DNA of 64,000 bases. It comes from Zestosphaera sp. GTDB taxonomy: Archaea > Thermoproteota > Thermoprotei_A > Sulfolobales > NBVN01. A program made the translations under genes and the position numbers. The stretch lies in contig JAWBSH010000003.1 of the NCBI GenBank assembly GCA_038843015.1, positions 133,343-197,342 of the forward strand, given 5' to 3'. Below are positions 1 through 64,000 of this stretch, piece after piece (the stretch's first letter is position 1; every line of letters starts with the position of its first letter). The notes under the pieces were generated by a model. It ran no database searches. It was not told where the DNA came from and worked only from the letters and a program-made list of their open reading frames with translations.

Positions 1-1314
1 TGCGGGTACTCTCCAGCTCCTTTAACAGAGGAGAACAAAGAATTTATTGAGTATGGCGAGAGAGAATTTATTAAGGAGTTCGGCAGTATTCCCTGGCGTT
101 CTTTTAGTGAGTATCTTAAGAATCTTGAATTACTTGAGAAAAGCTTAAACGTAGTTACTCTAGTTGGTCACGGGACTCTAAGGAGTGCAGTCCTGGGCGC
201 GGGGGAAGCAAGACCTACGGCGAGACAGCTCGAAGAGATGAAGAATTTATTGATTGAAGCTATGAACGCGGGAGCTTTCGGCATGTCTTCAGGTCTTATC
301 TATGTCCCTGGAATTTTCTCAGACACTATTGAGTTGATTGAATTATCTAGAGTAGTCTCGAGATACGGAGGTGTTTACGCAACTCATATCAGGAATGAGG
401 GTGTTGGACTTATAGACGCAGTCATAGAAGCAACGCAAGTCGCGCTAGCTAGTGGCGTCAGTCTAGAGTTATCACATGTTAAGGCAGCTGGACCGCCTGC
501 TTGGGGAAGTGTTTCTAAGGTTCTAGACTTAATAGAGGAGTATGCTAGGAGAGGTTACGACTTCAGTGCCGATGCATATCCCTACGCGGCCAGTTCTACA
601 AGCCTGGAAGCACTACTACCTGCCTGGGTTAGAGAGGGGGGTTACGAGAAAATGGTTGAGAAGTTGAAGAAGCCAGAGTTACTGAATGAGTTAAAAAGTT
701 TTCTAATGAGGTACGGCATACCTGAAGAAATGCATAGTGACTGGGATAAGATAAGAGTTTCATACTCAGAAAATCATCCAGAGGTTCTAGGGAAGAACAT
801 AGAAGAAATATCAAGAATATGGGGTGTTGAGCCTGTAGACGCTATAGTTAGGTTGCTTGTAGAAGATGAAGGTCTGACAAATGTTGTGATGCACACTATG
901 AATGAAGACGATGTTGTTAAGGCAGTATCACACCCTCTAGTAGCTATAGGAAGCGACGGTAGCGTGATGAGGTTTGGCGAGGGAGTACCACACCCGAGAA
1001 ATTACGGGACATTCCCTAGAGTCATCGCTAAGTATGTGAGAGAGATGAAGGTCTTAAGTCTCCCGGAAGCTATAAGGAAAATGACTTCCTTACCTGCTAG
1101 AAAATTAGGGCTATACGATAGAGGAGTATTAAGGCCTGGTTTCAAAGCTGATATAGTAGTATTTAATTACTACACTATAAGGGATAGAGCGACTTACGAG
1201 AATCCACACACTTATTCGACCGGCGTAGAGTACTTGCTAGTTAACGGCGAGCTCGTAGTAAAAGAGGGTAAACACACAGGAGTTAAGTCGGGGAAGCTAT
1301 TGAGGAAGTCTTAA
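1..1314 (+). CDS. N-acyl-D-amino-acid deacylase (D-aminoacylase), amidohydrolase superfamily; 5' end off-window
   Basis: The reading frame is open from base 1 with no stop before the listed M at 238. Motifs GAFGMSSGLIYVPG, DAYPY, GSDG, HPRNYGTFPRV and ADIVVF are typical of D-aminoacylases. Confidence 0.8.
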   Translation, partial: CGYSPAPLTEENKEFIEYGEREFIKEFGSIPWRSFSEYLKNLELLEKSLNVVTLVGHGTLRSAVLGAGEARPTARQLEEMKNLLIEAMNAGAFGMSSGLIYVPGIFSDTIELIELSRVVSRYGGVYATHIRNEGVGLIDAVIEATQVALASGVSLELSHVKAAGPPAWGSVSKVLDLIEEYARRGYDFSADAYPYAASSTSLEALLPAWVREGGYEKMVEKLKKPELLNELKSFLMRYGIPEEMHSDWDKIRVSYSENHPEVLGKNIEEISRIWGVEPVDAIVRLLVEDEGLTNVVMHTMNEDDVVKAVSHPLVAIGSDGSVMRFGEGVPHPRNYGTFPRVIAKYVREMKVLSLPEAIRKMTSLPARKLGLYDRGVLRPGFKADIVVFNYYTIRDRATYENPHTYSTGVEYLLVNGELVVKEGKHTGVKSGKLLRKS

Positions 1315-1434
1315 GCTAGACTGTTTCCCATCTTCATTACCTCACATCACTCAAAAACCTGACCTACTCTATGAAGGTGGACTCATCCCTAGACGTAAGA
1401 CATTTAATAAATCCTGACTTATATTACACGAGCG

Positions 1435-2091
1435 GTGATTGCGTTGGCGATACTTCAGATAGCACTCGATTCAACAGATCTAAAAAGAGTTCTTAAGCTG
1501 TCTGTAGAAGTAGCTTCAGTGACTAAATGTGAGAGTGTGTGGCTTGAAGCAGGGACTCCCTTAATCAAGTCTTGGGGCACGTTGGCAGTGAAGTCTCTGA
1601 AGGACCTTACGGGCTGCTTCGTCGTAGCTGATACTAAATCTATGGACGTACCTGGTTTAGAGGGTGCAGTAATGTATGAAGCCGGTGCTGACGCGTACAC
1701 GGTCCTGGCTGTTGCTGAAGACGAAATGATTAAAGAAGCTGTAGAGGCCGCACGTAGTTATGGTAAGTCTGTGATAGGAGATTTAATAAGTCATCCTAGA
1801 CCACTTCAGAGAGCACAGGAACTCCACCGATTAGGTGTGGACACGATAGTTTATCATATAGGGATAAGCGTTCAGAGGGCTCGGGGTTTGAGAGCAATAG
1901 ACTTACTGAATGAGGCGGCGAGAATAAAGAGGGAAACATCACTCAGAGTAGCTGTAGCAGGTGGTATCAAACCAGAAGACGTTAAGAAAATAGTAGAAGA
2001 AGGCATAGACATAGTCATAATAGGGGGAGCCATAACTAACTCAGAAAGACCTATAGAAGCGGTTATGAAGACGCTCACGTACATGAAGTAA
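1435..2091 (+). CDS. 3-hexulose-6-phosphate synthase-like protein (OMP-decarboxylase fold, HPS/KGPDC family)
   Basis: LQIALD, EAGTPLIK and ADTKSMD motifs are present. Length is 218 aa with a GTG start. Confidence 0.7.
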   Translation: MIALAILQIALDSTDLKRVLKLSVEVASVTKCESVWLEAGTPLIKSWGTLAVKSLKDLTGCFVVADTKSMDVPGLEGAVMYEAGADAYTVLAVAEDEMIKEAVEAARSYGKSVIGDLISHPRPLQRAQELHRLGVDTIVYHIGISVQRARGLRAIDLLNEAARIKRETSLRVAVAGGIKPEDVKKIVEEGIDIVIIGGAITNSERPIEAVMKTLTYMK

Positions 2092-2148
2092 AACTTAAGC
2101 ACTTTCTTAGAAACATCAAATTTTTGTGATAAAATTTAGTTGAGATAA

Positions 2149-3501
2149 TTATTTATCGCACACTATAGCCTCGTTTAAGAGTTCCCTGCGAAGCTCTAGC
2201 AACTTCTCGTAAAGTTTCTCCGAGTCTATTCTCAAAGGCTTTTTATTAGAGATTATCTTTTTCCCATCCACATATACATCGTTAACGCTTTCATCTCCTA
2301 TGTTATAGACTATGGTAGTGTAAGGGTCTTCTCTCAAACTCGCAATCCTGGTCTTAGGCGGTTTCAGGACCACTATGTCGGCCTTCATGCCAGGTTTTAA
2401 TGCTCCAACTAACTCTCCTATACCTAAGCTTTTGGCAGCTTTGCTAGTAATCATCTCAAGAACTTCTCTTGGTTGGAGCTTGCCAGGCGTTCTATAACGA
2501 CTTGACTGTGCAGCTATAGCTAGCTTTACTTGCTTGAAGAGACTTAAGTCTCCGTCTGTTACGGGCCCGTCCGTAGCTAGAGATACTGTAATACCTCTCT
2601 CTAAAAGCTCTCCTACCCTCGCTATGTCTTGACCCCAACTCATTATAGTGAACGGTGAGTACGCAACGTATATTTCGTGCTTAGACAACACCTTAATATC
2701 TTCGTCTGTAAGATACACTGCGTGAGCCAGTAAAGGTTTGGTTCGCAAGATACCCAGTTTTGCGGCTAGGTCCGTAGGCGTCACTCCATATTTACTCCTA
2801 ACGTAGTCAAGCTCGTGTAGAGACTCAGAGAAGTGCATATGGATTCTTATGCCGCTCTCCTCTGAGAATTCGACAGCCTTAAGTATAGTCTCGGTACTGC
2901 ACGAATACATTGCATGAACTCCTATCATAGTCTTCACTCTGCCGTTTGCGGTCCCGTTGAAGTTTAAAGCGAAGTTTATTGAGTCCTCGATAGTGTGTTT
3001 TGGTGCGTGCTCACTATACTCTACGACACCCTTAGCTAGAACACCCCTAACACCTAACTCCTCAACAGCTCTGACTACTTCTTCTTCATAGAAGTATTGG
3101 TCCGCGAAAGTAGTAATACCGTTTTCCAGCATCAGTAGTATTGAAGCCTTCGTAGACACGTAGATGTGTTCTGGTCTTAACAGACCCTCGACACACCAGA
3201 TTTTCCTCAACCAGTCAAATCCAGTCAAGCCAGCTCCTAAGCCCTGGAGAATTAGCATCGGTGCGTGCGTGTGAGTATTTATTAGTCCGGGCATCACTAT
3301 CGCGTTCTCATCTCCCTCAACGAGATCACACCTTACTGAATCTCTCTTATCCCATCTCGTCACTTCTTCAATCAATCCAGTAGCGTCATCAAACGCAACT
3401 AGCCCGTTACTTATTAGCCCGTATTCTCTACTCATAGATACTATGAGTCCTCTTAAGCACACGATCATTATTATGAACACCCAATATCTCATTAACAACA
3501 A
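2149..3501 (-). CDS. ATZ/TRZ-type amidohydrolase deaminase, MtaD-like (5'-methylthioadenosine/S-adenosylhomocysteine deaminase family)
   Basis: Metal and catalytic motifs are HTHAPM (HxH), HMHFSES (HxxE) and ATDG. The hydrophobic first 22 aa look like an ORF extension. The likely real start is the M at 3435 (MSREYGLISNG). Confidence 0.7.
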   Translation of the reverse strand: MLLMRYWVFIIMIVCLRGLIVSMSREYGLISNGLVAFDDATGLIEEVTRWDKRDSVRCDLVEGDENAIVMPGLINTHTHAPMLILQGLGAGLTGFDWLRKIWCVEGLLRPEHIYVSTKASILLMLENGITTFADQYFYEEEVVRAVEELGVRGVLAKGVVEYSEHAPKHTIEDSINFALNFNGTANGRVKTMIGVHAMYSCSTETILKAVEFSEESGIRIHMHFSESLHELDYVRSKYGVTPTDLAAKLGILRTKPLLAHAVYLTDEDIKVLSKHEIYVAYSPFTIMSWGQDIARVGELLERGITVSLATDGPVTDGDLSLFKQVKLAIAAQSSRYRTPGKLQPREVLEMITSKAAKSLGIGELVGALKPGMKADIVVLKPPKTRIASLREDPYTTIVYNIGDESVNDVYVDGKKIISNKKPLRIDSEKLYEKLLELRRELLNEAIVCDK

Positions 3502-3538
3502 AACTTAAGTACGGAATTATGATTTAATTTAAAAAGAC

Positions 3539-4387
3539 TTACCCTAAGATTTTTATTCTGTCAGCCCAGTAGAGGCCTCGCGCCTTTATTGGGGGATACA
3601 GTATGAAGCCTAATATCGGAGTTATTATGGCTGTTATGAATGCGTTGTTGAATATCACCCAAGGCGCGAAAAAGCCCCATATGAACGCTTTAGGTAATCC
3701 TATAACAGGTTCTGCGAAGTCGAGCCACCAAGAAATATATAGTGAGCACCACACGCTAGATACTAGAACTCCCCATACATAGAACTCGATGATGCTGCGC
3801 GGCGTCCTGAACGAGTGGTCTCTCATTAGCTTGTAAGGTACGTAAGCTATTATGAAGTTCCCCACGAAACCTCCTAAGCTACCTACGCTTAGGTATCCGG
3901 CTAGCGCGTCAGCTATGAAGTTACCTATTGATGTTCCTAAGGCGCCAGGAATGCCGAATAGTATTCCGAAAAGCGGTGCGAGGGCGTTGGCTGGTCTAAC
4001 CCACGTGAAGCCAGGTATTATAGGTATTCCCCCAGTAGCTGCTAACGCGCCACCGTAGACAGCTGCAGACAGCGCGGCCACAGACACGTCAATCGCGTCC
4101 CACTTTATTACTTGCCTCACTATCTTTAAACCCTTGAAAGTCCTGCCACTTAACTCCATGAAGAATATGAGTGTACCCACTAACCACAAGACCCCGCTAA
4201 TTGCGAATAGTCCATCTCTCCCTAAGATGTTGAAAGGTTGTGTTATTATCCATTCACTGGATTTGTCAAGTCCTTTAGCTAGTATGTCAAACCCTATGTA
4301 GAATATGAAGGCTACGAAGATAGCTGCTATTATGAAGGCAATAATCCATAATGCTGATGAGATGGGTCTAGAAGCCATCATGCTCAC
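3539..4387 (-). CDS. polytopic membrane protein, possibly an ECF-type substrate-capture (S) component
   Basis: About 7-8 hydrophobic helices. The Gly-rich stretch GNFIADALAGYLSVGSLGGFVGNF resembles S components. No catalytic motifs were seen. Confidence 0.35.
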   Translation of the reverse strand: MSMMASRPISSALWIIAFIIAAIFVAFIFYIGFDILAKGLDKSSEWIITQPFNILGRDGLFAISGVLWLVGTLIFFMELSGRTFKGLKIVRQVIKWDAIDVSVAALSAAVYGGALAATGGIPIIPGFTWVRPANALAPLFGILFGIPGALGTSIGNFIADALAGYLSVGSLGGFVGNFIIAYVPYKLMRDHSFRTPRSIIEFYVWGVLVSSVWCSLYISWWLDFAEPVIGLPKAFIWGFFAPWVIFNNAFITAIITPILGFILYPPIKARGLYWADRIKILG

Positions 4388-4671
4388 CTCCTTAACACGC
4401 CGGCCCGCATCCAGTAATAGAGTACTGCACCCAGGCCGACAACCAATAATGCCACACCTATTATATTAGCTACTGGGTAAAGACCTGACTCATATACTCC
4501 AGCATAGACGAAAAGATAGTAAATCCCCATAGTGAGAAGCCATAGAAGCCCTATTAGCAAGACTAAAAGTCCCCCCTTAGCCTTACTAACTAACAAGACT
4601 ATGCCGGCAACAAATATTATGATTCCTATAACTGTTAATAGAAGGTACTGATCTATCATTGGATTCACCAC
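4384..4671 (-). CDS. small membrane protein (3 predicted TM helices)
   Basis: The 95 aa product is almost entirely hydrophobic. Its stop overlaps the start of the downstream membrane gene by 4 nt, which suggests coupling. Confidence 0.45.
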   Translation of the reverse strand: MVNPMIDQYLLLTVIGIIIFVAGIVLLVSKAKGGLLVLLIGLLWLLTMGIYYLFVYAGVYESGLYPVANIIGVALLVVGLGAVLYYWMRAGVLRR

Positions 4672-5018
4672 ATGATAATACCTATTATAGTAAATTTAAG
4701 TTTTTTAGCTCTCTGAATTAAAAGAGCATAACAAAGTTGTTGCATCTGAAAGCCTAGTCTCTTGGAACGAGAATGAGTAGAAAGATTTATAATGCTTGTG
4801 TTTACAGTATCTTTTGATGGGATACTTGCTCATGATAGTTACCTCAGAATACTTGAGGAGCGAGCCTCTCATAGATTCGGGAATTACGTCCTCGCCTCAC
4901 ATTATATGGAATAGAGGTGGTGTCTCCAAGACCTGGCACGAGGTTAAATCCCTGATAGAGGAGGGATATAGTCTTAAACTCTCCAGAGTCCTGCTATTCA
5001 TGACGGGGAGGAATTCAA

Positions 5019-5762
5019 GTGAGTGAGACCGTTCACATAAGAGTTAGTAAAAAAGAAGACGTTGCTGAGAGAGTTATTATTGCTGGTGATCCAGCACGCA
5101 TTGATCTATTGAGGGAATTCTTAGAAGAACCCAGACTAGTAAGTAGTGTGAGAGGTTATCACGTCTATACAGGCTCTTATAAGAGTGTGCCAGTCACTCT
5201 TGCTGTTCATGGGATAGGTTCTGGGTCAGCCGCCTTAGTAATAGAGGAATTAATCATGTTGGGTGCTAAAGTCTTGGTTAGATTAGGGACCTGCGGCGCT
5301 ATGATTAAAGAGTTAGATGTGGGTGATGTTGTAATGCCTGCTGGCGCCTCGTACTATTCTGGCGGGATTTTTTATCAGTACTTGGGTGAGTTAGTTTCTC
5401 AGGCAGCGATTCCTGATTTCCAGTTGTTTAAGAACCTCGTTGAGGAAATACACTCGTCTGGTATTAAGTATTTAGTAGCTCCTATAGTAAGTTGTGATGC
5501 TTTCTATACTGAGGAGGGATTTATTAGTAAGTGGGTTAAGAGAGGTGCGGTAGCGGTAGACATGGAGACAGCTATACTGTACGTGTTAGGTCTCTTGAGG
5601 AACGTGAAGACAGCTTCAGTATTAATTGTGAGTAACTCATTAGTTAAACCTAGTAGATTCCTCTTAGCTGATGAGTTAAAGAGCTTCGTTAAGCGAGTAG
5701 CTGTCAGTGTTTTAGAAGCACTTATTAAGACGCCGGCCGACATGAAGCAACTCAATCGCTAA
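5019..5762 (+). CDS. nucleoside phosphorylase, PNP/UDP family (DeoD/Udp/hexameric MTAP-like)
   Basis: Motifs GDPARIDLL, RLGTCGA and VDMETA are present. Length is 247 aa with a GTG start. Confidence 0.75.
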   Translation: MSETVHIRVSKKEDVAERVIIAGDPARIDLLREFLEEPRLVSSVRGYHVYTGSYKSVPVTLAVHGIGSGSAALVIEELIMLGAKVLVRLGTCGAMIKELDVGDVVMPAGASYYSGGIFYQYLGELVSQAAIPDFQLFKNLVEEIHSSGIKYLVAPIVSCDAFYTEEGFISKWVKRGAVAVDMETAILYVLGLLRNVKTASVLIVSNSLVKPSRFLLADELKSFVKRVAVSVLEALIKTPADMKQLNR

Positions 5763-5828
5763 GCATTTTAAGTCTTTAAGTCTTCGTTTTTAATTATTTC
5801 ATGACTACTTAATCGCGGGCGAGTTAAG

Positions 5829-6839
5829 ATGAAAGCTCTACTCCTCTACTCACCAGGTGTTTTGAGATTAACAGATGTTCCTGACCCTGTATTAGGTGAG
5901 AATCAAGTATTGATTAAAGTCGAGAGGTCAGGTATCTGCGGTACTGATAAGGCTTTCTACAAGGGAACCTACAGACCTGGTAAAACACCGATAATACTGG
6001 GTCATGAAGTTTCTGGTAGAGTTGTTGATTTGGGCAAGAACGCCAGTATCGATAAATCTATAATTGGCGCTAGAGTTACTACAGAAATAAACTTCTACTG
6101 CGGTAAGTGCTGGTATTGTAGAAATGGTTTACCCACACACTGTCCTTATAGGGAAACCCTAGGTATATCTGTTGACGGTAGTTTCGCAGAGTACGTAGTG
6201 AGTAGGCATGATTTAATACACGTAGTAAATGATTTAACACCTCTTCAGGCAGCTTTTGTCGAACCCCTCGCAGCTGTAGTTGAAATGGTTGAGTTGGCGC
6301 CACCACAACATAACGCAAACATAGCGGTAATAGGGGTTGGGACTGTAGGGCTTTTAACTTTAGGACTTCTTTCAAGACTCTATGAGCCCAGACTTTTGGT
6401 AGCTGTGGCTAGACCAGACACTCCTAAGAGAAACGTAGCTTTCGACATGGGCGCGCACGAAGTATTATCTGGTGAGGAACTAGCAGAGGTGGTTGCTAGA
6501 AATACTCCTGAAGGAGCTGGGTTTGATTACGTGGTTGAGGCTTCAGGAACTCCTGAGGGACTTCAAAAAGCTGTCGAGATCGTGAGACCACGTGGTGTCG
6601 TAGCAGTCAAGTCTACACACGGCATCCCGACTAAAATTGACGTGACTAAGCTAGTAGTAAAAGAAGCTAGTCTTGTAGGGAGTAGGTGTGGCCCCTTCAA
6701 GAAAGCCATAAAACTGTTGAGAGAGGGGGTCATCCAAGTAGAGAAGCTAGTTACTTCAGAGTTTCCCTTAAGTAGAGGCATTGAAGCGTTTGAGAAAAGC
6801 TTTGAGAGAAGAGAGATAAAAGTTCACATAATCGCTTGA
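5829..6839 (+). CDS. zinc-dependent alcohol/threonine dehydrogenase-like oxidoreductase (MDR family)
   Basis: GICGTD and GHE zinc-ligand motifs, the structural-zinc cysteines CGKCWYCRNGLPTHC, and the GVGTVG Rossmann motif. Confidence 0.8.
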   Translation: MKALLLYSPGVLRLTDVPDPVLGENQVLIKVERSGICGTDKAFYKGTYRPGKTPIILGHEVSGRVVDLGKNASIDKSIIGARVTTEINFYCGKCWYCRNGLPTHCPYRETLGISVDGSFAEYVVSRHDLIHVVNDLTPLQAAFVEPLAAVVEMVELAPPQHNANIAVIGVGTVGLLTLGLLSRLYEPRLLVAVARPDTPKRNVAFDMGAHEVLSGEELAEVVARNTPEGAGFDYVVEASGTPEGLQKAVEIVRPRGVVAVKSTHGIPTKIDVTKLVVKEASLVGSRCGPFKKAIKLLREGVIQVEKLVTSEFPLSRGIEAFEKSFERREIKVHIIA

Positions 6840-6942
6840 TAGGTAATCTCATGCAACTCCACAGCTACGAGGCTTCCTTTTACTCACACGTTGAAACAAT
6901 TTTTAAATCCTAATTTCTACTAGGATTATAAGATGTCAGCAG

Positions 6943-7764
6943 GTGGTTGCAGTGTCTCTTTCGGGACTTTATCTGCCTAGAGATTCTGTGATCCATAAGC
7001 TAGATGCTCGTGTTAAATTAGCTTGGTTTATTTTAGCTTTTGCAGCCTCAATAGCTAGTCAGTGGGATGGTTCTGTTTCGGTATTTGTGTATTTATCACT
7101 TATAGTAGGGTTGGCGCTTGCTAAGATATCTGTGAAGAGAGCTATTCTAACTATAGTGTATAGTGTAGTGTTCTTTCTAGTAACTACTTTAGTGTGGGCG
7201 TCTATGTACCAGGATGTGGGCAACTACATCACTACTTTCCCTCTAATCAATATTAGGTTGACTGACGCAGGACTCTTAGTAGGGACTGGAAAATTCTTCC
7301 TCATAGTAAACCCCATCACAGCTTTTTTGCTACTCATGACCACCACCAGGATGTACGATTTGCACTACATAATCACTAAAGCCGGGTTACCGTATAAAGC
7401 AGGTTTTATGTTTACTCTAGCCTTAGGTTTACTACCCTACACGTTTACTGAGATAAAAAACATAATTGATGTTCAGAAAGCTAGGGGGCTAGAAGTAGAC
7501 TCAAGAAACCCTATTAAGAAAATAGTCTACGTAGTGCCGATTTTCGTCCCTCTAGTAATAAGGATGATGAGTTACGTGTGGGACTTAAGCATAGTTTTAA
7601 GTGTTAGAGGGTTTGGAGCACACCCCAAGAGATCATACTACTTCTCTCTTAAGTGGGGTAAGAAAGATACGATAGCATTGTCATTGCTAACAGCAATGTA
7701 TTTATCGATAATATTCCTCAAGCTAACAGGCTTTTCTACTTACTACTTCTTGAGGGGTGTGTGA
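6943..7764 (+). CDS. ecfT: ECF transporter transmembrane (T) component, EcfT/CbiQ family
   Basis: Polytopic membrane protein with the signature QKARGLEVD loop. Its end overlaps the start of the following fused ECF ATPase gene. Confidence 0.75.
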   Translation: MVAVSLSGLYLPRDSVIHKLDARVKLAWFILAFAASIASQWDGSVSVFVYLSLIVGLALAKISVKRAILTIVYSVVFFLVTTLVWASMYQDVGNYITTFPLINIRLTDAGLLVGTGKFFLIVNPITAFLLLMTTTRMYDLHYIITKAGLPYKAGFMFTLALGLLPYTFTEIKNIIDVQKARGLEVDSRNPIKKIVYVVPIFVPLVIRMMSYVWDLSIVLSVRGFGAHPKRSYYFSLKWGKKDTIALSLLTAMYLSIIFLKLTGFSTYYFLRGV

Positions 7765-9490
7765 AGTGTCTACGGTAATCAGTATTGAGGACTTATGGTT
7801 TAAATATTTAGCTAGTAGCGAGTGGGTTCTAAAGAACATCAACTTTAAAATGAAAGAGGGTGAGACGGTAGTCATCATGGGTCCTTCAGGCTGTGGTAAG
7901 TCGACATTACTGTATGTTCTAGTCGGGATGATACCGCACGTGATAAGGGGGGAATTAAGAGGTAAGGTGAACGTTCTAGGAATGAACGTTGAGGAGGTGA
8001 GGCCTGAAATACTTAGTAGGCACATAGGCTTTGTTTTCCAGAACCCTGAACTCCAGGTCATAATGCCTACTATTCTTGAGGAGTTAGTATTCGGGTTAGA
8101 GAATTTAAACTTAAACAGAGAAGAAATTGAAAGACGAGTGACTGAAGTCCTAGATTTTATTGGATTTAGAGGAAGAGAGTTTGAGGACCCGCACGCCTTG
8201 AGTTCCGGGGAGAAGCAGGTGCTAGCTATCGCGTCAGTACTTGCTTTAAGACCTAAAATCCTCGTTTTAGACGAACCTACTTCTATGTTAGATCACGTAG
8301 GTACCTCTAAGATATTAGGTTTGGTTGAGAAGCTAAAGAGAGAAACGAATCTTTCTCTACTGGTTGTTGAGCATAGGATTGAGTGGATAGCAGAACACGC
8401 TGACAGAGTTATCGTAATGAAGGACGGCGAGTTCGTGAGAGAGGGAACACCCAAAGAGATATTCAATGATAAGGAGTTAATTCAAAAGACTGGTGTGAGA
8501 CCACCTCAAGTCTCTGAAATCTTTTACAAGGTAGCTGAACGCAGACCTCAATTAATTAAGAGTGGGATACCTGTGACGATGAGTGAGGCTCTCAACCTCA
8601 TAAGTGAGGCAGGGCTTAACACGAACACATTATTTCATCTGGTTCCTGTGGAGGGCGGGTCTGAAAAGCCGTGTGAGGACGTTTTAATTAGTGTTAAGGA
8701 TCTCTGGTTCAGGTACAGGAAAGATTCGCCGTGGGTTCTTAAGAACATTAACTTAGACATATGTAGGAGGGAGTTCGTAGCTATCATAGGGCATAGTGGT
8801 GCAGGAAAAACAACTCTAGTAAAACACTTTAATGGCTTGTTAAAGCCTGTGAGAGGTAATGTGATTGTAGCAGGACGAGATACTAGGAGGGTGCCCACAT
8901 CCATGCTAGCAAGAGTTGTTGGTATGGTAATGCAGAACCCGGAAGCTCAGTTCTTCGCGAGCACTATATATGAGGAAATGAGCTTCTCTCTTAAGAGGAT
9001 TGGTTTAAAGAAGGAGGAGATAGAAAGCAGAATTAGAGAGGCTTTTGAAATAGTTGATTTAGTTAAACCATTAGACATATCACCTCACCTCCTCAGTTTT
9101 GGCGAGAAACATAGGTTAGCTATAGCTTCAGTGCTTGTTTTAAAGCCTCAAGTACTAGTCTTAGATGAGCCGTTCTCAGGACTTGACTACAAGAGGAGTC
9201 TCCAGCTCTTACTAGCTTTAAGAAGATTTGTTGAGGATGGAGGTACTGTAGTCTTAGTAGCGCACGACCTCCAGTTAATCAGTGAAGTAGCTGATAAAGT
9301 GGTTGTGTTAGAGAACGGCACTATAAAGCGCATCGGCGCTATGAGAGAAGTCTTAAGTGATGCCGAGTGGCTAAAAACTCAGGGTTTCACACCTCTCCAG
9401 TCAGTGTTGCTAGCTAGGGAGGTAGGTCTGAAATCTTTAGTCAAGACTGGCGAGATCTCAGAAGCGCTTGTTAATGCTCTTAAATCTTAA
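7757..9490 (+). CDS. fused ECF transporter ATPase (EcfA1-EcfA2, two ABC domains)
   Basis: Two complete ABC cassettes are present. The first has GPSGCGKST, LSSGEKQ and LVLDEPTSMLD. The second has GHSGAGKTT, LSFGEKH and LVLDEPFSGLD. Confidence 0.85.
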   Translation: MCEVSTVISIEDLWFKYLASSEWVLKNINFKMKEGETVVIMGPSGCGKSTLLYVLVGMIPHVIRGELRGKVNVLGMNVEEVRPEILSRHIGFVFQNPELQVIMPTILEELVFGLENLNLNREEIERRVTEVLDFIGFRGREFEDPHALSSGEKQVLAIASVLALRPKILVLDEPTSMLDHVGTSKILGLVEKLKRETNLSLLVVEHRIEWIAEHADRVIVMKDGEFVREGTPKEIFNDKELIQKTGVRPPQVSEIFYKVAERRPQLIKSGIPVTMSEALNLISEAGLNTNTLFHLVPVEGGSEKPCEDVLISVKDLWFRYRKDSPWVLKNINLDICRREFVAIIGHSGAGKTTLVKHFNGLLKPVRGNVIVAGRDTRRVPTSMLARVVGMVMQNPEAQFFASTIYEEMSFSLKRIGLKKEEIESRIREAFEIVDLVKPLDISPHLLSFGEKHRLAIASVLVLKPQVLVLDEPFSGLDYKRSLQLLLALRRFVEDGGTVVLVAHDLQLISEVADKVVVLENGTIKRIGAMREVLSDAEWLKTQGFTPLQSVLLAREVGLKSLVKTGEISEALVNALKS

Positions 9491-10148
9491 CCTCTCTACT
9501 ACATGAACTGTCTTAGTTCATGAGTCATAAACAAAACCTGATATAAATGTTTGGCAGTTACATATCATTAAAATAGTCTTGATGACCTGATAGTGGTAAA
9601 GACGAGCTCCTAGTTACCGTGGAGTGATTTGCATGATTATCTTGAAAATATATTAATTAACAAATATATTAACACGGAGACTAGCATTATAGCTAAACCA
9701 ACTATTGAGAGCGCTAATCCGCTCGTAATCGTCTTATGTGTATTAGTGCTGGAACATAGATTAAATAGTATAGTCTCTATAGATGGTGTCCACAGGTAAT
9801 AGGTTTGGCATGGCTACTTCATCCTCGAAGTAGCAGGTAATGTCTGAGGTAACTTTAAAACTCTCTAAAACGTTAGGGGGCTTTTAGGAGCTCGTAGGTA
9901 ACTGCAGTCGAGAGTAAGCGTAAGCAGGTTTGGGTGCGTAATAGTAAGCTAATAGAGACACCTAGTAGACGAGGAGCTAGTTAGCAATATCGAGATAGGA
10001 GAATCGCTGGGTTCGCCACTGACGTGTATGCTCTCACTTTCATCATGTACTTTCGCGTTTTAGTAAACTTGCTAAGCTTTAGATAGAGATATTGTATGGA
10101 GATATGACTAATTTACGGGTTTAGAGTAATTTTTAGTTAGGGACTAGT

Positions 10149-11498
10149 ATGGGGTTTATTCGGAATATTAGTGAATTGAGTGTTTCACTACTTCACGAGA
10201 TTTTATTAGAGGTGGTTGAGGAAGGTTTAGCTAGAGCAGACCCTTACGACGCGGTAATGAGGAATCTTAGTGTAAGGGATGGTAGACTCACTATAGGGGG
10301 GTATGAGGTCTCTATTCCTGAACGTGTGCACGTGGTCGGGTTTGGTAAGGCGTCTATGAAGATGTTGGGGGCTCTTCAGGATTTGCTCGGTAAGGTAATT
10401 TGTGGTGGTGTTGTAATAACGCCGGATGTTGAGGGTTGGGCTGGTTCTGTGAAGATATTGAGAGGCGATCATCCCTTCCCCACAATCAACACTTTAAAGT
10501 CCTCTCTTCACCTACTTGATTATCTAGAAAGAGAGGTTGGAGAGAACGACTTAGTCTTGGTGTTGGTGTCTGGCGGCGGTTCAGCGCTCTTTGAGGTTCC
10601 TGAAGATGAGTTGACTCTTGAGGAAGTCTCTGTAGTTACTAAGGAGCTCATGAAGAGAGGCGCTGATATAGTAGAACTCAATACTGTTAGGAAGAAGCTC
10701 TCGAGAGTTAAGGGAGGTAAGCTACTCAAGTATGTGAAGGCTCAAAAGATCGTCACGTTGATTATGAGTGACGTAGTAGGTGATAGACTAGACGTAATAG
10801 CTTCAGGACCTACAGTACCAGATAACACTTCCTTCAGAGACGCTTACCAAATACTGAAGAAGAAGAATTTATGGGATGATTTACCTCATAAGGTGAGAAT
10901 ATTCATAGAGAGAGGACTAGCTAACGAAGTACCTGACACCCTAAAAGAAGGAGACCCGCTCTTTAATAAGGTTCGTAATTTCATTATAGCTAGTAACCAA
11001 CTAGTTTTAGAATACTTAAGTTCTACCTTGTCGAGGAGAGGCTTCAACACTATACTACTAACGTCTATGCTTGAGGGAGAAGCTCGCGAGGTCGGCAAAG
11101 TTCTTGGTTCTATCGTGAGGAATATCAAGCGTTACTCAAAACCCGTAAGTACGCCGGCCGCAATACTGGCGGGTGGGGAAACCGTAGTCACAGTTAGAGG
11201 GAGCGGTGTTGGTGGGAGAAATCAGGAATTGTGTCTCTCATTTACTGCCTCTATTAGGGGATTACGTGACGTAGTAGCTGCTTGTGTGGGGACTGACGGG
11301 ATAGATGGTGTTAGCCCGGCTGCTGGCGCCGTAGTAGATGGAGAACTCTTCGAGGAAGCTACTAAGAGAGGACTAAGCCCCGAAGAATACTTACTAAATA
11401 ATGATAGCTACACGTTCTTTCAGATGATGAGGAGAGCCATATATACTGGATACACGGGCACTAACGTTAATGACATATTCGTAGCACTCATAAAATAA
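10149..11498 (+). CDS. glycerate 2-kinase (MOFRL family, GckA/TtuD-like)
   Basis: LVSGGGSAL and GGETVVTVRGSGVGGRNQE motifs. Length is 449 aa. Confidence 0.8.
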   Translation: MGFIRNISELSVSLLHEILLEVVEEGLARADPYDAVMRNLSVRDGRLTIGGYEVSIPERVHVVGFGKASMKMLGALQDLLGKVICGGVVITPDVEGWAGSVKILRGDHPFPTINTLKSSLHLLDYLEREVGENDLVLVLVSGGGSALFEVPEDELTLEEVSVVTKELMKRGADIVELNTVRKKLSRVKGGKLLKYVKAQKIVTLIMSDVVGDRLDVIASGPTVPDNTSFRDAYQILKKKNLWDDLPHKVRIFIERGLANEVPDTLKEGDPLFNKVRNFIIASNQLVLEYLSSTLSRRGFNTILLTSMLEGEAREVGKVLGSIVRNIKRYSKPVSTPAAILAGGETVVTVRGSGVGGRNQELCLSFTASIRGLRDVVAACVGTDGIDGVSPAAGAVVDGELFEEATKRGLSPEEYLLNNDSYTFFQMMRRAIYTGYTGTNVNDIFVALIK

Positions 11499-11552
11499 TA
11501 TCCAGCAATTCTTTGACTAAACTTAACTTAAAAAGTAGTTAAGTTATCCAAC

Positions 11553-13022
11553 TTATTTTCTTTTAAGAACAAACCCTATTAAGAACCCAACTAATAATAG
11601 CATTATACCTGCTACAGCGGTAGCTGTGTAGTCGACTACGAGAGTCTCTACTGGAGATGTCTCTGTAACTTTCACGGTAGTTGCTTCTCTTTCAGTAGTT
11701 TTATACGTAAGCACAGATGTAACGGTCTTAGTCTCAGTTTCTGGTGGCAACGTAACTGTTTGTGTTTGAATAGGTGCTGGCGTGATTGTCGTGTACGTAT
11801 ATGTTTCTGTTTGAGTCATTGTGGTGGTGATGGTGGTAGTAATGGTGATAGGCTGAGTCTCGGTAACCGTTACCGTTATTTGCGGGGGCGGGGTTTCTGT
11901 CTCTGTAGTTGTTTCGGTTGGTGTTTCTGTAGTCGTTTCTGTGGTTGTCTCTGTCGGTGTCGGCGTCTCTGCACCTAGCAAATATTCTTGGTGCGGCTTC
12001 ATGAGAGGATACTCATCAATATTATTAGAATCTATTACGTATGGGGTGTCACCAATCCCATTATTATCTAAGTCGCTCCCATTATAATTACTCCAGTAAT
12101 TACCCATATAACTCGTGAAGTACCTGTCTTCATACGCGAACGCGTACTTGTCGGGAGAATACCAGCGATTAGTACCGGGAGTCCCGTAGATGTCGTAATT
12201 ATTTGCATTACTGAAAGTATTCAAGTATATCATGTTATCAGAGAGGATCCCTCCTGAGGTTATGGAGAGGTATATCCCGTATGTGTTATTGACGATCGTG
12301 TTAAGGAATATTCTATTGTATCTTGCCGGGTTTGTCGTGCCGCGGATTCTAATGCCGTTACCATTATCGACTATTGTGTTGTTAGCTATGGTGTTATTGC
12401 TTGCTTCGTTAATGAATATTCCGTATGAGTTAATCCATCCATGTATCTTGTTATACGCGACTGTGACGTTTGACGACCTATACACTCTAATTCCGTAGTA
12501 GCCGGTTATTGAGGAGTTTGTCGTTGTTACTATGTTATAAGCGATCGTCACGTTCTGAGAGCCTGCGTAGACGTCTATGCCGTGCCAGTTACCCTCCTGA
12601 ATTATGATAAATCCTTTAACAACAACGTCATTGGCTTGGATTCTTAAGAGGAAGCCGCTCTTCTTGATGACCACGCTCTCGTCAGGTACTTCAGGTCTCC
12701 CAAGAGCTAGGAGTCTTAAGCCGTTTTTGTTTATGATAGTTCCGTTTACTTCAGTGTAGGTTCCTGGTCTAACGCAGATTGTCTGCCCGGGCTGTGCTGC
12801 CGTGACAGACATATTTATGCTTGGGTAATTATCTGGCACTATGATGTCGCATTCTGTCTCGTTAGGAGGCACATAACTCAAGAGGTTTAAGGACTGACTA
12901 GAGATGCGGGGCTTCCCCACAATGTTTTCGGGGATAGTAGCTGGCGTTGTAACGGATGTTAATACTAGAATAGCTAGCGTTAAAAGCAAAACGTATCTAA
13001 CGTCCATTAAGTACACCTTCAA
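11553..13022 (-). CDS. secreted/surface-anchored right-handed beta-helix (PbH1/NosD-like) protein with Thr-rich stalk and C-terminal TM anchor
   Basis: It has an N-terminal signal-like helix and repeated I/V-x-N-N-T-I and G-I-x-I units typical of parallel beta-helix repeats. Many N-x-S/T sequons are present. A TETTTETPTE stalk is followed by the AGIMLLLVGFLIGFVLKRK anchor. Confidence 0.65.
   Translation of the reverse strand: MKVYLMDVRYVLLLTLAILVLTSVTTPATIPENIVGKPRISSQSLNLLSYVPPNETECDIIVPDNYPSINMSVTAAQPGQTICVRPGTYTEVNGTIINKNGLRLLALGRPEVPDESVVIKKSGFLLRIQANDVVVKGFIIIQEGNWHGIDVYAGSQNVTIAYNIVTTTNSSITGYYGIRVYRSSNVTVAYNKIHGWINSYGIFINEASNNTIANNTIVDNGNGIRIRGTTNPARYNRIFLNTIVNNTYGIYLSITSGGILSDNMIYLNTFSNANNYDIYGTPGTNRWYSPDKYAFAYEDRYFTSYMGNYWSNYNGSDLDNNGIGDTPYVIDSNNIDEYPLMKPHQEYLLGAETPTPTETTTETTTETPTETTTETETPPPQITVTVTETQPITITTTITTTMTQTETYTYTTITPAPIQTQTVTLPPETETKTVTSVLTYKTTEREATTVKVTETSPVETLVVDYTATAVAGIMLLLVGFLIGFVLKRK
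11645..11972 (-). repeat. low-complexity Thr/Glu/Pro/Ile-rich coding repeat (stalk region of the beta-helix protein)
   Basis: The DNA shows degenerate GTTTCTGT/GGTTGT periodicity. The translation is TPTPTETTTETTTETPTETTTETETPPPQITVTVTETQPITITTTITTT. Confidence 0.7.
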
Positions 13023-13105
13023 TATTCCAATTCGCTGGTTAGTTAATAAACGTTTAAGGTATTGATTACCGCGTTTTCTTGAGGACTTGCCAGGATTATC
13101 GTCTT

Positions 13106-14086
13106 TTACGTAATTTCTTTAATGAATTCATCAACTATCTTGAGAAACTCTTCCGGTTTTTCTTCGTGTGGTAGGTGGCCGCACCCACTTATTGTTGCTA
13201 GCGTGTGTTTTGACTCATTACTTAACAGATTCACTAGATCTAAGCTACTGCTTAGCGGCACTATCTCGTCGTTTACTCCGTGTATTACCAAGATTGGTTT
13301 CTTTAAGTTCTTTAATGAGTTACTTATTTCTAGAAATTCCCCATACTTCATCAACCAGTAGAGTCCTTTGTCCCAGTCTCTAGCTTTTAAAGGGTATTTG
13401 TATCCTTCTATGATTTCCTTCGTTAGCATAGACTTATTATACCAAGCTCGATAAAGGATTTGTTCTAGCTGACCTACAAAGCTCCTCACTATTAGAGGTC
13501 CGTATTTGTCAGCTAAAGGCATCGAGTAAAAGATGTTTTCAAGCAAGCTCTTCTGCCTTGCTCTCCACGCTGGAGCAACCAGCACTAGAGCCTCAACGAT
13601 CTCTGGGTGTTCCAGTGTTATGAGGAGAGCCAGCCCCCCGCCTGCAGAGTGCCCTATCAGTACTGCGCTACTGACGTTGAGTTTCTTCAGGAGCTCGTAA
13701 GTTAGTTTTACTTGCCCCTCAGTAGAGTATGGGTTGAAGCTGAGTGAAGCTGGGTCTGCCCTCTCAGTGAGTCCGAATCCAGGCCTGTCAAAAGCTATGA
13801 CTCTACCATACTTAGTCAAATTACTCATTACATCTCTCCAGCTAAAAACGCTTGCTCCGAACCCGTGAAGAAGAACGAAAGTCATGTTACCTTTACCGGG
13901 TACCTCAACGTAATGTACTCTAACCCCCTCGACACTCACGAACTTACTGTACTCTAGAGCTAAAGATTCAACAGGCTCCCCTACAGGGGGTACTGGCAAG
14001 AGATACAAAACTGTCATGATAAGTAGCAAGACCAGAATTATTTTGAAAGATTTCTTCTTAGTGAGAGATCTTAACTTATTCTTCAT
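13106..14086 (-). CDS. alpha/beta-fold hydrolase with N-terminal membrane anchor or signal
   Basis: HGFG oxyanion motif, GHSAGG nucleophile elbow, C-terminal GHLPHEE histidine, and an N-terminal hydrophobic helix. Confidence 0.75.
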   Translation of the reverse strand: MKNKLRSLTKKKSFKIILVLLLIMTVLYLLPVPPVGEPVESLALEYSKFVSVEGVRVHYVEVPGKGNMTFVLLHGFGASVFSWRDVMSNLTKYGRVIAFDRPGFGLTERADPASLSFNPYSTEGQVKLTYELLKKLNVSSAVLIGHSAGGGLALLITLEHPEIVEALVLVAPAWRARQKSLLENIFYSMPLADKYGPLIVRSFVGQLEQILYRAWYNKSMLTKEIIEGYKYPLKARDWDKGLYWLMKYGEFLEISNSLKNLKKPILVIHGVNDEIVPLSSSLDLVNLLSNESKHTLATISGCGHLPHEEKPEEFLKIVDEFIKEIT

Positions 14087-14212
14087 GAGGACACCAAATA
14101 ATACTATACTGTACTCTTAAGAAGTCAGGCCACAGTAAGTAATCGTTTAGGCAAACACACGACTTACGCCTAGGGAAACTAATTAAATACTTAAAAAGCG
14201 CGGTGTTCTAAC

Positions 14213-14839
14213 TTACTTTTCTATAGGTCTGCCGTCAATGTCTAGCAATTGCTTCGGCGGGTCTTTCTTTTGTGTTAGTAGTGAGGTTATAACAAACACT
14301 GCTGCTCCTATAGGTATTACGAAGGGTCCTGGAGCGTATATAGCCAGCCATATGTCTTCAGTTTGCTGGTAGAAGTAGTATATGAAGGGTATCCAGAGAA
14401 CCACATTAGTTACTACACTAGCTATGGCACCCGTTCTGTTGGCTTTCTTCCAGTATATGCCGAAGATGAAAGGTATAGCCTGAACGAAGAGTATTAAGTA
14501 CCAGGCTATCTGTGTGAGGAAGTATATTGTGGCTGCCCATAAAGCAATGGCTAGCGAAACGAAAGCTGAGACTAGAACTAAGACTCTAGTTAGAAGGAGT
14601 TTTGTTTTTTCGCTCATGTTGGGGCGCACCATAGGTATTAAGTTATTCACGATTACTGAAGGAGGTATTATTAGTGAGCTGTCAGCACTACTCATTATGA
14701 GTGCTAGCAAGCCTACCGTGAATAACGCGAAGAGAGGAGCTGGTAACAGATTTAGTGCTAGGGTAGGTATGACTAGATTAGGGTCTTCTATCTCAGTTAT
14801 TATTAGTCTAGCCCAAATACCGATTAGAGGGCCTATCAT
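14213..14839 (-). pseudogene. C-terminal half of a sodium:solute symporter (SSF) gene; 5'-truncated remnant
   Basis: Only 208 aa (about 6 TM helices), including the SSF-type SSADSSLI segment, where full-length SSF proteins have about 13 TM helices. An in-frame stop lies 5 codons upstream of the listed M. The upstream DNA is occupied by a hisD fragment on the other strand. Confidence 0.6.
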
Positions 14840-14862
14840 ACCTAGAGATACTCACCAACAAC

Positions 14863-15165
14863 GTGAGCAAAGCCCTCAACATATTAAGTAGGGTGAGAAA
14901 CGCTGGCTCGATATTCTTAGGTAACAATACTCCAGTAGCAATGGGTGACTACATAACAGGAGCTAATCACACACTACCTACAGGAGGTAACGCCGCTACA
15001 CGAGGTAGTCTAAGCGTTTTTGATTATATAAAAATAATAGACGTTCAGATAGTGAATGAGGAAGGCATTAAGAAGTTAGGTCCTCACGCTATCACGATAG
15101 CTAGTTCTGAGGGGCTCTACAATCACGCCGAATCTATCAAAGTGAGGTTGTCTAAGATTAGCTAG
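14863..15165 (+). pseudogene. hisD: C-terminal ~100 codons of histidinol dehydrogenase (hisD); 5'-truncated remnant
   Basis: NAGSIFLGNNTPVAMGDYITGANHTLPTGGNAATRGSLSVFDY matches the conserved HisD C-terminal region. About 330 N-terminal codons are absent. The frame is closed by a TAG at 14809. Confidence 0.65.
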
Positions 15166-15189
15166 CGGGAAAATAAATCTTTACTTTGT

Positions 15190-16197
15190 TTAAAATCCTG
15201 GAGCCCTCACTTTAGTTACTTCTTTATTCACTAGGTTTGGTGGTATTCTTTTCTCGTAGAAAGCGATAAGGTTCTCAGCAACTGTTTCCGCCATACCGTG
15301 TCTTGCTTCGTACGTGGCGCTGGCCGCGTGTGGTGCTAAGACGACGTTCTTGAACGCTGTTAGTGGGTGGTTTGGTGGTAGTGGTTCTTCTTCGTATACG
15401 TCTAGTCCTGCTCCTGCTATCCATCCTTCATTTAATGCTTTTATTAGTGCTTTAGTGTCTACTACGGCTCCTCTAGAAGTATTTATTAGTATTGCGTTCT
15501 TCTTCATCAACTTCAACAAACCCTCACTAACCAAACCCCTAGTCTCAGAAGTAAGAGGAACATGAACACTAACAACATCAGATTCTCTGAAGAGGTTCTC
15601 TAGCTCTCTATACTCAATATCTAGCTCTCTCTCAGTCTCTATGTCTCTCCTTATATCGTAATACACTACTCTCATACCAAAGCCCTTAACTCCTATCTCA
15701 GCTACTCTCTTCCCGATTCTCCCTAAGCCTACTATGCCTAAAGTCTTGCCTCGTAACTCAGTACCTAAAAGCATTTTAGGATGCCAAGCAGTCTTAAGTC
15801 TCCACCATTCACCAAATCTCACGAAAATATCTCCTTCAACAACTCTCCTAGCAGTGGCTAGTATGAGAGCCCAAGTAAACTCTGCTGTCGCTTCAGTTAA
15901 AACTCCCGGGGTATTTGTCACGTATATGCCGAGTCTAGTAGCACACTCTAGGTCTATGTTATCAAATCCTACAGCTAACTGAGCTACTATCCGTAACTTA
16001 GGAGATGAGGAAAGTAACTCACAGTCTATCTGGTCACTAAGTAGGGAGACTAATGCGTCAACTTCCTTAACCTTATTGAGTAACACTTCACGCGGAGTAG
16101 CTTGATACCTGTCCCAAACTTCAACCTCATAATATTGTGAGATCTTGTGCACAACATCATCAAATAGTTCTCTAGTTATGAAGACTTTAGGTCTCAT
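15190..16197 (-). CDS. gyaR: glyoxylate reductase / D-2-hydroxyacid dehydrogenase
   Basis: Collinear with my recollection of Thermococcales glyoxylate reductase: MRPKVFITRE, GLGRIGKRVA, ARGAVVD, GAGLDVYEEEP, PHAASAT and KVRAPGF. The ORF extends to 16260, but homology begins at the M at 16197. Confidence 0.85.
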   Translation of the reverse strand: MRPKVFITRELFDDVVHKISQYYEVEVWDRYQATPREVLLNKVKEVDALVSLLSDQIDCELLSSSPKLRIVAQLAVGFDNIDLECATRLGIYVTNTPGVLTEATAEFTWALILATARRVVEGDIFVRFGEWWRLKTAWHPKMLLGTELRGKTLGIVGLGRIGKRVAEIGVKGFGMRVVYYDIRRDIETERELDIEYRELENLFRESDVVSVHVPLTSETRGLVSEGLLKLMKKNAILINTSRGAVVDTKALIKALNEGWIAGAGLDVYEEEPLPPNHPLTAFKNVVLAPHAASATYEARHGMAETVAENLIAFYEKRIPPNLVNKEVTKVRAPGF

Positions 16198-16296
16198 TAA
16201 ACACCCCTCAATAAATTTTATACTAAGGAAATACTTTAATATGACGCCCGGGTTAAGCACTACACGACTTCTGTTCTTGTTTTAGAGGGCTGAGAA

Positions 16297-16968
16297 CTAG
16301 TCTGCAACTCTATATATTAAGTGTATTTCATCTCCACACTCGCAGACCTTATGACTAACTAGTTTTAGTCTTAACCACTCACTAGAGTTGCCGAAGCCTT
16401 CTCCCCCAACTAGAGACACTGAATTCCTTCCTCCTATAACGTAGGGAGAGACAGTTATTCTAAACTCATCTACGAGTCTCTGTGAGGTCAGAGACCATAA
16501 TAGGGTGCCTCCCCCCTCAACAAGCAAGTCTCTCAAGTTTTTCTCGTACAGTATCTTCAGCGCTTTACTCATGTCTACTTGTGTTGACTCACTCTCTATG
16601 ATCACTATGTCTACTCCTAATCTCCTCAACTGATCTATTTTTCCTGTGTCGGCTGCGGAAGAAGTTACTATGATTGTCGGTGCTACACTCACATCAAGAA
16701 CTTTCGCGTTAAGAGGTATTTTCAGAGAACCGTCGACAACTACTCTCACAGGATTTCTTCCTTCAACGAGCCTGACAGTGAGTTGAGGGTTATCTCTGAT
16801 GACTGTGTTAGCGCCAACCATTACACCATCAACTATAGACCTCATAGAGTGTAGTCTTAACTTATCATAAGGACAACTAAGTCTTGAGTCACCGGTTTTC
16901 GAAGCTATCTTGCCATCAACCGACATAGTCGCGTAGACTCTCACGTAAGGTCTTCTCAAGCTCATCAC
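16297..16968 (-). CDS. 2,5-diamino-6-ribosylamino-4(3H)-pyrimidinone 5'-phosphate reductase (RibD C-terminal-domain family, archaeal riboflavin pathway)
   Basis: RPYVRVYATMSVDGKIA N-terminus, with LLVEGGGTL and ITVSPYVIGG motifs. Length is 223 aa. Confidence 0.75.
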   Translation of the reverse strand: MMSLRRPYVRVYATMSVDGKIASKTGDSRLSCPYDKLRLHSMRSIVDGVMVGANTVIRDNPQLTVRLVEGRNPVRVVVDGSLKIPLNAKVLDVSVAPTIIVTSSAADTGKIDQLRRLGVDIVIIESESTQVDMSKALKILYEKNLRDLLVEGGGTLLWSLTSQRLVDEFRITVSPYVIGGRNSVSLVGGEGFGNSSEWLRLKLVSHKVCECGDEIHLIYRVAD

Positions 16969-18076
16969 CTACGTACTTAAACCTACCACCAAGCATGAGA
17001 GCAGTAACTAACTCATATCCTCCCCTCTTAACTAAAGCTAGGTGCTTATTATGTGCTCTCTCGAGAGGGGTACCTGAATACTTCAGAAACAATACGTTAG
17101 CGGCACCCCCCTCAACCAAGTAGTTCTGCACGCCCACTGGATTAGTGTTGGTCAGGGCTTTGAGGACCCAGACTGGGTCATTAACTCCTACGTTACGTGC
17201 TAGAAGTAAGAGTAGCTCGCCCTCCCTCCACAAGTCGGGCTTAATCCAGCCTAAGTTGTCTGTGCCTAAAGCTACGTCTACTCCTAACTCATAAATACTC
17301 TTCAACTTAGGTAAGCCAGACATGAACCATAAGTTAGACCTAAGACATAAGACTAACGTAATTCTTAAGTCCTTAAGAAGCTGAAGTTCTTCAGGGTCTA
17401 GCCAGACTCCGTGGATTACTGCGTCAGGCCTGCCAGCACTCAGAAGCTTCTCTAAGTCTCTCTCTTCATGTGTGTCTTTAGTTTCTGAGACATGTGAGTG
17501 AATTAATTTGCCTGAACTTCTAGCTAATCTGAAAATAAATCTCAAATCTTCTAGAGTGAAGTAATGCGGTGATGAGATTCCGACACCGTCCGAGTACGTG
17601 ATTACCTCTCCTACCTCACGACTCACTTCCTCATGTCTTGAAGGCATACTAAGAACGTAGTGAGTCTTGATTTTAGTGTTGCCTAGCTTAAGGTTTTTTA
17701 CCCCCAACTCACGAAACTCAGCTATGTATCCTACGCCTGAACTCAACGTATATTCTATAGCCTCACTCACTACCGAGCTCAATAAGCTGGTTCCTGCTTT
17801 ACTGAGTACCAGGTATTTAAGCCCATAAGGCTCTCCGACAACAGAGTCTATATCTAGGTCCCAGCCAACCTCAGGGCTTACGTGATCTAATATGTGAGTG
17901 TGCATGTTTGCTAGAGGAGGCATGATTACGTGACCACGCATGTCGTAAGCTCCTCCAGCCCCACGAGATACGCTATGGATTCTGTCCCTCTCAATGACTA
18001 GCGTGAGAGGACCCTCAACAAACTCTAGTGAGGGCCCTAAGAATCCTCCAGCTACGGTAATACTGAGTTCTTTCAT
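16916..18076 (-). CDS. deaminase-type metal-dependent amidohydrolase (ATZ/TRZ / cytosine-guanine deaminase-like)
   Basis: ANMHTHILDH (HxH), HSHVSET (HxxE), HGVW and LGTDN motifs. The 3' end overlaps the downstream reductase gene by 53 nt. Confidence 0.65.
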   Translation of the reverse strand: MKELSITVAGGFLGPSLEFVEGPLTLVIERDRIHSVSRGAGGAYDMRGHVIMPPLANMHTHILDHVSPEVGWDLDIDSVVGEPYGLKYLVLSKAGTSLLSSVVSEAIEYTLSSGVGYIAEFRELGVKNLKLGNTKIKTHYVLSMPSRHEEVSREVGEVITYSDGVGISSPHYFTLEDLRFIFRLARSSGKLIHSHVSETKDTHEERDLEKLLSAGRPDAVIHGVWLDPEELQLLKDLRITLVLCLRSNLWFMSGLPKLKSIYELGVDVALGTDNLGWIKPDLWREGELLLLLARNVGVNDPVWVLKALTNTNPVGVQNYLVEGGAANVLFLKYSGTPLERAHNKHLALVKRGGYELVTALMLGGRFKYVGDELEKTLRESLRDYVG

Positions 18077-18165
18077 TTACTAGACCTAAGGATATTGCTT
18101 AACTCAGAGTTATAACTTGTTATACTAAACTTATATTGGTGATGACGCGGGACTGGATGATTTAG

Positions 18166-19158
18166 ATGATTAGTAGCGAACCGTCTGAGGATAGGAGTTT
18201 TCTAGACCATGACTTAGTAGTTGACCGAGATAAGAGGATATATCTAGTCGTCGGAAACACTCACCCTAACGGCTTAGTAGTTGCTTACCTTAAGTACGTC
18301 CCTTCAAAAAAACCCACTATGTGGGGTAAGGGAGGTACTTACTATGAGAGGATTCTTAGAGAATACAGCGTTGAGGAGGTTTTACGAGTTTCTTCGGAAG
18401 TAGGGGCACAGTTTTATGACCCGACACTAGGGGTTTCTATACCTGTAGTCAAGACCTCGGAAGTTAAGGAATGGCTTAAGCCGGAAGAAAAGCTAGAGAG
18501 ATTAAGGAGACGTGCTGATGATCTTATTGAGTTAGTTAGTGTTGAAGTGTCAGACATTATTAGCGACCTCACTGGATTGAGTGCCGGTAGTATGGGTGTT
18601 ACAGGATCTGTTCTCGCAGGGATTCACGGCCCTCACTCAGACGTAGACCTAGTTATTTACGGTTGTAGAGAGGCTTTAGAATTTGTTCAAGCAAGTCTAG
18701 AGATAGGTAAGTTACCTGAGGAAAAAATCGCGGCTAAGGTCTTAGAAAATTCTAGAGTGTTGGGAATAGAGCCTGAAATGTACGTCAGGATAATCCCGCC
18801 TTATAAGTTCACGTGTTTTAAAGGGGTGCCAATAACCTTCGCGTTCGTTGAGAAGAGGAACTACAGGTATGGTGAGTTAGTTTTAAGACCTCTCAAGCCT
18901 GTAAGCCTTGTAGTCGAGGTTATCGGTGGAGACTGTAGGTCTCTTTTTTACCCCTCAAGAACTCGAGTTGACAGGGTTCTTGAGGGGCCTAGAGTTAGGG
19001 AAGTGATTAGCTACGAGGCGGAATACAACTACCTCCTGTATAGAGGAGGACTATTAAAGATTTCCGGAATGCTTGAGGAATCAATGCCGGATAGCGAATA
19101 CTACGTGGTTGTTGGCGGGAGAGAGAATAAGGGTTACGTGGTGCCGTACGGGGTCTAA
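18166..19158 (+). CDS. predicted nucleotidyltransferase (Pol-beta superfamily), archaeal conserved
   Basis: The G-S-x10-D-V-D signature (TGSVLAGIHGPHSDVDLVIYG) is present. Flanking domains are not recognisable by eye. Confidence 0.5.
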   Translation: MISSEPSEDRSFLDHDLVVDRDKRIYLVVGNTHPNGLVVAYLKYVPSKKPTMWGKGGTYYERILREYSVEEVLRVSSEVGAQFYDPTLGVSIPVVKTSEVKEWLKPEEKLERLRRRADDLIELVSVEVSDIISDLTGLSAGSMGVTGSVLAGIHGPHSDVDLVIYGCREALEFVQASLEIGKLPEEKIAAKVLENSRVLGIEPEMYVRIIPPYKFTCFKGVPITFAFVEKRNYRYGELVLRPLKPVSLVVEVIGGDCRSLFYPSRTRVDRVLEGPRVREVISYEAEYNYLLYRGGLLKISGMLEESMPDSEYYVVVGGRENKGYVVPYGV

Positions 19159-19181
19159 GAAGCTCGTGCTCTCCACGAATC

Positions 19182-19658
19182 TTACTTAATTAAAGCTATT
19201 TTATCGCCTACGTTTATCGTGTCTCCCGGTCTCACGTAAATCTTCTCTACTGTCCCGTTCCTCGGAGATTTTATTTCTAGCTCCATCTTCATAGACTCTA
19301 TCGTGACTACAGTATCTCCAACGCCTACTTTAGAGCCTTCTGTGACTAATACTTTAAGTATTCTCCCAGGGATCTCTGAAGAGATTATCGTAGCTCCCGA
19401 AGGAACTTCAGGACCTCTTATCTCGAGTACTTGCTCTAGCCCTGTTTCTACTAACGAGGTTCCTTGTGTGGCCTCACTCCCTGGCGGCGCCTCAACCTCA
19501 CTGATTTTGGGTTCTTGAATAATTTCAGCTTCGCTACTAACTCTAACTATTATGTCTTTGTTATTAACTTTAACTAAGTAAGTGCCATTACTGCCTTCCC
19601 TTATCTCAACCCTGTATTTCTTATCACCAACTTCTACGACATATACTGAGTTGCTCAC
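19182..19658 (-). CDS. biotin carboxyl-carrier protein (biotinyl domain subunit of methylmalonyl-CoA decarboxylase / acyl-CoA carboxylase)
   Basis: C-terminal biotinyl domain with the biotinylation motif IESMKMELEI, preceded by a Pro/Glu-rich linker. Confidence 0.8.
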   Translation of the reverse strand: MSNSVYVVEVGDKKYRVEIREGSNGTYLVKVNNKDIIVRVSSEAEIIQEPKISEVEAPPGSEATQGTSLVETGLEQVLEIRGPEVPSGATIISSEIPGRILKVLVTEGSKVGVGDTVVTIESMKMELEIKSPRNGTVEKIYVRPGDTINVGDKIALIK

Positions 19659-19764
19659 TTCCGCTCAGCCCATTCATATAGTTACATGATACTCCTTAAA
19701 AATAATCAATGAGTCATTATGGATTGTTTTTAATGCCTCCTAACATATATCTGGGAGTTTAAAA

Positions 19765-21342
19765 TTGGTGGAGGAGTCCTTACCTGCTAAGATACTTGAG
19801 TTGAGAAAGCTTAAAGAGGAAGCTAAGTTAGGTGGTGGTTTGAAAGCTATTGAAGCACAACATGCTAAGGGCAAACTAACAGCGCGAGAAAGACTTGAAT
19901 TGCTGTTTGACCCTGGTACTATGCTAGAGTTCGATATGTTAGTGACTCACAGAGCTACGGAGTTCGGCATGGCTGAGAGAAGAGCTTACGGTGATGGGGT
20001 AGTCACTGTGATGGGTAGAGTCAATAATAGGCCCGTAATAGGGATAGCTCAGGACTTCACGTTTATGGGTGGGTCGCTAGGCGAGATGCATGCAGCGAAG
20101 ATAGTTAAAGCGATGCAGTACGCCATGTCTGCCGGCATGCCTGTAGTATTCCTTAACGACTCCGGCGGTGCCAGAATACAAGAAGGTGTAGACTCTCTTA
20201 AGGGTTATGGAGACATATTCTACATGAACGTCATGGCTTCAGGTGTGGTGCCTCAGATAGCTGTCATAATGGGTCCCTGCGCCGGCGGTGCAGTATACTC
20301 TCCAGCACTCATGGACTTCGTGATAATGGTTGATAAGACTTCCTACATGTTCATAACAGGCCCTAGAGTAGTTAAGGCAGCTATAGGAGAGGAAGTCACG
20401 GAGGAGGAGCTAGGCGGCCCCAGAATACACGTGACTAAGAGTGGTGTAGCGCACTTCATAGCCAGAGACGATAAAGAAGCTATAAGCATAGTGAAGAGAC
20501 TACTTAGTTATCTCCCATCAAACAATATGGAAGCACCGCCCAGAATACTCTCGGGCGATCCTCCAGAGAGGACAGAGGAGAGGCTAAATACTCTCGTTCC
20601 TGAAGACCCTCTGAAAGCCTACAACATGTACGAGGTTATTGAGGCAGTCTTTGATAAGGGTTCCTTCTTCGAGGTCTCAAGAGATTACGCTAGAAACGCC
20701 ATAACAGGGTTTGCAAGACTGAACGGGTGGGTAGTCGGCGTAGTAGCTAACCAGCCAATGGTTCTGACAGGAGCTCTCGACATAAACGCGTCAGACAAGA
20801 TAACTAGGTTTGTTAGAATACTTGACGCGTTTAACATACCTATAGTCACGTTCGTAGATGTTCCAGGATATATACCTGGCACATACCAAGAACACAACGG
20901 CATAATAAGACATGGTGCTAAAGTGCTTTACGCTTACAGTGAGGCGACAGTACCTAAGTTAACCGTTATAGTGAGAAAAGCTTACGGAGGTGCTTACATA
21001 GCAATGAGTTCTAGACACTTAGGCGCAGACTTCGTGATAGCCTGGCCCACCGCCGAGATCGCCGTTATGGGTGCTGAAGGAGCTGCCGAGATAATATGGA
21101 GAGCTGAGCTCTCCAAAGCTAAGACGCCTGAAGAGAGACAAGAACTACTCAATAAGTTAGCTAACGAATACAAGAATAAATTCCTCCACCCATATATAGC
21201 GGCAGCAAGAGGCTACATAGATTCTGTCATAGAACCAGCAGAAACTAGGCCTACGCTAGTGAGAGCTCTTGAGTTTCTCCTTACAAAGCGTGAAGTAAGG
21301 TTTAGAATGCCGCCGAAGAAGCACGGCTTGATTCCAATGTAG
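19765..21342 (+). CDS. carboxyltransferase: methylmalonyl-CoA decarboxylase alpha / propionyl-CoA carboxylase beta subunit
   Basis: 525 aa protein with DSGGARIQEG, GPCAGGAVYSPA and RKAYGGAYIAM motifs of the crotonase-fold carboxyltransferase family. Confidence 0.85.
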   Translation: MVEESLPAKILELRKLKEEAKLGGGLKAIEAQHAKGKLTARERLELLFDPGTMLEFDMLVTHRATEFGMAERRAYGDGVVTVMGRVNNRPVIGIAQDFTFMGGSLGEMHAAKIVKAMQYAMSAGMPVVFLNDSGGARIQEGVDSLKGYGDIFYMNVMASGVVPQIAVIMGPCAGGAVYSPALMDFVIMVDKTSYMFITGPRVVKAAIGEEVTEEELGGPRIHVTKSGVAHFIARDDKEAISIVKRLLSYLPSNNMEAPPRILSGDPPERTEERLNTLVPEDPLKAYNMYEVIEAVFDKGSFFEVSRDYARNAITGFARLNGWVVGVVANQPMVLTGALDINASDKITRFVRILDAFNIPIVTFVDVPGYIPGTYQEHNGIIRHGAKVLYAYSEATVPKLTVIVRKAYGGAYIAMSSRHLGADFVIAWPTAEIAVMGAEGAAEIIWRAELSKAKTPEERQELLNKLANEYKNKFLHPYIAAARGYIDSVIEPAETRPTLVRALEFLLTKREVRFRMPPKKHGLIPM

Positions 21343-21541
21343 CGCGAGCTAGATATCAAAGACTACTCGTCATTTTTGTTAATTCTCTTAGTATTGAAAA
21401 CCTGGAGAAGCATGCTAAACTAATTTCAGCATAAAGTCTTCTCAAGAAAGTTTAGTAGTCAATTAGATGTGGCTAGTGAAAAGCCTTAAGTCATTTAGAC
21501 ACTAAGTTATTTAAGTTCGTGAACTCTAATTTGAGTAGGTA

Positions 21542-22849
21542 GTGAGGATGTTTCCTAAGACGCCGGATATAACTGAAGTCTTTGAAAAACTTGATGAAGG
21601 GTCTGAAGTAGTTATTCGTGGCTGGGTCTATAGGATTTTTAAAGTTGGTGGCAAGATTTTCGCGTGGGTTAGGGATCACTCAGGCTACATCCAGGTTGTT
21701 TTTGATAAGAGTTACGTGTCTAGTGACTGGGACTCTGTAGAGAAGCTGACTAGAGAGTCTAGTATTGAGGTTAAGGGTATTGTGAGGGTCGACGCCAGAG
21801 CTCCTGGTGGCAAGGAAATAGTAGCTAACAGCTTAGTCGTTTACGGCTACTCACCTCCTTTCCCTATAAAGGGGGGTGAAGACATAGAGTACTTACTCAA
21901 TGTGAGGCATCTCTGGCTTAGATCTAGGCAGATGATAGCGTTACTTAAGATTAAGCATACGGTGATTCAAGCTTTAAGAGATTGGCTGATAAAGGATGGG
22001 TGGTGGGAGACTACACCACCGATACTTACTGGGTCGGCTGTAGAGGGTGGCGCTACTTTATTTGAAGTTAAGTATTTCGACAAGACCGCCTACCTTTCTC
22101 AGTCAGCCCAGCTATATCTTGAGGTGTTGATATTCCCACTCAATAAGGTTTGGGCTCTAACACCCTCGTTTAGAGCTGAGAAATCAAGGACTAGAAGACA
22201 CCTCAGCGAGTACTGGCACTTAGAGGTTGAGGCTGCCTGGTATGATATGGAGGACATGATGAAGGTCGCGGAAGACATCGTTAGCTATGCAGTAGCTAAG
22301 ACGCTGGAGGAGAGAAAAGAAGAGCTTAAACTCCTCAACAGGGATACTTCTAAGCTTGAGAAAGCTCTTGAGACTCCCTACCCCAAAATAACGTACGACG
22401 ACGCTATCAGGATTCTTCAGAGGAAAGGCTTCAATATCAAGTGGGGTGATGACTACGGCGCTGACGAAGAGAAGACTTTAACAGAAGATTTTGAAACCCC
22501 GTTCTTCGTAACTCACTTTCCTAAACACATAAAAGCCTTCTACATGAAGGAAGATCCTAGCAGGCCTGAAGTAGTGTTAGGATTTGATTTGCTCGCTCCA
22601 GAAGGTTATGGCGAGATCATAGGAGGTTCGCAGAGAGAAGATAGCTATGAGAAATTATACAACAGGATAATAGAGGAGGGACTCAACTACCAAGATTACG
22701 AGTGGTATCTTGATTTAAGAAAGTATGGGAGCGTACCTCACTCAGGATTCGGATTAGGCGTTGAGCGATTAGTTATGTGGGTTTCAGGGATAGACCACAT
22801 AAGGGACGCGATACCCTTCCCTAGATGGAGAGGACGCATCTATCCTTAG
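21542..22849 (+). CDS. asnS: asparaginyl-tRNA synthetase
   Basis: Class IIb motifs are LSQSAQLYLE, FRAEKSRTRRHLSEYWHLEVE, GEIIGGSQRE and GSVPHSGFGLGVERL. The SGFGLG form is the AsnRS type, not the AspRS HGG type. The protein ends FPRWRGRIYP. Confidence 0.85.
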   Translation: MRMFPKTPDITEVFEKLDEGSEVVIRGWVYRIFKVGGKIFAWVRDHSGYIQVVFDKSYVSSDWDSVEKLTRESSIEVKGIVRVDARAPGGKEIVANSLVVYGYSPPFPIKGGEDIEYLLNVRHLWLRSRQMIALLKIKHTVIQALRDWLIKDGWWETTPPILTGSAVEGGATLFEVKYFDKTAYLSQSAQLYLEVLIFPLNKVWALTPSFRAEKSRTRRHLSEYWHLEVEAAWYDMEDMMKVAEDIVSYAVAKTLEERKEELKLLNRDTSKLEKALETPYPKITYDDAIRILQRKGFNIKWGDDYGADEEKTLTEDFETPFFVTHFPKHIKAFYMKEDPSRPEVVLGFDLLAPEGYGEIIGGSQREDSYEKLYNRIIEEGLNYQDYEWYLDLRKYGSVPHSGFGLGVERLVMWVSGIDHIRDAIPFPRWRGRIYP

Positions 22850-22859
22850 TTGGGGTTTG

Positions 22860-23315
22860 TTACTCGTAGACCACGTTAACTATATGTTTCACTTTATTTG
22901 TTCCTTCACTCATTATTAGCCGTATTAACTCCTTAGTAGTGTCTGTCAACTCTAGCTTCAAAGCATCACTAAACTTGAAGAACCCTATGCCGAGAGACTC
23001 TTCGTTTGCTATAGGCTCACCCTCAGCGTCGGTGACTAGATAATCTAGTATTACGTAGTGATACTTGACGCTGTAGTCTCTCTTCAGTCTTATATACTCA
23101 GTTATAGCTAGTAGTGTTGCCTTACTAGCTTTGAGTGAAGTCTCTTCTTCTAACTCCCTAAACAAGGCTACGAGCACCGGTTCTCCTGCCTCTATGTGTC
23201 CACCAGGTATCGACCATAAGTTTGGTGAGGGAGGGTACTTCCTCTTAATAAGGAGGATTTCATCATTATTTCTCAGTACTACTGCCCCGACAGCTACTCT
23301 AGGCCATTCAGTCAT
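22860..23315 (-). CDS. NUDIX hydrolase
   Basis: Nudix box GGHIEAGEPVLVALFRELEEETSL. Confidence 0.85.
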   Translation of the reverse strand: MTEWPRVAVGAVVLRNNDEILLIKRKYPPSPNLWSIPGGHIEAGEPVLVALFRELEEETSLKASKATLLAITEYIRLKRDYSVKYHYVILDYLVTDAEGEPIANEESLGIGFFKFSDALKLELTDTTKELIRLIMSEGTNKVKHIVNVVYE

Positions 23316-23389
23316 CGTGAATACCTACTAAAGAGTTACAGATTAACGTTTTATCTTTTCATTAAATTACGTCTTAGGTGCTGTGAGAG

Positions 23390-24709
23390 TTGGGGGTCAG
23401 GCTCTGTTGTGTCAAGTGTGGTTATGAGGTGAGTGAGGTCAGGTACGTTGATTACTGCCCTAATTGTGGGGGTCTTTTAATTGCTCGTTCTCCCGAGTCT
23501 TTAAGGAGGGGCAGGAGTTCAGGAGTTTGGGCTTGGGGCAGTAGCTTGTACACTTCACGTATGGCGCCAAAAATTACTTTAGGTGAGGGCAACACCCCCC
23601 TCATAAAGTCCGTTAAGATTGGGAGAAGTATTGGCTTAACACTGTATTTAAAAGATGAGTCTAAGAATCCTACAGGCTCTTTCATAGACAGGGGTTCTGC
23701 TACGCTAGCTACTGCCTTAAAGTATTTTAGGGTCAGGTCAGTAGCAGTCCCTTCAACGGGAGACTTAAGTATATCTGTGTCGACGTATCTGAAGCGCGCC
23801 GGGATATCTAGCAGAGCATACATACCGTCTAGTGTCACTTTAAGCAAAGCATACAAAACTCTCTTAGTGAGTGATAAGGTTAGATTTGTTGAGAGCTATG
23901 AGGAGGCATTGCTTAAAGCCTTAAAGAGTGCGCAGTTTTACGGCGCGGTAGTACTGCCTACTAACCCTTTCTTGATTGACGGGTACAGAACGGTAGCTAT
24001 CGAAGTAGTCCACTCGCTAGGTAAGAAAAGACCTCTAGTAATTGTAGTGCCGATAGGAGATGGCGTTCTAGCTATAAGTATTCATTATGTTCTCGAAGAT
24101 CTGCGAGTCCCGCACAAAATCTTAGGAGTCAGAGCATGTAAAGAATCTCCACTACTGAGAGATATTTACGTTGCTAAACCAATGCTCCAGGAATATCTTA
24201 AAAGACTTGAAGACCTGGGCTTCATAGAGGTTGTCAGCGTATGTGATGATGAGGCGCTTGAAGCCAGTGAATTCATAGTTAAGAAGGAAGGCTTCTTAAT
24301 AGGTCCTGTGGGAGCATCATGTATAGCCGCACTTAAGAAAGTACTTTCTGAAGAGATGAAAGACTTCATTACGGTGGCTTTGATGTCAGGCGATCCGCTG
24401 CAAGACCCATACGTTATCAAGGCTCTTCTTGAGAAGACTGTGAAGCCTGAAGAGCACGTAGTAACTCTAGGCTTTACTAAGGTGAAGATCTTAGAGATTC
24501 TTGCTTACAGTAATCCAACTCACCCATACATGCTGTGGAAAGAGCTCAAGCAGAAGCACGGACTCGATCTAAGCAGGAGAAGCATCTATAAACATGTAGA
24601 GGAACTCATCAACTTAGGCCTACTGAGAGTAGTTGGTTATGAGAAGGTTGAGGGGAGAACTAGGAAGATAGTCTCTATAACAGAATCGGGCTTGAAGCAT
24701 CTTATGTAA
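23390..24709 (+). CDS. threonine-synthase-fold (PLP fold type II) protein lacking the PLP lysine, with N-terminal zinc ribbon and C-terminal winged-helix domain
   Basis: CxxC...CxxC zinc ribbon (CVKCG...CPNCGG). The ThrC signature reads NPTGSFIDRG where family members have NPTGSFKDRG. The C-terminal ~75 aa (ILEILAYS...SIYKHVEELINLGLLRV...ITESGLKHL) looks like a wHTH. TTG start. Confidence 0.7.
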   Translation: MGVRLCCVKCGYEVSEVRYVDYCPNCGGLLIARSPESLRRGRSSGVWAWGSSLYTSRMAPKITLGEGNTPLIKSVKIGRSIGLTLYLKDESKNPTGSFIDRGSATLATALKYFRVRSVAVPSTGDLSISVSTYLKRAGISSRAYIPSSVTLSKAYKTLLVSDKVRFVESYEEALLKALKSAQFYGAVVLPTNPFLIDGYRTVAIEVVHSLGKKRPLVIVVPIGDGVLAISIHYVLEDLRVPHKILGVRACKESPLLRDIYVAKPMLQEYLKRLEDLGFIEVVSVCDDEALEASEFIVKKEGFLIGPVGASCIAALKKVLSEEMKDFITVALMSGDPLQDPYVIKALLEKTVKPEEHVVTLGFTKVKILEILAYSNPTHPYMLWKELKQKHGLDLSRRSIYKHVEELINLGLLRVVGYEKVEGRTRKIVSITESGLKHLM

Positions 24710-24780
24710 TATTAAGAGTTTATAGTGAACCTAATAGTGTATTAGTAGCCTAAAAGCATTCTCACATTATCCTACGTGAG

Positions 24781-25527
24781 GTGTGGTCAGTGAGTGTGGT
24801 TAGAGTCTCTCTCTATACTGCGCTAGTCTTAATAGCTACTATAGTACTCCAAGTATACACGCCCGCTACCCGAGGTTATTTCAACCTTGGTGAGGTAGCT
24901 ATATATACTGTTGCTGCACTAACCTCGCCGCTCATAGCAGGTGTTGCGGGGGGCGTGGGTTCAGCTTTAGCAGACTTAGTGACTGGCTACGGGATTTTTG
25001 CGCCCGGCACATTAGTGATTAAGTTTGTTGAGGGCTTCATAGCGTCGTCACTAATTTCCTCTTTTAGGAAGAGATTATCCCCTTCTAGGGCGCGAGTAGC
25101 GTCATTAATTATGGGAGTGCTTTTAGGAGTTCTGATAGCTGGGTTAGGGATAGTTCTTTTCACTGGGGAAGTTGAAGTATACTCTGTACCGCTCAGTGTT
25201 ATGGGCTTTGAAGTTATAGTGCTTTCTACTAAGTTCTCGCTAGCTACTTGGTTCTGGGTCTTAGTCGGCCTGGCTGTCACTGCTTTAGTAATTTATTTCG
25301 TGATCAGAGTTAGGGGTGAAAGCCTGAGTTTCGTAATTCCAGTCTTAATTAGTGGGCTAATAATGGTTACGGGATACTTCCTCTACGAGTACTTCGTTTC
25401 TAACCCCCTCCAAGGAATACCTCCTGAAGAAGCTTTCGTTGAAGTTCCTGTTAACTTGGGTCAGGCTTTGGTAGGTCTAGCACTCTCGTCACCTGTTATA
25501 ACGTTTGTCAATAGAGCTAGAGGGTAG
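24781..25527 (+). CDS. ECF-type substrate-capture (S) component-like membrane protein
   Basis: Six or more TM helices. The GSALADLVTGYGIFAPGTLVIKFVEG segment is typical of S components. The gene directly abuts an ECF-like double ATPase gene. Confidence 0.55.
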   Translation: MWSVSVVRVSLYTALVLIATIVLQVYTPATRGYFNLGEVAIYTVAALTSPLIAGVAGGVGSALADLVTGYGIFAPGTLVIKFVEGFIASSLISSFRKRLSPSRARVASLIMGVLLGVLIAGLGIVLFTGEVEVYSVPLSVMGFEVIVLSTKFSLATWFWVLVGLAVTALVIYFVIRVRGESLSFVIPVLISGLIMVTGYFLYEYFVSNPLQGIPPEEAFVEVPVNLGQALVGLALSSPVITFVNRARG

Positions 25528-26795
25528 TGCTTAATTTGATGGAATTTAAGGATTTCAACGTATGGATAAACGAGCACCACATACTGAAGGACGTTTCCTT
25601 TAGTGTTGGTGAGGACTGCATAGTTTTGTTGATAGGACCTTCAGGTTCTGGGAAATCAACGTTGCTGAAAACATTGAGTGGAGTGATACCATCAGTCATT
25701 AAGGGTTTTGTTAAGGGTTTTTCTAGTCCGCCTCTAGAAGTGCTTAAGAAGAAGACCATGTATGTGCATCAAGAGCCTTGGTTTTTTATTTCAACTCCTT
25801 ATGTTTGGTCAGAGATCGCGGGCTACACCTCGATAAAGTCTCTAAACGACCTCCAAAGAGTTCTCGAAGAGTTCGGACTTGACCGACACGTCAACAGGAC
25901 TACATATACATTAAGTGCTGGCGAGATTCAGAGACTTGCTTTCGTGATGGCTGTAAATTCCGGGAAGGAAGTAATCCTGTTAGATGAGCCTACTTCTTAC
26001 CTAGATAAATACAATTCCGAGAACTTAGTGAGGTTTGTCAGTAAGATTAGTAGAGATTACGGCAAAACGTTCGTTATAGTAGATCATGACTTGACACTTT
26101 GGAGTGATTACGTGAGTAAGGTCTTGTACCTTAGTGAGGGGAGACTCACTGAGACGTCGGAAAATCCTTTTAAGGAAGTCATTGATTACATGACTCACAC
26201 GCTAAGACCTCCGAACTCGGGAAATGATGGGTGTCTGAAGATACGTGTTGAGAGCTTCAAGTTTCCTGACTCGAGAGAGCCTCTACTAACTAACATACGT
26301 TTTGAAGTCTGTAAGGGGGAAGTAGTAGTTGTTAAGGGTTCTTCCGGGTCTGGGAAGACTACATTACTTAAGTTGATAGCGAGTGGGTGTCTAAAAAATA
26401 ACGGGGTAGTCAGTTCTGAGGGGAGTCGCTGTAAGGCTGTTTTAGTTCCTGATAATCCCTTACTTTATTTGAGTTCACCTACTCCTGAGGAAGAGGTCGG
26501 TGTAGACGGCTTGAAGTATCTTGAGTATTTAGGTATCGGCGGTAAGGCTAGAACTCCTATTATGAAGCTCAGTAGCGGTGAGAGGAGGAGATTAGCTATA
26601 GCTTCAGCTCTTTCAAGAGGTTACGAGTATGTCTTTATGGACGAACCTACAGCAGGTCTAGACCCGCTGAATAAGTTAAATGTTATTGAAGCGATTATTA
26701 AGGCTGCCGAAATGGGTATAGGCTTTGTGATAGCTTCTCATGACCCCTTCGTAGAGATGATAGCTAATAAGGTGGTATGTGTTGAGCGTTCTTAG
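25527..26795 (+). CDS. fused double ABC ATPase (compact ECF EcfA-A'-like)
   Basis: The first cassette has GPSGSGKST, LSAGEIQR and LLDEPTSYLD. The second has GSSGSGKTT, LSSGERRR and FMDEPTAGLD. At 422 aa it is much shorter than the 577 aa paralog at 7757. Confidence 0.8.
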   Translation: MLNLMEFKDFNVWINEHHILKDVSFSVGEDCIVLLIGPSGSGKSTLLKTLSGVIPSVIKGFVKGFSSPPLEVLKKKTMYVHQEPWFFISTPYVWSEIAGYTSIKSLNDLQRVLEEFGLDRHVNRTTYTLSAGEIQRLAFVMAVNSGKEVILLDEPTSYLDKYNSENLVRFVSKISRDYGKTFVIVDHDLTLWSDYVSKVLYLSEGRLTETSENPFKEVIDYMTHTLRPPNSGNDGCLKIRVESFKFPDSREPLLTNIRFEVCKGEVVVVKGSSGSGKTTLLKLIASGCLKNNGVVSSEGSRCKAVLVPDNPLLYLSSPTPEEEVGVDGLKYLEYLGIGGKARTPIMKLSSGERRRLAIASALSRGYEYVFMDEPTAGLDPLNKLNVIEAIIKAAEMGIGFVIASHDPFVEMIANKVVCVERS

Positions 26796-27474
26796 GAGAA
26801 TCACTGAACTTTTAAGACTGTTTACCTCGCTACTGTTTAGATCTATCTTCATTTACGGGGATATTGAGGGGAGGCATGTTCCTCTCATTATTAATCTCGC
26901 ACTACTAGTTACTCAAATTTTAGTAGCTAGGGGTGGTAGTGAGCGCTTATTATTTGTGCTTGCATCCATCCTGTTCTTATATGTAGTTCGAGGGTCTAGC
27001 AAAGTAATTATTTATTCGTGTGTTTTAGCTTTAATACCTACTATGTGGTATTTCGTTGTTTCGCTACCTTTCACGATGAGTTTTTCGATATCAGCTTTAA
27101 TAGCTTTGAGGGTATTTACTGTGAGTCTATCTTTTCTTTGTTTCTTTTACTTCTTAAATCCTGTAGAGGTTTCGTTCATACTGAGGTTGCTTCGTCTAGA
27201 GAACCTGTCTTTATATCCAGCCCTTACTTGGAGGGTAGTACCACATATAATGAGAGATGTGGAGACGGCATTGCTTGTAGGCGAGATGAAGAGAGTAGAA
27301 GCTTGGAAGAGTCTAGCTATCGCTGTTTTAACGACTGAAGAGTATGTATCTCTATATGAGGAGGGGTTGTTTAGCAAGCCCGAATATAAGCCTTCCTACA
27401 AGTATAGTGTTAAACACACGCTCGCCACTATAGTAGTCTTAATTGCTTTGAGTCTCGTGTTGTTGCTGGGTTGA
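26779..27474 (+). CDS. membrane protein in the T-component position of the ECF-like operon (divergent; lacks the canonical ARG loop)
   Basis: Polytopic, and overlaps the ATPase stop by 17 nt. The assignment rests on position only. Confidence 0.4.
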   Translation: MLSVLRRITELLRLFTSLLFRSIFIYGDIEGRHVPLIINLALLVTQILVARGGSERLLFVLASILFLYVVRGSSKVIIYSCVLALIPTMWYFVVSLPFTMSFSISALIALRVFTVSLSFLCFFYFLNPVEVSFILRLLRLENLSLYPALTWRVVPHIMRDVETALLVGEMKRVEAWKSLAIAVLTTEEYVSLYEEGLFSKPEYKPSYKYSVKHTLATIVVLIALSLVLLLG

Positions 27475-27538
27475 GTAACGAGGCCACACACATGTTGCTT
27501 ATAAAATACCTAACATGATATTTAGTTAGTGAGTAGTA

Positions 27539-27919
27539 ATGAGTCTTACACCAGGTATGAAGCACGTGAGGAAATACGTCACAACACAGCAGCATTCTGC
27601 AAAGCATGTGGGTTCAGGGAATGTAGAGGTTCTTTCCACTCCTTCTATGATCCTCTTCATGGAGGAGACTTGCCGCATCTTTGCTGATGAACACCTACCC
27701 GAAGGCCAGACTACTGTAGGGGTTCACGTAGACGTATATCACGTACGTCCAGCACCAATAGGTAGTGAGGTAGAGATACACTCAACTCTACTACAATCTG
27801 ATGGCAGGAAACTTATGTTTTGGGTTGAGGCTTGGTGCTCAGGAGCATTAATAGGTTACGGATTTCACGAGAGAGTTGTGGTAGAAAAAGAAAAGTTTTT
27901 ATCAAAGATTAAGAGCTAA
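27539..27919 (+). CDS. hotdog-fold thioesterase (FlK/COG5496-like)
   Basis: 126 aa. VGSGNVEVLSTPSMILFMEE and VGVHVDVYHVRPAPIGS segments are typical of this small thioesterase family. Confidence 0.65.
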   Translation: MSLTPGMKHVRKYVTTQQHSAKHVGSGNVEVLSTPSMILFMEETCRIFADEHLPEGQTTVGVHVDVYHVRPAPIGSEVEIHSTLLQSDGRKLMFWVEAWCSGALIGYGFHERVVVEKEKFLSKIKS

Positions 27920-27953
27920 TGAAACAATAGTCACTCTGCAAACTATCTTACCC

Positions 27954-28240
27954 AAGACTGTTTGTATGTTGTTTAGTTTTGGTTTTTCTGGTTATTTGGG
28001 TTATTTATGTGGGTTTCGGGAGCTGACGTAAAGGTATATAAGCATCCACGTGTTTTAATAGCTGGGAGCCGATGAGCTGATGAGCCGTTGGCGAGGGACG
28101 AGGCTCTGTGAACCGCTCTTCACCGATGGCTCTGGAGACCCCTACGACACCCCTGGAACCGTAGGCAGGGAGAAAAAAGATAAACAGGTGGGATGAACCC
28201 GTACCCAGAAAAACCAAAACAACTAAAACAACCAGAAAAC
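27954..28240 (+). ncRNA. GC-rich structured intergenic element, copy A (unclassified RNA family)
   Basis: AAGACTGT leader. A perfect 15-bp long-range helix (27977-27991 with 28205-28219) encloses a GC-rich core containing nested hairpins. A 50-nt block is 43/50 identical to copy B with compensatory change. Confidence 0.55.
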
Positions 28241-28316
28241 TTAGCTAACGGATACGGGAAACCACTCAATACTCTAACTTATTTTTATTGTTCAGCGTTT
28301 TAGTTAGGTGGTCTGA

Positions 28317-29405
28317 GTGGATATTGAATCAAAGATTAGGTTAGTAACTAGAGACGTGGCTGAGGTAGTTACTGTAGAAGAACTGAGAAGTCTTCTTGAG
28401 ACGGGTGGTGGGTCCGGGTACTTGGGGTTTGAGCCTAGCGGTATCTTTCACGTGGGTTGGTTTGTGTGGGCTCTCAAATTTAAGGACTTGATTGATGCGG
28501 GAGTTAAGATGAATCTCCTTGCTGCTACTTGGCATGCGTGGGTCAACGACAAATTAGGTGGTGATATGTCTTTAATCAAGACGGCTGCTAAGCACGTGGT
28601 TACGGTGATTGACTCGTTAGGTATCGAAGGGAGGTATAGGCTTGTTTATGCTGAGGACTTAGTCAGCAACCCAGATTACTGGGCTACTTTACTTAAAGTA
28701 GCTAAATCAACTAGCTTAGCTAGAGTGAAAAGAGCTCTGACGATACTAGGTAGGAGAGCTGATGAGGGAGAGTCAGACTTTTCTAAGCTGATATACCCGC
28801 TCATGCAGGTGACAGACATTTTTGAGTTAGGAGTTGATATAGCGTTGGGAGGAACTGACCAGAGGAAAGCACACATGCTTCAGAGAGATGTTGCCGAGAA
28901 GCTGAAGAAGCGTAAAGTTGTAGCTGTTCATACCCACTTAATACCGTCGCTTCAGGGACTTGGTAGAATGGACCTAACAGGCCTTACTGAGGAGGCTCTT
29001 GAGGAACTCATAACAGAACATAAGATGAGTAAGTCGAAGCCGGAATCAGCTATTTTCGTGACAGATTCAGACAGTCTCATAAGAGATAAAATACTTAAAG
29101 CTTACTGCCCGCCCAAGGTCATTGAAGGCAATCCCGTGATAGAGATAGCTAAACACATAATATTTAGAGGTGAGGAAAAGAGGTTGACGATAGACAGGCC
29201 ACAGAAGTTCGGAGGCTCTATAGACGTGTGGTCGCAAGAAGAGCTAATTAAGCTGTACACGAGCGGAATGATTCACCCACTTGATCTCAAAAACGCTGTA
29301 GCTGATTACTTAATCAACTTTATAAGACCTATACGTGACAAGCTACTGAGTAGTAGAGAATATAAAGAAATGATTGAAGTGATAACGCAGTCTATCTCTA
29401 GGTAG
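28317..29405 (+). CDS. tyrS: tyrosyl-tRNA synthetase (archaeal type)
   Basis: Collinear with my recollection of M. jannaschii TyrRS: GFEPSG, YPLMQVTDI, GGTDQRK, KMSKS, KAYCPPKVIEGNPVIEIAK, PQKFGG and HPLDLKNAVA. Confidence 0.9.
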   Translation: MDIESKIRLVTRDVAEVVTVEELRSLLETGGGSGYLGFEPSGIFHVGWFVWALKFKDLIDAGVKMNLLAATWHAWVNDKLGGDMSLIKTAAKHVVTVIDSLGIEGRYRLVYAEDLVSNPDYWATLLKVAKSTSLARVKRALTILGRRADEGESDFSKLIYPLMQVTDIFELGVDIALGGTDQRKAHMLQRDVAEKLKKRKVVAVHTHLIPSLQGLGRMDLTGLTEEALEELITEHKMSKSKPESAIFVTDSDSLIRDKILKAYCPPKVIEGNPVIEIAKHIIFRGEEKRLTIDRPQKFGGSIDVWSQEELIKLYTSGMIHPLDLKNAVADYLINFIRPIRDKLLSSREYKEMIEVITQSISR

Positions 29406-29415
29406 TTAGTGAGAA

Positions 29416-29475
29416 GGGCCGGGGGTGGCCCTCCCCGCATCATAATACCCCGAGACTCGGGGAACTTCAGCGGGG
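29416..29475. other. cluster of GC-rich nested hairpins in the convergent intergenic region (possible K-turn-bearing RNA or bidirectional 3'-end structure)
   Basis: GGGCC/GGCCC hairpin (29416-29431). An outer CCCCGC/GCGGGG stem (29433-38 with 29470-75) encloses the CCCCGAG-A-CTCGGGG hairpin (29448-62). Confidence 0.4.
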
Positions 29476-29502
29476 CCAGTAAAATAATATGGTATGAAGT
29501 TA

Positions 29503-29856
29503 TTAAGCTTTAACCTGTTGATTCTTGAGAACCGGTCTTCTAGTTCTGGCCAGAAGATTCGGTGACTCCAGCTCTTCTAACCTTCTCTCTAAAGTGTCTA
29601 ACTTATCTATTAAGTCGTTCATAAGTTTTTCAATCATGTAGATCTTGCCCTTAACGTACGTGAGTTCACCGTCATAATCATTTAGTTTCTGGAGAGTTGG
29701 GTTCTCGACTTGTATGTTTCCATAGAGTCCCTGCTTAATGAATATCTTGATTAAGTCTGTTACTTGAATGCCCATACTATTAGCTAGCTGCCGCAACTCT
29801 TCATAGAGCTTATCCGGGAGTGACAGATGCACTGTTGGAATAGTCTTCATCCTCAA
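29503..29856 (-). CDS. ribbon-helix-helix (CopG-like) protein with C-terminal coiled coil
   Basis: The N-terminal VHLSLPDKLYEELRQLANSMGIQVTDLIKIFIKQGL fits a beta-strand plus two helices RHH pattern. The C-terminal half is heptad-like. Confidence 0.55.
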   Translation of the reverse strand: MRMKTIPTVHLSLPDKLYEELRQLANSMGIQVTDLIKIFIKQGLYGNIQVENPTLQKLNDYDGELTYVKGKIYMIEKLMNDLIDKLDTLERRLEELESPNLLARTRRPVLKNQQVKA

Positions 29857-29982
29857 GAGTAATATTGTAAGAGGAGTATATAAAGTTATCCTACTTCATG
29901 TCTTCTGTTTTAAAGAAGAATCTATATGGTGATTATCTACTGTGTATTGAATACTTCCTAAGAGTAATCATTTAATGGTGGC

Positions 29983-30165
29983 ATGATGAGAATAGTGACT
30001 TTCAAATTAGATGAGATAACGTTGAGGAAGCTTGATGAGTTAGCTTCTAAGTTAGGTATTTCTAGGTCCGAAATAATAAGGCTAGCACTCCTTAGCTACA
30101 TGTCGAAAGAAAACATAAGTCCTAAAAAACAGGGAGTTAAGATAAGGCACGTTGTTCTGACTTAA
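29983..30165 (+). CDS. small ribbon-helix-helix (CopG family) DNA-binding protein
   Basis: RIVTFKLDEITLRKLDELASKLGISRSEIIRLALLSYM is a canonical RHH pattern. Length is 60 aa. Confidence 0.6.
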   Translation: MMRIVTFKLDEITLRKLDELASKLGISRSEIIRLALLSYMSKENISPKKQGVKIRHVVLT

Positions 30166-30189
30166 AGAAAAGTACTGTGTTATGTATTC

Positions 30190-30849
30190 TTATTTCAACG
30201 AAAAGACTATAATCTTCGTTTCTATTCGCTCTTCTAACTCCCTTAACATGAAGTCGTATTCTCTACCTACTCTCAAAGTCTCGTAAGGAGAGAGTTTAAG
30301 GAAGTAGTCAAGAGGTTTGAGAGGTAGTGTCGTGCCTTCAAGCCAGTAATGCATGGGCACTACAACTTTAGGTCTAATACTTTTAATCAATTCTAAAACT
30401 TCCTCAGGTTCTAGAGTGAATGTTCCTCCTACTGGGACGAACGCCACGTGCGGTTCTTTAATTAAATTGATGTCTTGCGGGTCTGGAAGGTCTCCTAAGT
30501 CGCCTGTATGAAGGAACTTGACACCATCTACTTCTATTAAGTAGAGGACGTTCCTACCCCTCCTCCTCCCCTTAAACTTGTCGTGGTATGTCTCAATGCC
30601 AACTACGTTATGCTTACCTACCTTAAACTCCCCTCTGCGCATGCTAAAGACTTTAGTCTCGCTTCCCTTCTTAACTAGCTGGTAAGCATTATGATCAAAA
30701 TGGTCGTGAGTTATCAGTATAGCGTCAGCCTTAACACTAGGTGCGGGAAGCCCTATACTAGCTCCGTCGTGAGGGTCGATAACTATAGTGAAGCCTTCTT
30801 TATCAACTAACTCGAAACATGCATGACCGTGCCACTTAACTAGAACCAT
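30190..30849 (-). CDS. metallo-beta-lactamase-fold hydrolase (UPF0173-like)
   Basis: WHGHACFEL N-terminus and THDHFDH metal motif. Confidence 0.75.
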   Translation of the reverse strand: MVLVKWHGHACFELVDKEGFTIVIDPHDGASIGLPAPSVKADAILITHDHFDHNAYQLVKKGSETKVFSMRRGEFKVGKHNVVGIETYHDKFKGRRRGRNVLYLIEVDGVKFLHTGDLGDLPDPQDINLIKEPHVAFVPVGGTFTLEPEEVLELIKSIRPKVVVPMHYWLEGTTLPLKPLDYFLKLSPYETLRVGREYDFMLRELEERIETKIIVFSLK

Positions 30850-30969
30850 GAAACACCCTCACTAAGACATTCTTCTCGAGAAAAATAAATAGTGACTTGA
30901 AGATCGTAGTTAACATTCTCAACACCACCCATAGTGAGTGGGAAACCCATAAGAGGGCTGTGAGAATAG

Positions 30970-31551
30970 CTAGATTCTACACGTGTTTATAAGTTCCTGT
31001 ATTTGTGTCTCTTCTTCGGGGAATCCTATAGACCTTAATCTCGCAATAAGTGATTCGAGATCGCTTATCTGCTCACGTGTTTTTAACTCTCTTATGAATT
31101 CACATAATTCCCACGGGAATACAACCCACTTCATTGTTTCTTGAGCGAAGAAATCTGGTTTAATGATTGACTTAGGTTTATAGAAGAGAACTGCCGTCTT
31201 AACTGACCTAGCACCTCTTAACCTAACTTGCTCGGTGACTATTTCTAAGGTTCTTCCAGAGTCAACCACGTCATCTACTATCAGTATATTCTTTCCTCTA
31301 ACATCAGCTGTTAGAGGCTGAGTTATTATAGGTCTTTCAGCTCTCTCTTCAATTCCTCTATAAAACTTTACCTCAACTACTCCTATATTGTCAGTCCCGA
31401 GTATGTCGCTGAGTATTCTTGCTACGATATATCCTCCCCTTAATATGCCTACTATTAAGTCTATTTCTAGACCTTCCTTAATTATGTCTAGAGCTAACTT
31501 AAGAACGGCTTCATATATTTTCTTCCAAGTTAGTATAAGAAACTCGCTCAT
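30970..31551 (-). CDS. purine phosphoribosyltransferase (Gpt/Hpt-like)
   Basis: PRPP-binding loop ILIVDDVVDSGRTL. The Gpt-like ends are ILTW...RGG and WVVFPWE. Confidence 0.75.
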   Translation of the reverse strand: MSEFLILTWKKIYEAVLKLALDIIKEGLEIDLIVGILRGGYIVARILSDILGTDNIGVVEVKFYRGIEERAERPIITQPLTADVRGKNILIVDDVVDSGRTLEIVTEQVRLRGARSVKTAVLFYKPKSIIKPDFFAQETMKWVVFPWELCEFIRELKTREQISDLESLIARLRSIGFPEEETQIQELINTCRI

Positions 31552-31675
31552 AGTCTACCCCCTACTCAAGCTTGAAACTCCGTTCTATTACTTAATGTAA
31601 TTATTAAGGTTAAGTAATTAAGTCTTAATATTTCTAAGGTTATATATTATCGATTTAGGAGCGAGTGGAGGTAGT

Positions 31676-33031
31676 ATGAATCTCACTCTAACAGAAGTTT
31701 TTAGATCTCTAGAGTCTGTTGTGGTAGTGGGTGGCTCGCCGGTAAGAGGTAAGGTAGGTAACGTAATACTTGATAATATCCTGCGGTACGGTTTTAATGG
31801 GAGGGTCTACGTAATTAACCCAAAATATGATTCTGTTTTAGGTTTAAAGTCTTATAAGAATCTTAAAGAACTCCCTGAAAAACCCGACATTGTTGTGGTG
31901 GCAGTCCCTGCGGGCGCGGTAGCGCAGGTAGTTGAGGAAGCTGCTAGTGTGGGAGCTAAGCTAGCTATAGTGATTTCATCAGGTTTTAGTGAGGATGAGA
32001 GGCTCAGTCTTCAGAAAAAGTTAGAAAATGTAGTTAAGTCTTATAAGATTAGAGTTATAGGACCTAACTCCGCCGGAATAACTCTTAGTAGCTTATTTCT
32101 TCACGCAAGTATTGAGGTACTGCCTACGAGAGGTAGTGTCGGCATAGCTGCGCAGAGCGGGGCTGTAGGCGGGGTAATAATTAGCGAGTTGAAAAAATAC
32201 TCATCAGGTGTCTCTTTCTTTGTTAGCTTAGGCAACTGTGCTGACGTGTCTCCCGAGGAAGTGTTAGAGTATGCCGCGGAAGACGAAAATACTGACGCAC
32301 TAATACTCTATCTTGAGTGGTTGCGTGACGGGAGGAAATTCGTGGAGAACGGTCTTAAGCTACTGAGTACTGCGAAGCCCTTATGTGTTATTAAGGGGGG
32401 AGTAGGTAAGCAGAGCTCAGAGGCTGTCAAGTCTCATACTGGTGGGTTAACGCCCAGCTACGAAGTCTTTAAAGCAGCGGTTTCAAAGATCAGGGGCTAT
32501 TTAGCTACAGAGATTCAAGACGCTGTAGAAGTCTGTGAGCTTGCGAGACGTCTTAAAAGACTTAATCCTTCAAGAATTATAATAGTCACCAATTCTGGCG
32601 GGTTAGGAGTGCTTGCAGCATCACACCTAGATTTAAGCGGTTTTGAGATACCTAGACCGCCGTCTAAGCTTGTTGAAGCCCTAAGCAAGTTGGGCTTGAG
32701 GAACGCGGCATCTAACCCGCTAGACCTGGGCGGCGACACATACATAGAGACTCTGACAGACATCCTAACGTTGAGAGAACTCAAGGAGTACTATGACCTG
32801 GCAGTACTCGCTTATGTTCCGACAGCCGCAGAAACCCCTGAAAAGATTGCTAAAGTTATTGAAGAGAAACAGTCTAGTTTCACCCTGCCTGTAATAGGGT
32901 ACTTCGCTGGTGAGGGTTCGTACGAGATTGTAGCTAGAATCTCGAAATATCTTCCGGTGATTTCTTCGTCCTGGATTTTAAGTAGAGCATTAATATACAT
33001 GAGGGAATTTAATAGGGGGTTTAGGTCATGA
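31676..33031 (+). CDS. ADP-forming acyl-CoA synthetase alpha subunit (CoA-binding / succinyl-CoA-ligase-like domains)
   Basis: N-terminal CoA-binding Rossmann segment VVVGGSPVRGKVGNV. GPNSAG and KSHTGGL (phospho-His loop) are present. Overlaps iorA by 4 nt. Confidence 0.75.
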   Translation: MNLTLTEVFRSLESVVVVGGSPVRGKVGNVILDNILRYGFNGRVYVINPKYDSVLGLKSYKNLKELPEKPDIVVVAVPAGAVAQVVEEAASVGAKLAIVISSGFSEDERLSLQKKLENVVKSYKIRVIGPNSAGITLSSLFLHASIEVLPTRGSVGIAAQSGAVGGVIISELKKYSSGVSFFVSLGNCADVSPEEVLEYAAEDENTDALILYLEWLRDGRKFVENGLKLLSTAKPLCVIKGGVGKQSSEAVKSHTGGLTPSYEVFKAAVSKIRGYLATEIQDAVEVCELARRLKRLNPSRIIIVTNSGGLGVLAASHLDLSGFEIPRPPSKLVEALSKLGLRNAASNPLDLGGDTYIETLTDILTLRELKEYYDLAVLAYVPTAAETPEKIAKVIEEKQSSFTLPVIGYFAGEGSYEIVARISKYLPVISSSWILSRALIYMREFNRGFRS

Positions 33032-34914
33032 GCGTTTTAAACCCTTTAAAAGCCCCTGCTGGTGTGAGATTAGCTCTCATGGGTAATGAAGCTATAGCTA
33101 GGGGCGTTATTGAGTCAGGAACTTACGTCGTCACTGGATATCCGGGAACCCCGTCTAGTGAAGTCTTAATGACTCTTCACGAGTATAGTGAGGGTCTAGA
33201 CTTATATGCCGAGTGGGCTGTAAACGAAAGAGTAGCTTTTGAGATAGCGTTAGGTGCTTCTTTAGGTGGTGCTAGGTCTCTCGTGACCATGAAGGGGCCG
33301 GGCTTTAACGTCGCTTCAGACCCTATCTTATCAGCAGCTTACTCAGGTGTTAACGGCGGTCTCACCATATTAGTAGCTGACGACCCAGGACCCATAACAA
33401 CACAGACAGAGCAAGACAGCAGGTGGTATGCTAAGCTCTCTAAACTGCCTATGATAACTCCTTCATCCCCTCAAGAAGCGAAAGACTTTACTGTAGTATC
33501 TCAGCTCCTCAGTGAGGACGTCATGTTGCCAGTCATACTGAGAACTACTACCAGAGTTAACCATGCAGTAAGTGAAGTCATAACAGGTGATGTAAGGCCT
33601 CCTAAGAAGTACCGTGAGTTTCGTAAAGACCCTCCGAGGTACGTGAGGGCGGGTATGGCGTGGAATTTAGAGAGGCATAAATGGCTTAATAATCAGCTCA
33701 AAACAGTTGAGGGTCTCGTAAGGAAGTACGGGCTAAACAAAGTATGGGGTGAGGGTTCTAGTTGTGTTGTTGTTGAGGGTGTGAGCTATAATTACGTTAT
33801 GGAAGTGTTAAGTAGGGTAGAGTCGTGGGAGCGCAAGATTAGAGTCGTTAAGGTAGACGTGTTATACCCTATTCCGAGGAACTTCTTGCTGGATTCTCTA
33901 AGCGGATGTAAGGAGATCTTAGTTGTTGAGGAGCTAGACCCCTACTTAGAGGAGTCTATTAAGGCGTTGTTGCAAGACCAAGACCTAAGGATAAAGGTAT
34001 TCGGTAAGTTAAGCGGTTACTTGCCTTTAGAGGGCGAGCTCAATACACGCGTAGTATCTCAAGCAGTCTCAAGGATTCTAGGTCATGAAGTTGCTGAACC
34101 CTATCATGATGGAATGATTAAAGATCTGGAAGTTCCTACACGCCCGCCCCCCTTATGTCCTGGTTGCCCTCACAGAAACTCTTATATTGCGATGCTTCTA
34201 GGTATCGCTAAGGCAGGCTATAAACGTGATGAGATACCTGTCTTCGGAGATATTGGTTGTTATGCGTTAAGCGTTAATCCCCCGCTCAATGCTATATGGA
34301 CCGAACACAGCATGGGAGCTAGTATATCGATGGCTATGGGTCTTAAGGTAGGAGGGTTTGATAAGCCCGTGATAGCAACTATAGGGGACTCAACCTTCTT
34401 TCATGCGGGGATTCAGCCACTAATTGAGGCAGTTAACAAGAGAGTGGACTTGCTAGTCTTAGTACTTGATAATTCAGTTGTTGCTATGACGGGACATCAG
34501 TCAACTCCTGCTTGGGAGACTACAGAATCTGGTAGGGTCACGAAGCCCGTGGAGATAGTTGATGTGCTCAAGTCTATAGGTGTTGATAATCTAGCAGTAG
34601 TTAATCCTTTTGAGATAGATGAGATGATTAATAAAGTGAGTGAGTTTATTAAAAAGCCAGGCGTTAACGTGATAGTTGCTAAGGCTCCCTGTGCGCTCCT
34701 TAAGGTTAGGAGAGAGGGAGTGAAGAAAAAATACACTGTTCTGAGTAGTAAGTGTGTTAGTTGCTTAGCTTGTGTAAGACTAACTGGTTGTCCAGCCCTA
34801 TATATAGGAGACGATAATAAGGTGAAGATCTTGATGGATGACTGTGTGGGGTGTGGTCTATGTGCTAGGTATTGCCCGTATAAAGCTATTGTTGAGGTGA
34901 GTCCTCATGAGTGA
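33028..34914 (+). CDS. iorA: indolepyruvate:ferredoxin oxidoreductase alpha subunit
   Basis: 628 aa. TPP-binding GDIGCY and GDSTFFH motifs, plus the C-terminal double 4Fe-4S motif CVSCLACVRLTGCP...CVGCGLCARYCP. Confidence 0.85.
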   Translation: MSVLNPLKAPAGVRLALMGNEAIARGVIESGTYVVTGYPGTPSSEVLMTLHEYSEGLDLYAEWAVNERVAFEIALGASLGGARSLVTMKGPGFNVASDPILSAAYSGVNGGLTILVADDPGPITTQTEQDSRWYAKLSKLPMITPSSPQEAKDFTVVSQLLSEDVMLPVILRTTTRVNHAVSEVITGDVRPPKKYREFRKDPPRYVRAGMAWNLERHKWLNNQLKTVEGLVRKYGLNKVWGEGSSCVVVEGVSYNYVMEVLSRVESWERKIRVVKVDVLYPIPRNFLLDSLSGCKEILVVEELDPYLEESIKALLQDQDLRIKVFGKLSGYLPLEGELNTRVVSQAVSRILGHEVAEPYHDGMIKDLEVPTRPPPLCPGCPHRNSYIAMLLGIAKAGYKRDEIPVFGDIGCYALSVNPPLNAIWTEHSMGASISMAMGLKVGGFDKPVIATIGDSTFFHAGIQPLIEAVNKRVDLLVLVLDNSVVAMTGHQSTPAWETTESGRVTKPVEIVDVLKSIGVDNLAVVNPFEIDEMINKVSEFIKKPGVNVIVAKAPCALLKVRREGVKKKYTVLSSKCVSCLACVRLTGCPALYIGDDNKVKILMDDCVGCGLCARYCPYKAIVEVSPHE

Positions 34915-35539
34915 GGGCAGAATATTCAATATACTCATATCGTCTGTCGGTGGTCAGGGAGGTCTAACGCTATCTAGAGTTATAGCGTTAAGTGCTGTTA
35001 TTTCAGGGTATTATGTAAGGACTGGCGAGACTCTAGGTATGGCTCAGAGATTCGGTAGCGTGGTTAGTTACGTGAGGGTAGGTATAGGTAGAGAAGTATA
35101 TTCACCTCTGTTTAGTTTTAATGAAGCTCACTACATCGTGTGTATGGAGGTCTTGGAATGTGCTAGAGCACTGAAGTATCTGCGTGATGACGGCATCATA
35201 GTACTAGATAAGACTATAAAGCCTCCGGCATCAATGAGTTTAGCAGGTAAAAACTCTGCTTTTAGAGAGCAGGTAATCAAGCAAATCATAGACGTAGTTG
35301 GTCCTGAGAGAGTTGTTGTTGTTCCAGCAAGGGATATTGCTTCAAGTCTAGGTAATCCTAGAGGAGCTAACATGGTTTTACTAGGTGTTTTGAATAGAAT
35401 CTCAGGACTATTTGATAATGAGAAGATAGAGGAAGCTATATCAAACTTCTTTGAAGGTAGAGCCAGGGAGCTTTCTCTGACTGCTTACAGAGAAGGATAT
35501 AAATACGTGAATCAGCAACGAGCACCAAACACAGTTTAG
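34907..35539 (+). CDS. iorB: indolepyruvate:ferredoxin oxidoreductase beta subunit
   Basis: 210 aa pyruvate/ketoisovalerate oxidoreductase gamma-like domain (GVGGQGGLT). Overlaps iorA. Confidence 0.8.
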   Translation: MSEGRIFNILISSVGGQGGLTLSRVIALSAVISGYYVRTGETLGMAQRFGSVVSYVRVGIGREVYSPLFSFNEAHYIVCMEVLECARALKYLRDDGIIVLDKTIKPPASMSLAGKNSAFREQVIKQIIDVVGPERVVVVPARDIASSLGNPRGANMVLLGVLNRISGLFDNEKIEEAISNFFEGRARELSLTAYREGYKYVNQQRAPNTV

Positions 35540-35577
35540 TACTTAATATCCTGAAGCCCTAAAGAGGTTGAAGTGCT

Positions 35578-36255
35578 TTGCCTTGTAAGGTAAGTGTGGC
35601 GGCTTTTGACTTAGACGGTGTCTTAATAAGGTGGAGATCTTCCTGGAGAGCTCTACACGAGTATTTCGGCTCTTTAAGTTTAATCGTTGAAAGTAATGAC
35701 GCCGAGAAATTCTTGAGAGGCGAAATAACTTATGAGGAATGGATGAGGAGAGATTTAGAAGCTATAATCAAAGCTCTTGGAAAGCCCCCAACTAGAGAAG
35801 AAATAATTAAAGCATTCTCTAGGTATGAGCTAGTTGACGGTGCCAAAGACTTAATCAACTTCTTGAAAGAGAGAGGAGTCTACACCCTCATCGTTAGTGG
35901 GGGGATTGACTTACTAGCTGAGATTATAAAGAGAGAGCTAGGTGTAGACGCGGCATTCGCTAACAGGCTAGTCTTTGACGAGAAGGGATACCTAATACCG
36001 AGAGGTATTGAAGTAGTTAATCCTCTCAAAAAAGGAGAACTGTTGAAGAAGTTATCAATACAGCTTAGAGTACCACTTAGTGAATTTATGTATGTAGGAG
36101 ACACTGAATGGGATTTTGAGGCTTTAAACCTTGTTGGGTATCCCGTCCTCCTCAACTACGGCGACGTAAAGCCTTCAATAGAGTCTAAATACATTATAGT
36201 CAACACCTTATATGAGGTAATAGAGTTTCTCACGAAATGCTTTAACCGTAGTTAA
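35578..36255 (+). CDS. HAD-superfamily phosphatase (phosphoserine phosphatase-like)
   Basis: FDLDGVL motif I, VSGG motif II and GDTEWD motif IV. Confidence 0.7.
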   Translation: MPCKVSVAAFDLDGVLIRWRSSWRALHEYFGSLSLIVESNDAEKFLRGEITYEEWMRRDLEAIIKALGKPPTREEIIKAFSRYELVDGAKDLINFLKERGVYTLIVSGGIDLLAEIIKRELGVDAAFANRLVFDEKGYLIPRGIEVVNPLKKGELLKKLSIQLRVPLSEFMYVGDTEWDFEALNLVGYPVLLNYGDVKPSIESKYIIVNTLYEVIEFLTKCFNRS

Positions 36256-36261
36256 GAACTC

Positions 36262-36548
36262 TTTGAGGGGGTTCGGGTTTCATGCTGTTTGATATCGACC
36301 CTTGGCTTCATTGACCTCAAGGCGCCTTTCATCGGAGACCTTATCATTGGTCTCTACTCTTTCAGGGTAACCCCAACTCGTAGCCCCTCACCAGTTTCAC
36401 GACTGCGGAGAAACCCCCACATACTGGCTTTAGACGCCCCACCCACTCGAGTCTTCACCACACACCCACATCGTGAGCGAGCTCAACCCACAATAAAGCA
36501 ACTTACATCAAACCCCTTACAAACCTTTACAAAACACAAAACAGTTGC
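36262..36548 (-). ncRNA. GC-rich structured intergenic element, copy C (same family as A/B/D)
   Basis: The reverse complement starts GCAACTGTTTTGTGTTTTGTAAAGGTTTGTAAGGGG, homologous to the copy D leader. The closing helix GGGGUUUG/CGAACCCC contains a G.U pair only on the minus-strand reading. Confidence 0.5.
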
Positions 36549-36585
36549 ACTAGGCAAGGCCAGTAATTCAGTGTAGACTACAATA

Positions 36586-37539
36586 TTATGATGTTTGTGA
36601 TGCGTATCTATTTATCTCTTCTTCAAGTATCTCTACCAGTCTTTGAGGCACTTCTTCAGGTCCTCTTGATGTCTGGAGTAGTAGCTCTAGAGCTGACTTA
36701 ATTCTTTCTTTAAGTGTTTCATCAAGTAGACTAAACTTATAGATTTGTTCTTGGACTAGGTGACTAAACTCTACACGAGCTCTCTCAGCTTGAAGTGGTA
36801 GCCCCCAACTCCTAGAGTAGAAGTATACGTACGCGATTAAGGTTAAGTCAACGAGATATGAGAAATCTACATGTTTAATCACTTCTTTCAAGAAAGAATT
36901 GAAGTAAATCGTTAAGAACTTCACGTAGTTCTTCAGAGAGACTACTAACGACGTTACACTTCTTCTTTCTATGGAACTCGTAAATGTCTTCACGTATCTT
37001 GATAGCATCTCACTAAGGTCGTTCATTTTTAACGAGGAGAGCGTGTCGTTGAAGTCTTGTAGCCTCTCGATTAGCTCCTTGTAAAAACCCCATTGAGGGA
37101 TATTGCCTTTAGTGAGTGATTGAAGAATTCTGAAAGCTGGTAAAACTAGGAAAACGTAGTTATGTAGATTCCTCTCAAGGAGGTCTCTAATGATTTGCTG
37201 TTCTCTCATGAAGTAGTAGAGAAACATGAACTGCTCTACATCTTTTTTTACTAGCTCATTAATAGCTATCCTTATTACGTCACCCTCTACAGTCTTTATT
37301 TCGAGTCCTTCGCTGGGGAGTCTTACCATCTCTCTCACACTCTTGAGAGGTATTCTCTTTATCTCGCCTAGCATCTCAAGCTTTTCTACTATTAATGAAG
37401 TGTCGCTAGTTCTCACGACACATTTGTACTCTATTTTGTTTTCATAGCATCTAGTAGACAACCTTAACTCCCTCCCTCCTTCAGACGTATTACGCCTTCG
37501 TAAACTTCTATGTCGCTTCTGCTCATTAAGAGCACCCAA
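36586..37539 (-). CDS. hypothetical protein (third gene of orphan operon); small beta-rich N-domain plus helical domain
   Basis: No recognisable motif. The probable real start is the TTG at 37461, 2 nt after the upstream stop and preceded by GGAGGGAGGGAG. The listed ATG at 37539 would overlap the upstream gene by 76 nt. Confidence 0.5.
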   Translation of the reverse strand: MGALNEQKRHRSLRRRNTSEGGRELRLSTRCYENKIEYKCVVRTSDTSLIVEKLEMLGEIKRIPLKSVREMVRLPSEGLEIKTVEGDVIRIAINELVKKDVEQFMFLYYFMREQQIIRDLLERNLHNYVFLVLPAFRILQSLTKGNIPQWGFYKELIERLQDFNDTLSSLKMNDLSEMLSRYVKTFTSSIERRSVTSLVVSLKNYVKFLTIYFNSFLKEVIKHVDFSYLVDLTLIAYVYFYSRSWGLPLQAERARVEFSHLVQEQIYKFSLLDETLKERIKSALELLLQTSRGPEEVPQRLVEILEEEINRYASQTS

Positions 37540-39668
37540 ATAAGCTGTACTGAGACCTCTGTAGTGAAGGGCAGCTCATTAACGTTGATGGATTTTTTCT
37601 CTGCGAGTTCCTGCAGTATGTAGTCACCGAATAGAGTCAGGTGTTTAGAAAGGTTGTTGAGGACTGCTAACCTTTCTAGAGTTAATGAAGTGTTTTCAAG
37701 TACTGTAGGTAATTCAGCAAGTAAGTTTTCAAAACCTTCCATGAGGTTTGCGGGAGACCGGATAGCGTCTCTGCTGAGCTTGGACCTAACAAGGTCTATA
37801 TTCCTCTTCATTCTTCCCAACAACATGTCTTCTATCTCCACGTCCCCTCCGTAAACAGCTTTTATTTTTAGGCTTACTTTCTCCACGTCCGTGATTAACG
37901 TGTTAATTAACTCGTCTATGATGGTGAGTAAGTTGTTGTACAAGATAGAATATCTTCTCAGGTAAGAAATCACTTCTAACTCACTCACTATTCCGGGGAT
38001 CTCGTCTAGCTCGTTATACAGTTTCTCTAAGACTGCTGAAGCTTCAAGTCCTTCTAGAGGCTTCTTCTTTAATTTCCTCACCTTGTCAGTAACTAGTCCT
38101 TTGGCTTGTATCAACCTATTATGTAGTTCCCTAAGCTTAGGTAGGGTTACGCTGATCATGTTATCATAGCTTTTTAGCATGAAGTATATATCTTCTAATA
38201 AAGATTTGCTAGACATGCAGTCTATCTTCTCTATTTTCTCAGTCTCTATAGGCGTTACAGACAATTGTTCTGACACGCTTATGTAAGTGTTTAGGACTAG
38301 GTTCTTAAGCACGGTGCAGCTCTCTCTCAATGTATTAGCTACTGAACCCACGTACTGAGGTATCTTATCAACTCTCTCTATCTCCTGAAATCTCTGAGCT
38401 CCTTCTCTGAGGCGGTCTCCGTAAGGAGTTGCTAAGACTAAAGCTACTACCTTCGAGTAGGTGATCAGTGCGTGAGCATACATAGACTTCATATGATCTG
38501 AGAGCTCAATCAACTGTTTTTCAGCATTCTTAAGAACGTCACTAACTAGCTGGAGCCTGCTTACGGGAACAAGCTTCTTTAAAATAATGGCTTTAGACAT
38601 CTCTAAGCTCCCCTTTATTACATTCAGTTTATTCTCGACTTCTTTAAGCGCGTCTTCAGACCATAAACCAGTCTTGCCCACTTCGTTATAGACTGTCGTG
38701 AGACTCTGCACCTCGCGTTCTAAGGCCCCCAGAACGGAACTCAAGTGTCTTCTTTTCTCTGACATTATTCTCAGATAAGCTACTGTCGCTGTAACAGAAG
38801 AGATTATTACGGCTACTAAGAAGGCTGAAGTCAAGTTATACTCTAAGTACCGGTAGAAAGGCTCTAGAAAAATTACAGACATAGAGATATAGAAAAGCCC
38901 GACAAACGTTAAGGAAGATATGAAGTATCTTATGACGATTATAGCTAAGTTGACTGTCTCCCTACCTACTAAGCTGTAAGATATTATGTTTATGAAGGAA
39001 GCTACAGTAAAGCTTATCAAGAGAGATACGTAGACTTGTGTGAACTCTGTTGCTGTGCCTATACTCATGTGAGGAACTCCTGTGAGGTCAGGTAACACGT
39101 AATAAAGACCTAAGAAGATTAGGAGCGAGAACATGAGGCTCATAATCCCTGAGAAATATGTTTTGAAGTTCTTGACAGTAACGACAGAGAGTGAGAGTAA
39201 CCATATAAACTCATAGACGCTGAGGCTAACCCCCCATAAGCCGTCTGTCAGAGCAAACGTAACGAAAAAGAATATAGGCAGGTGGACGCTCAACTCCCAA
39301 ATATTCAGTTTCGAGACTAGATTCCACGCAACCACAGCCGATAATAGGAGTGTTGAGAATAGCACGTAGAGACTCCCTAGCAACGGCAGCTTAATGCTGG
39401 GTAGTGAGAAAACTACGTTGAGGAGCAACATGTAGCTCACGAAGAGAGGCGAGAAAGCCAGCGAGTCATAGTAGGGTAAGTCCCTAGGATATATTAGGGG
39501 GGCGAGCAAAGTCAAGGTTATTAAAGCGCCTGCGAGCGGAATCCCTATAGGTTCCTTCATTAGGCCTAGCGCATAATTAGTCAGTACGATCCATAGAGAG
39601 ATTATGAGTGATGCCCAAATAACTTCTAGTCTAGACTTCTTAGCCCCGTCTAACTCCTGCCTGATCAT
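37464..39668 (-). CDS. hypothetical polytopic membrane protein (~10 TM) with ~430 aa cytoplasmic all-helical domain
   Basis: The hydrophobic N-terminal ~300 aa is followed by a long Leu/Glu/Lys-rich helical region. No nucleotide-binding or catalytic motifs were seen. The start overlaps the upstream stop (TAATG). Confidence 0.55.
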   Translation of the reverse strand: MIRQELDGAKKSRLEVIWASLIISLWIVLTNYALGLMKEPIGIPLAGALITLTLLAPLIYPRDLPYYDSLAFSPLFVSYMLLLNVVFSLPSIKLPLLGSLYVLFSTLLLSAVVAWNLVSKLNIWELSVHLPIFFFVTFALTDGLWGVSLSVYEFIWLLSLSVVTVKNFKTYFSGIMSLMFSLLIFLGLYYVLPDLTGVPHMSIGTATEFTQVYVSLLISFTVASFINIISYSLVGRETVNLAIIVIRYFISSLTFVGLFYISMSVIFLEPFYRYLEYNLTSAFLVAVIISSVTATVAYLRIMSEKRRHLSSVLGALEREVQSLTTVYNEVGKTGLWSEDALKEVENKLNVIKGSLEMSKAIILKKLVPVSRLQLVSDVLKNAEKQLIELSDHMKSMYAHALITYSKVVALVLATPYGDRLREGAQRFQEIERVDKIPQYVGSVANTLRESCTVLKNLVLNTYISVSEQLSVTPIETEKIEKIDCMSSKSLLEDIYFMLKSYDNMISVTLPKLRELHNRLIQAKGLVTDKVRKLKKKPLEGLEASAVLEKLYNELDEIPGIVSELEVISYLRRYSILYNNLLTIIDELINTLITDVEKVSLKIKAVYGGDVEIEDMLLGRMKRNIDLVRSKLSRDAIRSPANLMEGFENLLAELPTVLENTSLTLERLAVLNNLSKHLTLFGDYILQELAEKKSINVNELPFTTEVSVQLIWVLLMSRSDIEVYEGVIRLKEGGS

Positions 39669-40744
39669 TAAGACCCCCTCTCCGTCGTAGTCAGGAACTC
39701 TCTAGTCAGCTTCATTAAAGGAATCAATACTCTAAGGTCTTTTTCTTCCTCGCTTAGTATTGATGGAGCGTCCCAAACATCTTTTGACAACTTTATTATC
39801 AAGTCATCACTACTCTCACTAATAAAAATACGCACATAGTCTTCTGTCGTAGTTTTAGGAGTAAATGTTTTGTAGACTGCCCACCCACAGACCTTAACCA
39901 TTTCATTGATATTGACTTGATTTAGTAATTCCGCGTTGCCTTCTAGGTACGCGTATCCCATACTCCCAGCAAATATGGTTCCCCATGTAAGAAACTTAGC
40001 TAGTTGAGAAGCTCCAGCTAGGTTCTTTATTAGTAGTGAAGCCTCCTCGAGACTCAATAACGATACGAAGTATAAGTGTCTCATCTCTCTAGTGTCGGTT
40101 AGTAGGATTTCCTTGCCTAAGTTATCTGAATAAAGTCTTAAACCCCACCTAAGTAGTTCCTCAACTCCTTGAGGACTGAGATATCTATAGAATCTGTCAA
40201 TCCTTAGTACACTCACCCTATTAACTAGTCTTTCTTTCAAGACTTTAGCTAAAAACGTAACTAGGTTAAATCTATTAATGAGAGTTAGCTCTCTATCTAT
40301 TACGATCAAGGCTTCCGCCCTGCTAGCACTACTCTTGAGAGACCTGAAAACCTCAAGAGTCTTGTAAGCTACAGATAATTCCTTAGCTTGAACTCTAGAT
40401 ACCAGGAATAACTCCTCTACATCCTCAGTTATTAATGAGGGAAGAACACTCTCTTCGAAAGTTCCTTCTTGAGAAACTCCTTCTTTTAAGTAGCTTACCC
40501 ACATGCTATACTTATACGAGTCTTCAGAAGGTCTTGAAAGCACGTAACTATTAGGTTTAAAGAACTCTAGAGACTTTTCAGACCCTTCCTTAATTCTAAT
40601 AATTAGGTAACCTCTACTAACTAACGCCTCGCTTAAAATGTGTTCAATAAGTTGTGGCGCCATAATCACGGCTAACTTATTATGGTCTATGAAATCAAGA
40701 GAGCCCATAAAGCTCTCAAATATGTTCACAGACCATATACTCAC
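39668..40744 (-). CDS. hypothetical protein (first gene of orphan operon)
   Basis: 358 aa soluble protein with no recognisable motif. Coding is supported by its length and by coupling to the next gene. Confidence 0.5.
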   Translation of the reverse strand: MSIWSVNIFESFMGSLDFIDHNKLAVIMAPQLIEHILSEALVSRGYLIIRIKEGSEKSLEFFKPNSYVLSRPSEDSYKYSMWVSYLKEGVSQEGTFEESVLPSLITEDVEELFLVSRVQAKELSVAYKTLEVFRSLKSSASRAEALIVIDRELTLINRFNLVTFLAKVLKERLVNRVSVLRIDRFYRYLSPQGVEELLRWGLRLYSDNLGKEILLTDTREMRHLYFVSLLSLEEASLLIKNLAGASQLAKFLTWGTIFAGSMGYAYLEGNAELLNQVNINEMVKVCGWAVYKTFTPKTTTEDYVRIFISESSDDLIIKLSKDVWDAPSILSEEEKDLRVLIPLMKLTREFLTTTERGS

Positions 40745-40877
40745 TAAAACTCACCAACCCTATTAATATACTCGTAATTTCTATAAATAATCTTATTGAA
40801 CTCTTTAGGCCGCGTTGATCGCTACATCTAGGTACTTATTTTTAGTTTTCCTTAACTTGCTAGATTATGCGGAAGAA

Positions 40878-42155
40878 TCAGGTTCCAGTACAAACTTCCT
40901 CGACAGGCTCTCTAGCAAGCCTTTCTCTCAACGATATTATTAACTTTAACGCCTCAACAAACACTTCCACTTCTTCTAATGTGTTGTACACATAATAACT
41001 TGCTCTCACTGAGCCACTGAATCCTAGTCTGTAATGTAGTGGGTGAGCACAGTGCCCTCCAGTCCTTACGGCTATCCCGAAAAGGTCTAGTGCTTTACCC
41101 ACAGTATGGTGATGCAGGTCTTTAACGTTGAACGCTACTAGCCCTGTTCTCATGTGAGGGTCTTTAGGTCCTAGGACTATCACCTCATCACCTAGCTCCT
41201 TAAACTTCTTCAGAGTCTCATGTACTAGAATTACATCGTGCTCTCTCACGTTCTCCATTCCCAACCTCATCAAATACTTAGCCGCTTCCGCAAGTCCTAT
41301 CATGCCAGCAATATTTGGTGTTCCGGCTACGAACCTCCACGGTAGGTCGTGCCACACCACAGAATCTAGCGTCACGTCTTTTATAGTGTCACCACCGACT
41401 CTAAAGGGCTTCATAGACTCCAGAACGTCTTTCCTACCCCAAAGCACGCCGCTCCCAGTAGGTCCGAGCATTTTATGCCCGCTGAACGCGATGAAATCTA
41501 GTTCTAGTTCTCTCACATTTGTTGGAACGTGTGGCACGTACTGAGCTCCATCCCCTACAGCTATAGCTCCTACAGAGTGGGCTAATTTCGCAATTCTCCT
41601 CACGTCGTTTATTGTTCCAACGACGTTGCTTGCCATTGGGAAAGCAACTACTCTAGTCTTCTCACTAACAGCTCTCTCAAGCTCGTCGTAATTGAGTGTT
41701 CCCTCTTCTGTTACATTCACGTACTTAATTCTAGCGCCAGTCTTCTCAGCAACAGCTCTCCACGGGAGCATGTTACTATGGTGGTCCATGACAGTAACTA
41801 CTATCTCGTCGCCAGGCTTTAGATTATCTAGTCCCCAACCCCAAGCAACTAGATTTAATCCATCGGTAGTGTTAGATACGTCAATTATCTCTTCCCAGGA
41901 GTAAGCGTTTATGAACTTAGCTAAGACTTCATGTGCTTCCTCATATGCTTGACTAGCTTCTTGAGAAAGCGTGTGGAAGCCCCTGTGAACGTTGGCATTA
42001 TAATTGAAGTAAAACTTGACTATAGCTGCCACGACTTGCCTTGGTTTCTGAGTTGTGGCTGCATTATCTAGATATATGAGTCTCCTCCCGTTGATTTTGC
42101 GCTTGAGGATTGGGAAGTCTTCCCTAATCTTTTCAACATCTAACACGTTAGGCAC
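40878..42155 (-). CDS. sufS: cysteine desulfurase, SufS/CsdA-type (class V aminotransferase)
   Basis: PLP lysine motif FSGHKMLGPTG and active-site RTGGHCAHP. Length is 425 aa. Confidence 0.85.
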   Translation of the reverse strand: MPNVLDVEKIREDFPILKRKINGRRLIYLDNAATTQKPRQVVAAIVKFYFNYNANVHRGFHTLSQEASQAYEEAHEVLAKFINAYSWEEIIDVSNTTDGLNLVAWGWGLDNLKPGDEIVVTVMDHHSNMLPWRAVAEKTGARIKYVNVTEEGTLNYDELERAVSEKTRVVAFPMASNVVGTINDVRRIAKLAHSVGAIAVGDGAQYVPHVPTNVRELELDFIAFSGHKMLGPTGSGVLWGRKDVLESMKPFRVGGDTIKDVTLDSVVWHDLPWRFVAGTPNIAGMIGLAEAAKYLMRLGMENVREHDVILVHETLKKFKELGDEVIVLGPKDPHMRTGLVAFNVKDLHHHTVGKALDLFGIAVRTGGHCAHPLHYRLGFSGSVRASYYVYNTLEEVEVFVEALKLIISLRERLAREPVEEVCTGT

Positions 42156-42168
42156 CTCTAACTAGAAA

Positions 42169-42720
42169 TCAGCTTTCAGCGCTCTCCTTTCCCTTTAGCA
42201 ACTTACTTAGGAGACTTATGATCGTGTCTTCCTTACTTAATGGGGGCTTCACAGGCTCTCCTTTCAGAAACTTGCTGACTCTCTCTGGGAATGACGGGAC
42301 AATATTTTTTAAGTCTATATCGCTTAAGACTCCATCATATTTCTCTTTATAGGCTACCTTACCGTCAATCCAGCTCAGGAGAAGTGTTGTAGGGGATGAG
42401 TGAACATCAAAATATGTGAAAGTAGCTGAAGCAACTAACGACTCACAATCTCTAGCGAACCAATTACAGAGGACTATATAGAAACTAAACTCATTACTTT
42501 CACTACTTAAGCTCCTGACGAAAGGGAACCAGTATATGTCGTATCTCCTGCACGCGTGACACTTAGCATTATCAAAATACATTACCGCGTACTTATCTCT
42601 AGGTATGAAGGGGTCTATCCCCTCTATATTCAAATAAACCCACGTGTTTTCTCCTCTCAAATATTTATAGATGCCGTGTTTGTTTTCAGGAGTTATCTCT
42701 CTGAACTTCGAGTCACTCAC
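42169..42720 (-). CDS. thioredoxin-fold-like protein with CxxC motif
   Basis: The CHAC motif lies after a beta-strand-like VMYFDNAK segment. The gene is 13 nt downstream of sufS. Confidence 0.4.
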   Translation of the reverse strand: MSDSKFREITPENKHGIYKYLRGENTWVYLNIEGIDPFIPRDKYAVMYFDNAKCHACRRYDIYWFPFVRSLSSESNEFSFYIVLCNWFARDCESLVASATFTYFDVHSSPTTLLLSWIDGKVAYKEKYDGVLSDIDLKNIVPSFPERVSKFLKGEPVKPPLSKEDTIISLLSKLLKGKESAES

Positions 42721-42794
42721 TCAACTCACCAAAATAATAGGGTAAGGATTAGATTAAAATTAAATTAGTTTGAAGTAATTAACTAAGGTGCTTA

Positions 42795-44288
42795 ATGGTG
42801 AGTAAGATAGATAGAGTACTTCAGGAATACCCACCAAGGTATGGTCCTGAATGGGGTAGTGGAGGTATTTTTGGTCTTAAGTATTTTAAGGGAGTGCTTT
42901 ACTATACGCTCGCTTTTGAAGCTTCAGCATACTTCGTTGACGACGAGATATTAGAGTACAGGTTCAGCGAGTTAGGGCCTGGTCCCGCATCTGGTGGAGA
43001 CACTTACAATGCTGTAGACGTTGTTGACGACAAGATATTCTTTGGGGGTTGGGTACATAACCCCGCAGTATTTAAAGGTAAGAGAAATCACGCTGGTGAG
43101 ATAGATTTCAGGAATAAGTATAGTCACGTACACGAATATGACGTCAGAGAAAGAAAAGTGAGACTACTCTGGAAGGAAAGCATTCATGACGAGTTTAGGT
43201 GGGCTGGGGAAGTGTCTCAAATAATTTACGACCCGGTAAAGGACGTCCTGATTATAGGGAGGTCAGACGGCATGGAGAACTTAGGCGTTTATGAGTTAAG
43301 CAGAGACGGGAGAATTTTCAGTAAGTTAAGTGAAGTGCCGGCGCTTAAGGGCTCGCTATATCTTGATTATGCGTGCTTTGATATGCAGCCGGACTGGATG
43401 AGGGGAGTCGAGGGTATTCAGTGCTTAGATTTAGTTAGGAGAGTGTGGGTAAGGCACACTATAGAGGACTGGGCTGAAGTGTCACTAGACGGTTACGGAG
43501 TCTCGTACAGGACGTCTGGTTATGCCGCGAGCGCGTACACTAGGTATTGGCACTTCATGAGAGGAGGTGTTCTAGTCGGTAATCCTGTAGAGCCTGAAGT
43601 CGAGAAACCCACGTTTGTGAGGTTATTTGATTTCGGTATGAATGTTTACGCTCCGCACAGGAGCAACGCACTCAATTTAGGTGGCGGGATATTAGCAGTA
43701 TTTAACGCAAGCACTCACGGATTCCTACATCCGCACGAGAGTAGTTCTGGAGAAGCAGATCTTAGAAAGTATTTTAACACCGTAGTTGCGCCCACAGCAC
43801 TCGTCTACATAACGCCACCTCAAGCAAGAATAGTAGCTACGTTTGGAGCCAGAATAACTAGCATGACTAAGGCAGGGAGTAGAATACTCATAGCGTACAA
43901 CACTACCCCTAATCTCGGAGGTAAAGATTCAACGCCTGTAGACGGCGGTGTGAGAGGTATTATGTCCGTGGACGAGTACACTCTGTTAAGTAGTAGTAAC
44001 CCACCATTAACTATCAGAGTGCCTGGCTGGGCGGTAGGAAACGCTTGCTTTGGAGGCATACCACTTACAGGCTTTAAAGAAGCTGAGTTATTTGTGAGAA
44101 GCAGTAAACATAACGAGATACTCATTAATATCTACGATATTGGCTTGCCACCGCTAAATTACGGTTCTGAGAGACTTAAGTTGAGTGAAGGACTTAACAA
44201 AATAGACCTGAGGAGCTACAGAGATATAGTTTCTTTCAAGCTGGAGAAGCCTGACGAAAACGCATTAATCAACATTTACTTAAGATGA
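42795..44288 (+). CDS. hypothetical protein, probably beta-rich (propeller-like)
   Basis: 497 aa with no signal peptide or catalytic motif recognised. It is rich in G/W/Y beta-strand-like repeats and lies 48 nt upstream of hypD. Confidence 0.45.
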   Translation: MVSKIDRVLQEYPPRYGPEWGSGGIFGLKYFKGVLYYTLAFEASAYFVDDEILEYRFSELGPGPASGGDTYNAVDVVDDKIFFGGWVHNPAVFKGKRNHAGEIDFRNKYSHVHEYDVRERKVRLLWKESIHDEFRWAGEVSQIIYDPVKDVLIIGRSDGMENLGVYELSRDGRIFSKLSEVPALKGSLYLDYACFDMQPDWMRGVEGIQCLDLVRRVWVRHTIEDWAEVSLDGYGVSYRTSGYAASAYTRYWHFMRGGVLVGNPVEPEVEKPTFVRLFDFGMNVYAPHRSNALNLGGGILAVFNASTHGFLHPHESSSGEADLRKYFNTVVAPTALVYITPPQARIVATFGARITSMTKAGSRILIAYNTTPNLGGKDSTPVDGGVRGIMSVDEYTLLSSSNPPLTIRVPGWAVGNACFGGIPLTGFKEAELFVRSSKHNEILINIYDIGLPPLNYGSERLKLSEGLNKIDLRSYRDIVSFKLEKPDENALINIYLR

Positions 44289-44336
44289 AGTGTTATTAGC
44301 TTTTCCACCGAAGATTATCTAGCTAGTGATGAGTAA

Positions 44337-45473
44337 ATGGACTTAAGAACTAAGTTAAGGGAGCTCTTCGTTAAGAACCCTGAAACACCTAAAATAATTG
44401 AGCTAATAAGAGGGTTAGCTCAACGGCTAGGTGGGGAAGTAGTTAAGATAATGGATTTCTGCGGTACTCATGAGTGGACTATAACAAGCTATGGTTTGAG
44501 GAGTCTAATGCCTGAGAACGTGGAGTTGGTTGCGGGTCCTGGCTGTCCAGTATGTGTTACTCCCGGTCACTACGTTGAAGGCCTAGTTAAGCTGTCTCTT
44601 GAGGGAGTTAATGTCTTCACGTACGGTGACTCATTTAGGCTACCCTCACTCAAGGGAGCTAAGCCGAGGAATCTGGCTGAAGCTAAGATGTTAGGAGGTA
44701 AGGTTACGGTGATTTACAGCTTCCTGGATGCGATTAAGGAAGCTAATAAGAGGAGAAGTGAAGAGCATGTCTTCTTTGCTGTAGGGTTCGAGACTACTAT
44801 GCCTGCAGTGGCGGAGCCCGTATACAGTAGGTTACTTCCCGATAACTTAGTAGTCTTAAGCGCGTACAGACTCACGCCGCCAATCATGAGGTACTTGCTA
44901 GAGAACGTGCGTGAGGTGAGGATAGATGGTGTCATAGCACCCGGGCACGTCTCGGCCGTGATAGGATATAACGCGTGGGAATTCTTAGTGAGAGATTTTA
45001 ATATACCTACTGTAATTTCCGGCTTCGAACCTGTTGATGTTCTTCTAGCCATACTTGCGATACTTAAATGTAAGGTTGATGGTAAGCCAGCTCTAATTAA
45101 TGAGTATGCTCGAGTTGTTAAGCCGGGAGGCAATATTAGAGCCAAGAGAATAATTAATGAAGTCTTCGAGGTTGTTGACTCATACTGGAGAGGCATAGGA
45201 GTAGTTCCTTCTAGCGGTGCTTTACTTAAAGATAAGTTTAGAGATTATGATGCGTCATCAAGGTATGGAATAAGAGAAAAACCTGACTTCAGCGATGTCC
45301 TGCCTGGATGCAGGTGTGGTGAGGTGACGCTAGGTAAAGTGAAGCCTACTTCATGCCCTCTCTTCATGAAGTCTTGCACTCCCGAGAACCCCTACGGCCC
45401 CTGCATGGTTAGTTCAGAAGGCACTTGCAAGATATGGGCTGAGAATCTTCACGCCCTACTTACTAAGCTGTGA
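44337..45473 (+). CDS. hypD: [NiFe]-hydrogenase maturation protein HypD
   Basis: Motifs GPGCPVCVTP, GFETT, PGHVS and the C-terminal Cys cluster CRCGEV...CPLF...GPCMVSSEGTC. Confidence 0.9.
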   Translation: MDLRTKLRELFVKNPETPKIIELIRGLAQRLGGEVVKIMDFCGTHEWTITSYGLRSLMPENVELVAGPGCPVCVTPGHYVEGLVKLSLEGVNVFTYGDSFRLPSLKGAKPRNLAEAKMLGGKVTVIYSFLDAIKEANKRRSEEHVFFAVGFETTMPAVAEPVYSRLLPDNLVVLSAYRLTPPIMRYLLENVREVRIDGVIAPGHVSAVIGYNAWEFLVRDFNIPTVISGFEPVDVLLAILAILKCKVDGKPALINEYARVVKPGGNIRAKRIINEVFEVVDSYWRGIGVVPSSGALLKDKFRDYDASSRYGIREKPDFSDVLPGCRCGEVTLGKVKPTSCPLFMKSCTPENPYGPCMVSSEGTCKIWAENLHALLTKL

Positions 45474-45481
45474 GTTGAGGG

Positions 45482-46798
45482 GTGTTTAAGTTCTTGAGTT
45501 CGAAAGGAGAAGTCTCTAGGGTAGCTTTCCCGATACTTGTAGGAATGATCCCAGACTCAGTAATCAGTCTCGTAGGAATGATTACTGCATCAAAAATTGG
45601 TAGGGAAGCCTTAGCAGGTACTGGTCTCGCCTCATACTTGTTCATGATAGTAAATGCTGTGACTTCGGTTTTCATGGTAGGTTTACTAGTAATTACTTCT
45701 CAAGCTTATGGAGGCAATAACCTAAAATTAATTGAGAGAGCTTTCGGCGAAGCTATTACCGCGTCAGTTCTTTTCTCGGTCGCGGCGGTCGTGACCTCAC
45801 CTCTCTGGCTACCTACCTACATAAGCGTACTCTCAGGTGGTCAGGGAGTAGTTAGTGAGGTTGCCGTGACTTACTTAAGCTTAAGAATTCTCTCTATACC
45901 TGCCTTGATGCTTAACTCTGTGATAGCTACTTTATTCAGAGCTGTGGAGGAACCGTGGCCACCAACCTACTCCTCCATTAGTGTTGGCGTGATTAGTTCT
46001 GTTCTCGTGCCTTCCCTTGCCCTAGGTTACTTAGGGTTACCTGAGTTAGGAGTTTCTGGCATGGGTCTAGCCTCGGCAATTTCACAGTATGCTGGTTTGC
46101 TTGTGTATATATTTCTGAGACCCCCGATTAGGGTGAGATTATATGTGCCATCAAAAATAACGACTAAGATATTAGCTGTGGGAGTTCCTGCCTCTATAGA
46201 GAGATTTGTTGGGAGTGCGGGACATAATATATACATAAACGCTGTTGCTAGGTCAGGTATTGACGCTCTAGCGGCTCATAATATAGGGTTAAGTGTGGAG
46301 AACTTAATCATAGGTCCTGTCTTCGCAGTAAACATAGCTGCTTCTACTAAGGCAGGACATCATGTAGGCGCTAATAACGTTGAAGACTTAGACAAGATAA
46401 CCAAGGAAGCGCTAAAGATCGGTGTTGTTTGGATGTCTGCCGCTACGGCAGTACTTATTGGTTTATCGCCGTTCATCGGAAGCTTCTTCACGAGTAGTGA
46501 GGAAGTCGTTAGGTTAGTTATGGCTTACTTAATTATGGCTGCTATATCGGAGGTTGGGCTTGGCGCCTCACAGGCACTCTACGGCATATTCAGGGGTATG
46601 GGGAGTACTTGGGCACCGCTCGTAATAAGTTCTACTACTGTATTGTTATTTAGAGCCATGTTAGCTCAGGTTCTCCAACCAATTTACGGTGTTTATGGCG
46701 TCTGGTTTACTCAGATAACTGATATGTATGGGCGACTCCTCATATCCTACTTTATGTACGTGAGACTTAAGTCAAGACTTCTTGTCAAGGTTGTATAG
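45482..46798 (+). CDS. MATE-family efflux transporter
   Basis: 438 aa with 12 TM helices and the two-fold repeat typical of the MATE/MviN superfamily. GTG start 9 nt after the hypD stop. Confidence 0.7.
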   Translation: MFKFLSSKGEVSRVAFPILVGMIPDSVISLVGMITASKIGREALAGTGLASYLFMIVNAVTSVFMVGLLVITSQAYGGNNLKLIERAFGEAITASVLFSVAAVVTSPLWLPTYISVLSGGQGVVSEVAVTYLSLRILSIPALMLNSVIATLFRAVEEPWPPTYSSISVGVISSVLVPSLALGYLGLPELGVSGMGLASAISQYAGLLVYIFLRPPIRVRLYVPSKITTKILAVGVPASIERFVGSAGHNIYINAVARSGIDALAAHNIGLSVENLIIGPVFAVNIAASTKAGHHVGANNVEDLDKITKEALKIGVVWMSAATAVLIGLSPFIGSFFTSSEEVVRLVMAYLIMAAISEVGLGASQALYGIFRGMGSTWAPLVISSTTVLLFRAMLAQVLQPIYGVYGVWFTQITDMYGRLLISYFMYVRLKSRLLVKVV

Positions 46799-46803
46799 GT
46801 TTT

Positions 46804-47116
46804 AAGACTGTCTATAGGTTGTTTTGGTTGTTTCTATGGATTCCGAGAATTATCTAGGATATAAATGATTAAGTGTTTGAGTGTTTTTGGAGTCTGTGAG
46901 CTGATGAGTCGTTGGTAAGGGACGAGACTCTGTGAATCACTCTTCGCTGTAGGAGTTGGGTGAACTGCTGGCGGTAGCTGGAGACGTGCTCTTGCAGGCG
47001 GGGTGGGAGAAGAATAAGCTGTCGAGAAGTAGAGGGCTGGGAGGCTGAATACGAAATAACATGAAAACCTGTGAAGAGCCGTTCACCGAGAAACGACTTT
47101 AGCAAAACACTTGTTT
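46804..47116 (+). ncRNA. GC-rich structured intergenic element, copy B (same family as A)
   Basis: AAGACTGT leader 6 nt after the MATE stop. The core block at 46898-46947 is 43/50 identical to 28074-28123, with a C:G to U:A compensatory change. 5'/3' closing complementarity runs GTGTTTT...AGTC with GACT...AAAACAC. Confidence 0.55.
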
Positions 47117-47163
47117 GTAGCCTTATTAGTCATTTACTGTATCATTTGTTGGTGACTTGAGTA

Positions 47164-47559
47164 GTGCATGAGTGGGCATTGGCTGAGGGCATTGCTAGGT
47201 ACTTAAGTAGTGTTGTAGGTGTCAAGAGACTTAAGAGTGTTAGGATTGGGTTGGGTGAATTACAGTCTGTTGATGAGGAGATTTTAAGATTTGCGTTAAC
47301 GGAGCTTATGAAAGCTGAAGGTTACGAACTTAGTGAGGATTCTGTAGTTTTTGTTAAGAGGGCTGCTAGGTTTCAGTGCAGGAGGTGCGGGTATTCTTGG
47401 AGTCTCAACAACGTGAGTTTAGGTGATGATGAGAAAGAAGCTATTCACTTCATACCTGAGGTGATACACGCTTATCTTTCATGTCCTAAGTGTGGCTCAA
47501 GAGATTTTGAGGTGGTTGAGGGAAGAGGCGTTGAGGTCCTTGAGGTGATTACTGAATGA
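47164..47559 (+). CDS. hypA: hydrogenase nickel-insertion protein HypA
   Basis: MHEWALAE N-terminus and the zinc site CRRCG...CPKCG. Length is 131 aa with a GTG start. Confidence 0.9.
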   Translation: MHEWALAEGIARYLSSVVGVKRLKSVRIGLGELQSVDEEILRFALTELMKAEGYELSEDSVVFVKRAARFQCRRCGYSWSLNNVSLGDDEKEAIHFIPEVIHAYLSCPKCGSRDFEVVEGRGVEVLEVITE

Positions 47560-48311
47560 ATGCGTTGAGGCACCTTATTGATGACCCGAGGAAAATCCTC
47601 GTTGAAGAGAGACTTAAGAATGTCAGTAATGTTGTTCCTGTGATGAGTCCTAAGGGCGGTGTAGGTAAGACTGTGATCTCAGCTCTCATAGCGCTGGCTA
47701 TGGCTGAGAGCAACTACAGTGTAGGGTTACTGGACCTAGACGTAACTAACCCTTCAATTCACGTAGTTCTAAATCTGGGACTAGATGAGAAGCCACTAGA
47801 GAATAAAGGGGTAATACCTCCTGAAACTCAGGGGGTTAGAGTCATGAGCGTCGCGTACTATACTGAGGGGAGGCCACTGCCGTTAAGAGGCTCTGAAGTA
47901 ACTGAAGTTGTTAGGGAGGTTCTAGCAATAACTATCTGGGGTAATCTAGACTACCTCATAATAGACACACCGCCTGGTATGAGCGACGTACATATGGAGA
48001 TAATCAACAATATAAGGAAAGCAAAACCGTTAGTAGTGACTACACCCCACGTGCTTTCAGTAAGTCCTGTGAAATCTCTCTTAAAAATGCTTAAAGAGGT
48101 AGGGTCCCCCATAATAGGGCTAGTAGAAAATATGAGTGAGAACCCCACAGACCTCGTAATGAGTTTATGTAGAGAGTTTAGAGTCAAGTATTTAGGTAAC
48201 GTACCGCTAGATTCTCTACTGGCATTCAGCGTGGGAAACGCTTCAATCATAAAGAAGACGAAAGCTTATAGTAAGGTAGCTGAGATAATCAAGTATTTAA
48301 GACCTAATTAA
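47556..48311 (+). CDS. Mrp/MinD-family P-loop ATPase, likely the archaeal HypB-substitute partner of HypA
   Basis: Deviant Walker A SPKGGVGKT and the IIDTPPG motif. Overlaps the hypA stop by 4 nt. Thermococcales are known to use an Mrp/MinD-type ATPase in place of HypB. Confidence 0.7.
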   Translation: MNALRHLIDDPRKILVEERLKNVSNVVPVMSPKGGVGKTVISALIALAMAESNYSVGLLDLDVTNPSIHVVLNLGLDEKPLENKGVIPPETQGVRVMSVAYYTEGRPLPLRGSEVTEVVREVLAITIWGNLDYLIIDTPPGMSDVHMEIINNIRKAKPLVVTTPHVLSVSPVKSLLKMLKEVGSPIIGLVENMSENPTDLVMSLCREFRVKYLGNVPLDSLLAFSVGNASIIKKTKAYSKVAEIIKYLRPN

Positions 48312-48319
48312 GCATCACT

Positions 48320-49249
48320 TCACTCTCTGTAGTATGGCTTGCCCAGAGACGCTGGAGGTCTTGCCCCCCTAGATATAGCTAGTAGCGAAAGCAAGACTGC
48401 TAGATACGGCAACATGATCATGAAGTATGTCATCTCAGGCCTACCAATCTTTATGAAGATGTCTTGTAGGCTTATGCCTACAGACCACGTAACACCGAAT
48501 ATTAGACTTCCTACTAAACTGCGTGAGGGGTTCCACTTCCCGAAGTACGCTAAGCCTATAGCGATGAACCCCATGCCGTACGTCAGATTCTCGTAGAAGA
48601 GACCAGTTATTTCTAAGCATAGGATAGCTCCTGCCAAGCCCGCTAGAGCAGAGCCTAGCGCTAACGAGAATAACCTATATAAGGTGACGTTAATGCCCGC
48701 CGCATCACAGGCTCGCGGATTCTCGCCGAGAGCTCTAACCCATAATCCAACCCTAGTATAGTAAAGGATGAAGTGCATTATTCCAGTAAGTATAAACATT
48801 AGGTACACACCTGGATACTGGTTAAAGAGAGCCCCACCAATCAAGGGGATTTCAGAGAGGAGAGGTATTCTTAGAGTAGAAGTCTTTGGTATGAAGACTA
48901 TCTTATCAGCGTATAGTGCCCTGTAGAGGAAGTCGGAAAGACCAAAGCCTAGGAAGTATAATCCCATGCCTGCTACTACTTGATTAAATCTTAGAATCAC
49001 GGTAAAGAACCCTAGTAGGAGTCCTAGCATGATTCCCGTTGCTATGCCTAGCAGGTACCCTACGAAGATATTGCCTGTTAAGAATACTGCGTGAAAACTT
49101 ACAAAGGCTGACATAAGCATTATGCCGTCAATACCCAAATTTATTAAACCTGATCTTTCACTAAATACCTCGCCTAAGCTAGAGATGGCTACAGGAGCTG
49201 ACATAGCTAAGCCTAGACCTATTATAGATTGAACTAATTCTAGACTCAT
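48320..49249 (-). CDS. ABC transporter permease (BMP/nucleoside-type, YufQ-like)
   Basis: Polytopic BPD_transp_2-like protein in an operon with the ATPase and the BMP binding protein. Confidence 0.75.
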   Translation of the reverse strand: MSLELVQSIIGLGLAMSAPVAISSLGEVFSERSGLINLGIDGIMLMSAFVSFHAVFLTGNIFVGYLLGIATGIMLGLLLGFFTVILRFNQVVAGMGLYFLGFGLSDFLYRALYADKIVFIPKTSTLRIPLLSEIPLIGGALFNQYPGVYLMFILTGIMHFILYYTRVGLWVRALGENPRACDAAGINVTLYRLFSLALGSALAGLAGAILCLEITGLFYENLTYGMGFIAIGLAYFGKWNPSRSLVGSLIFGVTWSVGISLQDIFIKIGRPEMTYFMIMLPYLAVLLSLLAISRGARPPASLGKPYYRE

Positions 49250-50322
49250 GACTCCTCCCTCTTAACAACTAATTTTACTTCGTAAAGTATCAATATAGTG
49301 AACAGCATGAAGAATATGTAGATTAATCCCTCAACTGCTTTAGAGAACGTGTATGTTAAGCCTGTAGCTGATTGTAAATAGACGGTCCCGTTATATATCA
49401 TTCCGAAGATTAGCGAAGAACCTATTATTCCTACTGGATTGTTTCTTCCAAGCAATGAGGCGATTATTGAGGTATAGCCTAAGCCGACGGCTATGCCTTC
49501 ATACAAGAAGTGGAAAACTCCGAGAATTTCTATCCCTCCTGCTAAGCCTGCTAACGCACCACTATATGCTAGGCTGAAGACTATGAGTTTCTTAACTGGC
49601 AAGCCAGAGTACTTGGCTGCGTTGGGGTTACTCCCTAACACTCTCACCATGAAACCTGTTTTGGTCTTGAAGAGAATGTAGTGTGTTAAGAGAGCTATCA
49701 CTAGAGCGAGAATAAAGCCTGCGTGAAGTCTTGTTCCCGGTAATATTATGGGTAGCTTAACACCTACGGGTGGTGACATAGGCCACATCTGAGAGAGGGG
49801 ATTCTTTAACGGACCTCTCAATAACCACTGCATAATTTTTAATGCTAGCCAATTCATGATCACCGTGACCACAATTTCGTTAATCTCGAAGTACGCTTTC
49901 ATAAAACCTGCAACAGAGGCCCAGAGAGCTCCTGCGGTTGCTCCCGCAATTACGCTAATTATTAGAACTACCACGGGGTTTATGCCGACACTCTGCAGGT
50001 AGAGTGCGGTGGCAGTTGTTGCTATGGCACCCATTAAATACTGACCCTCTGCACCAACGTTTAGAACTCCTGACCTATTAGAGAACGCTATGCCGACAGC
50101 CATTAAGAGGAAAGGCGTGGTTCTTAAGAGAGTGTCGGTTACTTGCACATATCCTCCTAGAGAGCCGCTAAGAAATGATGCGTAACCAACTAACGGGTCA
50201 ACGTTCGCCCATATCATTAATAACGAACCAGCTAAGAACGCTACTCCTACAGCGAGTAAAGGCAGTATCAGTATGTGTGCTAAGCTAACTTCCCGTTCTC
50301 TAAATACTAAAGTCACGCCCAA
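49246..50322 (-). CDS. ABC transporter permease (BMP/nucleoside-type, YufP-like)
   Basis: Polytopic protein with 4-nt overlaps to both neighbouring genes. Confidence 0.75.
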   Translation of the reverse strand: MGVTLVFREREVSLAHILILPLLAVGVAFLAGSLLMIWANVDPLVGYASFLSGSLGGYVQVTDTLLRTTPFLLMAVGIAFSNRSGVLNVGAEGQYLMGAIATTATALYLQSVGINPVVVLIISVIAGATAGALWASVAGFMKAYFEINEIVVTVIMNWLALKIMQWLLRGPLKNPLSQMWPMSPPVGVKLPIILPGTRLHAGFILALVIALLTHYILFKTKTGFMVRVLGSNPNAAKYSGLPVKKLIVFSLAYSGALAGLAGGIEILGVFHFLYEGIAVGLGYTSIIASLLGRNNPVGIIGSSLIFGMIYNGTVYLQSATGLTYTFSKAVEGLIYIFFMLFTILILYEVKLVVKREES

Positions 50323-51893
50323 TATAAATCAATCCTCTCCCTAAGCATTTTCTTATATCCAGACATCATTAACCCGATGTCGTCTATGTCGAGCTCGCCG
50401 GGTTTAAATGCTCCGACTATCTCGCCATTGTACATTATGGCGATCTTATCACTTAATGACAATAGTTCTGAAAGATCGCTAGATATTAACAATATGCTAC
50501 AGTTGTTGTTCTTTAATTCAATAAGCTTCTCTCTAATGAATTCTGTGGCAGCGATATCGAGCCCGGCTGTAGGCTCTTCAGCTATGAGAAGCTTGGGTTT
50601 CCTGTCAATCTCCCTGCCAACAATTACTCTCTGAATATTTCCGCCCGAGAGATTCCTAACCAACGTTTTATGAGAGGGCGTGACTACGCTGTACCTACTT
50701 ATCAAGTCTGTGGCGAATTTCTCTATAACTTTGATATTCATGGGTCTTAAGCTCGGGGGCACTACCGGGAGACTATTAATGATTTGGTTTTCCGCGATTC
50801 TAGTCAGTATTGCGTTCTCGTAGAGTGGTAAATCTCCCACCACACCGTACTTCAGTCTCTCTGCTGGAATATAGGAAATTCCTAACTGGATCCTGTCGAG
50901 AACGCTACTCTTAGTTATGTCACGTCCTAAGAAGAATATCTTTCCTCGTGTTGGTTTCCTTAACCCGTAAATGGTTTCAGCTAGTTCTTTCTGACCATTA
51001 CCTGAGACTCCTGCAATACCTAAGATTTCACCACTCTTGATTTTCATGCTGACCCCCCTTAGAGCTAGGTTGCCTCTATCTCCTAAGGCTTCTAGCCCTT
51101 GAATTTCTAGAATAACCTCACCTACCTGCGCTTTAGGTGTTGCTTTAACTTCTAGAAGTACTTCTCTGCCTACCATCAATTCAGCTAAGAGTCTAGGTTC
51201 AGCTTCATTTCTGAGTAACTCTCCCACGACTTTACCACGTCTTAAAACTACGATCCTATCTGCTATCTGAAGAACTTCCTCAAGTTTGTGTGATATAAAT
51301 ATTATTGATAAGCCATTCTGTTTCAGTTTTCGTATGGCTTTAAAGAGTTCCTTAGTGTCTTGAGGGGTGAGGACTGAAGTAGGCTCGTCAAGTATTAAGA
51401 TTCTTGGGTTTCTGAAAAGAGCTTTTAATATCTCAACCTTCTGTTTTTCTCCTGCGGAGAGCTGCCACACCTTAACGTTAGGGTTAATCTTTAAACCTAA
51501 CTTACCAGCGAATTCCTCTATCTCTCGCGTTATTTTCTTCATGTCGATAAAGAAACCAAATTCTTTCAAGCCTAAAATTATGTTTTCTGAAATTGTTAAA
51601 TCTTCTACAAGCGTGAAGTGCTGGTGGACCATACCAATACCATTCCTAATAGCGTCGATCGGTGAGTGATGAGAAACTTTCTTGCCCTCTATGTAGATTT
51701 CTCCTTCATCTGGACGTAATAAACCGTAAAGCACGTTCATAAGCGTAGTTTTGCCTGCGCCGTTTTCGCCAAGAATCGCTAACACTTCACTTCTATTGAG
51801 AGTTAAGTCAACGTGATCGACTGCCACTACTCCCGGGAATTTCTTGACTATGTTCTTCATCCTTAGTATGGGTTCCTGAATCACTACATGCAC
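50313..51893 (-). CDS. ABC transporter ATP-binding protein, duplicated cassette (sugar/nucleoside type)
   Basis: GENGAGKTT, LSAGEKQK and LILDEPTSVL in the first cassette. LSGGNIQR and LIAEEPTAGLD in the degenerate second cassette. Confidence 0.85.
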   Translation of the reverse strand: MHVVIQEPILRMKNIVKKFPGVVAVDHVDLTLNRSEVLAILGENGAGKTTLMNVLYGLLRPDEGEIYIEGKKVSHHSPIDAIRNGIGMVHQHFTLVEDLTISENIILGLKEFGFFIDMKKITREIEEFAGKLGLKINPNVKVWQLSAGEKQKVEILKALFRNPRILILDEPTSVLTPQDTKELFKAIRKLKQNGLSIIFISHKLEEVLQIADRIVVLRRGKVVGELLRNEAEPRLLAELMVGREVLLEVKATPKAQVGEVILEIQGLEALGDRGNLALRGVSMKIKSGEILGIAGVSGNGQKELAETIYGLRKPTRGKIFFLGRDITKSSVLDRIQLGISYIPAERLKYGVVGDLPLYENAILTRIAENQIINSLPVVPPSLRPMNIKVIEKFATDLISRYSVVTPSHKTLVRNLSGGNIQRVIVGREIDRKPKLLIAEEPTAGLDIAATEFIREKLIELKNNNCSILLISSDLSELLSLSDKIAIMYNGEIVGAFKPGELDIDDIGLMMSGYKKMLRERIDLYWA

Positions 51894-51961
51894 CTCCAGT
51901 TCTATGGAGAAAATATTTTGAGAGAAAAAGAAGTTTAGTCTTTAATTAAAGTTGTTTGAGC

Positions 51962-52984
51962 TTAAGGAGTAAAACCTGTTGATATTTGCCCGCTAATTAT
52001 CTTATTAATTATTTCCTGCGCGCTTGACCAGATCTCGGAAGGTAAGGCGCCTCCAGACGCTAGCTTTAGACCGCCATTTTCTAAGCTTAGCCAGTATTCC
52101 TGGCCGCCGGCTGTTTTAAGTTTGCCGCTCAGGTAGTCTTGATAGAATTGCTCGAATATGACACTCCAATCCCAGATCTCAGCTAGTAAGAGGCCTTCTG
52201 GGTATATCTCTGGATGATAGGTGCCGCTCATCATAACGTAGACTCCTGCGTCTTTAGCGCCTGAAATCCCGCCTAGCTGACATCCATCACCCATAGTCTT
52301 AACCACATCAACTCTGTACTGCTCAACTAAAGCAGTTGTTGCTAGTTTCGCTTTAGGTACGTCGTGGAAGTCTCCTGTATAAACCACGTGAAGTACTTGG
52401 TCAGGATTCAAACCCACATACTCAAGACCCTTCCTAAGACCGATCTCGCACCTAGAGAGTTCTGCTACCGCCATGCCGGCAACATAGCCTATATGGCCTG
52501 TTTTAGTGACTTTGCTAGCTATATAGGCGGCTACGAAACACGACTGATCTGTTCTCACATCACCCACGCTAACTTTCGGGCCCTTATATTGAGGAGCTCC
52601 AGCAATAGCTAAGAAGTAAACTTCTCGTGTTACCTCTCCGGCAATCTTAGCCATGGGTTCCCCAAATTGGAAACCTACACCTATTATCAGGTTAAATCCT
52701 TGCTCCACGTAACTCCTTATGGTTGATTCAATCTGAGCCGGATCATACACTCCCTGGACCCACGCAATATCTACTTCTGGGTGCCGACCGCGGAAAGCCT
52801 CCATCGCTCTATAGCCTGCTTCATTCCACGCAGTGTCAGTGACGCTGCCGGGGAATATGAAAGCTATCTTAACTCTCTCTGTAATTGGGGGACGTGTTAA
52901 CGTGGCGACGTAGTAACCAGTTAAACCAGCTACAATAGCTATTATGACTACTACGGCTATGACGAATGTTTTTGAAAGAGCCAA
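51962..52984 (-). CDS. BMP-family (PnrA-like) substrate-binding protein, membrane-anchored
   Basis: N-terminal TM anchor followed by a periplasmic-binding fold. The segments IAFIFPGSVTDTAWNEAGY and GYVAG are typical of basic membrane protein/nucleoside binders. Confidence 0.75.
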   Translation of the reverse strand: MALSKTFVIAVVVIIAIVAGLTGYYVATLTRPPITERVKIAFIFPGSVTDTAWNEAGYRAMEAFRGRHPEVDIAWVQGVYDPAQIESTIRSYVEQGFNLIIGVGFQFGEPMAKIAGEVTREVYFLAIAGAPQYKGPKVSVGDVRTDQSCFVAAYIASKVTKTGHIGYVAGMAVAELSRCEIGLRKGLEYVGLNPDQVLHVVYTGDFHDVPKAKLATTALVEQYRVDVVKTMGDGCQLGGISGAKDAGVYVMMSGTYHPEIYPEGLLLAEIWDWSVIFEQFYQDYLSGKLKTAGGQEYWLSLENGGLKLASGGALPSEIWSSAQEIINKIISGQISTGFTP

Positions 52985-53195
52985 CTATGTCACCCCTGCT
53001 TGTAAGTTCTTTTTGAGACTTAAAAATATTTGTATACATATATGATGTTAGTGTTCTTGAAATGTCTTAAACACGTGATAATGAATTCTGATAGTAATTC
53101 ATGTAACTAAACTTAAAATTAGAGATTTTTTAATTTGGTCAGCATGGCTTGACTATTGATTAAGGTAAGGTTCTCTGGTCTTACTGGGAGGTTCG

Positions 53196-53714
53196 TTATC
53201 TTAGGCCTAATTTCTTTCTGCAAGATTCTGTTATTGTCATTAAGTAACTTATTAACTGTAATTTTTCTGATGCTAGTGCTTTAATTAAGTTGGCGTGCTT
53301 CTCTAAGTCTTCTTTAGTGAGTAAGTTGATGCTAGTTGTGTGGCTCCTAAATTTAATCTCTAGCGTCTTGTCTCTTAAAGTAATGCTTAAGTGTTTGTTA
53401 CTTACTGATACCTCGCCTTCCTTGCTGTTGTATGAGACTGTTGCAAGAGGTGATCTATGAATTACTGAAGTTGTTTGGTCGCTACTAACGTAGGTTAGGC
53501 CTTCACACAACTTAAGTATTGCCGGTCTTGAGCTTTCTAAGTTTGCCTCAATCGTGGAGAGTGTGGTCACTAGTGACTTTATCTTAGTGAGTACTTCGCT
53601 TACTATAGTTACGCTAATAAGTCCTACTCTACTAAACTCAGAGAATTCTCTAGTCCTCATATCTTCGTAAGCTCTCAGAGCTTCATCAACTACTTCTAAA
53701 GCATTCTTGAACAT
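53196..53714 (-). CDS. hypothetical protein
   Basis: 172 aa ORF with no recognisable motif. The N-terminal part is helical and the centre is beta-rich. Confidence 0.4.
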   Translation of the reverse strand: MFKNALEVVDEALRAYEDMRTREFSEFSRVGLISVTIVSEVLTKIKSLVTTLSTIEANLESSRPAILKLCEGLTYVSSDQTTSVIHRSPLATVSYNSKEGEVSVSNKHLSITLRDKTLEIKFRSHTTSINLLTKEDLEKHANLIKALASEKLQLISYLMTITESCRKKLGLR

Positions 53715-53822
53715 TCTTTAGCACCACTAAAACTTTCAGGCAGGTTTTTAAAGCTTTAAACTGACGTCTAAGTTGATCTGAGGAGGTTCTGGCATGAAGT
53801 GTTGTGAGATAGTTTAGATTAA

Positions 53823-54101
53823 TTATCGTATCAGGAGTAGTCGTGTATTCTTAATTGGGAGAGACCTAGACTTATTAGTAGTTTTTAATTTCTCGCTACT
53901 TACGTTGATGTTATACGTAGATTTTTTGAGGACTTCGTCTATGTACTCTCTTACAGCTTCTCTTATGAAGTCACTCTTAGTTGAGTAGCCTAAGTCTCTG
54001 TAAGCTCTCTCAAGCAAGTCGTTGATTCCTGCGGGAACTCTTAACGTGAGGGTTTTAGTCCTCTTAACGTCAAGTTCCATAACGAACATTAGTATCACCA
54101 C
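53823..54101 (-). CDS. ribbon-helix-helix (CopG family) protein
   Basis: LTLRVPAGINDLLERAYRDLGYSTKSDFIREAVREYI fits the RHH pattern. Confidence 0.6.
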   Translation of the reverse strand: MVILMFVMELDVKRTKTLTLRVPAGINDLLERAYRDLGYSTKSDFIREAVREYIDEVLKKSTYNINVSSEKLKTTNKSRSLPIKNTRLLLIR

Positions 54102-54461
54102 TATATTATTTACATAGCTTCATAAAAAAGACGGCGACTAGACCTTTTTAAGGTCTAAAGAATATTAGTCATTAGGCATTGAATAATACCTAAGCATTTT
54201 TTCATTATTTGTGAGGCCTGTATTATTAGGGCTAATGAGTATTACTTTTTACGACTTTACGTAGGAATAAAAAAGTTATAATTTCTGGTCTCCCCACCCC
54301 GAATACGTAGTTTAGTAGAGGGTCGGGTAAGGGATCTTGAGTGTGGCTTGCTCGACTTAGTTGTATTGAGAGAGCCTAGCTAGATCGCCGCGAGCGCTTA
54401 GATTTTTAAGCCTCCATACATCTTAGTAGTATTTTAGGATGGGTAGCAAAGGTACAGAGAC

Positions 54462-57400
54462 ATGACTATAGAAGCCGTGTTCAGGGGTTTGTGCCCTAAC
54501 TGTGGTGGTGATGTAGAGTCGAATAGGTTGGCTAAGGGTTTACCTTGCTCGAGTTGTTTGTCTTCTAAGAGAGAATTAGAGCTAATGAGAGACGGGTATC
54601 TCCGCAAGCTTAAAATAATTGAAGAGAAGGTTAAGGAAGTAGATGAGGTGTTTCTTAAAGTAGTTAATTCTAGGATGTGGGGTCTTCAGAGACTCTGGGC
54701 ACGCAGGTTCTTTAACAACGAGAGCTTTGCTATGATAGCGCCTACTGGTAGCGGCAAGACTACGATGCAGATTATGCTGGCCTTATACGCGGCTCGAGAA
54801 GGTAGGAGATCCTTAATATTAGTTCCTACGAGCCTGCTAGCTAGTCAAGTACATAGCAAGACTCTCAGTATTCGCGATAAGTTAGGGTTGAGTGATGTTA
54901 GGGTGGTAGCTTATCACAGCTTAATGACTGAGAAGAATAAGAAAGAAGCTATTATGGAAGTCAGTGAGGCTTCTATAATAATAACGACCCCAGCTTCGCT
55001 GATGAAGAAGCCTGAGTTAAGGCAGCCGGTAAGCATTGCCTTCATAGATGACGTGGATAGCTTCCTCAGGAGGAGTAAGAGTGTTGAGATCGTTTTGAGG
55101 ATGTTAGGTGTGGCAGGCGAGGACGAGGAACTAGCTAACAAGGTACAAGAACTTGAGAGTAAGGCTAGGAAGTTAGCTCTAGAAAATCCTGAGGAGGCTA
55201 GGCGAGTACTTGATGAGGCACACAAGCTGAGGACTTCTCTACAGGAGAGAATTAAGGGAATTATAGTAGTTAGTGGTGCCACACAGACAGCTCGAAGAAC
55301 TAAGAGGATAAAAATGCTTAACACTCTCTACGGGTTCACAGTAGGGGGTAAAACAGAAATAGGGAGAAACATTACTGACTTCTATGTTAGACCGCGTAAC
55401 GAGACTATCGAGGAATTGGTTGCCGAGATTATTAAGAAGGCTGGCGGCGGAGGCCTCATTTACGTACCCATGGATAAAGGAGCTGAGTACGTAAAGAGGT
55501 TAACAGACTTTCTTAAGGGAAGAGGTTTTAGAGTTGAGGCTTACTTAGGTTCTAGAAAGAGAGTGTTTAATAAGTTTGTTGAGGGAGAATTAGATGCTTT
55601 AGTAGGTATTGCATCGTATAGGAGTCCCCTAACTAGAGGTATTGACCTGCCTGAAAGAGTAAGGTATGCTGTGTTCGCGGGAGTTCCTAAGTTTAGGTTA
55701 AGGATAAGTGTAGAGGATTTCCAGCCGAGCAGGTGGTTGATACTACTTAATGAGATTAGAGACGCTGTGTACAGTAAGTATCCGGAAGAATTCGATAAGA
55801 TTCTGGGAGGCTTAATCAAGATCAGAACAGCTAGTAGAGAGACTCTAGAACTAGTGCGTGAGGCTCTGAAAAATGGTAGAGAACTTAGTGATTATCAGGA
55901 GTTCGTGAGGAGAGTTGCTGAAGAGTCGTTGCGGTTCATGAATAAAGTGTTGAAAGACCCTGAAGTAATCAATAAACTTAAAGAGAGTAAGACTATAACG
56001 TTTGGTGGTAGAGAAGGAGAGTATTTCTTTGTAATACCTGACGCAATATCCTATATCCAGGCGAGCGGGAGGACTTCAAGGCTGTACGTTGGGGGACTCA
56101 CGAAGGGTTTAAGCGTTTTAGTAGTTGATGAGGAGAAGGCCTTCAACGCGTTATTAAGAGATCTCAAGTGGTTGTTAGAGACTGTAGAGTTTGTAGAGTA
56201 TGATGAGAAGCTTGTTAGCAGGGTTTTGAAGGAGGTAGATAGAGATAGAGTTAGAGTGAGGCAGGCTCTTGAGGGAAAGTTGAGGGTTAGGGGGAGGGAA
56301 CTCATGAAGACTACCTTATTTGTTGTTGAATCGCCTAATAAGGCTAGAACCATAGCTAGGCTCTTCGGAAGACCTACTAAGAGAGTGATTAGTGGGTTAC
56401 AGACATACGAAGTACTTACTGAGAACAGGTTAATGATAATCACTGCTACTGGAGGTCATATTCTAGACTTAGTTACTGATGAAGGACGCTTCGGAGTATT
56501 GGTGAAGGGTTCTTTATTCAGACCAATCTACAAGCCTATAAGAAGGTGTGTTAAGTGTGGGAGGGACGTGCCTGAAGATGAAGTGAAGTGCCCATCATGT
56601 GGTAGTGAGGTATTCGTCGAGAGTAAGCCTGTCATAGAAGTTCTTAGGAAGCTAGCCTCTCAGGTAGACGAGATTTTAGTTGGTACAGACCCTGACGCCG
56701 AGGGCGAGAAGATAGCCTGGGACATAACCTTACTGCTTAAGCCCCTAAACAACAATATCTACAGAGTTAAGTTTCACGAAGTCACTCGCAGGGGTTTGAC
56801 TGAAGCACTTAATAACTTGACTTCAGTTAGTGAGTCTATGGTTCATGCTCAGATAGTCAGGAGAATTGAGGATAGATGGATTGGTTTTAGCTTAAGTCCT
56901 GTACTGTGGAGGAAATTTAACCTTAACTTCCTATCTGCTGGGAGAGTGCAGACTCCTGTTCTCGGCTGGATTGTTGATCGCACGAACAAACACAAGATAA
57001 AGGCTGAATTAGTGACTTTAAAGCTTGAGGGAGTTGATGCTCCCCTAATTTTTAAGGCTCCTAAAGGGTTCGCTGACGCTGTTAGGAAGGCTGGCAAGGT
57101 TATTTTGACAGATGTTCGGAGAAGTCTTCAGGAGATTTACCCGCCGCCTCCTTATACCACAGACACCATGCTTTCTGAAGCTACTAGAGTCTTGAAAGTC
57201 TCTGCTAGTAAGGTCATGGAGTCTGCTCAGAGGCTTTTTGAAGCCGGACTCATAACTTACCATAGGACAGACAGCACTACTGTTAGTTCTCTAGGTGTTT
57301 CTATAGCTAAAGACTACATACAGAGAGTCTTCGGAGAAGAGTTCTTTCAGGGGAGGAAATGGGAGAGGGAAGGCGCTCACGAGTGTATAAGGCCTACGAG

Positions 57401-58076
57401 ACCTCTTGATTCTAAACAGATTAAGGCTTTGAGAGCTGCCGGCGTGATCTCTTTCGCAGTGCTTTTAAGACCAGATGATTACAGGCTATACGACCTTATC
57501 TTCAAGAGGTTTATAGCTAGTCAAATGAGTCCTTCAAAAGTTGAAAAGACTTCGTTTAAGCTAGTCTTTAACGAATTCGTTAAAGAATTTACTTTCGTGA
57601 CTAAGGTAGTGGAGGAAGGCTTTAGCAAGCTAAACAAGTACTTTAACGTCGTCAGTCTCGGTAACTTGAGGGACGGCGAGTACGTAGTTCTTGAAGTTAG
57701 TTCTAGAGCAGTACCAGAACACCCTCTATACACTTATAGCGATTTAGTAGAGCTCATGAAGGACAGAGGTATAGGGAGGCCGTCAACATACGCTAAAATC
57801 TTAGACATACTTAGGAGGAGAGGCTACGCGATAGAGGTCGGGAAAGGCAAGTTAGTAGCTACTTCTAGGGGTAGGGAAGTATTCAAATTCCTTAACGAAA
57901 AATTCAGTGACTTAATTAATGAAGAAAGGACTAGAAAGCTTCAAGAAAAGATAGATTTGATAGAAGCAGGTAGGGAGAGCCCCGAAAGCGTCTTGAGAGA
58001 ATTTTACAGAGAGATTAAGAATATAAGAGCTTATAGAGCTACTAAACTTATTAGCTCTGTCAAATCAAATAACTAG
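54462..58076 (+). CDS. rgy: reverse gyrase
   Basis: 1204 aa. It has an N-terminal zinc finger (CPNCGG...CSSC), an SF2 helicase module (APTGSGKT, DDVD, SGAT), then a topoisomerase IA module (LFVVESPNKARTIARLFG, DPDAEGEKIAWD, ITYHRTDS). Confidence 0.95.
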   Translation: MTIEAVFRGLCPNCGGDVESNRLAKGLPCSSCLSSKRELELMRDGYLRKLKIIEEKVKEVDEVFLKVVNSRMWGLQRLWARRFFNNESFAMIAPTGSGKTTMQIMLALYAAREGRRSLILVPTSLLASQVHSKTLSIRDKLGLSDVRVVAYHSLMTEKNKKEAIMEVSEASIIITTPASLMKKPELRQPVSIAFIDDVDSFLRRSKSVEIVLRMLGVAGEDEELANKVQELESKARKLALENPEEARRVLDEAHKLRTSLQERIKGIIVVSGATQTARRTKRIKMLNTLYGFTVGGKTEIGRNITDFYVRPRNETIEELVAEIIKKAGGGGLIYVPMDKGAEYVKRLTDFLKGRGFRVEAYLGSRKRVFNKFVEGELDALVGIASYRSPLTRGIDLPERVRYAVFAGVPKFRLRISVEDFQPSRWLILLNEIRDAVYSKYPEEFDKILGGLIKIRTASRETLELVREALKNGRELSDYQEFVRRVAEESLRFMNKVLKDPEVINKLKESKTITFGGREGEYFFVIPDAISYIQASGRTSRLYVGGLTKGLSVLVVDEEKAFNALLRDLKWLLETVEFVEYDEKLVSRVLKEVDRDRVRVRQALEGKLRVRGRELMKTTLFVVESPNKARTIARLFGRPTKRVISGLQTYEVLTENRLMIITATGGHILDLVTDEGRFGVLVKGSLFRPIYKPIRRCVKCGRDVPEDEVKCPSCGSEVFVESKPVIEVLRKLASQVDEILVGTDPDAEGEKIAWDITLLLKPLNNNIYRVKFHEVTRRGLTEALNNLTSVSESMVHAQIVRRIEDRWIGFSLSPVLWRKFNLNFLSAGRVQTPVLGWIVDRTNKHKIKAELVTLKLEGVDAPLIFKAPKGFADAVRKAGKVILTDVRRSLQEIYPPPPYTTDTMLSEATRVLKVSASKVMESAQRLFEAGLITYHRTDSTTVSSLGVSIAKDYIQRVFGEEFFQGRKWEREGAHECIRPTRPLDSKQIKALRAAGVISFAVLLRPDDYRLYDLIFKRFIASQMSPSKVEKTSFKLVFNEFVKEFTFVTKVVEEGFSKLNKYFNVVSLGNLRDGEYVVLEVSSRAVPEHPLYTYSDLVELMKDRGIGRPSTYAKILDILRRRGYAIEVGKGKLVATSRGREVFKFLNEKFSDLINEERTRKLQEKIDLIEAGRESPESVLREFYREIKNIRAYRATKLISSVKSNN

Positions 58077-58086
58077 GTGATTAGAC

Positions 58087-58521
58087 GTGAAAACAGAAAT
58101 GAAAGACATGATAATAAGAGTTAATGGTAAGAGAGTTTCACCGACTAAGATGGTCGTGAAGTGCGGCAACTACGAGGTAGTGACAGATAAGGTGGGGGGT
58201 GAGGCGCCAAGCCCTGTAGAATACGTTTTGGCTGCTCTAGCTGGATGCATAAATATAGTCGGGACTTTAGTAGCTAAAGACTTAGGAATAAATATTGAGA
58301 CTCTAGAAGTGAGTGTAGAGGGAGTGCTCAACCCGAGCAAGTTTACAACAGGTGTTGGAGAGAGAGCAGGCTATAAAGAAATAAGAACTGAAGTTCTAGT
58401 CAAAAGTGACGCAGACTTAGAAACTCTAAGAAAATGGATCAAGTTAGTTGAGGAGCGCTGTCCAGTAGGCGATAACTTATCTAACGTTACTACAGTAATA
58501 ACTAACGTTAAAAATATTTAG
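58087..58521 (+). CDS. OsmC/Ohr-family peroxiredoxin-like protein
   Basis: SPVEYVLAALAGCINI and ERCPV motifs carry the two conserved cysteines. Length is 144 aa. Confidence 0.8.
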   Translation: MKTEMKDMIIRVNGKRVSPTKMVVKCGNYEVVTDKVGGEAPSPVEYVLAALAGCINIVGTLVAKDLGINIETLEVSVEGVLNPSKFTTGVGERAGYKEIRTEVLVKSDADLETLRKWIKLVEERCPVGDNLSNVTTVITNVKNI

Positions 58522-58647
58522 TTTTCGCATAACTGAGGTAGCGTCAAGACAAGAATATAAAAAGAGTTTAGAAATTCTAGCCACGTATTTTTAAGCTCAA
58601 GTAGTTCAAAACCTCTTTTTCTTGAAGAGCTTAAAACTACTGTTAGG

Positions 58648-58721
58648 TGGGGCCGCGGGGATTTGAACCCCGGACCACGGGGACCCAAGCCCCGCATTCT
58701 ACCAAGCTAAACTACGGCCCC
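58648..58721 (-). tRNA. tRNA-Pro (anticodon UGG)
   Basis: The reverse complement folds as a 74-nt cloverleaf. The acceptor stem is GGGGCCG/CGGCCCC. The anticodon stem CGGGG/CCCCG carries the loop CUUGGGU. The T arm is CGGGG-UUCAAAU-CCCCG. The discriminator is A, there is no intron, and CCA is not encoded. Confidence 0.9.
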
Positions 58722-59054
58722 CACCTAACAAAACTAGAAACCCAAATATATAAAGCTAATCACAACAAGTCAAACTTCTTAAGTCTTTAAGATAAACTAT
58801 CAAGAGATAAACCTGCTAACAACCTCCAAGTTTAAGTCTTAGTTTTCTCCTAATCATCCGCTCAAGACTCAGCAGTCAAGAAGACTATAAAACTACTTTA
58901 TTATAGTAAAGTGAATAAAACTAAACTTATGGTCTTAGTTTCTCGAAAATGTCTCAATCTTTAGGAGTTGTAAGTATTAAAAATAATTGCTGGTTGCGAA
59001 TTGTAAGGAGCTAAAATGCTTGTTTTCAGATAGGGCATATTTTAAGTAGGGTTC

Positions 59055-59300
59055 ACAACTGTTTTAGTGTGTTAGGTTTATAAAGGTTTTTGTAGGATTT
59101 TTTTCATGATGATGAGAGATACTTCAAGCCACCTGAAGATGGAACTAGATGTGAGCCCCGTGCCGTTGGGCTTGAAGGGTGCTCATGACCCCCGCGTGGA
59201 GTGGCTAGTAGCCACAGTGAATCGCGGGGTAGAGGCACAACCCGTCCTAGAAAAACCTAGGACGGGAAACGGTAATCTCTGAGAGCTTCTGAAGTGCTAG
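59055..59300 (+). ncRNA. GC-rich structured intergenic element, copy D (leader homologous to C; box C/D-like termini)
   Basis: Leader ACAACTGTTTTAGTGTGTTAGG. The 5' AUGAUGAGAGAU (59109-20) pairs through AGAGAU/AUCUCU with the 3' AUCUCUGAGAG (59275-85). Internal helices are perfect: 7 bp at 59190-96/59223-29 and 10 bp at 59241-50/59257-66. Confidence 0.55.
59077..59084 (+). promoter_or_regulatory. candidate archaeal TATA box (TTTATAAA) for element D
   Basis: It matches the archaeal TATA consensus and lies about 22-28 nt upstream of the AUGAUGAUGAG 5' motif of element D. Confidence 0.35.
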
Positions 59301-59382
59301 CGTTAATCTTTACTTCGTGCTCGTGTTTTTAAGGCATTAAAAGTTTTATCTTGATAACTGTTATATTATATGTGAGTAGTGT

Positions 59383-60834
59383 ATGGTAAAGATCCCACAG
59401 AACTTCTTACTTGGTTTTAGTGAATCAGGCTTTCAATTTGAGATGGGGTTTCCTGAGCAAGTAGACCCTAACACGGACTGGTGGGTGTGGGTCCACGACC
59501 CTAATAATATCATCTCAGGTATTGTGAGTGGTCACCTACCTGAAGAGGGTCCCGGCTATCTAACGCTGTATAAGGCAGACCACGACATAGCTGAGAAATT
59601 AGGTGCCGACACGTTGAGATTAGGAATAGAGTGGAGCAGGATATTTCCTGAATCTACGAAGCAAGTACAAGTGTCTGTGGAGAGAGACGAAGAGGGGGTC
59701 ATAACTCGTGTTGAGGTTAGTGAGAGTGCTTTGAATTCTCTTCGAGAACTAGCTAATAAGAATGCTATAGAGACTTACAAGAAGTTGTTTAAGGACTGGA
59801 GTGATAGGGGGAAGAAACTCATACTTAACTTAAATCACTTTACCCTTCCTTCCTGGATTCACCACCCGATAGAGTTGAGGTTGCGTGGTATTAGTTCAGC
59901 GCCCTCAGGCTGGTTAAGTGACGACTCGATAATAGAATTCGCTAAATATGCTCACTTAGTAGCGAACGAATTCTACGATTTAGCGGATATGTGGAGCACA
60001 CTCAATGAACCAAACGCGTTAGCTACTGCAGGCTACCTAAACGTCAAATCTGGATTTCCTCCAGGACTCGCAAGTCTTGAGTATACTATGATAGCCTTAA
60101 GAAATCAAGTAATAGCCCATGCTAGGGCTTACGATGCTCTAAAAGAAGTTACTAGAAAGCCTGTCGGCCTAATACATAACTTCATGTGTTTCGAGCCCCT
60201 AAACATCGAAAATCCAGACGACCTCTCCGCAGCATCTAACGCCTCATACATGTATAATTACTTATTCATAGACTCTGTTACGCGAGGGTCGTCTATGTTA
60301 ATTTCTTCAGATTCTTTGAAAGACAAGCTTGACTGGATAGGCGTGAATTACTACACTAGAATGGTTGTCACGTCAGATAAGAGAGTAGCTATGGGTTGGA
60401 AGTATGTCCCAGGCTACGGATTTCTCTGCGCCTCTGAGGGGTTGAGTAAGGCTGGCAGACCCTGTAGCGACTTCGGGTGGGAAGTCTACCCTGAAGGTTT
60501 AGAGAAGATATTAGTTGAAACCTACAATAAGTATAAACTACCAATAATAGTCAGCGAAAACGGAATAGCAGACGCCACGGACAAGTACAGGTCCTCCTAC
60601 ATATTAACGCATCTCTTAAGTACTATGAAAGCTATGGAGAAGGGAGTTGATGTCAGGGGTTACCTACACTGGGCTCTGATAGATAATTATGAGTGGGCCG
60701 CCGGCTACAACATGAAGTTTGGATTAGTTAAAGTAGATTTGACAACGAAGAAACGATATTTAAGACCTAGTGCCCTACTCTATAGAGAGATCGCGTCAAG
60801 GCGCGAAATACCTGAGGAACTTCTATTTACGTGA
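59383..60834 (+). CDS. GH1 beta-glycosidase (LacS-like)
   Basis: Acid/base TLNEPN and nucleophile VSENGIAD motifs, plus DNYEWAAGY. Length is 483 aa. Confidence 0.9.
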   Translation: MVKIPQNFLLGFSESGFQFEMGFPEQVDPNTDWWVWVHDPNNIISGIVSGHLPEEGPGYLTLYKADHDIAEKLGADTLRLGIEWSRIFPESTKQVQVSVERDEEGVITRVEVSESALNSLRELANKNAIETYKKLFKDWSDRGKKLILNLNHFTLPSWIHHPIELRLRGISSAPSGWLSDDSIIEFAKYAHLVANEFYDLADMWSTLNEPNALATAGYLNVKSGFPPGLASLEYTMIALRNQVIAHARAYDALKEVTRKPVGLIHNFMCFEPLNIENPDDLSAASNASYMYNYLFIDSVTRGSSMLISSDSLKDKLDWIGVNYYTRMVVTSDKRVAMGWKYVPGYGFLCASEGLSKAGRPCSDFGWEVYPEGLEKILVETYNKYKLPIIVSENGIADATDKYRSSYILTHLLSTMKAMEKGVDVRGYLHWALIDNYEWAAGYNMKFGLVKVDLTTKKRYLRPSALLYREIASRREIPEELLFT

Positions 60835-61074
60835 CATTCTTAGCTAAATAAGGTCTGTTAAACCCTGTTGAGCCAACGCAACGCCTCTAAATTAATGAAC
60901 TTTTGCCTTTAACTTAGTTAATGACCCATGATAGAGTAGCTACATTAGTTAGAAGTATTTTTGCCTCCGCAGGAATAGTGTATTAGTTGCTGAGAGAATT
61001 AGTAAATCTATTTTATTGTAATTGAAGAAAATATTATTAGTGACAAATCTAAGGAAGCATTACCACAGTTTGGG

Positions 61075-62424
61075 GTGTGTAGTATGGTCTCAAAGAAGAT
61101 TATAGTATTATTCTTCATTGCTATGTTAATGATGCTTTACGCAGATCAAAACCTAGTAGCTCCAATGTTGAGGACTTTAAGAAGTGAAGGGATGATAATT
61201 GGTGGCGACGACTGGTATTACTATGCTGGCTTGCTTGGAACTATTCCTGTACTGTCTGGGATCATTACAACGTTCGTATGGGGATATCTCGCAGACAAGT
61301 TAAGCAGGAGGTCACTGTTTGCTACAGCCGTGCTAGTTGGTGAAATTCCGTGCTTTCTGACTGCCTTTGCCAACGATTATTATCAGATATTAATTCTTCG
61401 CGCGTTAACAGGTATCGGGATAAACGGGGCGGCTCCAGTAGCTAGAGCGTTAATCTCTGATTTATACTCTCCGGAGGAAAGAGGAAGAGGTTACGCGTTG
61501 TATAATTTCGGGTCTGGTTTCGGGGTACTTCTTGGAATGTTATTAGCTGGCATAACTCTGAGTTTTGGCCTGAGTTGGAGGGTTCCTTTTATGTTGGCGG
61601 CTGCACCTAACTTTATTTTAGTCCCCCTGTTTCTGTCAGTTGTTAAGGAAGTAAAGCTAGGGTATGCTGAGCCAGAAATTAGGAGACTCTACGAGGCAGG
61701 ACGTGAATACAGGTTCAGGATTAATTTGAGGGACTTCCTTACTGCCTTGATCACTACCCCCACATTAATATTTATGTATCTACAGGGAGTACCTGGAACT
61801 TTCCCTTGGGGCGCTATACCTTACTGGGCACCCACATTCTTCCAGGAGAAGTGGGGTCTGTCTGAAGGGACAGCAACACTCATAGTGTTCGTGGCCGGGA
61901 TGGGGATGATGGTAGGATACTTCATCGGTGGACTACTCTCAGATAAGCTTGTGAGCAAGGGTTTGTCTAATGGGAGATTATTAGTTCCTTTCACGGGGAT
62001 TCTCATAGGAACCTTCACAGTGATATCGCTTCTCTCATACCCCTACCCATACGGGGTAGAATCATTGGCGGCGTTAATGCCGGTATTAATTATTAGTTTG
62101 CTGGGAATGACTTTCGTCACTTTTGCCGCCCCCAACGTGCCTGCAGTCCTCAGTGAGGTCTCATTACCTGAACATAGGGGAACCATTTTTGGAATATTCA
62201 ACATAACAGATAACATAGGCTCGGCTTTCGGTCCGATGGTAGCCAGTGCGTTCATGGTATTCTTTCTCTCTAGTGGTGTTTCAGAACCTGATAACATGCT
62301 ACATGGTTTGGTAGCCGTGAGCCTTCTGTGGATTCCTTGTGCGCTCTTATGGCTTCCTGCATTAAAGACTTACAAGAAGGACAAGGCAAAGTTAAGAAGG
62401 ACTCTGGCTGAGAGAGGTATTTAA
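61075..62424 (+). CDS. MFS transporter
   Basis: 12 TM helices and the MFS loop motif GYLADKLSRRS. The start may be the ATG at 61084. Confidence 0.8.
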   Translation: MCSMVSKKIIVLFFIAMLMMLYADQNLVAPMLRTLRSEGMIIGGDDWYYYAGLLGTIPVLSGIITTFVWGYLADKLSRRSLFATAVLVGEIPCFLTAFANDYYQILILRALTGIGINGAAPVARALISDLYSPEERGRGYALYNFGSGFGVLLGMLLAGITLSFGLSWRVPFMLAAAPNFILVPLFLSVVKEVKLGYAEPEIRRLYEAGREYRFRINLRDFLTALITTPTLIFMYLQGVPGTFPWGAIPYWAPTFFQEKWGLSEGTATLIVFVAGMGMMVGYFIGGLLSDKLVSKGLSNGRLLVPFTGILIGTFTVISLLSYPYPYGVESLAALMPVLIISLLGMTFVTFAAPNVPAVLSEVSLPEHRGTIFGIFNITDNIGSAFGPMVASAFMVFFLSSGVSEPDNMLHGLVAVSLLWIPCALLWLPALKTYKKDKAKLRRTLAERGI

Positions 62425-62434
62425 AAGCTAATTT

Positions 62435-63766
62435 TTATTTCGTTAGCTTATTTTTGTCAACTCTAACACCCTCATCAATTGAGACGACCCACCCTCTCCG
62501 TATAACATCCCTGGTTTGGCGAATTACTTCGAGTCCCTTCTCTCGACTCTCGACTAACGCGAGTAGGGAACCCCCCATGCCTGCACCGGATATTTTTACT
62601 CCTAGAGCGCCTGCCTCCAGGGCCTTATTCCTAATGATTTCTAACTCCGGAGTGCTTACATCATATAAATCTCTCAGCAAGACATGCTGGTAATTGATTA
62701 GTCCGCCGAGGAGTCTCAACATGTTATCGCTTGATTCCGAAGAAGAACTTAAGCAGTGAGGGCATTCCTCTCCTATAACGTCTTCTACTAGTCTACTTAG
62801 CTCTTTAGTCCAGCCCTCTTCTATCAACCTCAACGCTAGCACAGTAGATGAATGCATTTTTAGTGTGAAGAGTATTCTCTTGCTCGAGGCAGGGCTCACG
62901 TTATTTAGTAGTGGTGTGAGATCCTCTAGTTTGAGGTCAGCCCACCTGGTTTCATAGACATCCTCGCTGAGGAGAGCTCTTATATTGTGAGGAGTTTCAG
63001 GACGCTTCAACAAATCACGTAATCCTTCAACAAGCTCGCTTATCCGGGTCGAATGCACGCTTCTAGTAGAGTGCTTAATGCCTGAGTCCAGGACCGCGAA
63101 AGTTAAAGATACTTTATTGTATGTCTTGGTCCTGAAGGGAGGTTTCGTTTCTATTAGAGTCACACCGCCCATCACTGAACCATACTGGTCAAGCCTACCG
63201 CACGGAATTCCCATCAAGTCATGTTCGCTATGATAAGCTAACTCAGCAATTTCTTGTCTAGATAGTCTTAACCCGAATAACTCGCTTAGGCCCGTGACTA
63301 CAGCTACTTGCAACGCAGCACTACTGGCTAGTCCCGACGCTATAGGTACCTCACTAGAGATAAGCATATTGAAGTTTCTTATACTCGCCCCTCTCTCGCG
63401 AAGAGCCATAATGACTGACCTAACGTAGTTACCAAACCACCCCTCCTCCCTAAGTGATGTTGTGTGGGCATCGAATATATCAACGCATTCACTAACCTCC
63501 CCACATAAGTTAACTGAGACAACACGTGAGATTGACTCAGCCCTAGATAATGCAACATAAGTTCTTTTATTGATAGCTACTGAAACGACTGGCAGCCCCT
63601 TATAGTCTTGGTGTGTGTTCAGGAAGTCTAAGCGTCCAGGCGCGGACACAATTAGAGGAGGTAGTGTAGAGAAAAAGTTTTCGTATTCTCTTGAAATTCT
63701 CTCTATGACCTCAGAAGCACTGTCCAAGTACGTCACCCAACATCTTAACACTCTCTCTGCAAGCAT
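62435..63766 (-). CDS. galK: galactokinase-like GHMP kinase
   Basis: GalK signature SAPGRLDFLNTHQDY and GHMP motif PIASGLASSAALQVA, with C-terminal SGAGMGGS. Confidence 0.75.
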   Translation of the reverse strand: MLAERVLRCWVTYLDSASEVIERISREYENFFSTLPPLIVSAPGRLDFLNTHQDYKGLPVVSVAINKRTYVALSRAESISRVVSVNLCGEVSECVDIFDAHTTSLREEGWFGNYVRSVIMALRERGASIRNFNMLISSEVPIASGLASSAALQVAVVTGLSELFGLRLSRQEIAELAYHSEHDLMGIPCGRLDQYGSVMGGVTLIETKPPFRTKTYNKVSLTFAVLDSGIKHSTRSVHSTRISELVEGLRDLLKRPETPHNIRALLSEDVYETRWADLKLEDLTPLLNNVSPASSKRILFTLKMHSSTVLALRLIEEGWTKELSRLVEDVIGEECPHCLSSSSESSDNMLRLLGGLINYQHVLLRDLYDVSTPELEIIRNKALEAGALGVKISGAGMGGSLLALVESREKGLEVIRQTRDVIRRGWVVSIDEGVRVDKNKLTK

Positions 63767-64000
63767 CTTTCAACTCACTAGCTTTCTCTTCAGGCACTCC
63801 GTCATACGTAAAGACCCAGTAACCCCATTCAATCCCTGCCGCATACTTCAGCTTTTCTTCATCTCTGTAGGGTTGATAAAACTCTACGTGAAAATGATAT
63901 ACGTAGCTCCCTTTAGAAGGGTGATTGTGTAGTACCATAATGTATGGAGCATCACGTTTTAGTAGTGTGGCGTAAGTTGCCGTGACTACCCTCAGAGCAT
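63711..64000 (-). CDS. galT: galactose-1-phosphate uridylyltransferase, C-terminal part (5' end off-window)
   Basis: The frame stays open to the window edge. The YHFHVEFYQP segment is typical of the second half of archaeal/Thermotoga-type GalT. The gene overlaps the galK start by 56 nt. Confidence 0.6.
   Translation of the reverse strand, partial: ALRVVTATYATLLKRDAPYIMVLHNHPSKGSYVYHFHVEFYQPYRDEEKLKYAAGIEWGYWVFTYDGVPEEKASELKDACRESVKMLGDVLGQCF

Follow-up and report, generated by a model that had tools for sequence, protein, structure and literature searches.

The window (the whole 64,000-nt stretch of DNA analysed) carries, overlapping the riboflavin reductase gene arfC, a gene for a metal-dependent amidohydrolase (hereafter AH) that we predict, with good confidence, to deaminate the pyrimidine intermediate of archaeal riboflavin synthesis. 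The assignment is based on the fold of AH, its catalytic residues, the linkage of its gene to riboflavin (rib) genes, its phyletic co-occurrence with ArfC and the fact that a canonical deaminase was not found in the genome. From these we infer the reaction that AH catalyses, the exact form of its substrate (its redox and phosphorylation state) and its coupling to the reductase. The family to which AH belongs appears to be the same as a candidate for this step already in the literature, 'PyrD'; because the same role has thus been proposed in print, we regard AH as a well-supported rediscovery.

An overlapping amidohydrolase–reductase gene pair

Both open reading frames were recovered as the first-pass annotation had described them, on the minus strand with AH upstream (Table 1). 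In the junction sequence the AH stop is a TGA at 16918–16916, and arfC may start at a GTG (16968) or an ATG (16965), giving an overlap of 53 nt, the figure originally reported, or of 50 nt. Because the TIGR01508 match on the arfC product already starts at residue 7, an overlap of at least about 35 nt is unavoidable whichever start is used. Desulfurococcaceae loci L006–L013 and L015 show the identical overlap. Upstream of AH, the short intergenic region shared with a divergent gene contains A/T-rich, TATA-like stretches 34–53 nt before the AH ATG, and on this reading of the sequence it is the presumed promoter region of the pair. The arrangement suggests that AH and arfC are co-transcribed and possibly translationally coupled.

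Table 1. Features of the AH–arfC locus (positions are those of the window)
Feature	Position	Strand	Assignment	Basis
AH, 386-aa metal-dependent amidohydrolase gene of the cog0402 branch	16916..18076	-	Pyrimidine deaminase of riboflavin synthesis (predicted; 'PyrD'/MJ0699-type, from a divergent crenarchaeal subclade)	ORF list
arfC, 223 aa, stand-alone RibD_C type	16297..16968	-	2,5-diamino-6-(ribosylamino)-4(3H)-pyrimidinone 5'-phosphate reductase	TIGR01508, RibD_C
Overlap of the AH 3' end with the arfC start	16916..16968	-		Sequence read at the junction
Intergenic region, 89 nt, between AH and a divergent 330-aa nucleotidyltransferase-domain gene	18077..18165	.	Presumed promoter region	

The arfC product had been read as an archaeal-type RibD_C reductase, and profile searches bear this out: it scores 224 bits against TIGR01508, above the equivalog cut-off of 186.45, and is the only match to that model in the genome. 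RibD_C (Pfam, 1.7e-56) is its sole domain, with no deaminase domain attached, and its best solved relative is the Methanocaldococcus jannaschii reductase (2AZN, 9.8e-48). The N-terminal stretch PYVRVYATMSVDGKIA, singled out earlier as resembling the characterised archaeal reductase, occupies residues 7–22.

Fold and active site of the amidohydrolase

The translation of AH contains every motif by which it was first placed in the deaminase branch of its superfamily, reading as an HxH...HxxE...H...D signature: ANMHTHILDH (H59, H61 and D64), HSHVSET (H195 and E198), HGVW (H222) and LGTDN (D273). All 40 family members compared retain the metal and catalytic residues H59, H61, H195, E198, H222 and D273 without change, so the signature is no chance motif match. 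The HxH ligands H59 and H61 (NMHTH) follow strand 1 and align with NTHTH of TM0936; the strand-5 histidine and catalytic glutamate, H195 and E198 (HVSET), align with HLYET of the same protein, and H222 and D273 (GTDN) are the strand-6 histidine and strand-8 aspartate.

Pfam detects Amidohydro_1 (1.1e-14) in AH, with no match to PF00383 (dCMP_cyt_deam_1). The best NCBIfam match is NF005552 (PRK07213, 'chlorohydrolase') at 159.5 bits, which is below the curated cut-off of 294 bits for that model; the next family scores 51 bits. A profile of 27 AH relatives, compared with solved structures, matches cog0402 deaminases and hydrolases only, among them TM0936 (2.6e-25), MTA/SAH, guanine, 8-oxoguanine and isocytosine deaminases and AtzA. 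The AlphaFold (AF2) model of AH (pLDDT 91.8, pTM 0.92) is a (beta/alpha)8 barrel with a composite beta-sandwich domain, and Foldseek superimposes it on 4dzh, 1j6p, 4gbd, 8is4 and 2i9u (E 1e-21, TM 0.75–0.82) at 14–21% sequence identity. Some family members are longer (P0204, P0216 and P0225, 475–502 aa), their extra length consisting of insertions, not added domains. Public annotation of AH relatives reads 'amidohydrolase family protein', 'chlorohydrolase' or 'cytosine deaminase'.

AH thus shares its fold and its HxH, HxxE, H and D set with the TM0936/MtaD-type MTA/SAH deaminases and other cog0402 enzymes (AtzA/TrzN), but is 40–90 residues shorter, stands in a riboflavin context and not one of purine or SAM salvage, and has family-specific residues (D64, K87, R246, N274 and R351). 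These five are conserved across the AH family and differ in the paralogs of the same genome. Basic or polar in character, they may fit an anionic, polyhydroxylated substrate; to judge by sequence conservation, a ribityl chain with its phosphate would be a plausible partner for the three basic ones.

Paralogs and phylogeny

Four further cog0402 paralogs (450–466 aa) are encoded in the genome; their best models are SsnA, 5'-deoxyadenosine deaminase and other TRZ/ATZ families, all scoring under the respective cut-offs. We placed these four in a maximum-likelihood (ML) tree of 44 sequences together with 40 rib-linked AH proteins, that of Methanotorris igneus included. A split with 100/100 support divides the paralogs from the 40 rib-linked proteins, and AH clusters with the M. 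igneus protein, a member of the NF005552 core, on the opposite side from the four paralogs. Inside the rib-linked set, AH falls in a Thermoproteota subclade (100/100) with motifs of its own (VGEPYGLKY and CLRSNLWF), separate from a core group formed by M. igneus, Bathyarchaeota and Nitrosopumilaceae-like sequences. This position in a divergent subclade outside the core group accounts for the sub-cut-off NF005552 score of AH: orthologs from Nitrosopumilaceae-like genomes and Bathyarchaeota reach 327–376 bits, and the M. igneus protein (WP_013798840.1) reaches 582.6 bits.

The riboflavin pathway in the genome

The assembly (1.55 Mb, 20 contigs, 95.9% complete) has as its closest named relatives Zestosphaera/'Zestomicrobium'-type Desulfurococcaceae MAGs. 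It encodes ArfA, adjoining RibH; a second gene of the DMRL-synthase family, RibC-like; RibB; an ArfB-like gene of the creatininase family; and ArfC. GTP cyclohydrolase II was not found in this 95.9%-complete genome. Nor does any gene in it match PF00383 (CDA-type) at E<=1, in agreement with the expectation that a CDA-type RibD-N/RIB2 homolog would be lacking; since the genome is a draft in 20 contigs, this gene counts as not found, and its absence as not proven. Apart from the deaminase (and a phosphatase), the archaeal riboflavin route is therefore complete here, and the formamide-hydrolase step already has a candidate of its own in the ArfB-like creatininase.

Linkage of the amidohydrolase to riboflavin genes

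We surveyed the neighbourhoods of 79 named loci that encode AH relatives, counting rib genes within the fetched flanks, and found them near AH at 50 of the 79. The subfamily lies within rib operons in several archaeal classes, and gene order around it differs between lineages (Table 2). In the rib clusters examined, AH is the sole recurring gene from outside the recognised riboflavin set. Adjacency to arfC is not universal: the two genes lie apart in many genomes, for instance in Sulfolobaceae (arfC) and in the Thermoproteaceae-like f21 and f30. Loci L085–L089 and L046 do not belong to Methanobacteriota: they are Nitrosopumilaceae-like, fall within the window's own GTDB phylum and so do not extend the evidence to Euryarchaeota.

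Table 2. Arrangement of AH and riboflavin genes by lineage
Lineage	Gene order
Desulfurococcaceae	AH-ArfC, overlapping
Several Sulfolobales MAGs	ArfA-RibH divergent from AH-ArfC
Acidianus hospitalis, Sulfolobus, Saccharolobus and strain HS-7 (Sulfolobaceae)	RibB-RibC-RibH-ArfA-AH
Nitrososphaeria	ArfA-AH-ArfC
One Bathyarchaeota MAG	RibB-RibC-RibH-ArfA-AH-ArfC
Nezhaarchaeales	ArfC-AH
Five Nitrosopumilaceae-like genomes	RibE-RibB-RibH-ArfA-AH-ArfC, genes overlapping

Gene fusions, which the first-pass annotation had envisaged between this subfamily and ribD-C or other rib genes, gave a divided result. No clean AH–RibD_C fusion occurs among the AH relatives surveyed; one apparent case, P0102, in which the barrel is coupled to half of a RibD_C domain on a contig of 2.6 kb, was set aside as probably an artefact of gene calling or a frameshift. 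A fusion of an ArfB-like creatininase to AH does exist (P0319); its gene is complete, encodes 542 aa and lies within a metagenome contig of 104 kb. At a Conexivisphaera locus an ArfC–ArfB fusion adjoins AH. The ArfB–AH and ArfC–ArfB fusions tie the AH family to the riboflavin pathway, and they also argue that AH is no substitute for ArfB.

Co-occurrence with ArfC

Presence of AH and ArfC was compared across the order (41 genomes) and across the phylum (201 genomes, each at least 90% complete). The order sample contains both proteins in 30 genomes, neither in 8, AH only in 1 and ArfC only in 2; three members of the window's genus are among the genomes with neither. The sole AH-only genome is fragmented, and a profile search does recover AH in one of the two ArfC-only genomes. 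The phylum sample has both in 83 genomes, neither in 106, AH only in 2 and ArfC only in 10, the two AH-only matches being weak (91 and 108 bits) and in paralog-like open reading frames of 427–473 aa. Where both occur in the phylum sample, AH and arfC are adjacent in 39 genomes and at most about 3 kb apart in 43.

These counts overstate their statistical weight because related genomes are not independent. Joint absence recurs within families, consistent with loss of the two proteins together, and the co-occurrence suggested as a check on the candidate is borne out. From the ten ArfC-only phylum genomes it follows that some archaea have another deaminase or follow a different route.

Which hydrolase is it?

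The nearest solved structures to AH are salvage deaminases and their relatives, and the public names of its homologues point the same way. AH could on these grounds be an ordinary cog0402 salvage deaminase, acting on MTA, SAH or 5'-deoxyadenosine, or on guanine, cytosine or isocytosine, with its adjacency to arfC devoid of functional meaning. We hold this to be most improbable, since the sequence identity to such enzymes is so low (14–21%) and four paralogs closer to them, forming a separate clade with 100/100 support, are already present in the genome. A salvage role is also hard to square with a rib linkage that is conserved across archaeal classes in varied gene orders, and with the loss of AH in company with arfC.

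Gene context reveals that a protein takes part in a pathway, not at which step, and AH might accordingly serve another hydrolytic step of riboflavin synthesis: hydrolysis of the formamide after ArfA, or dephosphorylation of 5-amino-6-ribitylaminouracil 5'-phosphate. Deformylases and phosphoesterases are both found in the amidohydrolase superfamily. The archaeal phosphatase step, moreover, is likewise a gap (PMC8305020). We nevertheless judge either assignment highly unlikely. The genome encodes an ArfB-like creatininase besides AH, and the fusions described above show that ArfB and AH coexist. An invariant HxxE together with ligands for a single metal marks the deaminase branch, the structural neighbours are without exception deaminases or hydrolases of equivalent chemistry, and the deaminase step would otherwise be left with no candidate. 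The preferred reading, that AH is the pathway deaminase, agrees with the proposal made when the locus was first read, that a deaminase-type amidohydrolase coupled to the reductase is a natural candidate for this step; the failure to find a CDA-type gene, the linkage and the co-occurrence all support it.

Proposed reaction

As the pathway deaminase, AH would replace the bacterial RibD N-terminal domain and fungal Rib2 by means of an unrelated amidohydrolase-barrel fold. H59, H61, H195 and D273 are predicted to hold one divalent metal ion, which would activate a water molecule, with E198 (of HxxE) and H222 as putative proton shuttles. The metal-activated water would attack C2 of the 4-oxopyrimidine ring and displace the 2-amino group, with release of ammonia. 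That guanine and isocytosine deaminases take off a 2-amino group of this kind, adjoining a 4-oxo group, is established chemistry. The most likely substrate would be the product of ArfC, 2,5-diamino-6-ribitylamino-4(3H)-pyrimidinone 5'-phosphate, and AH would convert it to 5-amino-6-ribitylaminouracil 5'-phosphate. Reduction would then precede deamination, an order that we take from published M. jannaschii work cited in PMC5397151; reduction followed by deamination in archaea and fungi goes back to Graupner et al. 2002, as cited in PMC5397151. Because AH and arfC are probably co-transcribed, deaminase and reductase would be made together.

Relation to known systems

According to Rodionova et al. 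(2017, PMC5397151), Archaea seem to lack orthologs of the RibD deaminase domain. The 'PyrD' candidate for the step was proposed in 2010 from riboflavin-gene clustering and co-occurrence and was still a prediction in 2017 (PMC5397151); Pfeiffer and Dyall-Smith (2021, PMC8305020), who list it as HVO_2483/MJ0699, called for experimental confirmation. The fold of 'PyrD' is not stated in PMC5397151 or PMC8305020. A 2026 review of the pathway carries no report of an archaeal deaminase (PMC13151069), and the literature that we searched yielded no assay of any enzyme of the AH family.

AH shares both rib clustering and co-occurrence with 'PyrD' (MJ0699 of M. jannaschii, HVO_2483 of Haloferax volcanii). 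Among our control genomes, M. jannaschii and M. acetivorans each have an NF005552 gene over the cut-off, weaker ones occur in H. volcanii (1e-30 or better) and S. acidocaldarius, and the model itself is centred on Methanocaldococcaceae. For these reasons NF005552/PRK07213 is likely the model for MJ0699 and HVO_2483, which the papers identify by locus tag. AH differs from the 'PyrD'/NF005552 type in its score (159.5 bits against 294), in its divergent Thermoproteota subclade and in the motifs of that subclade. With the RibD N-terminal domain and Rib2 the likeness is one of proposed reaction and pathway position, extending for Rib2 to deamination after reduction, whereas their CDA fold and zinc site are unrelated to those of AH; the relationship would be one of non-orthologous displacement.

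Beyond the assignment itself, the overlapping genes might encode a physical deaminase–reductase complex that channels the labile diaminopyrimidine, and the Thermoproteota subclade might differ from the rest of the family in the form of its substrate, ideas that we consider rather unlikely. If they were true, such a complex would amount to a bifunctional RibD re-created with a non-homologous, amidohydrolase-fold deaminase, and the subclade would part from the methanogen-type core in the phosphorylation or redox state of its substrate. The locus opens no new question, since its candidate could have been tested from 2010/2017 onwards. Its interest lies in the step concerned: in the archaeal synthesis of riboflavin (and of the F420 precursor), deamination is among the last reactions whose enzyme awaits biochemical proof. 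To the published prediction the locus adds a member of the family from a thermophile lineage with a very tight link to arfC, and the survey adds the ArfB–amidohydrolase fusion and the pattern of co-loss.

Fusions involving the amidohydrolase or neighbouring riboflavin genes

P0319, a 542-aa relative of the amidohydrolase, is a natural fusion that carries a creatininase (ArfB-like) domain and the rib-linked amidohydrolase in one protein, and this fusion was found on three contigs. At a Conexivisphaera locus, ArfA and the amidohydrolase are followed immediately by an ORF whose domain content makes it a fusion of ArfC with ArfB.

Features of the fusion loci and of the window
Feature	Position	Strand	Detail
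Creatininase–amidohydrolase fusion P0319	L096:5001-6629		JGI metagenome 3300009107, 104-kb contig
ArfC–ArfB fusion, 515-aa ORF	L074:4519-6066		Conexivisphaera sp. MAG; RibD_C then creatininase domain
cog0402 paralog, 450 aa	window about 2152-3501 (G000:C3:135494-136843)	-	
Predicted secreted protein, 489 aa	window 11553-13022	-	
Symporter (sodium:solute) fragment, 208-aa ORF	window 14213-14839	-	C-terminal part only, 262-404 of 406
Histidinol dehydrogenase fragment, 100-aa ORF	window 14863-15165	+	profile 318-411 of 411

Other genes of the window

The window also hosts one of the genome's four larger cog0402 paralogs, whose top match is the 'N-ethylammeline chlorohydrolase' model, with a score below the cut-off. 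The predicted secreted protein combines N-rich repetitive segments and a long Thr/Glu/Pro-rich linker with a hydrophobic anchor at its C terminus. Further along, the symporter fragment adjoins the histidinol dehydrogenase ORF, which covers only the final quarter of its profile and is the sole hisD match in the whole genome. Both ORFs look like gene remnants, which hints that histidine synthesis has been lost.

Genomes lacking the amidohydrolase

Both the amidohydrolase and arfC are absent from three genomes of the window's genus (G004, G005 and G006; 98, 84 and 81% complete, respectively), and riboflavin prototrophy seems to be variable inside the genus. Within the phylum sample, five genomes with a good ArfC match (155–203 bits; G257, G310, G348, G350 and G366) have no member of the amidohydrolase family; an alternative deaminase, or a different route, may be in use there.

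Follow-up and report, generated by a model that had tools for sequence, protein, structure and literature searches.

To our knowledge, it is not known how archaea regulate the synthesis and uptake of vitamin B6. For thiamine, the archaeal regulator ThiR joins a catalytically impaired ThiN enzyme domain to a DNA-binding domain and acts on biosynthesis and transport genes of that vitamin, and the thiamine pyrimidine HMP was the original predicted substrate of the S component HmpT. HmpT binds pyridoxamine (PMC4860826), and both PdxU and PdxU2/HmpT belong to Pfam family PF07155 (PMC9997740); pyridoxamine is the only experimentally verified substrate that we found within the S components of this family (PMC4860826; PMC9997740). 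The prokaryotic B6 transporters identified so far are very few (PMC9997740). In bacteria, the PdxR regulon includes pdxST and pdxK as well as pdxU, a transporter gene of the PF07155 family, whereas archaea are reported to have no MocR regulators (PMC5320631). The archaeal RbkR consists of a riboflavin kinase and a winged helix-turn-helix (wHTH), and regulates, through operators that vary between lineages, both biosynthesis genes and the S component of an ECF transporter (PMC5397151).

The locus described here lies in a 64,000-nt stretch of DNA from Zestosphaera (Desulfurococcales), hereafter the window. An open reading frame on the forward strand (23390-24709; all features below are on this strand unless stated otherwise) begins at a TTG, which orthologue alignment supports, and runs intact for 439 codons. 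Its product consists of a zinc ribbon, a pseudoenzyme domain resembling threonine synthase (ThrC) and a PadR-type winged helix. The N-terminal zinc ribbon (23408-23467) contains four cysteines (Cys7, Cys10, Cys23 and Cys26) that are near-invariant in archaeal relatives, fused and unfused alike, and gives a weak Pfam match to HVO_2753_ZBP over residues 7-37. It is followed by a PALP domain, the fold of the fold-type-II PLP enzymes (residues 62-333; 23573-24388; Pfam E = 6.5e-39). ThrC structures rank top for the protein both by sequence, with phmmer E values of ~1e-26 against 6cgq, 2zsj and 1uim, and by fold, as the body of its AlphaFold model (pLDDT 91.5) resembles them. The zinc ribbon and threonine-synthase layout that an earlier note had read from the DNA alone are thus borne out.

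The active site departs from that of ThrC at many positions. In the phmmer alignments to the ThrC structures, Ile99 (codon ATA, 23684-23686) sits under the Schiff-base lysine of NPTGSFKDRG, which reads NPTGSFIDRG here, and Asp125 (codon GAC, 23762-23764) sits under the asparagine of STGN. Both placements agree with the earlier note, which had pointed to the isoleucine and to an STGD motif in place of the usual S-x-G-N. Loss of the catalytic lysine stands, but the lysine is not the sole loss. Leu195 stands where ThrC has the substrate-phosphate arginine of NPxR, Tyr199 where it has the glutamine of EGQKT, and the GNxGN phosphate loop has become GDGVL, with Asp224 and Leu227 at its two asparagines (23972-24070 for these four positions, which were compared by residue frequencies in fused and unfused proteins). 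His335 of TGHGLKD is also substituted. Within the sub-family of the window protein, whose members share 32-83% identity, Ile99, Asp125, Leu195, Tyr199, Asp224 and Leu227 are invariant or nearly so, Asp125 being fully invariant. The ring-contact positions Thr/Ser333 and Asn/Asp125 are retained in the sensor domain. A search for a compensating lysine, which could have refuted the assignment, found no lysine column enriched across the fused family. Nor is Ile99 a sequencing error, a possibility the earlier note had allowed, because isoleucine or leucine also occupies the column in independent assemblies, at identities as low as 37%. Against the thrC model TIGR00260, the window protein scores 76.3 bits, where the curated cutoff is 167.1. 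As part of the explanation that we favor, the ThrC-like domain is predicted from these residues to be unable to form a Schiff base with PLP (Ile99) or to bind O-phosphohomoserine (Leu195). Threonine and O-phosphohomoserine are disfavored as ligands because the phosphate-binding arginine is gone.

A disordered linker (residues 355-358) leads into the C-terminal domain (residues 362-438; 24473-24703). Pfam PadR (PF03551) matches residues 367-437 with E = 2e-5 and 24.9 bits, slightly under the 27-bit gathering cutoff, and PF03551 is recorded in most orthologues. Searching the PDB by sequence with the C-terminal 83 residues was uninformative, and a fold search was required. The modeled secondary structure is α1-α2-α3-β-β-α4, and the domain modeled alone superposes in Foldseek on PadR, RosR-DNA and BsPadR-DNA (TM 0.68-0.78, r.m.s.d. 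1.6-2.8 Å), some of these matches being structures solved with DNA. The winged helix-turn-helix suggested earlier for the last ~75 residues is, by the fold of the model, of PadR type; its binding to DNA is inferred.

An ECF module (24781-27474) starts 71 nt downstream of the regulator gene in the same orientation. Gap and composition (S component, double ATPase, T-like protein) are as described before; only the start of the S component gene at 24781 is uncertain, since cross-locus alignment makes a GTG at 24790 possible. The S component (24781-25527) belongs to PF07155, the PdxU/HmpT family (Pfam E = 2.7e-24). It is encoded together with a fused double ABC ATPase (EcfA-A'; 25527-26795), which has two ABC_tran domains and ECF_ATPase models among its matches, and with a divergent EcfT (26779-27474). 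The EcfT has no Pfam match and is identified by pairwise CbiQ homology only (BLASTP against the CbiQ from locus L005, E = 4e-7, in the coupling-helix region), its position being conserved in orthologous loci. The S component is long (~250 residues versus ~170) and its Pfam match spans just the first ~137 residues. Its only meaningful solved relative is HmpT (4HZU_S; E = 7.7e-7). At the column of the HmpT ligand contact Glu41, the window protein has glutamate and 51 of 53 S components have glutamate or aspartate, while at that of the ligand contact His84 the window protein and most others have lysine, all 53 carrying lysine, histidine or arginine. None of the S components attains the cutoff of a named NCBIfam sub-family. 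The window importer most likely takes up B6 vitamers, transport being inferred.

Whether this neighborhood recurs in other archaea had been left as a check, and the linkage is indeed kept between archaeal phyla, whether the two genes are co-directional, divergent or convergent. Of 73 informative loci, 56 have a PF07155 S component no more than 400 bp from the regulator (divergent in 44 and co-directional in 12), and in four of four Asgard loci the two are convergent. The linkage spans Thermoproteota, Bathyarchaeia, Nitrososphaerota and Asgard, and the lysine-retaining branch has it too; no other neighbor family is present in more than 16 of 83 loci. An adjacent S component is missing from 14 loci that have room on both sides, and in locus L010 the ECF module is absent and an FlK-like thioesterase directly follows the regulator. 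In divergent loci, the partner S component mostly stands alone, without an adjacent ATPase or T gene. In a single locus of ~87, L122, a pdxS-pdxT-S operon and the regulator are divergently oriented, with the bipartite motif described below between them. In the window, the regulator is flanked by a divergent NUDIX hydrolase (22860-23315, reverse strand; a Desulfurococcales-type neighbor in 15 loci), and a lineage-conserved FlK-like thioesterase (27539-27919; 14 loci) lies downstream of the ECF module. NUDIX, FlK, RIO kinase, CTP synthase and nucleoside hydrolase genes follow lineage synteny and not the regulator. The recurrent Asgard neighbors yielded no B6 identity, the PfkB kinase among them being tagatose/sugar-kinase-like and the Flavin_Reduct protein having no assignment.

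The fusion is common to hundreds of archaeal homologues from Thermoproteota, Bathyarchaeia, Nitrososphaerota and Asgard, and a sub-group search alone returned 4,626 proteins at E ≤ 1e-40. A literature search found no published description of a ThrC-like domain fused to a wHTH. The family is large, apparently undescribed and routinely mislabeled "threonine synthase." The best NCBIfam match for the window protein and for every sub-family tested is NF004170/PRK05638, a 442-position "threonine synthase" equivalog whose model covers the fused proteins end to end, including the wHTH. The window protein reaches 141 bits in two stretches (cutoff 421), whereas its relatives reach 194-399 bits end to end. 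The name of this model is probably wrong, because its highest scorers (399 and 396 bits) are fused proteins with arginine in place of the lysine.

The change from lysine to isoleucine or leucine is shared by orthologues in other archaea, as the earlier note had asked. Among proteins sampled around the window protein, lysine occupies the column in 132 of 134 unfused proteins versus 1 of 124 fused ones, most of which have isoleucine, leucine, valine or arginine. The latter count comes from a query-centered sample and so is biased with respect to the family overall: a search centered on P0231 found lysine in 115 of 120 fused proteins, a large Asgard branch. Equating fusion with lysine loss was therefore rejected as a sampling artefact. 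Because this branch retains lysine, the loss is derived rather than family-wide and does not define the fusion family. The metagenome locus scan used an alignment restricted to isoleucine and leucine members. A contig scan based on a mixed alignment, its pattern left open at the lysine column, was swamped by canonical ThrC genes and was useful only for L010-L016.

The intergenic DNA between regulator and importer contains a candidate operator, the tandem 12-nt boxes ATAGTGAAC-CTA-ATAGTGTAT (ATAGTG boxes; 24722-24742), which rests on cross-locus conservation without binding data. The block is conserved between variable flanks in 7 window-type loci, and an equivalent tandem ATAyTGArG-N3-ATAyTGAkG is found in 6 more distant loci. 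It emerged from cross-locus comparison only; a generic search for inverted and direct repeats (seed 6) found nothing in either intergenic region. The tandem box is the sole exact match within the 64 kb. A copy with one mismatch (7153-7170) was taken as chance, since it lies inside an ORF and the total count is not above that of shuffles. With autoregulation in mind, we looked upstream of the regulator, in the NUDIX-regulator intergenic region, and found no tandem box in window-type loci. Downstream of the boxes is the CCTAAAAGC box (24749-24757), which could be the TATA element for transcription of the importer and in which CCTAAAA is invariant in 7 of 7 aligned loci. It precedes the two possible start codons by ~28 nt (GTG 24781) and ~37 nt (GTG 24790), and its role is inferred. 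Divergent loci carry a bipartite ATATATAAG-N7-CCTATATATAGG, with 39 palindrome matches in 687 kb (~2.5 expected), of which 32 immediately precede the regulator gene. Instead of an operator, this AT-rich motif may represent, in part or in full, a pair of TATA boxes serving divergent promoters. The intergenic motif types track the regulator sub-families. Rfam gave no riboswitch or other match in the region, and a sigma-70 promoter and terminator scan gave nothing useful, its model not being applicable to an archaeon.

The reading that we consider reasonably probable is that the gene encodes a one-component B6-sensing regulator, derived from a retired enzyme, that binds the tandem boxes and controls the adjacent ECF importer, with DNA binding, ligand and sign of regulation all inferred. 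The earlier interpretation as a regulator made from an enzyme is supported in every element open to computation (fold, lysine, orthologues, linkage and intergenic elements), and architecture, loss of catalytic residues, conservation, gene linkage and intergenic motifs are computational observations. The ThrC-like domain, its remodeled pocket under purifying selection, would act as a small-molecule sensor; the winged helix would bind the boxes just upstream of the TATA-like element, and ligand occupancy would set transcription of the S, A-A' and T operon. Judged by the analogous RbkR and PdxR, the likeliest mode is repression under vitamin-replete conditions, though the position of the boxes ahead of the TATA-like element is compatible with activation too. 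As ligand, a B6 vitamer is probable, an inference that remains to be shown; it would be bound non-covalently, with PLP and PMP as candidates. However, PLP itself may not bind, because the window sub-family has an aspartate in the phosphate loop and a more hydrophobic pocket; for this Asp125/Asp224 sub-family, with its degraded loop, an unphosphorylated cationic vitamer such as pyridoxamine would be another candidate. The B6 option gains support from the PF07155 membership of PdxU and HmpT, from HmpT as nearest solved structure and from the L122 operon. Counting against it, the pdxST link is a single locus and PF07155 also holds non-B6 members.

The same architecture and target could also serve for a ligand and cargo other than B6, such as HMP, another heteroaromatic micronutrient or an amino-acid derivative. 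We regard this as unlikely but not negligible, given the functional heterogeneity of PF07155 and the absence of any named sub-family for these S components, the lysine that mostly replaces HmpT His84, the pocket without phosphate contacts, and an uncharacterized AIRS-fold gene (ThiL/HypE-like) that follows the S component in several loci. What speaks for B6 instead is a sensor made from a PLP-binding fold with its ring contacts (Thr/Ser333 and Asn/Asp125) kept, the same gene linkage in the lysine-retaining branch, the pdxS-pdxT-S operon, and pyridoxamine as the only verified substrate found in the S-component family (PMC4860826; PMC9997740). It is also conceivable, though improbable, that the protein is no DNA-binding regulator, its winged helix serving dimerization or protein contacts in a cytosolic transporter partner that traps or passes on the vitamin. 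Gene linkage taken alone is compatible with an accessory protein as well as with a regulator, the convergent Asgard loci lack a shared promoter, and the PadR score falls slightly short of its cutoff. Against such a partner, the domain can be superposed on DNA-bound structures of PadR and RosR, the conserved motifs fall precisely between the regulator and transporter genes and vary with the regulator sub-family, and solitary S components in divergent loci fit a regulon member and not a fixed complex.

Even less credible is a retained enzyme activity, perhaps combined with regulation as in RbkR or BirA, that relies on non-covalent PLP or other chemistry. Archaeal RbkR shows that an enzyme can double as a regulator (PMC5397151), annotation pipelines name the relatives threonine synthase, and several lysine-less members exceed the TIGR00260 cutoff. 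Yet the lysine, the substrate-phosphate arginine, Gln199, both phosphate-loop asparagines and His335 are all replaced without a compensating lysine, and the window protein falls far below both models (76 versus 167 bits for thrC, 141 versus 421 for PRK05638). An artefact, either a sequencing or assembly error at the isoleucine codon or a decaying pseudogene, had only its prior possibility and the metagenome-assembled source in its favor; it is effectively refuted by the intact 439-codon frame and by the same substitution in dozens of independent assemblies, with the replacement residues conserved.

If the protein is a B6-sensing regulator, the family offers a concrete candidate for an archaeal B6 regulator and importer alike. 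The pipeline name "threonine synthase" can lead to false threonine prototrophy in metabolic reconstructions from Bathyarchaeia, Asgard and other metagenome-assembled genomes. The series from lysine-bearing to lysine-less members would be useful for studies of how enzymes turn into receptors, and a thermostable wHTH responsive to a small molecule could be a biosensor part. More tentatively, and as a whole short of probable, the family may be the missing archaeal B6 master regulator and the first transcription factors with a fold-type-II PLP sensor. Lysine-bearing Asgard members would hold PLP as an internal aldimine and lysine-less members from Thermoproteota, Bathyarchaeia and Nitrososphaerota would sense vitamers non-covalently, the window Asp125/Asp224 sub-type perhaps being tuned to unphosphorylated pyridoxamine, the importer cargo. 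On this tentative reading, thousands of archaeal "threonine synthase" annotations, PRK05638 included, would denote regulators and not enzymes.

Compared with ThrC itself (EC 4.2.3.1; TIGR00260; 1UIM, 2ZSJ and 6CGQ), the window protein shares the fold, the archaeal zinc ribbon and the motifs NPTGSF-DRG and EGNTPL, but lacks the Schiff-base lysine, the arginine, the EGQKT glutamine, the GNxGN asparagines and the TGHGLKD histidine, and has the extra wHTH. Its S component shares PF07155/COG4720 and an acidic Glu41 column with PdxU/HmpT (4HZU), but has lysine at the His84 column. Among regulators, the bacterial MocR, PdxR and GabR are likewise one-component transcription factors that sense through a PLP-enzyme fold, and the content of PdxR regulons parallels the S-component and pdxST neighbors of the new family. 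They are of fold type I with an N-terminal GntR wHTH, whereas the window protein is of fold type II with a C-terminal PadR wHTH, and MocR keeps the PLP lysine where the window protein has isoleucine. There is no sequence relationship, and the window protein is an analogue of that family and not a member; the analogy with MocR/PdxR drawn in the earlier note is apt. RbkR is similar in being archaeal, in joining an enzyme domain to a wHTH and in its link to vitamin transport, but it is catalytically active, has another fold and vitamin, and its transporter RibU belongs to COG3601 and not PF07155. The closest conceptual precedent is ThiR, in which a retired enzyme serves as vitamin sensor, although it differs in fold (ThiN versus ThrC-like PALP), vitamin and DNA-binding domain. 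The ThrC-like fold-type-II PLP domain would join the short list of enzyme-derived regulators formed by MocR, RbkR, ThiR and BirA.

The 439-residue open reading frame at 23390-24709 (+) of this Zestosphaera MAG (Desulfurococcaceae), which opens with TTG, is present as the earlier note described it. Pfam assigns residues 62-333 to a PALP domain (E = 6.5e-39) and residues 7-37, weakly, to a zinc ribbon; a PadR-like region at residues 367-437 (E = 2e-5) falls just below threshold, with 24.9 bits against a 27-bit cutoff. The best phmmer matches among PDB sequences are the threonine synthases (ThrC) 6cgq, 2zsj and 1uim (E ~1e-26). The note had read the Schiff-base lysine as replaced and the STGN motif as STGD; in the phmmer alignments to these ThrC structures, Ile 99 (ATA, 23684-23686) indeed lies under the lysine of NPTGSFKDRG and Asp 125 (GAC, 23762-23764) under the asparagine of STGN.

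The AlphaFold model, built from an alignment of 74 sequences, is confident (pLDDT 91.5, pTM 0.78), and Foldseek matches its body best to solved ThrC structures (E ~1e-19 to 1e-20; target-normalised TM ~0.73-0.78). Beyond a disordered linker at residues 355-358, the modelled C terminus folds as α1-α2-α3-β-hairpin-α4. Modelled by itself (pLDDT 91.5), this domain superposes on PadR-family regulators and haloarchaeal RosR (TM 0.68-0.78, r.m.s.d. 1.6-2.8 Å), among them the DNA-bound structures 5X11, 6QH0 and 6QFD, so the winged helix (wHTH) proposed for the C terminus is supported at the fold level.

Residue usage was compared between 124 full-length wHTH-bearing (fused) homologues and 134 unfused ThrC-like proteins, all retrieved around the window protein. 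The lysine is present in 132 of the 134 unfused proteins, whereas the fused set has Ile (56), Leu (26), Arg (15), Val (10), Thr (6), Met (4) and others. In ThrC structures the NPxR arginine binds the substrate phosphate; found in 97 of the unfused proteins, it is Leu, Phe, Val or Tyr in the fused ones. Likewise, the EGQKT glutamine becomes Tyr or Leu, GNxGN becomes G[DSN]G[GAV][LH], and the TGHGLKD histidine becomes Ser, Ala, Gly or Asp; N93, P94, D100, R101, T201, the loop glycines and Thr/Ser 333 are kept. In the fused set no column shows an enrichment of lysine, and therefore no alternative catalytic lysine is found. The sub-family to which the window protein belongs (32 sequences of 32-83% identity, with columns 48% identical on average) has I99, D125, L195, Y199, D224 and L227 invariant or nearly so. 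Because the replacements themselves are conserved, the alignment indicates a pocket remodelled under selection rather than one in decay.

In the first set, which held a single lysine-bearing fused protein (P0231), the rule that a wHTH means no lysine was near-perfect. It was rejected as a sampling effect, since a search seeded with P0231 found a sizeable branch (P0270-P0388), chiefly of Asgard archaea (Loki-, Heimdall-, Hod-, Hermod-, Odin- and Thorarchaeota), in which 115 of 120 fused proteins keep the lysine, with the signature NPTNSFKDR[AVT]. Judged by its signature, P0231 has still lost the arginine, the phosphate-loop asparagines and the histidine. Of the candidates scored in a profile search of the group in which lysine became arginine, 4,626 reached E ≤ 1e-40; the matches listed are mostly Bathyarchaeia, have Arg in 114 of 115 cases and, where named, are called "threonine synthase". 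Judged from these two groups, the fusion family is large and old, and lysine loss (to Ile, Leu, Val, Arg and other residues) is derived and seen in several branches, the window's included. On the Bathyarchaeia contig L015, an unfused 419-residue ThrC-like gene (4888-6147, -; PALP E = 1.6e-77) lies ~0.8 kb from a fused regulator gene (6971-8398, +), which shows that the two kinds coexist as separate genes.

The curated NCBIfam equivalog NF004170/PRK05638, named "threonine synthase" and 442 positions long, covers the fused proteins over their whole length, wHTH and all; proteins with Arg for Lys score highest (399 and 396 bits, where the cutoff is 421), and the window protein, at 141 bits, fails. 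Several lysine-less members exceed the TIGR00260 thrC cutoff of 167 (P0033, 228; P0133, 211), and pipelines therefore name such proteins threonine synthase; P0187 was noted, with these two, for the same naming problem. Relatives are deposited as "threonine synthase", "pyridoxal-phosphate dependent enzyme" and, twice, "Transcriptional regulator". Thousands of archaeal MAG proteins are likely misannotated in this way.

The gene order is regulator, PF07155 S component, double ABC ATPase and T-like ORF. The last (26779-27474) has diverged beyond the reach of the Pfam CbiQ model, with no Pfam match, and is recognisable only through pairwise alignment with a canonical CbiQ-type T component in the coupling-helix region (E = 4e-7). 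The ECF neighbourhood pointed out previously is retained, in the same order, in orthologues at 40-64% identity, and in more distant members the S component is the sole partner kept. It is divergent in a Njordarchaeales locus (ATPases split, CbiQ canonical) and in Nitrososphaerota, Bathyarchaeia and Nitrosopumilales loci, and solitary and directly downstream at P0033. Across 83 distinct loci, 56 have it within 400 bp of the regulator (divergent in 44, co-directional in 12) and three at a distance of 0.4-3.5 kb; 14 lack it although 800 bp or more is available on each side, and contig ends cut the remaining 10. In all four lysine-type Asgard loci it is convergent, abutting the regulator's 3' end in three and ~600 bp off in one; these loci (L170-L173) also have a sugar-kinase-like PfkB gene ~3 kb upstream. 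Every other neighbour family is confined to 16 or fewer of the 83 loci, and those that recur follow lineage synteny. For a family of about one copy per genome, we estimate chance immediate neighbourhood at well under 1% of loci. The evidence for functional coupling is strong, because the linkage survives changes of orientation and phylum.

Other neighbours were also observed. In all Desulfurococcales-type loci, the regulator-ECF block is flanked by a divergent NUDIX hydrolase (22860-23315, -; 15 loci) and an FlK-like thioesterase (27539-27919, +; 14 loci), which may be part of this system or merely syntenic with it. A Desulfurococcales MAG (L010, 1357-3598) has NUDIX, regulator and thioesterase without the whole ECF module; the regulator thus persists with no importer beside it, and its target may be elsewhere. 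An inosine-uridine-type nucleoside hydrolase is the divergent neighbour in two loci without an adjacent S component (L143, 4945-5919; L150, 11-952), and a solute-binding protein of a classical ABC system takes that position in L165. An uncharacterised AIRS/AIRS_C-fold protein of ~340 residues, whose best NCBIfam matches (HypE and ThiL) are under cutoff, occurs in seven loci, including L007 (6832-7863), L016 (5074-6534), L163 (3378-4403), L142 and L160. Its gene is usually right behind the S component; in L140 (4830-5837) it is divergent to the regulator, at the usual S-component place. This protein may belong to the regulon as well, as an ATP-dependent enzyme that works on whatever is imported.

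As to cargo, PF07155 is, despite its Pfam name, the family of the ECF B6 components PdxU and PdxU2/HmpT (PMC9997740), whereas RibU, the riboflavin component of archaeal RbkR regulons, is COG3601 (PMC5397151). The only meaningful solved relative of the window S component is 4HZU chain S (E = 7.7e-7), which is HmpT, shown to bind pyridoxamine (PMC4860826). Among S components adjoining regulators, the HmpT Glu 41 column is Glu or Asp in 51 of 53 and the His 84 column Lys, His or Arg in all 53; by these columns, the pocket is related, not identical. None of them reaches a named NCBIfam sub-family. The window S component is unusually long (248 residues against ~170 for HmpT) and matches Pfam only at residues 5-137, implying additional C-terminal transmembrane segments. 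Its start may be GTG 24790 rather than 24781; this codon aligns with the orthologues' ATG and follows a conserved GAGGTG. In one locus (L122), pdxS (SOR_SNZ, E = 7e-97), pdxT (SNO, E = 2.5e-51) and the S component (PF07155, E = 1e-16) are divergent from the regulator across the bipartite motif described below. Bacterial PLP-sensing PdxR controls pdxST, pdxK and pdxU, and MocR regulators are reported to be absent from Archaea (PMC5320631). As it concerns one locus of ~87, the pdxST link is suggestive, not conclusive. The L122 operon (2966-5906, -) runs on into an Amidohydro_2 protein and a GDPD/nucleoside-2-deoxyribosyltransferase-like fusion, which may have further B6-related or salvage functions.

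In seven window-type (co-directional) loci, the DNA between regulator and S component is variable but for two blocks, a 12-nt tandem (ATrGTGAAC-ynr-ATAkTGTAT, 24722-24742) and an invariant CCTAAAA box (24749-24757). An equivalent tandem, ATAyTGArG-N3-ATAyTGAkG, with a short A/T-rich box after it, is present in six co-directional loci that are more distant. The 64-kb window has a single exact copy of its tandem, no tandem box precedes the regulator gene in window-type loci, and 22800-25200 has no match to any Rfam family. Common to divergent-type loci is RATATATAAG-N6-7-CCTATATATAGG, whose 12-bp palindrome (up to one mismatch) occurs 39 times in 687 kb against ~2.5 expected; 32 of the 39 lie within 120 nt upstream of a regulator start, and five more just within ORFs probably called too long. 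The palindrome centre is ~38 nt ahead of the first zinc-ribbon Cys codon, roughly 13-20 nt ahead of the start codon. From this geometry it is inferred that the left box, with a purine-rich stretch before it, is more likely than the palindrome to be the regulator gene's TATA/BRE, and that the palindrome occupies a position at which repressors are often bound in archaea. The motif may in part be merely the two TATA boxes of divergent promoters.

The window protein would then be a one-component regulator that holds a B6 vitamer non-covalently in its relic cofactor pocket and, through its PadR-type wHTH, contacts the boxes adjoining the importer promoter. That it regulates the adjacent importer we consider probable; that B6 is both ligand and cargo is scarcely better than an even bet, and to the two taken together, with the ligand provisional, we give qualified preference. 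The same regulator with a different ligand is less likely, though a real possibility. More speculatively, a phosphate-bearing ligand is disfavoured for the window sub-type, because Asn has become Asp at 125 and 224 and hydrophobic residues stand in for Lys, Arg, Gln and Asn; a vitamer that is cationic and carries no phosphate, pyridoxamine for example, would be compatible.

An accessory protein of the transporter that does not bind DNA would share the linkage; we regard this as unlikely. Residual or novel enzymatic activity seems more doubtful still: ThrC membership fails on lysine, phosphate contacts and HMM score. An artefact or pseudogene, against which the conserved replacement residues speak, hardly merits consideration. 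For the B6-responsive regulator, repression under vitamin sufficiency is the likeliest mode by analogy with RbkR and PdxR; activation cannot be excluded, because in window-type loci the TATA-like box is downstream of the site.

PadR membership is met by fold and borderline by HMM. A full-text literature search found no description of a ThrC-like and wHTH fusion, which is not proof of novelty; an archaeal one-component regulator that senses through a fold-type-II PLP domain has apparently not been described before, and such proteins are systematically misannotated. Vitamin sensors that derive from enzymes and are joined to a wHTH are known in MocR/PdxR, RbkR and ThiR; the window protein would work alike, but is a member of none of them.

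Follow-up and report, generated by a model that had tools for sequence, protein, structure and literature searches.

What is the G+C-rich island that separates a thioesterase gene from tyrS in a 64,000-nt stretch of crenarchaeal DNA (hereafter the window; G+C 43%), whose TyrS recurs with 100% identity in several hot-spring MAGs and shares 78% identity with that of Zestosphaera sp.? An earlier note on this DNA had read the island as a structural RNA of the cell, bracketed and possibly processed by a perfect 15-bp helix, with three related copies elsewhere in the window; here the island is called copy A and the others, near 46.8, 36.5 and 59 kb, copies B, C and D. We consider it probable that copy A is instead a miniature, non-autonomous IS200/IS605-type element, of the PATE or MITE kind, which carries an ωRNA-like gene and derives by internal deletion from a parent of about 1.47 kb, a reading that rests on observed insertion behaviour, parentage, RNA fold and strand, and protein association.

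A G+C-rich island outside the known RNA families

The thioesterase ORF (27539-27919) and tyrS (28317-29405) are 397 nt apart and the ORFs between them are short, overlapping and at most 70 aa long, in keeping with the gap having been called non-coding. G+C content reaches 0.56-0.58 at 28050-28199, against 0.32-0.38 in the flanks and 0.43 in the whole window, and the two arms at 27977-27991 and 28205-28219 form a perfect 15-bp inverted repeat; on both counts the earlier description was accurate. Folding of the region beats shuffled sequence on both strands (z = -4.1 for the plus strand).

At gathering thresholds, Rfam returned a tRNA-Pro as the sole match in the whole window and nothing in the gap, while a relaxed search of 27920-28320 gave only noise (E ~7) and copies C and D yielded nothing usable at gathering or relaxed thresholds. 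The Rfam comparison, which the earlier note had proposed as a check, thus leaves copy A without a match and fitting no family in that database. Fits of the core by hand led to the same place: the CUGAUGA of a hammerhead is present but the GAAA core is absent; an H/ACA RNA would need an ACA and a pocket, and neither is there; and a box C/D sRNA was rejected because, although the C-box-like CUGAUGA is invariant, the terminal D box is absent and the RNA is about 200 nt long. Covariance models of C/D RNAs gave no match to copy A.

Copy A is a mobile insertion

The insertion and its target comprise the following features:

27956-27959, plus strand: target tetranucleotide GACT, TAM-like, directly 5' of the insertion
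27960-28266 (307 bp), plus strand: copy A, the whole non-autonomous element, with left end, promoter, RNA gene and right end
27960-28022, plus strand: T/G-rich left-end leader, aligned with L008 1868->1806

In three relatives with the same gene order (L004, L005 and L006, whose TyrS is 89%, 85% and 78% identical to that of the window), the thioesterase-tyrS gap measures 89, 41 and 88 nt, respectively, against 397 nt in the window, and copy A is absent from the syntenic site in each. A free-standing cellular RNA, as had been suggested, does not survive the absence of the block from this site: copy A is a mobile insertion, a gene-less transposon remnant rather than a fixed cellular RNA gene. Comparison of the empty site in L004 (...CAAGTCT/CAATATTCTAATTTATTTTTATC...) with the filled site in the window (...CAAGACT/27960-28266/CAATACTCTAACTTATTTTTATT...), or in short of CAAGTCT/CAATAT with CAAGACT/...CCACT/CAATAC, gives exact junctions at which nothing is duplicated and nothing lost, without a target duplication. 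Reading ACT as a 3-bp target duplication was rejected because CCACT belongs to the conserved, base-paired end of the RNA described below.

About 20 independent copies have GACT, AACT or GACC immediately 5' of the left end, and their further flanks are unrelated. The empty copy-A sites in the relatives read GTCT rather than GACT, which counts against our main explanation. Motif-specific insertion on the 3' side without target duplication, seen in filled versus empty sites for both copies A and C, is the behaviour of IS200/IS605 elements. The ends are asymmetric (GT(C/T)TGTATG... against ...CAACCACT); no convincing hairpin of the IS608 type was found at the left end, which is instead complementary to a loop at the right end, and the right-end hairpin is supported by covariation, its cleavage-proximal CCACU pairing with a GGUGG 5' of the hairpin. 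In one strain, flanks 99.5-99.8% identical to those of the window surround an element that is only 92.5% identical, which fits copy replacement by re-insertion, homing or gene conversion.

The full-length parent encodes a TnpB-like protein

A 57-nt block common to copies A and B was used as a search pattern and matched three other genomes, Desulfurococcales-like MAGs; over its full length, copy A is about 84% identical to elements in L007, L009 and L008 that lie in other contexts. L007 and L009 have all of it at that identity (leader, TATA box, core and tail), again in unrelated surroundings. In L008 this leader lies at 1872->1800 and this RNA at 598->402 with about 1.2 kb between them, occupied on the opposite strand by an RHH ORF (635-796, 53 aa) and a 362-aa ORF (766-1854). 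The leader of the short copies corresponds to the L008 left end plus the antisense of the last 16 or so codons of this tnpB-like ORF, from which it follows that the short copies are internal-deletion derivatives. Read in the orientation of the RNA, the parent is thus laid out as left end, tnpB-like and RHH genes on the opposite strand, back-to-back TATA boxes, structured RNA gene and right end; the deletion would have removed both protein genes and kept the left end, the RNA promoter, the RNA and the right end.

A TnpB-related ORF lies within the same two ends in L008 and in about 25 metagenome loci, as in IS200/IS605 elements, and Y1_Tnp (Y1 TnpA) ORFs adjoin such elements in L090 and L009. 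Neither Pfam searches of ten ORFs nor tblastn with all three proteins found a TnpA, a canonical TnpB or a PF27229 protein in the window, and the four window copies are therefore non-autonomous. ISC1217 was considered as a parent and ruled out, being a DDE/IS4-like transposon.

The 362-aa L008 protein matches NCBIfam TIGR01766 ('IS200/IS605 family accessory protein TnpB-related') above the cut-off and belongs to Pfam PF27229 ('SSO2105_N'); the Pfam copy searched and a sequence search of the PDB gave no match, and a literature search on 'SSO2105' returned no papers. Its 353 detectable relatives are spread over Desulfurococcales, Zestosphaera, Ignisphaera, Vulcanisaeta and Staphylothermus. A fold search with its AlphaFold model (pLDDT 87, pTM 0.79) placed Cas12f, Cas12k and TnpB as the top PDB matches over the full length, with E down to 5e-10. 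D201, E265, D330 and H332 are invariant in the protein alignment; the RuvC-III motif reads D-K-H (an invariant LD[KR]H in the alignment), where canonical TnpB has D-R-D, and the alignment has no zinc ribbon, that is, no Cys cluster between YTS and RuvC-III. L008 and L013 both have RHH ORFs.

These features recall the RHH/MazE-TnpB clade RIIIr-4 (Altae-Tran et al. 2023), which has been described as having an RHH gene upstream, no zinc finger and an Asp to His change in RuvC-III, and as non-mobile, with a proposed toxin-antitoxin role and a guide RNA guessed to reside in the 3' UTR (PMC10691335). In the parent here, too, a small RHH gene is directly followed by the gene for a crenarchaeal TnpB-like protein without a C4 zinc finger and with a His at the RuvC-III position, and to judge from these common features, rather than from a tree, PF27229 would fit the RIIIr-4 clade. 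In contrast to the published account, the modules described here sit within transposon ends, with empty sites and deletion derivatives, in a clade called non-mobile, and their RNA lies mostly upstream on the other strand and not in a 3' UTR (PMC10691335).

A covarying RNA with its own TATA box

The RNA gene of copy A contains the following parts:

28034-28041, plus strand: TATA-like box GTATATAA, about 24 nt 5' of the conserved RNA start
28062-28266, plus strand: ωRNA-like structured RNA (scaffold), with a probable start near 28065 and its end at the right transposon end
28068-28104, plus strand: domain P1, consisting of CCGAUGAGCUGAUGAG, a covarying 3-bp hairpin and then GAGGGACGAGG
28116-28172, plus strand: domain of helix P2 (28116-24 with 28164-72), which encloses hairpin P3
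28127-36 with 28152-61, plus strand: hairpin P3, inside P2
28187-28266, plus strand: terminal domain, in which GGUGG (28187-91) pairs with CCACU (28262-66) around a stem (28198-28207/28249-58)
28208-28248, plus strand: C/A-rich loop of the terminal hairpin, overlapping most of the arm at 28205-28219

The position of the TATA box is kept in copies A and B and in every homologue, short or full-length. An alignment of 21 distinct copies gave a consensus structure of 46 pairs, and the corresponding covariance model (R1) scores the RNA of copy A at 166 bits (E 6e-41). Compensatory double changes occur in 18 of the 46 pairs, and 96.2% of paired cells are consistent with pairing, against 40-48% when the partners are slid; among 500 shuffles none reached the observed value on four of five measures and one did so on the fifth. 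Covariation in relatives, another of the checks named beforehand, is thus present, and the structured RNA is real, covered by no Rfam family and strongly backed by comparative data. What had been proposed as a structured RNA stands in this form; the idea of an independent RNA of the cell, with the 15-bp helix as its closing stem, is not supported.

The conserved pairs of P1 (alignment columns 7-9/42-44) are 28068-70/28102-04, and its small hairpin (columns 23-25/29-31; 28084-86/28090-92) exists in GC, CG and UA variants; the sequence pattern of this domain suggests one or more possible K-turns. Eight pairs of the P2/P3 domain and six of the terminal domain show compensatory changes. CCAC(U/C) marks the end of both conservation and pairing in 21 of 21 homologues, beyond which the flanks are unrelated, and because CCACU pairs with the GGUGG 5' of the terminal hairpin, the fold closes exactly at the right transposon end.

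The three nested helices drawn earlier within the core fared differently: their complementary strings exist, yet across the 21 homologues none is conserved structure. GAGCC/GGCTC (28082-86/28102-06) gives way to the P1 pairings just described; GTGAA/TTCAC falls within an insertion found in one subgroup and competes with helix 28116-24/28164-72; and CCTACG/CGTAGG is confined to the window lineage, to which the same-site strains L001-L003 belong, being absent from the other homologues.

Eight pairs are mainly G·U, and the many invariant U·G pairs identify the plus strand as the functional one, opposite to the tnpB-like gene. The other strand was rejected: terminal-hairpin mismatches are limited to three short copies, and the invariant U·G pairs settle the matter. 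In the window copy, disruptive A residues at 28122 and 28167 break two P2 pairs (L001 has G at both positions, L003 at 28122 only), and there are mismatches in the terminal stem as well, so that the RNA of copy A may be decaying.

RNA and protein travel together in two gene layouts

A metagenome scan with the protein alignment yielded 80 loci. Wherever the protein was at least about 69% identical and upstream sequence was available, an A-type RNA lay at a fixed distance upstream on the opposite strand, preceded by a TATA box and ending in ...CACGGGCAACCAC(T/C), beyond which the flanks differ. Model R1 finds the RNA beside 60 of the 83 tnpB-like (PF27229) loci searched, and its bit scores drop as protein identity drops. 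In most loci the RNA is upstream and divergent; in a sister subfamily of 11 loci it is found 30-100 nt downstream, co-oriented and with its own TATA box, which is the canonical ωRNA position without overlap with the gene. This RNA family therefore travels with the TnpB-like family in two gene layouts. The protein module has flipped without parting from the RNA, and no other argument for the RNA being the protein's partner is as strong.

Its placement has both canonical and non-canonical aspects. The scaffold lies at the right end and stops at the transposon boundary in 21 of 21 homologues, and the terminal hairpin and ...AAC... right end resemble the ends of canonical crenarchaeal TnpB ωRNAs. 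Co-orientation at the tnpB 3' end, the canonical arrangement, was not found in the window lineage, where the RNA is upstream on the opposite strand. By analogy with those systems, the RNA is most likely the guide RNA of the transposon's TnpB-like nuclease.

We postulate a cycle, modelled on known IS200/IS605 elements, in which Y1 TnpA acting in trans would excise and insert the top strand 3' of GACT. Transcription of the RNA would start at its own promoter and run past the right end into the flank, which would give the RNA a 3' guide of the kind that TnpB ωRNAs have, and a TnpB-like protein supplied in trans would use this flank-derived segment to recognize the emptied site (GACT plus right flank). 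RHH (Arc) proteins are repressors of IS605 promoters, and by analogy with Arc the RHH protein probably represses the back-to-back promoters of the parent.

The same partnership can be read in another way, which we regard as unlikely: the RNA would be a true partner of the RHH-TnpB-like module, which it would guide or regulate, but the module would be a toxin-antitoxin-like or transcription-regulating system instead of a homing nuclease. Transposition would then have spread the short copies as orphan RNA genes or as promoters, some of which may have been co-opted to drive neighbours such as tyrS. The D-K-H of RuvC-III in place of D-R-D and the repression of IS605 promoters by RHH (Arc) proteins are in its favour, as is the fact that copies A, B and D each lie upstream of the next gene and are co-oriented with it, and a toxin-antitoxin role was put forward for the RHH/MazE-TnpB clade of archaea (PMC10691335). 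Defined ends, a target motif, empty sites and deletion derivatives, however, are the behaviour of a transposon and not of a fixed toxin-antitoxin locus, and the invariance of D201, E265, D330 and H332 is compatible with an active, rearranged site.

Under the preferred reading, in which copy A is a miniature transposon with a probable guide-RNA gene, an orphan structured RNA becomes a testable system consisting of a thermophilic TnpB-like protein, a probable guide RNA whose structure covariation supports, a candidate TAM (GACT) and defined ends. Weighing against this reading, besides the GTCT of the empty sites, are a window in which neither tnpA nor either type of tnpB was found, the broken pairs of the window copy, a left end with no IS608-type hairpin identified, and the His where RuvC-III usually has its catalytic Asp, together with the published toxin-antitoxin proposal for a clade called immobile (PMC10691335). 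New here are an RNA family undescribed in Rfam, an RNA gene that is free-standing, its orientation flipped relative to the protein gene, and the setting of all this in a clade previously thought immobile, a view of the RHH-TnpB clade that our observations challenge. They are also relevant to the origin of TnpB guide RNAs as genes in their own right, which is a step in the direction of tracrRNA and CRISPR-like arrangements.

A broader picture is possible, although we advance it tentatively. The RHH-TnpB clade, with no zinc finger and a rearranged RuvC-III, may consist of active IS200/IS605-type transposons whose guide RNA is a free-standing, promoter-driven gene, maybe with K-turns, and whose protein module has been flipped relative to the RNA in one lineage. 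Through the miniature derivatives, guide-RNA genes that stand alone and differ in their flank-derived guides would then be spread over hyperthermophile genomes, and the co-evolving complementarity between left end and loop would be a new feature of transposition or RNA maturation.

The 15-bp inverted repeat does not close the RNA

The two arms of the repeat lie as follows:

27977-27991, plus strand: 5' arm TTTTGGTTTTTCTGG, in the left end and upstream of the promoter, the exact reverse complement of 28205-28219
28205-28219, plus strand: 3' arm, with its first 3 nt in the stem of the terminal hairpin and the rest in the C/A-rich loop

The 15-mer occurs at only two sites in 64 kb (0.19 expected), and the match lengthens to 19 nt at 95%, with further imperfect arms beyond. 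Complementarity between leader and loop recurs with a different sequence in a second subfamily and is therefore not accidental; leader-versus-loop scores block by subfamily (13-20 and 12-23 within, 7-13 across), and the complementarity is weak in a third subfamily. In loci whose RNA follows the gene, the RNA is conserved except that it lacks the large loop bearing the 3' arm.

The 5' arm precedes the conserved TATA box by 43 nt, so that only a transcript begun far upstream could be closed by the helix. Full-length elements have about 1.3 kb between the arms, including a protein gene of opposite orientation, and the bulge-helix-bulge motif (two 3-nt bulges around a 4-bp helix) is absent, the predicted long-range helix being a continuous 16-bp stem. 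Given these three observations, and the absence of the block from the same site in close relatives, the suggestion that the helix serves as a processing stem for excision or circularization is not supported; the helix is a subterminal inverted repeat that joins the left end to the loop of the terminal hairpin and may pair both ends in a single-stranded transposition intermediate. Other archaea are reported to have circular forms of transposon guide RNAs (PMC12558985), for which reason the RNA itself may, by analogy, circularize without any part being played by the 15-bp helix.

The same observations make it highly improbable that the locus is a host structural RNA of about 290 nt whose ends are held by the 15-bp helix as a processing stem, in the manner of archaeal rRNA precursors. 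Such an RNA would account for an inverted repeat that is perfect and beyond chance and for a region that folds well (z = -4.1), and it would sit comfortably with circular ωRNA isoforms in other archaea (PMC12558985). Yet the syntenic site is empty in three relatives, the 5' arm lies outside the probable transcript, upstream of the conserved TATA box, the arms of full-length elements are separated by about 1.3 kb and an antisense gene, the loop with the 3' arm is missing from the downstream-RNA subfamily that otherwise keeps the RNA, and the helix offers no bulge-helix-bulge motif.

We find it scarcely credible that copy A is a classical DDE-type MITE in which the repeat is a terminal inverted repeat and the G+C-rich core a functionless passenger. 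The element is indeed small, multi-copy, non-coding and insertion-polymorphic, with an inverted repeat near both ends, but the arms lie inside the ends and at unequal distances from them (17 nt on the left, 47 nt on the right), every insertion is 3' of (G/A)ACT without target-site duplication, the parent encodes a TnpB-fold protein and not a DDE transposase, and the core has a conserved promoter and has undergone compensatory evolution. A decayed protein gene or a chance G+C-rich patch has virtually no prospect of explaining the locus: a 70-aa ORF (28005-28217, minus strand) and a 38-aa ORF do overlap the core, but substitutions among the 21 homologues track base-pairing and not codon structure, and indels throughout the alignment mean that the reading frames are not conserved.

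Comparison with known systems

Like the ωRNA or reRNA of TnpB in IS200/IS605 elements (for example ISDra2; OMEGA), the RNA described here is a structured molecule of about 200 nt at the right end; it accompanies a TnpB-fold protein and diverges in step with it, a conserved tetranucleotide lies beside the left end where a TAM would be, and part of the family has the RNA just downstream of the gene. As the scaffold stops exactly at the element boundary, read-through would supply the guide, as in TnpB ωRNAs. Unlike them, the RNA of the window lineage is a separate gene with its own TATA box, divergent from the RHH-tnpB operon and without overlap with the tnpB 3' end; no Rfam family matches its sequence, and the associated protein lacks a zinc finger and has His at the RuvC-III position.

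Palindrome-associated transposable elements (PATEs) are reportedly non-autonomous derivatives of IS200/IS605. Copy A resembles them in being short and gene-less, in having both IS200/IS605-type ends, in inserting 3' of a motif without duplication and in keeping the guide-RNA region. It differs in its internal archaeal RNA promoter, in the 19-40 nt over which its left end is complementary to the right-end loop, and in that the window copies are highly diverged from one another and not near-identical. The Sulfolobus MITEs SM1-SM4, which are likewise small, non-autonomous mobile elements of crenarchaeal genomes, are said to derive from DDE-type insertion sequences and to have terminal inverted repeats and target duplications; none of them is known to include a structured RNA gene. 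The haloarchaeal sotRNAs/ωRNAs RF02656 and RF02657 are also archaeal RNAs associated with IS200/IS605, and the circular ωRNA isoforms that have been reported (PMC12558985) echo the idea of circularization, but those RNAs belong to another lineage with another gene layout, and no Rfam match was found here. For annotation, copy A shows that G+C-rich intergenic islands in hyperthermophiles can be transposon-borne RNA genes and not host RNAs.

Copies B, C and D

The 64-kb window holds four such elements, the three besides copy A being:

46810-47098, plus strand: copy B, preceded by GACT (46806-09), of the same RNA family as copy A (R1 45 bits, E 5e-10)
36224-36542, minus strand, right boundary approximate: copy C, with a leader after AACT, TATA, G+C-rich core, and 3' hairpin plus GAGAAAC
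59061-59272, plus strand: copy D, with a leader after AACT, TATA (59078-85), ωRNA region and right end ...GGGAAACGG

The four copies are thus related, as had been noted, as a type of element; as an RNA family they are not, model R1 placing only the 46.8-kb copy in the family of copy A (E 0.59 for the 59-kb copy, no match for the 36.5-kb copy). Copy B is chimeric. Its 5' part is A-like, sharing with copy A the leader, the TATA box and the 5' domain, with the 57-nt block 84% identical and differing by compensatory changes, and its 3' part is of the L034 type, matching RNAs upstream of tnpB-like genes of the second subfamily (L031 and L034-36).

Copy C is a similar insertion: the gap that holds it measures 330 nt in the window against 42 nt in L004 and 33 nt in L005, with an empty site in L004 that reads GGCAACT/CACTCG. 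Neither R1 nor BLAST found relatives of copy C. Copy D gives an R1 match in the terminal hairpin only, and an alignment of five D-type RNAs was too poor for covariation. It is homologous to the 3' end and downstream region of canonical TnpB ORFs (L068, with ORF ...CPSCGFMHDRDVIGAVNL..., and L058), both of which carry a zinc ribbon and a DRD motif, and on this sequence homology it is a non-autonomous derivative of a canonical TnpB element, with short versions of the same type in L021 and L075.

RNA and protein genes in homologous elements

In one subfamily of elements encoding PF27229, a TnpB-related protein, a homologue of the ωRNA-like RNA of copy A (the insertion before tyrS) lies 30-100 nt 3′ of the protein gene and in the same orientation (loci L037, L041, L042, L044-L046, L048, L051, L059, L072 and L085), as in the following example:

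L048 2644-2809, RNA downstream of and co-oriented with the tnpB-like gene

These downstream RNAs have a short terminal loop and are preceded by a TATA box of their own, TTTTTATAC. In the window's lineage, therefore, the protein module has flipped its orientation with respect to the RNA. L008 and L013 carry a conserved ribbon-helix-helix (RHH) ORF of 50-53 aa (L008 635-796; L013 1379-1531), which runs into the beginning of the tnpB-like gene, and the approximately 50 bp separating this ORF from the RNA gene contain two TATA boxes arranged back-to-back.

Transposase genes accompany some homologues. An IS200/IS605 gene cluster in L090 (1-4089) comprises two PF27229 genes and one Y1 TnpA, together with OrfB_IS605 and Cas12f1-like_TNB fragments; homologous tnpA genes sit directly past the RNA 3′ end both here and in L009 (258-620), the latter truncated at its C-terminus.

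Structure and variation of the copy A RNA

The 5′ domain of the RNA (window 28068-28104; columns 7-44 of RNA alignment A4) contains two GAUGAG motifs in tandem on its 5′ strand, in a region that includes an invariant C-box-like CUGAUGA, and two CGAGG motifs on its 3′ strand, which together flank a covarying 3-bp hairpin. By its motifs, this segment looks like one or two K-turns and is a possible L7Ae binding site.

A related strain (L001 635-959, compared with window 27950-28275) carries an element in the same site; the flanks are 99.5-99.8% identical, but the element itself differs at 23 of 308 nt, an identity of only 92.5%. At both positions where helix P2 is broken in the window copy, the strain has a G.

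The RHH_5 / RHH_1 pair of small genes downstream of tyrS (window 29503-29856 (-) and 29983-30165 (+)) is unrelated to the insertion, because it is kept in L004-L006, relatives whose tyrS region lacks copy A.

Other insertions and features of the window

A HAD-hydrolase ORF (35578-36255) overlaps, at its predicted end, the 3′ end of copy C (36224-36542 (-)) by roughly 30 nt. The insertion point in L004 is 16 nt beyond the hydrolase stop codon; the C-terminus of this protein may have been altered by the insertion. The 5′ part of copy D (59105-59172), which begins AUGAUGA, gives a match to the box C/D RNA sR42 that falls short of the gathering score (16.9 bits, where 38 are required; E 0.06). Around the TATA box of tRNA-Pro (UGG; 58646-58780 (-)) and upstream of it, the sequence is T/G-rich, with a composition resembling that of the element leaders.

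A weak match to R1, the covariance model of the RNA, at 53562-53686 (-) (13 bits, E 0.07) falls within an ORF (53196-53714) and is probably due to chance. Further features are a GC-rich patch (0.50) at 54290-54400, inside the 360-nt gap preceding a 1204-aa ORF, and a 658-nt gap without a long ORF at 9491-10148.

Follow-up and report, generated by a model that had tools for sequence, protein, structure and literature searches.

A strain-variable noncoding insertion beside an orphan archaeal operon and its possible origin from a TnpB-associated element

A G-rich stretch of DNA separates two convergent genes in the archaeal genome examined here. Is it an RNA that belongs to the neighboring operon, a copy of other islands in the same region, or a mobile element? 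We addressed this question in a 64-kb window, by which we mean the whole stretch of DNA that was analyzed. The window derives from a hot-spring archaeal MAG, and identical proteins are encoded in GCA_038861255.1 and related assemblies. The names carried by its relatives are Desulfurococcaceae, Zestosphaera, and Ignisphaera. The initial annotation treated the stretch as element C of a four-member family (A to D) and suggested that it is an RNA of the operon next to it.

Position, strain variation, and synteny of element C

The features of the locus that are needed for the argument are the following.

36262-36548, minus strand: element C, a G-rich island inside a 330-nt gap between convergent genes
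35578-36255, plus strand: HAD hydrolase gene, convergent neighbor of C
36586-40744, minus strand: three-gene orphan operon, with products of ~291-317, 734, and 358 aa
36586-37539, minus strand: last gene of the orphan operon, the other convergent neighbor of C
36543-36546, minus strand: AACT tetranucleotide, pre-existing and target-like, directly 5' of the insertion
36419-36542, minus strand: 5' module of C, a leader followed by a G-rich stretch, with no homolog
36267-36418, minus strand: 3' module of C, a candidate structured RNA domain of ~150 nt with a homolog in contig L011
36253-36266, minus strand: right-hand flank of C, CTCAAAGAGTTC plus TTA, which aligns with the L005/L006 spacer and the HAD stop codon
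36509-36516, minus strand: GGGGUUUG, 5' strand of a proposed terminal helix, altered in all four other strains
36289-36576, plus strand: ORF of 95 aa, a compositional artefact

Read on the minus strand, the letters of 36262-36548 agree with those quoted previously, and the earlier description of C as GC-rich and as starting about 38 nt past the stop codon of the 36586 gene was borne out: GC content is 0.54-0.56 in C versus 0.43 in the whole window, and C begins 37-43 nt past that stop. The minus strand is strongly G-skewed (G 0.33, C 0.17). The 5' module opens with a T/G-rich leader, GTTTTGTGTTTTGTAAAGGTTTGTAAGG, which holds a degenerate TATA-like TTTTGTAAA at 36534-36526, and all homolog searches with these ~125 nt of leader and G-rich stretch came back empty. 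At the ends of the element we found only imperfect inverted repeats of 10-13 nt, with no subterminal hairpins or long inverted repeats.

Element C occurs in four other strains of the species (L001-L004) at 97.6-98.6% identity. Between 1.7 and 2.8% of its positions differ from those strains, compared to 0-0.6% in ~6.3 kb of flanking genes, and its polymorphism is thus 3-13 times the flanking rate; on this comparison, C is evolving faster than even the surrounding synonymous sites. Most of the differences are transitions, to which two 1-nt indels are added. Six of the 12 polymorphisms lie in the 5' module (36512, 36509, 36479, 36459, 36435, and 36434), and 77 bases of C (36366-36290) are invariant across the five strains. 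The high divergence may be a result of decay, of conversion between copies elsewhere in the genome, or of assemblies made from mixed populations. The high variability among strains suggests that C may be decaying.

We compared the site of C with the corresponding sites of relatives. The three operon proteins had no match in Pfam, NCBIfam, or PADLOC. Homologs of the 734-aa protein share 98, 85, 75, 72, 70, and 48% identity with it, and the order operon -> HAD <- iorB <- iorA is retained in all of the relatives' contigs that we retrieved. Gene order within the operon is fixed in at least six related lineages (48-98% identity), where the operon always lies between a class-V aminotransferase (or peptidase) gene and the HAD/ior genes. 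The gap between the operon and the HAD gene varies as follows.

Window: 330 nt
L005 (734-aa homolog 85% identical): 42 nt
L006 (734-aa homolog 75% identical): 54 nt
L007 and L008 (734-aa homolog 70% identical): 357 nt, different sequence, opposite orientation
L009 (734-aa homolog 48% identical): 4 nt

This comparison separates C from the operon to which the initial annotation had tied it. A 3'-UTR-derived or co-transcribed RNA that functionally belongs to the operon would fit the location of C on the operon's strand, with its start ~40 nt past the stop codon. However, the operon is kept without C in L005, L006, and L009, it is followed in L007 and L008 by a different and oppositely oriented element, and the sole homolog of C comes after unrelated genes. 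We therefore consider an operon RNA very improbable. The absence of C beside the operons of relatives points to a lineage-specific gain and not to a companion of the operon, and with the outgroup L009 lacking C as well, parsimony favors a gain in the lineage of this species.

The sequence of the insertion site is legible in two of the empty sites (n = 2). Both hold AACT exactly where C starts (ggcAACTcactcg in L005, cataACTaccag in L006), and past the insertion point the flank resumes at CTCAAAGAG. In comparison with L005 and L006, no direct repeat of the kind left by a target-site duplication brackets C. Among more than 40 TnpB-related elements, the RNA-sense 5' junctions read GACT/RTYT or GGCT/GTTT (a slash marks the junction), and the RACT/GT junction of C matches the GACT/RTYT type found in that family. 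With a length of only 4 nt, the AACT common to the two empty sites could have been inherited as part of the flank instead of being a recognized target.

Coding potential and RNA structure

The 95-aa plus-strand frame had already been regarded as an artefact of composition, and our results support that view. The frame is uninterrupted in the window and in strain L001, but two single-base indels, 135 nt apart, frameshift it and introduce stop codons in L002-L004 (three of the four other strains). Its Pro/Thr/Arg-rich product matches no Pfam family, and a search of 5.8e9 proteins with a cut-off as loose as E <= 10 gave no homolog; that the frame is a protein gene is next to impossible. Neither the short ORFs on the minus strand nor the peptide frames of C and of its L011 counterpart had a match in NCBIfam, and the region of C is noncoding. 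A search of 1.84e9 proteins with a 42-aa frame of C returned a single 27-residue match within a 1217-aa protein (E = 9e-6), which we judged to be compositional.

The sole homolog of C lies in one other Thermoproteota MAG (L011 2098-1930, 65% identity, nhmmer E = 1.1e-8), where it comes after a HEPN-MNT gene pair and is not near a transposase. It covers the 3' ~150 nt of C (36418-36267). In a consensus fold of the five C alleles and L011, this 3' module is closed by a helix between GGGGGUUU (36418-36411) and GAACCCCC (36274-36267). The same helix reads UGAAGUUU/GAACUUCG in L011, with three compensatory changes that maintain 8/8 pairs. Altogether, C and L011 differ by 7 compensatory pairs, compared to 1.6 in shuffles and 0-3 in slid controls, a count obtained from one divergent homolog and with a structure derived from the same sequences. 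The central GAGACC hairpin of the module is not conserved in L011, and folding of the whole of C showed no excess stability over shuffles (z = 0.09 and 0.04), a negative that applies to either strand. We take these results as moderate evidence that the 3' half of C behaves as a structured RNA, the grade being set by the single divergent sequence and by the use of the same data for the structure. There are also hints of a coding ancestry for the 3' module, namely a weak three-base periodicity in the mismatches between C and L011 (9/15/23 by phase, chi-square P ~0.04) and an open 64-codon frame across the homologous region of L011.

The initial annotation had proposed a different helix, which would join the two ends of the element. 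Its strands, GGGGUUUG (36516-36509) and CGAACCCC (36275-36268), can indeed pair, with one U.G. The 5' strand is, however, variable among strains (U36512G in one strain, G36509 deleted in three) and has no counterpart in L011. An internal partner, GGGGGUUU at 36418-36411, competes with GGGGUUUG for the same 3' strand, and the pairing of GGGGGUUU is the one with cross-species support. The choice of the minus, G-rich strand as the RNA strand is plausible, and several U.G and G.U pairs favor it. The several GAUGA motifs that had been reported reduce to one, and UGAA occurs 6 times versus 2.7 expected (P = 0.04); the motif basis for K-turns in C is thin.

Neighboring TnpB-related elements and their relation to C

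Four further insertions besides C enter the comparison from the window and from L007, and a fifth is listed with them.

27956-28268 (approximate), plus strand: element A, a gene-less TnpB-related IS derivative
46809-47095 (approximate), plus strand: element B, a gene-less TnpB-related IS derivative
59055-59272, plus strand: element D, predicted omega-RNA end of a canonical TnpB element
L007 13093-13449, minus strand: L7a, a TnpB-element derivative at the C site, in opposite orientation to C
L007 8540-8890, plus strand: L7b, a G-rich insertion upstream of the operon, which starts CCTGTATTGTTTG and ends ...GAAACCCCACCCGCTCAC

The A and B elements are the only mutually similar islands within the window, and their sites are also empty in relatives. 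A scan with A/B blocks, using one genome per species, identified A-like elements in three Desulfurococcaceae/Thermoproteota MAGs (81-85% over ~310 nt). Both L012 and L014 have an A-type leader and core that are split by 1.19 kb, with an RHH gene and a 362-aa TnpB-related gene on the opposite strand, from which it follows that A arose from an insertion sequence by internal deletion. The complement of the A-type leader makes up the final 14 codons of the TnpB-related gene. Its protein scores 35.6 bits with TIGR01766 (cut-off 32) and 34 bits with guided_TnpB, and it has 353 homologs (Pfam PF27229, SSO2105_N), several of which are annotated as IS605 OrfB/TnpB-related. For comparison we assembled a set of 85 tnpB-like loci. 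Both B and L7a match ~230 nt directly upstream of, and antisense to, PF27229-type genes; for B, the upstream regions of two further tnpB-like genes match. The L7a element additionally retains 33 codons of a TnpB C-terminus (E = 1e-10) together with the upstream RNA core.

In an alignment of 35 cores, a conserved RNA of ~230 nt runs antisense to the tnpB-like gene and has a TATA box of its own ~30 nt upstream. In this A/B RNA, 94.7% of cells are paired versus 72.8% in shuffles, and the covariation score is 0.51, compared to 0.16 in shuffles and no more than 0.18 in slid controls. The RNA is assigned to the G-rich strand by two U.G pairs that are invariant. A canonical 411-aa TnpB gene of L014 carries the same 3' hairpin and CAACCAC tail at its own 3' end, and on the strength of this recurrence the A/B RNA may be an omega-type RNA that is encoded in divergent orientation to the nuclease gene. 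We found no description of this divergent arrangement in the literature that we searched.

Several other observations on this family are worth recording. The PF27229 TnpB relatives (L012 766-1854) retain the RuvC D-E-D motifs (FDLNSD, FEDL, LDKHTASAY) and have no CxxC zinc ribbon between YTS and the last RuvC motif; a small RHH gene precedes many of them. At L012 1851-1880 the inserted element supplies the last seven codons and the stop (..EDCLYVV*) of an alpha/beta-hydrolase-like neighbor, and the insertion has thus re-made the C-terminus of a host gene. Elements of the A type also carry an inverted repeat of ~30 nt (window 27976-27994 versus 28202-28220) between the leader, which is the complement of the tnpB 3' end, and the loop of the RNA 3' hairpin, so that the tail of the tnpB mRNA and the RNA loop carry nearly identical A/C-rich sequence. 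Rfam Hammerhead_3 scored 25.6 bits (gathering 48.5) on B at 46887-46933 of the plus strand, and the same block is present in A at ~28065-28110. We rejected a hammerhead ribozyme, as stem I is missing and GAGAC replaces GAAAC; the block is a conserved 5' domain of the A/B RNA (GAGYC..CUGAUGAG..hairpin..GAGGGACGAG). No hammerhead-type match was present in C.

Element D folds far above shuffles (z = -5.2). Its core matches L094 2795-2935 (homologous span noted as L094 2620-2935), starting within the C-terminal remnant of a canonical TnpB, and D and its L094 counterpart differ via compensatory changes. The L094 TnpB is frameshifted, with a remnant that corresponds to guided_TnpB positions 346-389 of 389 (E = 3e-9). 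Based on this homology to sequence overlapping the TnpB C-terminal end, D is best read as an omega-RNA relic. A TnpB origin is thus established for A, B, D, and L7a.

In the surroundings of D, a strain contig (L099, 5640-5840) follows the window at 99.94% identity as far as position 59271, where the D scaffold has its final base and the identity ceases; beyond the breakpoint, HMG-CoA_red_N and MFS genes stand in place of D and tRNA-Pro. Window positions 58646-59055 hold the tRNA-Pro gene (minus strand) and then ~330 nt of AT-rich noncoding DNA, followed by D. Together with the breakpoint at 59271, the tRNA-Pro and AT-rich stretch could represent the border of a segment that was integrated or rearranged. 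In the relative with 70% identity, the orphan operon is bracketed by two G-rich insertions, L7a and L7b; the latter had no match in any comparison made. The Rfam scan over the 64 kb gave a weak match to the box C/D sRNA sR20 at 18135-18190 on the plus strand (25.4 bits, gathering 44) and no other C/D sRNA.

The previous grouping of C with A, B, and D as sequence copies was contradicted by our searches. BLAST and nhmmer return C alone in the window, where no second copy of it was found, and the profile and covariance models were negative. Even with every filter disabled, a profile of 60+ A/B-type (TnpB-associated) RNA cores did not match C; the D-type covariance model had no hit in C, L011, or relatives, leader HMMs recovered seed sequences only, and C had no Rfam match at gathering or permissive thresholds. 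The likeness of the C and D leaders, on which the grouping partly relied, amounts to a shared CAACTGTTTT plus TAAAGGTTT; a D-type-leader HMM built without C misses C, and the 10-mer common to both leaders also occurs twice within genes. The 3' ends of A and B with which the end of C had been compared are not their ends, as the motif compared in A forms the 5' arm of a hairpin inside the element, and A continues to ...CAACCAC at 28268.

Searches beyond the window had the same outcome. No TnpB remnant was found in the six frames of C, with L7a and L094 detected as positive controls, and there was no C-like DNA at the 85 tnpB-like loci. Plasmid and phage collections (distant BLAST) and viral contigs held no homolog of C. 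A motif common to C and L011 had one match in viral contigs, which we attributed to chance. No exact 20-mer of C was matched in metagenome contigs, a collection that missed a known JGI contig too and is thus without this organism. What was proposed as one family is a collection of distinct relics of RNA-guided-nuclease transposons. For C itself, the links to TnpB elements are circumstantial and consist of the RACT/GT junction, the insertion without target duplication, and the occupation of the same gap by L7a.

Possible origins of element C

The interpretation that we favor, tentatively and at somewhat less than an even chance, is that C is a non-autonomous, gene-less (PATE/MITE-like) relic of an IS200/IS605-type, TnpB-associated element that carries an RNA module. 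It draws on the presence and absence of C at a syntenic site, the AACT junction, the presence of L7a in the same gap, the A, B, and D relics nearby, the L011 homolog with its 7 compensatory pairs, and the existence of documented PATEs. The evidence against it is that every direct test of membership was negative. We infer that C derives from a TnpB element, and that it would be transcribed and may still be working.

If C is such a relic, a noncoding insertion of ~275 bp would have entered the convergent gap between the operon and the HAD gene in the lineage of this species, directly 3' of AACT and without target duplication. Read on the minus strand, the element would start at its left end with a leader and a weakened TATA-like box, and the RNA module would follow, its 3' ~150 nt folding into a domain closed by GGGGGUUU/GAACCCCC and its end coinciding with the transposon boundary. 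By analogy to omega-RNAs, the transcript would run on into flanking DNA, and the right flank would be guide-encoding if C yields an omega-type RNA. A TnpB nuclease encoded elsewhere could then use this transcript to target the empty site (AACT plus flank), by which the element would be retained.

Gene-less IS200/IS605 derivatives (PATEs) that encode omega-RNAs have been documented (Meers et al., 2023, bioRxiv 10.1101/2023.03.14.532601). Like PATEs and MITE-like elements, C is ~0.3 kb long, has no protein gene, and is present or absent between close relatives; like PATEs, it is inserted beside a conserved short motif, shows no target duplication, and holds a candidate structured RNA whose end coincides with that of the element. 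Unlike PATEs, it has no full-length TnpA/TnpB parent with matching ends among the 85 tnpB-like loci, in the leader HMM search, or in plasmids, phages, and viral contigs. No subterminal palindromes were seen, and the RNA matches none of the omega-type RNAs that we modeled. With the omega-RNA or reRNA at the right ends of IS200/IS605 and IS607 elements, the type to which its neighbors A, B, and D belong, C shares a G-rich, candidate structured RNA at the transposon end and a closing helix by the 3' boundary. Canonical omega-RNAs overlap the tnpB 3' end, whereas C has no tnpB remnant. Compared to the SSO2105_N (PF27229) RNA of A and B, C has in common the genome, the intergenic insertion, a similar RACT/GT junction, a T/G-rich leader, and recurring AUGAA(N)CC motifs. 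It differs in having neither the GAUGAGCU-GAUGAG...GAGGGAC 5' domain and strong TATA box nor the long 3' hairpin with a CAACCAC or GAGAAACGG tail.

Alternatively, C or its 3' 150 nt could be an independent host gene for a small structured RNA, such as an RNP RNA of the K-turn/L7Ae type, a gene that is laterally acquired or turns over fast and is unrelated to transposons. We regard this as rather unlikely. It would account for a homolog with compensatory pairs in a different Thermoproteota MAG, for the invariance of 36366-36290 in five strains, for the modest enrichment of UGAA and AUGA motifs, and for the lack of a detectable tie between C and TnpB RNAs or proteins. Archaeal K-turn RNAs (box C/D and H/ACA sRNAs bound by L7Ae) are likewise GC-rich islands in the AT-rich genomes of hyperthermophiles and carry UGA-type motifs; C, however, has no C/D or C'/D' box arrangement, one GAUGA, and no Rfam match, and its length of ~150-280 nt far exceeds that of C/D sRNAs. 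A host gene is also harder to reconcile with the absence of C at the syntenic site in the three closest lineages, with a single homolog in a different context, with the lack of a thermodynamic signal, and with a polymorphism 3-13 times that of the flanks. There is no clear promoter, the degenerate TATA-like box lying 110 nt upstream of the conserved domain, and the other such islands nearby are all transposon relics.

It is unlikely that C is non-functional filler, i.e. the decayed remnant of an older insertion or small gene with no selection on an RNA. The divergence among strains, the two 1-nt indels, the folding z of ~0, and the hints of coding ancestry described above all agree with such decay. 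Seven compensatory pairs and an intact 8-bp closing helix at 65% identity would nevertheless be hard to explain without structural selection, and the 77-nt stretch is unchanged in five strains. Quite unlikely, in our estimate, is a bolder interpretation of the 3' ~150 nt of C (36418-36267) and their L011 counterpart as a new mobile, protein-less structured RNA gene of hyperthermophilic Thermoproteota, which would be either a transposon guide RNA served in trans or unrelated to TnpB.

Element C is not a conserved regulatory RNA of the orphan operon; it was inserted recently and is better annotated as a mobile-element relic or candidate RNA. With C read as the relic that we favor, four gene-less relics of RNA-guided-nuclease transposons would lie within 64 kb of this Desulfurococcaceae genome. 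The parent family of the PF27229 type, which has no zinc ribbon, carries a conserved structured RNA on the strand opposite to the nuclease gene and with its own TATA box. If the A/B-family RNA is a guide, such an arrangement would be unusual within the TnpB/Cas12 lineage and would supply thermostable RNA-guided nucleases, and orphan relics like C would be 'guide-only' passengers whose upkeep depends on nucleases encoded elsewhere.
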